This document shows positions 1-64,000 of a stretch of DNA of 64,000 nucleotides, piece after piece. The notes beneath the pieces are model-generated. The model made no database searches, had not been told where the DNA came from, and worked only from the letters and a program-made list of their open reading frames with translations. Made by a program: the position numbers and the translations under genes. The stretch is taken from NCBI GenBank assembly GCA_003507395.1, contig DNVW01000012.1, positions 68,285 to 132,284 on the forward strand, in the 5' to 3' direction. Position 1 is the first letter of the stretch; every line of letters begins with the position of its first letter. Source of the stretch: Clostridiales bacterium. Its GTDB lineage: Bacteria > Bacillota > Clostridia > TANB77 > CAG-508.

Positions 1-28075: not shown

Positions 28076-28417
28076 TTACTTTATTTCTGATCCCCATCTT
28101 GCTATTCTTATGTCCTTATATGCATTAAGCACTTCTGAATATTTTCTATATTCATCTTCCCATACTAATGTTGGTATTTTGTCAAATGCTTCAAATACTT
28201 TTTCTGCTTCCATTAAAAACACAAGTTGCTCTTGAGTATTCAAATTATTACATTTTTTTGATATTCTATATAAACTGTCTAATAATTGGTTTGCACGTAT
28301 AAAACTCATAAAATCTTTTACCTTTATTCCCGCTAATCTAATTTGCAATACTGCAAATATGATTAATCCTATTATTATTAATATTAACATATATATGCAA
28401 ATAATCATTACTTCCAT
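28076..28417 (-). CDS. hypothetical membrane-anchored protein
   Basis: 113-aa ORF with an N-terminal TM segment. Confidence 0.45.
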   Translation of the reverse strand: MEVMIICIYMLILIIIGLIIFAVLQIRLAGIKVKDFMSFIRANQLLDSLYRISKKCNNLNTQEQLVFLMEAEKVFEAFDKIPTLVWEDEYRKYSEVLNAYKDIRIARWGSEIK

Positions 28418-28543
28418 TTGTGCACCTCTTTAATTGGCTTTTGTTATCTTACAAAAATATTATAGCATTTATGAAATATTTGTCAATATTTTGTTGATTT
28501 GTATACAAAATGTGTTATAATTTGTTTAGAAATGGAGAAATTT

Positions 28544-29401
28544 ATGAATAGAGAAAAAAATATTAAAAATGCTGGAATTTTAGGAATTGTTGGCAATTTA
28601 TTTTTACTTATTATAAAAGGAACTGTTGGTTTTATTACTCATAGTCAAGCTATGATAGCAGATGCTGCTAATAGCGCTGGAGACATTTTTGCCTCTCTTA
28701 TGACTTTCATAGGAAATAAAATAGCTTCTGCTCCCCAAGATGATGATCATAATTTTGGTCATGGTAAGGCAGAATATATATTTTCGTTGTTTATAAGCTT
28801 GTCTATGATTGGAATTTCCTTGAAACTTTTGTACAATTCTTTAATTTCTTTAATATATGGATATAAATTTGATTTTTCTTGGTTTTTAGTAATTGTTTGT
28901 GTTGTTACTATACTTGTTAAATTGTGTTTATTCTTATATACTAAGTTTTTGTCTAGAAAGTTCAACAGTATTTTGTTAGATGCAAATAAAGAAGACCACA
29001 GAAATGATTGTATTGTTACTACTTTTACTCTTATTTCTGTATTATTGGGGTTATTAAATATATATTGGTTTGATGGAATAGTTGGAATATTCATATCTGC
29101 ATGGATTTGCATAACTGGTGTTAAAATTTTTATTGAGAGTTATAATATTTTAATTGATACTTCTATTGACGTGACTACACAAGAGGTTATTTTGAATTTA
29201 ATTAAAAAATATGAAGAAATTAAAAAAGTAGATAATATTTCCTCTTCTCCCGTTGGATACAGGTATATTGTATTTGTTACAATATGTGTGGATGGTAATA
29301 TGACTACTTTTAATAGTCATAAGTTGGCTGATAAATTAGAAAAGGATATTTGTAGGCTGGACAAGGTGTACAGGGCAATTGTTCATGTAAATCCAATATA
29401 A
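28544..29401 (+). CDS. cation diffusion facilitator family transporter
   Basis: 6 TM segments, the HxxxD motifs of the CDF family, and a C-terminal cytoplasmic domain. Start was moved to the ATG at 28544, which has a GGAG 6 nt upstream. Confidence 0.85.
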   Translation: MNREKNIKNAGILGIVGNLFLLIIKGTVGFITHSQAMIADAANSAGDIFASLMTFIGNKIASAPQDDDHNFGHGKAEYIFSLFISLSMIGISLKLLYNSLISLIYGYKFDFSWFLVIVCVVTILVKLCLFLYTKFLSRKFNSILLDANKEDHRNDCIVTTFTLISVLLGLLNIYWFDGIVGIFISAWICITGVKIFIESYNILIDTSIDVTTQEVILNLIKKYEEIKKVDNISSSPVGYRYIVFVTICVDGNMTTFNSHKLADKLEKDICRLDKVYRAIVHVNPI

Positions 29402-29498
29402 TTGTTTTTAATATATTATGTTTTACTTGCTCCATTTTTGCGTTGCGCGTTCAACTTCATATATTAAAAACAATTATTTTATTTTTTCATTATTTATA

Positions 29499-29846
29499 CT
29501 AGCCTACTATTTTGTTTCCTAATTTTTTGCCGGCTAATAAATGAAAATGTATATGCATTACTTCTTGTCCTGAGTCTTTTCCACAATTTGCAATTACTCT
29601 AAAGCCGTCTTTTTCTATGCCTAAATCTTTTGCAATTTTATTTATTGTTGCATATATCTTTCCAATTAAATAATTATCTTCTTCTTTTACATCTAATAAA
29701 GTCTCTATATGTTTTTTGGGTATTACTAATATATGAATTGGCGCTGCTGGATTAATATCTTTAAATGCTAGTATTTCTTCATCTTCATATACTTTTTCTG
29801 ATGGAATCTCTCCTTTTATAATTTTACAAAAAATACAATTCTCCAT
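29499..29846 (-). CDS. HIT-family hydrolase
   Basis: Histidine triad HIHFHLL and an N-terminal CIFCKI. Confidence 0.85.
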   Translation of the reverse strand: MENCIFCKIIKGEIPSEKVYEDEEILAFKDINPAAPIHILVIPKKHIETLLDVKEEDNYLIGKIYATINKIAKDLGIEKDGFRVIANCGKDSGQEVMHIHFHLLAGKKLGNKIVG

Positions 29847-29922
29847 TTTTAATTTTTCCTTTCTTTTTTGGTAATTGCTTTTAATATATGACAATAAATA
29901 TACTAAAAGTAATTATATTAAT

Positions 29923-31674
29923 TTATTCTAATACAGCTTTTATACGTCTTATTCCTGCTGAACTAGATTCTTCTTTTTTTATTTTAAAATGTCCTAGTTC
30001 TCCTGTATGTTTTACATGTGGTCCGCCACATATTTCCTTGCTAAAATCTCCTATTGTATATACTTTTACTACATCACCATATTTATTTTCAAATAATCCT
30101 ATTGCACCACTTTTTTTTGCATCTTCTAAAGACATTTCTTCAGATATAACAGGTAAATCTCTTTTTATTTGTTCATTTACAATCTCTTCAACTTGTTTCA
30201 ATTGTTCTGGTGTCATTTTTTCTGGATGTGAAAAGTCAAACCTTAACCTTTCTGTTGTTATATTTGAGCCACTTTGTTTTACATGATCTCCTAACACAAT
30301 TCTTAATGCTTTGTGTAATAAATGTGTTGCTGTATGATATGCTGTTGTTATTTCGTTTTGCTCTGCTAATCCACCTTTAAATTTTTGTTCACTGCCTAAT
30401 CTTGACTTTTCTTGATGTTGTTTAAATAAAGTATCAAATTCAGTTGTATCTATTTCAAAACCTTGTTCTTTTGCTAAGTCTGCTGTTATTTCTGGTGGAA
30501 ACCCATATGTCTCATATAGTTTAAAAATAGTTTGTCCATCTATTATCTTTTTATTTTCTTGTTTTAATTTAGCTATAACTTTTTCAAACTCTTTTTCCCC
30601 ATGCCCTAGTGTTTTTATAAATTTGTCTTTTTCTTCTATTATTACTGTTTTTATTATTTCTTTTTTTTCTTTTAGCTCAGGGTACATTTCATTTAAATTA
30701 TCTATTGTTAAGTCAATTAAATTTCCAAGTTGTGCTAAGTCTATTTGCAATTTGCTCAAATGCCTTGTCATTCTCCTAATTAGTCTTCTTAAAACATATC
30801 CTCTATCTATATTGCTTGGTCTGCCACCATCACATATAATCATAATACTTGAACGTAAATGCTCTGCAACAATTCTTCTGCTTTTTATATCATCCACTTT
30901 TTCAAGTTCTTTTAATTTATCCATTACTGGTTTAAATAATTCTGTATCAAATGGTGTTTCTACTTTCTGTAATAGCATTGCCATTCTTTCTAACCCCAAC
31001 CCTGTATCTACATTTCTTTGTTTTAATTTCGTAATTCCATTTTTTGATTTGTAATATTCCATAAAAACATTATTCCATATTTCTACATATTTACCACAAT
31101 CACAAGATGGTTGGCAATTATCACTACATGCTGGCTTTCCTGTATCTAAAAACATCTCTGTATCTGGTCCACAAGGTCCTTCTTCTCCTGCTATCCACCA
31201 ATTTTCTTTTTTTCCATAAAAATATATTCTTTCTTCTGGAATTCCAGCTTTTTTCCATGCATTAAAAGCCTCCATATCTCTTGGAGCATCTTCGTCTCCT
31301 GCAAAGCATGTTACAGATAATTTTTCTGGATTTATTCCTAACTCTTTAGTTAGAAATTCATAGCTCATTGCAATTGCTTCTTCTTTAAAATAATCTCCTA
31401 AAGACCAATTACCCAACATCTCAAAATATGTTAAATGTCTATTATCTCCTACAGAATCTATGTCTACTGTTCTTACACATTTTTGATAATCTGCTATTCT
31501 TTTTCCTGCTGGATGTTTCTCTCCTAATAGATATGGCACTAATGGTTGCATTCCAGCTGTAGTAAATAATACAGATGGGTCATTTTCTGGAATTAATGGT
31601 GCACTTGGAATAATATTATGGTTATGTTTTTTAAAAAATTCTAAAAATTTATTTCTAATTTCAATTGCTTTCAT
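29923..31674 (-). CDS. alanine--tRNA ligase, short form (583 aa: catalytic core + editing HxxxH/CxxxH, no C-Ala domain)
   Basis: The N-terminal 250 aa align closely with the AlaRS aminoacylation domain (FTTAGMQP, FEMLGNWSLGDYFK, WNNVFMEY, DTGLGLERMA). The C-terminus carries HTATHLLH and CGGPH. Confidence 0.85.
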   Translation of the reverse strand: MKAIEIRNKFLEFFKKHNHNIIPSAPLIPENDPSVLFTTAGMQPLVPYLLGEKHPAGKRIADYQKCVRTVDIDSVGDNRHLTYFEMLGNWSLGDYFKEEAIAMSYEFLTKELGINPEKLSVTCFAGDEDAPRDMEAFNAWKKAGIPEERIYFYGKKENWWIAGEEGPCGPDTEMFLDTGKPACSDNCQPSCDCGKYVEIWNNVFMEYYKSKNGITKLKQRNVDTGLGLERMAMLLQKVETPFDTELFKPVMDKLKELEKVDDIKSRRIVAEHLRSSIMIICDGGRPSNIDRGYVLRRLIRRMTRHLSKLQIDLAQLGNLIDLTIDNLNEMYPELKEKKEIIKTVIIEEKDKFIKTLGHGEKEFEKVIAKLKQENKKIIDGQTIFKLYETYGFPPEITADLAKEQGFEIDTTEFDTLFKQHQEKSRLGSEQKFKGGLAEQNEITTAYHTATHLLHKALRIVLGDHVKQSGSNITTERLRFDFSHPEKMTPEQLKQVEEIVNEQIKRDLPVISEEMSLEDAKKSGAIGLFENKYGDVVKVYTIGDFSKEICGGPHVKHTGELGHFKIKKEESSSAGIRRIKAVLE

Positions 31675-31694
31675 TTCTATTCTCCTTCTTTCTT

Positions 31695-31723
31695 AACTGC
31701 AAAAATTATATAGCATTTTTCCA
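31695..31723 (-). promoter_or_regulatory. putative sigma-A promoter for the alaS-like gene (TTGCAA-17-TATAAT)
   Basis: Consensus hexamers with 17-bp spacing on the minus strand. The leader would be very short, so this is low confidence. Confidence 0.3.
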
Positions 31724-32046
31724 TAAATTGCAAGGTTTTCTTGTTATTGCTGTATTATTTTCTACGAAAACAAACCAGCTACCTTTATAGCTGGTTTATT
31801 TTTATCACAGAGTTATTCTTTTATAACTTATATTTTCTTATAGGCATCACTCTCTCCTTCTCTTTATATTTTTTTATGTATTTATTTACGTTTATTTTTA
31901 TTTTTTTACCTTATATAGCATTCCTCCTTTTTATATAGTCTGCTATTTTTTATTTAACATTCATCTATCTCCTCCTTTCTATGCTCTTATTCTATCTTTG
32001 AAATATGTCTTTTTAGTGAAGATTTTTTGAAGTATTGGTAAATGTT

Positions 32047-33543
32047 TTATCTTGGAATATCTACATCAAAATAAAATTCTACTCCATCTTTTTTGTTATT
32101 TACTCCATATTCATTTTGATAATTATTCATTATTGCTTTTACTAATGCTAAACCAATTCCTGTTCCACCATCTTGTCTGTTTCTTGAAGAATCGACTTTA
32201 TAAAATCTTCCCCAAATTCTTGTTAAATCCTCTTCTGGTATTGTTTTTCCAGTATTAAATACCGTTATTCTCATCTTATCATTTAATTGTTTTACTGTTA
32301 TTTTTATTTTTTTGTTGTTTCCTATTTCTTCTGTATGTTTTATAGCATTTGTAAAATAATTTGTTACTACTTGTTCAATATAAAATTCATCTGCCCACAC
32401 ATATATTGGTTTTTTGCTTTCAAATTCTACTTGTATATTGTTTTTCTGTAACATTACTTCACATTTTCTAATTACTTCGTTTATTAATTCATTAATATCA
32501 AATTTTTCATTATTAAATTCTTTTTTTCCATACTCTAATTTCATAAGCTCTAGTAATTGTTTAACCAATCTATCCATTTTATTTGTTTCATCTAAAATTA
32601 CTTCTGCATAAAATCTTCTTGACTCTTCATCTGTACTTACATTTTCTATTAACCCCTCTGCATAGCCTTGTATTAGTGCTATTGGTGTTTTCAATTCATG
32701 AGATACATCTGATATAAATTGTTTTCTCATGTCATCTATTTTAGATTTTTCTTCAATATCTTTTTCTAACTCTATATTACTTTTTTGTAGTTGTTTAATT
32801 GTTGTTTCCAACTTGTCTGACATAGTGTTAATGCTTCGTCCTAATTCATTTATCTCATCTTCTGTATCTGTTACTCTATATTTTTGGCTAAAATCAAGTT
32901 TGGCCATCTTATTTGCAATATCATTTAATTGTAAAATTGGATTTGTAAACTTTTTAGATATAAAAGATGCTACCACTCCAGCTACTGCTAATGTTACGCC
33001 CCCTATCATTAGTAATAAAGTATTAGATATTTTAACACTTTCCTTTATTGGAGATATTGGCATTCTTATATATAAAACATAACCATTATCTAATATTCCT
33101 GTTAAAAACATATAATTTATATTGTTTGTTTCATCAGTGGTTATTTTTATATTTAAATTATTTTTCTTATCATTTTGTGTATTGATGTTCTCTCTTGTTA
33201 TTTCATTTATATCTTTTAAAATATATGTTGAAGATAAGAATTCTTTATCTGATGTAAATATTATTAAGTTAGTATCTGTTTTTATTAATATATCAAAATT
33301 ATTTTTATATGCAATTTTTTTTAACTCTGTCTCTAAATTTATATTAGGATTTTCACTAGCATAATAATTATTTACTTTTTGATAAACTTGTTTGATTGTT
33401 GCTGTTTTTGAATATATGTAAAAATTTTCTAAAACTATACTATTTATTAATATTAAAAAAAGTACTATAATTAATATTACAACACACATTATAAAAAACA
33501 GCTTAAATCTTACAGATTTAAATTTATCTTTTATTTTATCCAT
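32047..33543 (-). CDS. sensor histidine kinase (HAMP + HisKA + HATPase)
   Basis: H-box SHELKTPI, and N/G boxes in the C-terminus (GGTGIGLALV). Confidence 0.85.
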   Translation of the reverse strand: MDKIKDKFKSVRFKLFFIMCVVILIIVLFLILINSIVLENFYIYSKTATIKQVYQKVNNYYASENPNINLETELKKIAYKNNFDILIKTDTNLIIFTSDKEFLSSTYILKDINEITRENINTQNDKKNNLNIKITTDETNNINYMFLTGILDNGYVLYIRMPISPIKESVKISNTLLLMIGGVTLAVAGVVASFISKKFTNPILQLNDIANKMAKLDFSQKYRVTDTEDEINELGRSINTMSDKLETTIKQLQKSNIELEKDIEEKSKIDDMRKQFISDVSHELKTPIALIQGYAEGLIENVSTDEESRRFYAEVILDETNKMDRLVKQLLELMKLEYGKKEFNNEKFDINELINEVIRKCEVMLQKNNIQVEFESKKPIYVWADEFYIEQVVTNYFTNAIKHTEEIGNNKKIKITVKQLNDKMRITVFNTGKTIPEEDLTRIWGRFYKVDSSRNRQDGGTGIGLALVKAIMNNYQNEYGVNNKKDGVEFYFDVDIPR

Positions 33544-33556
33544 TGCAGTTTCCTTT

Positions 33557-34234
33557 CTATTTTATTTCAAACTTATATCCTATTCCTCTAATTGTTTGTA
33601 TATATTTCCCTTTTTTCCCAAGCTTATGTCTTATTTTCTTTATATGGCTATCTATTGTTCTTGAATCTCCATAATAATCGTAATTCCATACATTGTTTAA
33701 TATTTTGTCTCTGCTTAGTGCTATTCCTTTATTATCAACTAAATATTTTAATAGCTCATATTCTCTTAAGCTCATTTCAACTTGTTTTCCATCTACTGTA
33801 ACAGTTCTGCCTTTTGAATTTATGGTTATTCCTCCATAATCTTCTATTTCTTTTTCCTCTGGTTTAGTTCTTTTTAAAAGTGCCTCTACTCTTGCTACTA
33901 ATATTTTAGGACTAAATGGTTTAGAAATGTATTCATCTACTCCTAATTCAAATCCAAATAATTCATCTTGTTCTTCTCCTCTTGCAGTTAGCATTATAAT
34001 TGGAACTTTTGAAGTCTGTCTTATTTGTCTAAGTACAGACCATCCATCTAATTTTGGCATCATTACATCTAATAGAATAACACTTATTTTATTTTGATTT
34101 TCTTCAAATACTTTTAAGGCTTCTTCTCCATCTCCCGCTTCTAATATCTTATAATTTTTTTGCATTAAAAAATCTTTTATTAATTTTCTCATTCTTGACT
34201 CATCATCTACTATAAGTACAGTTACATCGTTCAT
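33557..34234 (-). CDS. OmpR-family response regulator
   Basis: Receiver domain (DDE...LLDVMMP...K) followed by a winged-helix trans_reg_C domain. Confidence 0.9.
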   Translation of the reverse strand: MNDVTVLIVDDESRMRKLIKDFLMQKNYKILEAGDGEEALKVFEENQNKISVILLDVMMPKLDGWSVLRQIRQTSKVPIIMLTARGEEQDELFGFELGVDEYISKPFSPKILVARVEALLKRTKPEEKEIEDYGGITINSKGRTVTVDGKQVEMSLREYELLKYLVDNKGIALSRDKILNNVWNYDYYGDSRTIDSHIKKIRHKLGKKGKYIQTIRGIGYKFEIK

Positions 34235-34295
34235 AATATCTCATTTCCTTCCTATATAATTCATTATTATTATATATAATATAAGTTAATTATGT

Positions 34296-34961
34296 CTATA
34301 TTGTGAAAATTTCCGCTATTAGTGCTTTTATTTTTATTCCTTGCTCTATAAACATATCTTCATGTTCTGTTTTTATATTGTTCCAAAAATCTGGTTCCTT
34401 TTGTAAGTCATATGTATATTTTAAAATGTTAAATCCTGTTTCCTTGAAATAATTTATACTATCATTAAATAAATTATCATCATCTGTTTTAAAATATATT
34501 TTTCCACCATTTATTAAAAATTGTTTATATTTTTCAAGTTGCCTTATATGTGTTAGTCTCTTTTTATGATGTTTTCCTCTCGGCCATGGATTACAAAAAT
34601 TAATATATATTCTTTCTACTTTATCTTTTTCTTCAAATATATTTGCAATTCTTTCTATATCATATCTTGTTAAATATATATTATCTATTTTTCTATTATT
34701 CTCTTTAAATTCTGCCTCTACTTTCCTTTTTGCTAGTCCTAACATGGCATCAACTAAATCTATGGCAATATAATTTACATTAGGGTTTTCTACAGCAATT
34801 TTGGAAATAAATCCCCCTTTTCCACATCCTAATTCTACATGTATTGGATTATTATTACTGAATAATTTGCTCCAATTACCTTTATATTCTTCAGGATTGT
34901 CTATATAAAAACTACTAGCTTCAAGTTCTGGTCTAGCCCATGGTTTAAATCTTATTCTCAT
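34296..34961 (-). CDS. trmB: tRNA (guanine46-N7)-methyltransferase
   Basis: SAM motif VELGCGKGGF. Start was moved to the ATG at 34959-61, which has AGGAG 8 nt upstream. Confidence 0.9.
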   Translation of the reverse strand: MRIRFKPWARPELEASSFYIDNPEEYKGNWSKLFSNNNPIHVELGCGKGGFISKIAVENPNVNYIAIDLVDAMLGLAKRKVEAEFKENNRKIDNIYLTRYDIERIANIFEEKDKVERIYINFCNPWPRGKHHKKRLTHIRQLEKYKQFLINGGKIYFKTDDDNLFNDSINYFKETGFNILKYTYDLQKEPDFWNNIKTEHEDMFIEQGIKIKALIAEIFTI

Positions 34962-35159
34962 TTTTCCTCTCCTTGTTTCAAATATACTTAATTGTTTTTT
35001 GTATTTATTTTGCATGAATTATATCATTATATATTTAATTTATCAAATTTATATATAGCATTTTTTCTGTGCAATCCTTAGCAAAGATTTTTATATAATA
35101 GGAAGTTCACTATTGCATAAAAAATTCCAGTATTTGTACATCTGGAATTTTCTATACTT

Positions 35160-35900
35160 TTATTCTATTAAGTCTACTACATTTTCTTTTGTTATTCCTT
35201 CTAAATTATAATATGTTGATGGAATTTCTCCAATAATTACACCTTCTGCCAATAACACTTGAGTTGTTATTTCTTCTTGTAAATTATTAATTGGTGTAAG
35301 AATTACGACATTAGTTTTTAACTCCAAATAAATTCTATGTATTGTTTGATTTATTCCGGCTGCTTTAAATTCAGATTTTAACTCTGTTTGAACATCTCCT
35401 ATGGCAAATATTATTATTTCAACTTTTGGTCCTCTTCCTGCAAGCATTTTACTTCCAGTAAAAGTTCCTAATCTAATATACATTTTTGTATTTTCTATTT
35501 CATCTAATTCTTTTTGAATTTTAGTTGATATGTCTGAAACCATTTTATTTACTGTTGTTACATTGGCACTTATCATTGTTATATTACCTTTATTATCTTT
35601 GGTTATATTTACCAAATCCTCATATTGATAATCTTCCATAACTTTTTTTGATTGTTCATTTGAAACCTTAGTCGCAACAGATTTTGCCATTATAACACTT
35701 TGCAAATCTATTATTGGTTCAACTATATTAATAACAGAATTCACTATCATAAAAGCTATAGTTAAAACAACTATTATTTTTACTATTTTTCTTATTTTTC
35801 GTTTATCAATGTTGTTATCATTGTTCATTTTTAAATATTTTATTTTAGGTATCTTTGGTATATTTCTACTATATATTTTTTGAACTTTATTTTTATCCAT
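35160..35900 (-). CDS. yunB: sporulation protein YunB
   Basis: N-terminal TM segment, and a C-terminal region with the YunB-like pattern (RLGTFTGS...GPKVEI...IGDV). Confidence 0.7.
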   Translation of the reverse strand: MDKNKVQKIYSRNIPKIPKIKYLKMNNDNNIDKRKIRKIVKIIVVLTIAFMIVNSVINIVEPIIDLQSVIMAKSVATKVSNEQSKKVMEDYQYEDLVNITKDNKGNITMISANVTTVNKMVSDISTKIQKELDEIENTKMYIRLGTFTGSKMLAGRGPKVEIIIFAIGDVQTELKSEFKAAGINQTIHRIYLELKTNVVILTPINNLQEEITTQVLLAEGVIIGEIPSTYYNLEGITKENVVDLIE

Positions 35901-37425
35901 TATATCTAGGAATAAATAATTGCTGTCCTATATTTATTTTATCAATTTTCTCTATTCCATTAACCCCAGCTATATTTTCTACAGTGGTTCTAAATTTTTT
36001 TGCTATTTTCCATAAACTATCTCCAGGTTTTACAAAATATATTGTCATACTATATGGATTTGTAGCTCTGTTTTCACCTGGCTGAATATTTTCTATTATA
36101 TTAATGTCTAAATTTCTTGAATATTCTACTGAAAAATTTAAGTCTACTTTTATGTCTATACTTTCATCTGGCATTACTATAAAATCTTGCATTCCAATTT
36201 CTATATTAGTATTTATGTTTGATGTAGGAACTATTCCATTTGCATCTATATTAAAATTAAATGGTATATTAACTTTCTTAGTATTTATTCCGCCTTGAGT
36301 ATTTGAAGCAAATATAAAGTTTAAGCTAACTTCTCCATCATACATAATTCTATCATTTAATATTTTTTGATTGTTTATTATTGGTGTGACCTCTACATCA
36401 TACAATTTATTATTTCCTATTTCAGGTATTGTCTGTTTTTCCCTTATATTGCATACATTTTGAATACAATCTTTCTTTTGCATTACTTTTATTCTTTTTT
36501 GTTCAAATGTTAAATCTATTGTTGGACTATATAAATCCTGTATTATATCTAATTGCCTGTTTTCATATGCTTGACAATATATTTCTAATTCCACTTCAAC
36601 ATAAATAGAGTGCTCTTCTACATTGTTTGGCTTTATTAAAACATTTCTAACCTCATATTTAATATTGCACAAACTTTCATCATTTACATCTTTAATATCT
36701 ACAAATCCCATAACTGGTATAGTTTTTTGCAAAGTATTTATTCTATTATCTTCTGTTAAATATAATACTTTTACTTCTAAATCTGATTTTACTAATACTT
36801 TATTATAACTTATTTTGCTTTCTTTGTTTATAATTCTTATATCACTTTTCATAACTTCAGCTAAGTTATCTATATTATCTATTGAAAATGTATCTTTTGC
36901 ATATACTTTTGTACTTCCTTCTCCTATTAATGTATTTATATTAATATTATTATTTAATGTTTGCACATCTCTTAGGTCTTCTACCCCTTTTACTATATCT
37001 ATATTTTCATTACTAAACATTTTGGTTTCTACCTCTAAAACAGCTTTAATATTAACTTTTCTTCCATTTAATACTTTGCATTCTATTTCTTTTAATGTAA
37101 AAGTATTCTCCAAATTCATATTAATTTTAGCTTTTTCTGTATTTATTGTTTGACTAAAATCCAAGTTTGTATTAATACTTCTTATATTATTTGATTCGCT
37201 ATCTGCCAAATACATTATATATGTATTTATTGTTCCATCTATTTTTATTTTACCATCTTGTATTTCTTTTTTATATATACAAACTGTACCACTTGTACTT
37301 ATTGTCCCTAATATGTCTGGTTTTACGTCAGGAATAATTGCATCACCTTCTATTATAAAGCTATCTTTTCTTTGTTCTACTATTTGATTTATACATAAGC
37401 TGTCTCTTATGGTCTCTATTGTCAT
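35893..37425 (-). CDS. SipL-like spore coat morphogenesis protein (DUF3794 repeats + C-terminal LysM)
   Basis: The C-terminal LysM is YFVKPGDSLWKIAKKF...GVNGI. The N-terminal repeat architecture resembles clostridial SipL, the SpoIVA partner. Confidence 0.6.
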   Translation of the reverse strand: MTIETIRDSLCINQIVEQRKDSFIIEGDAIIPDVKPDILGTISTSGTVCIYKKEIQDGKIKIDGTINTYIMYLADSESNNIRSINTNLDFSQTINTEKAKINMNLENTFTLKEIECKVLNGRKVNIKAVLEVETKMFSNENIDIVKGVEDLRDVQTLNNNININTLIGEGSTKVYAKDTFSIDNIDNLAEVMKSDIRIINKESKISYNKVLVKSDLEVKVLYLTEDNRINTLQKTIPVMGFVDIKDVNDESLCNIKYEVRNVLIKPNNVEEHSIYVEVELEIYCQAYENRQLDIIQDLYSPTIDLTFEQKRIKVMQKKDCIQNVCNIREKQTIPEIGNNKLYDVEVTPIINNQKILNDRIMYDGEVSLNFIFASNTQGGINTKKVNIPFNFNIDANGIVPTSNINTNIEIGMQDFIVMPDESIDIKVDLNFSVEYSRNLDINIIENIQPGENRATNPYSMTIYFVKPGDSLWKIAKKFRTTVENIAGVNGIEKIDKINIGQQLFIPRYNG

Positions 37426-37534
37426 ATTTATACCTCCCTAATTTAATCTAAAAGCTATACAGCTTTTAGTTATATATATTTAAGGACAATAAAAAAAATT
37501 CCTAAAACTAGGAATTTTTTAAAATTTATTAATA

Positions 37535-37864
37535 TTATGCTGTTTGTATATTGACATTTTCTAATTGTACTTTTCTGCCTCTTTTGCTTTTTTCTTTTTG
37601 ATATGGTGGTATTAATGGACTATATCCTACACCATCAAACACTTCAACTTCAACAGTTCTTGTTAGCACATCTGTATAACTATATGTTACATTTCTATCA
37701 TCTTCCTCATATTTTATTACGAAAATATTTGGATATGTTTTTTCTATTGTAGCCTCCTTTTCAAATGATTTAGTTCTTCCTAATGAACCTTTTACAATTA
37801 TCTTTTGTCCTATTTTTTCTGTAATGTCTGTTTTTAAGTCTAAGATTTCATTTTTGTAAATCAT
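37535..37864 (-). CDS. veg: Veg (biofilm/sporulation-associated small protein)
   Basis: The core KTYPNIFVIKYEEDDRNVTYSYTDVLTRTVEV matches the Veg family. Confidence 0.8.
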   Translation of the reverse strand: MIYKNEILDLKTDITEKIGQKIIVKGSLGRTKSFEKEATIEKTYPNIFVIKYEEDDRNVTYSYTDVLTRTVEVEVFDGVGYSPLIPPYQKEKSKRGRKVQLENVNIQTA

Positions 37865-38023
37865 TTAATCACCTACTCCCTTCGGATATTCGAATTATAT
37901 CATAGGAAATAGGTTATGTCAAAAAAGCAAACTACATGTCGAATCCCACTTTCCCTTTATTTCCAGCATTCTTAGTGTTCTTTTTCATTTATATTACATT
38001 TATGTTACAATTTTGTTACAATT

Positions 38024-38860
38024 TTACATTAACATTATTTTTTTCTTTCCGTTTGCTCCTATTCCACTAATTCCCCTTTTGCCATCTCTTAACTCTCCTT
38101 CTATATCGTTTATAGTCAAAAACTTTTTTTCATCTGTTATAGCTACTCTTTCTGCAACTATTAATGGATCTATAAAATCAATTAATATTCTGGCTGGTGA
38201 TGATGCAAAGTTTGCACCAGCTAAAATTAATCCTTCATAATAACTTTGACAGGCTCCAGCAAAAATAACCAAATCCTTTTTTAGGTCTTGATAGTTTCTT
38301 GCTTGTTTAACACAATCTACAAAGTATCCAGAATTTCTATAATTGTGTATATCGTTATATTTAGTTCCCTTTTTTATCATTCCATCATGTCCTGTTATTA
38401 CAAGTATATCTGGTTTATATTTTATAAGCAAATCTGCTACTACAGATGATTGCTTACTTTCTGCAATATTTTTCACTATTGCATTTAATCCAATTTTCTT
38501 ATAATAATTATTTGCTTTAACACTATATTTTTTATCTCCATCTAAGTGCAGTATTTTCCCAGTATATATAATTTCTCTTTCTCTATTATTTTTGCTATTG
38601 CTATATAGTTGTGAACATCTTTTTATTCTCTCTTGAAATCTTTTTTCTAATTTTCTTTCATTTTCTTCTACTAATTCTTTAGATAATATTTCCAAATCAT
38701 CTAATGGACTATCTGCCTTTATTCTAATTGTTACACCTTTTAATATAGCTACCTCTTTGTTATTTACTTTCATTATATCTTCTACTACGAAAATTATATC
38801 TTTCCCATAAGATATACGTCCTACAATATCTCCTCTTTTTATTCTTTGCATATTATTCAC
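38024..38860 (-). CDS. yabG: sporulation-specific protease YabG
   Basis: N-terminal KRGDIVGRISYGxDIIF and a 278-aa length typical of YabG. The conserved yabG-veg neighbourhood supports the call. Confidence 0.85.
   Translation of the reverse strand: MNNMQRIKRGDIVGRISYGKDIIFVVEDIMKVNNKEVAILKGVTIRIKADSPLDDLEILSKELVEENERKLEKRFQERIKRCSQLYSNSKNNREREIIYTGKILHLDGDKKYSVKANNYYKKIGLNAIVKNIAESKQSSVVADLLIKYKPDILVITGHDGMIKKGTKYNDIHNYRNSGYFVDCVKQARNYQDLKKDLVIFAGACQSYYEGLILAGANFASSPARILIDFIDPLIVAERVAITDEKKFLTINDIEGELRDGKRGISGIGANGKKKIMLM

Positions 38861-64000: not shown

Follow-up and report, generated by a model that had tools for sequence, protein, structure and literature searches.

The window, by which we mean the whole stretch of 64,000 nucleotides that was analysed, has a GC content of 27.7% and carries ordinary Clostridia genes, including spoIVA, yunB, sipL, mfd, pflB, fhs, secY and the gene of a class II D/K/N synthetase. 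An open reading frame that starts with ATG and encodes a 583-aa product lies on the minus strand (Table 1; the coordinates include the stop codon); the alanyl-tRNA synthetase (AlaRS) gene, alaS, that had been predicted here, with no strand given, is therefore real. A deposited protein identical to the product is named “alanine--tRNA ligase [Clostridium sp. CAG:798]”, and the same annotation is found in NCBI and JGI. A two-component system adjoins alaS in this species, and these two-component neighbours are not kept across species.

Table 1. Features of the alaS locus, and residues of the 583-aa protein aligned to each domain of E. coli AlaRS. Domain residue numbers preceded by “E. coli” refer to the E. 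coli enzyme, all others to the 583-aa protein.
Feature	Coordinates	Strand	Evidence or remark
alaS, 583-aa small alanine--tRNA ligase	29923..31674	(-)	ORF; NF002436; Pfam PF01411 and PF07973; AlphaFold2
Class II catalytic (aminoacylation) domain, ~residues 1-240	30955..31674	(-)	Matches to 1riq, 3hxu and 9jc7; approximate boundary
Helical tRNA-recognition domain, ~residues 241-426	30397..30954	(-)	Aligned to 1riq through residue 426; model helical at 248-429
Short linker, ~residues 427-443 (~17 residues), in place of the β-barrel	30346..30396	(-)	Alignment; low pLDDT
AlaX-S-like editing core, ~residues 444-583	29926..30345	(-)	Zinc motifs HxxxH (447-451) and CxxxH (549-553)
σA-type promoter, TTGCAA-17-TATAAT	31705..31733 (read 31733-31705)	(-)	Promoter scan; 10/12 consensus, best site of the region
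Terminator-like hairpin, 10-pair palindromic stem	31772..31797	assigned (-)	Called on the + strand by the scan
HIT-family (HINT-like) gene, 115 aa, ATG at 29846	29499..29846	(-)	Pfam HIT, E 2e-28
E. coli AlaRS 1-440 (catalytic and tRNA recognition)			428 residues aligned
E. coli AlaRS 461-552 (β-barrel subdomain)			4 residues aligned
E. coli AlaRS 553-705 (editing core)			145 residues aligned
E. coli AlaRS 706-875 (linker and C-Ala)			0 residues aligned

Pfam assigned residues 5-450 of the protein to tRNA-synt_2c (PF01411, E 1.7e-141), with only model positions 1-452 of 552 being covered, and residues 536-578 to tRNA_SAD (PF07973, the Thr/Ala-RS second additional domain). No Pfam match to DHHA1 was found in the 583-aa protein. 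The PF01411 match, together with the retention of the tested active-site residues (see below), bears out the N-terminal class II AlaRS aminoacylation domain of the original prediction, and the editing motifs listed there were located as YHTATHLLH at residues 446-454 and CGGPH at residues 549-553. In a search of PDB sequences, residues 2-426 matched the catalytic fragments of A. aeolicus and E. coli AlaRS, and residues 444-578 matched residues 597-732 of A. fulgidus AlaRS as well as the free-standing AlaX-S 1v4p. An AlphaFold2 model computed from a 42-sequence alignment had a mean pLDDT of 89.4, with values below 50 only at residues 427-437. When the model was compared with known structures by Foldseek, its N-terminal part resembled the AlaRS catalytic fragments 1riq, 3hxu and 9jc7 (target-normalised TM 0.81-0.89), and its C-terminal part resembled the AlaX-S structures 1v7o, 1wnu and 1v4p (target-normalised TM 0.82-0.87).

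Relative to E. coli AlaRS (876 aa), the length deficit is 293 aa. The protein was aligned with E. coli AlaS, a pair of relatives of 878 aa and four short ones, and the residues falling within each E. coli domain were counted (Table 1). Judging from this alignment, the deficit is composed of an internal loss of the whole β-barrel (~461-552 in E. coli numbering) and a C-terminal loss of the linker and C-Ala (~706-875), and the AlaX-S-like editing core is, by the same count, complete. The protein had been described as ending about 300 aa short of its canonical counterparts; the size of the deficit and the absence of C-Ala, opposite which not a single residue could be placed, both stand, but the shortening comes from two deletions, one of them internal, rather than from an early end. 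The β-barrel, which had been considered to be missing in part, is gone as a whole, the four residues that align to its span notwithstanding. Over the aligned parts, the protein is 41% identical to canonical E. coli AlaS (TIGR00344), with homologous catalytic, tRNA-recognition and editing-core regions; the difference is that the E. coli enzyme possesses the β-barrel, the linker and C-Ala and the window protein does not. The product of E. coli alaS is also annotated as a DNA-binding transcriptional repressor, a function that cannot be assumed for the window protein since the C-terminal region is absent.

The shorter-than-expected length is the single observation that would suggest an error of assembly or sequencing, or else a pseudogene, with a full-length alaS cut short by a frameshift or an early stop codon. 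We regard such an origin as next to impossible. The exact 583-aa sequence is indexed in 253 blocks of a public assembly collection, and the order of genes RR-HK-alaS-HIT-CDF (response regulator, histidine kinase, alaS, HIT-family gene, CDF transporter) was the same in all six places shown. A protein search retrieved more than 100 clusters that are at least 90% identical to the query and essentially equal to it in length, mostly 583 aa. We also scanned one genome per GTDB species, which gave at least 556 matching stretches, and took the best 80 species loci. The proteins encoded by these best 80 of at least 556 loci are 70-84% identical to the query, match it over residues 1-582 or 1-583 and stop at a common point; after re-translation, the orthologs were 583-590 aa long, with one of 563 aa. 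In the window itself, the ATG of the HIT gene is found 76 nt past the alaS stop codon, which leaves no space for a C-Ala coding sequence. Moreover, about 90 of the 293 missing residues correspond to an in-frame internal deletion common to the whole small-AlaRS family (see below). A frameshift, which the original prediction had named as the finding that would overturn it, is thus excluded by recurrence of the gene in assemblies, by the orthologs of 80 species and by the position of the HIT gene. The short length is natural, and an annotation error is ruled out.

Profile searches place the protein in a family that is already catalogued: by its match, it is a member of small-AlaRS family NF002436/PRK01584. 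This NCBIfam model (equivalog “alanine--tRNA ligase”, 595 positions) was matched with 870.9 bits versus a cut-off of 529, residues 1-583 aligning with model positions 1-593. The threshold of TIGR00344 (the alaS equivalog) was far exceeded as well, whereas the AlaXM model yielded 72.7 bits versus a cut-off of 300 and covered residues 428-582 only. HMMER, run exhaustively against 1.84 billion cluster representatives, produced 4,719 matches at E<=1e-30, and the best 150 (50%-identity clusters) were classified by architecture. Among these best 150 of 4,719 matches, 68 contain the catalytic domain and the editing core without barrel and without C-Ala, and 74 are canonical. A neighbour-joining tree was computed from 413 N-terminal columns of 149 sequences; it is distance-based and carries no bootstrap values. 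One clade of 75 leaves takes in all 70 short forms, among them the query, and the 10 sequences nearest to the query were all short. The named relatives from the profile search came from Patescibacteria, Nealsonbacteria, Parcubacteria and metagenome-assembled genomes of Clostridia, and every one of them is annotated as “alanine--tRNA ligase”. The distribution of small-AlaRS takes in low-GC gut Clostridia and Patescibacteria. The AlaRSs of Borrelia and Treponema, ~594-605 aa long, play no part in this placement.

An enzyme of this kind has been described under the name “small-AlaRS” (bioRxiv 10.1101/2023.05.29.542759). According to the accessible text of that preprint, it consists of catalytic, tRNA-recognition (“ATL”) and editing domains, lacks the cradle-loop barrel and C-Ala, and is found in CPR bacteria, Thermoplasmatota, DPANN and Asgard. 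The window protein has the same architecture, matches the profile from end to end and belongs to the same clade; we see no architectural difference from what this text describes. The one difference is in the hosts, since the gut Clostridia lineage studied here is absent from the host list given there, although the NCBI annotation covers a Clostridia example. Both the family and its architecture had thus been described previously, and the novelty implied by the original prediction cannot be maintained. Our literature search found nothing on bacterial AlaRS without C-Ala other than this preprint, nor did it turn up biochemical work on any small-AlaRS from bacteria.

Of the functional residues tested for conservation, fourteen are invariant in 81 of 81 orthologs. 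R68, W160, N201, V203, D223 and G225 are the equivalents of E. coli R69, W170, N212, V214, D235 and G237, which we take to make up the alanine/ATP site. N288 is the equivalent of E. coli N303; together with position 388 (equivalent to E. coli D400), where 46 of the 81 orthologs have E and the other 35 have D, it presumably serves in recognition of the acceptor stem. H447, T450, H451, Q467, S470, C549 and H553 complete the invariant set and, along with R577 (R in 80 orthologs, a gap in one), are assumed by us to be editing-site residues. Of the tRNA-recognition region and the editing site reported from the first inspection of the sequence, N288 and the tested editing residues are, therefore, conserved as well as present. 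In the catalytic domain as a whole, 115 of 240 positions are invariant across the 81 orthologs. Cysteines C183, C187, C191 and C193, also invariant in this set, were considered as a feature specific for small-AlaRS, yet they are not: at least four Cys are found in the C183-C193 segment of 53 of 79 full-length representatives versus 17 of 73 short ones. Neither the 64-kb window nor any of 46 related loci that were scanned contained a tRNA-Ala gene, and we therefore assume that the substrate has the G3:U70 pair.

The likeness of the editing core to free-standing AlaX-S could be taken to mean that the protein is a trans-editing or otherwise non-aminoacylating relative of AlaRS whose synthetase activity was lost. 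This is very improbable, given a complete catalytic domain in which the tested alanine/ATP-site residues are all invariant and scores that lie far above the thresholds of both NF002436 and TIGR00344 but well short of that of AlaXM. The best-supported explanation is that the protein is, in all likelihood, a working and editing-competent AlaRS. Of the two readings offered originally, a naturally compact AlaRS is the one favoured by the end-to-end NF002436 match, by the short-form clade and by the retention of the tested residues in orthologs.

The σA-like promoter that had been noted upstream of alaS was recovered by the promoter scan (Table 1). The sequence AAGGAG is located at 31687-31682, seven bases 5′ of the alaS ATG. 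Transcription is predicted to start near position 31698, and alaS would thus be expressed from a plain σA promoter with a leader of ~24 nt, a length that can accommodate neither a T-box nor a riboswitch of any kind. Inspection by eye of 26 ortholog upstream regions revealed promoter-like hexamers ~25-70 nt before the start codon in most of them. Rfam gave no match of any family at the gathering score across the whole 64-kb window, and no T-box (RF00230) was found between 31500 and 32200 even at E<=10; likewise, an Rfam search of 10 orthologous loci, 137 kb in total, did not reveal any. The conserved T-box 14-mer AGGGTGGNACCGCG, searched with up to 3 mismatches, had no match near alaS. The claim that the gene has no T-box has thus withstood the covariance-model scan proposed as its check, and the missing 14-mer is in line with it. 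Other leader RNAs reported between 31500 and 32200 (STnc370, a CRISPR direct repeat and ylbH, the last with 20 bits where its gathering score is 50) were sub-threshold matches at chance level and were rejected. Attenuation at alanine codons seems unlikely, the tiny upstream ORF, MPIRKYKL, being devoid of an alanine codon.

The only strong structure in the fold of the 372-nt intergenic region is the hairpin at 31772-31797, which is followed by ATTTTTAT on the plus strand and by GTTTTCG on the minus strand. As the stem is palindromic, we infer its strand rather than read it; the hairpin appears to end the upstream minus-strand histidine-kinase unit.

Absence of the T-box, said in the original prediction to be the normal control of Firmicute alaS, speaks for the second reading offered there, in which the gene is a specialised AlaRS paralog existing beside a canonical ~875-aa alaS and provides a stress-specific, antibiotic-resistant or non-translational supply of alanyl-tRNA. 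Moreover, paralogs resembling AlaRS are known from natural-product pathways, a two-component system is adjacent to the gene in this species, and the view of the genome is 64 kb wide. Enzymes that depend on aminoacyl-tRNA are the subject of a review (PMC12945691). On balance, we nevertheless find a paralog unlikely. NF002436 is curated by NCBI as an alanine--tRNA ligase equivalog, and proteins of the same architecture are annotated as alanine--tRNA ligases in Patescibacteria. While the two-component neighbours vary, alaS itself is there in 80 of 80 related species genomes retrieved, and the level of invariance in its catalytic domain is that of a housekeeping gene. The largest contigs that encode near-identical proteins are only 1.3-1.46 Mb long and, if they are near whole genomes, leave little room for redundant synthetases. 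Finally, the closest full-length AlaRSs that we found are encoded in DNA of 45-49% GC versus 28% here. Two of them, P0153 and P0154 (878 aa, 48% identical), were examined as candidate co-resident paralogs and rejected: the GC content of the surrounding DNA assigns them to other organisms, and their neighbours are unrelated.

If the protein is a working AlaRS, as we favour, what is known of AlaRS suggests the following course of the reaction. The enzyme would activate alanine with ATP and transfer it to tRNA-Ala, which would be recognised at acceptor-stem G3:U70 by Asn288 and Glu/Asp388; Ser- or Gly-tRNA-Ala would be cleared in the editing core. Since C-Ala is missing, the enzyme is probably a monomer and touches only the acceptor arm of the tRNA and not the elbow. 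In E. coli, A. fulgidus, yeast and C. elegans cytoplasmic AlaRS, deletion of C-Ala sharply cuts aminoacylation (PMC8887476), and full activity of small-AlaRS would therefore need compensating features.

Natural enzymes with comparable losses are known. The Tupanvirus mini-AlaRS naturally lacks C-Ala and charges tRNA-Ala via the acceptor stem alone (PMC10036535), which makes it a plausible model, by analogy, for how an enzyme without C-Ala may work. The viral enzyme has eukaryotic ancestry, however, and possesses neither an editing domain nor the conserved tRNA-recognising Asn and Asp, whereas the window protein is bacterial and keeps the editing core, the Asn and a Glu/Asp. The mitochondrial AlaRS of C. 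elegans works after natural loss of an intact C-Ala on a tRNA that has no T-arm (PMC8887476); it retains ~54 C-Ala residues, while in the window protein C-Ala is wholly absent. With AlaX-S (P. horikoshii PH0574; 1v4p, 1wnu), the C-terminal 140 residues of the window protein share the fold and the zinc motifs. AlaX-S, in contrast, has no synthetase domain; the window protein carries its editing core on one chain with a complete aminoacylation unit.

The main value of these results is a corrected annotation, in which the gene is naturally short and the T-box is truly absent. They also pose a modest puzzle: removal of C-Ala cripples canonical AlaRSs, and yet there are many representative clusters in which both C-Ala and the β-barrel are missing. 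A small-AlaRS that is abundant in the human gut provides a convenient object for studies of acceptor-stem-only recognition and of cis-editing without C-Ala. As for its origin, it is conceivable, though rather doubtful, that the canonical alaS of ancestral gut Clostridia was replaced by a small-AlaRS of a type also present in Patescibacteria, in which an uncharacterised mode of tRNA binding offsets the missing C-Ala and barrel. The conserved HIT (HINT-like) protein might in turn assist the enzyme, for example, by hydrolysing stray aminoacyl-adenylates, an idea based on the biochemistry of HINT proteins.

The HIT gene, which is also called as 115 aa in public assemblies, is located directly 3′ of alaS in 56 of the 80 species loci. 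No minus-strand terminator was predicted between the two genes in the window, and they are probably co-transcribed.

Directly 3′ of the small alaS gene, a gene of the HIT/HINT family is found in 56 of the best 80 species loci retrieved (L002-L029 and others). Since this neighbor is kept, while the genes upstream of small alaS differ between the species of the same set, the arrangement suggests that alaS and hit form a conserved operon. HINT proteins hydrolyze aminoacyl-adenylates, and a functional link between the putative HIT/HINT protein and AlaRS is therefore conceivable.

A few canonical-length AlaRSs (P0153 and P0154, 878 aa each; loci L082 and L083) are nested in or beside the small-AlaRS clade and have in common with it N-terminal signatures such as LGNWSLG and the loss of four residues from the motif 2 loop. 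This hints that the small AlaRS originated by domain loss from this sublineage. Residue 388 of the enzyme encoded in the window is Glu and is the equivalent of E. coli AlaRS D400, which contributes to recognition of G3:U70. Among 81 orthologs, this position is occupied by Glu in 46 and by Asp in 35; in an alignment of eight sequences, it is Thr in P0205, a short AlaRS that is more distantly related.

Features in the window and at ortholog locus L045
Feature	Location	Strand	Remark
2642-aa ORF	window 3085-11013	-	adjoins 522-aa ORF
522-aa ORF	window 11064-12632	-	adjoins 2642-aa ORF
Second synthetase gene, 465 aa	window 17147-18544	+	class II D/K/N type
HIT/HINT-family gene	window 29499-29846	-	
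AlaRS codon 388	window 30511-30513	-	Glu
Terminator-like hairpin	window 31772-31797		next after tiny ORFs
Intergenic region with Shine-Dalgarno-like motifs	window 31800-32046	-	5′ of alaS promoter
OLE RNA (RF01071)	L045:4724-5349	+	346.6 bits

Elsewhere in the window, the second synthetase is probably AsnRS, and no T-box was found for its gene by Rfam in the window either. No Pfam family was matched at E ≤ 1e-5 by the 2642-aa or the 522-aa ORF; the GC content of the former is 30-33% vs. ca. 25% in flanking DNA.

The intergenic region contains three strong Shine-Dalgarno-like AGGAGG/AGGAGA motifs, two of which precede tiny ORFs of 4 codons (MNVK) and 8 codons (MPIRKYKL).

Across the whole 64-kb window, no Rfam family reached the gathering score. 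In the mouse-gut Clostridia MAG MGBC121045 (contig CAQDYY010000006.1, locus L045), the small-alaS ortholog is preceded, at a distance of ca. 650 nt, by an OLE (ornate large extremophilic) RNA that is full length, matching model positions 1-616 of 616. The host of this RNA is represented by a gut MAG with low-GC DNA and is not an extremophile.
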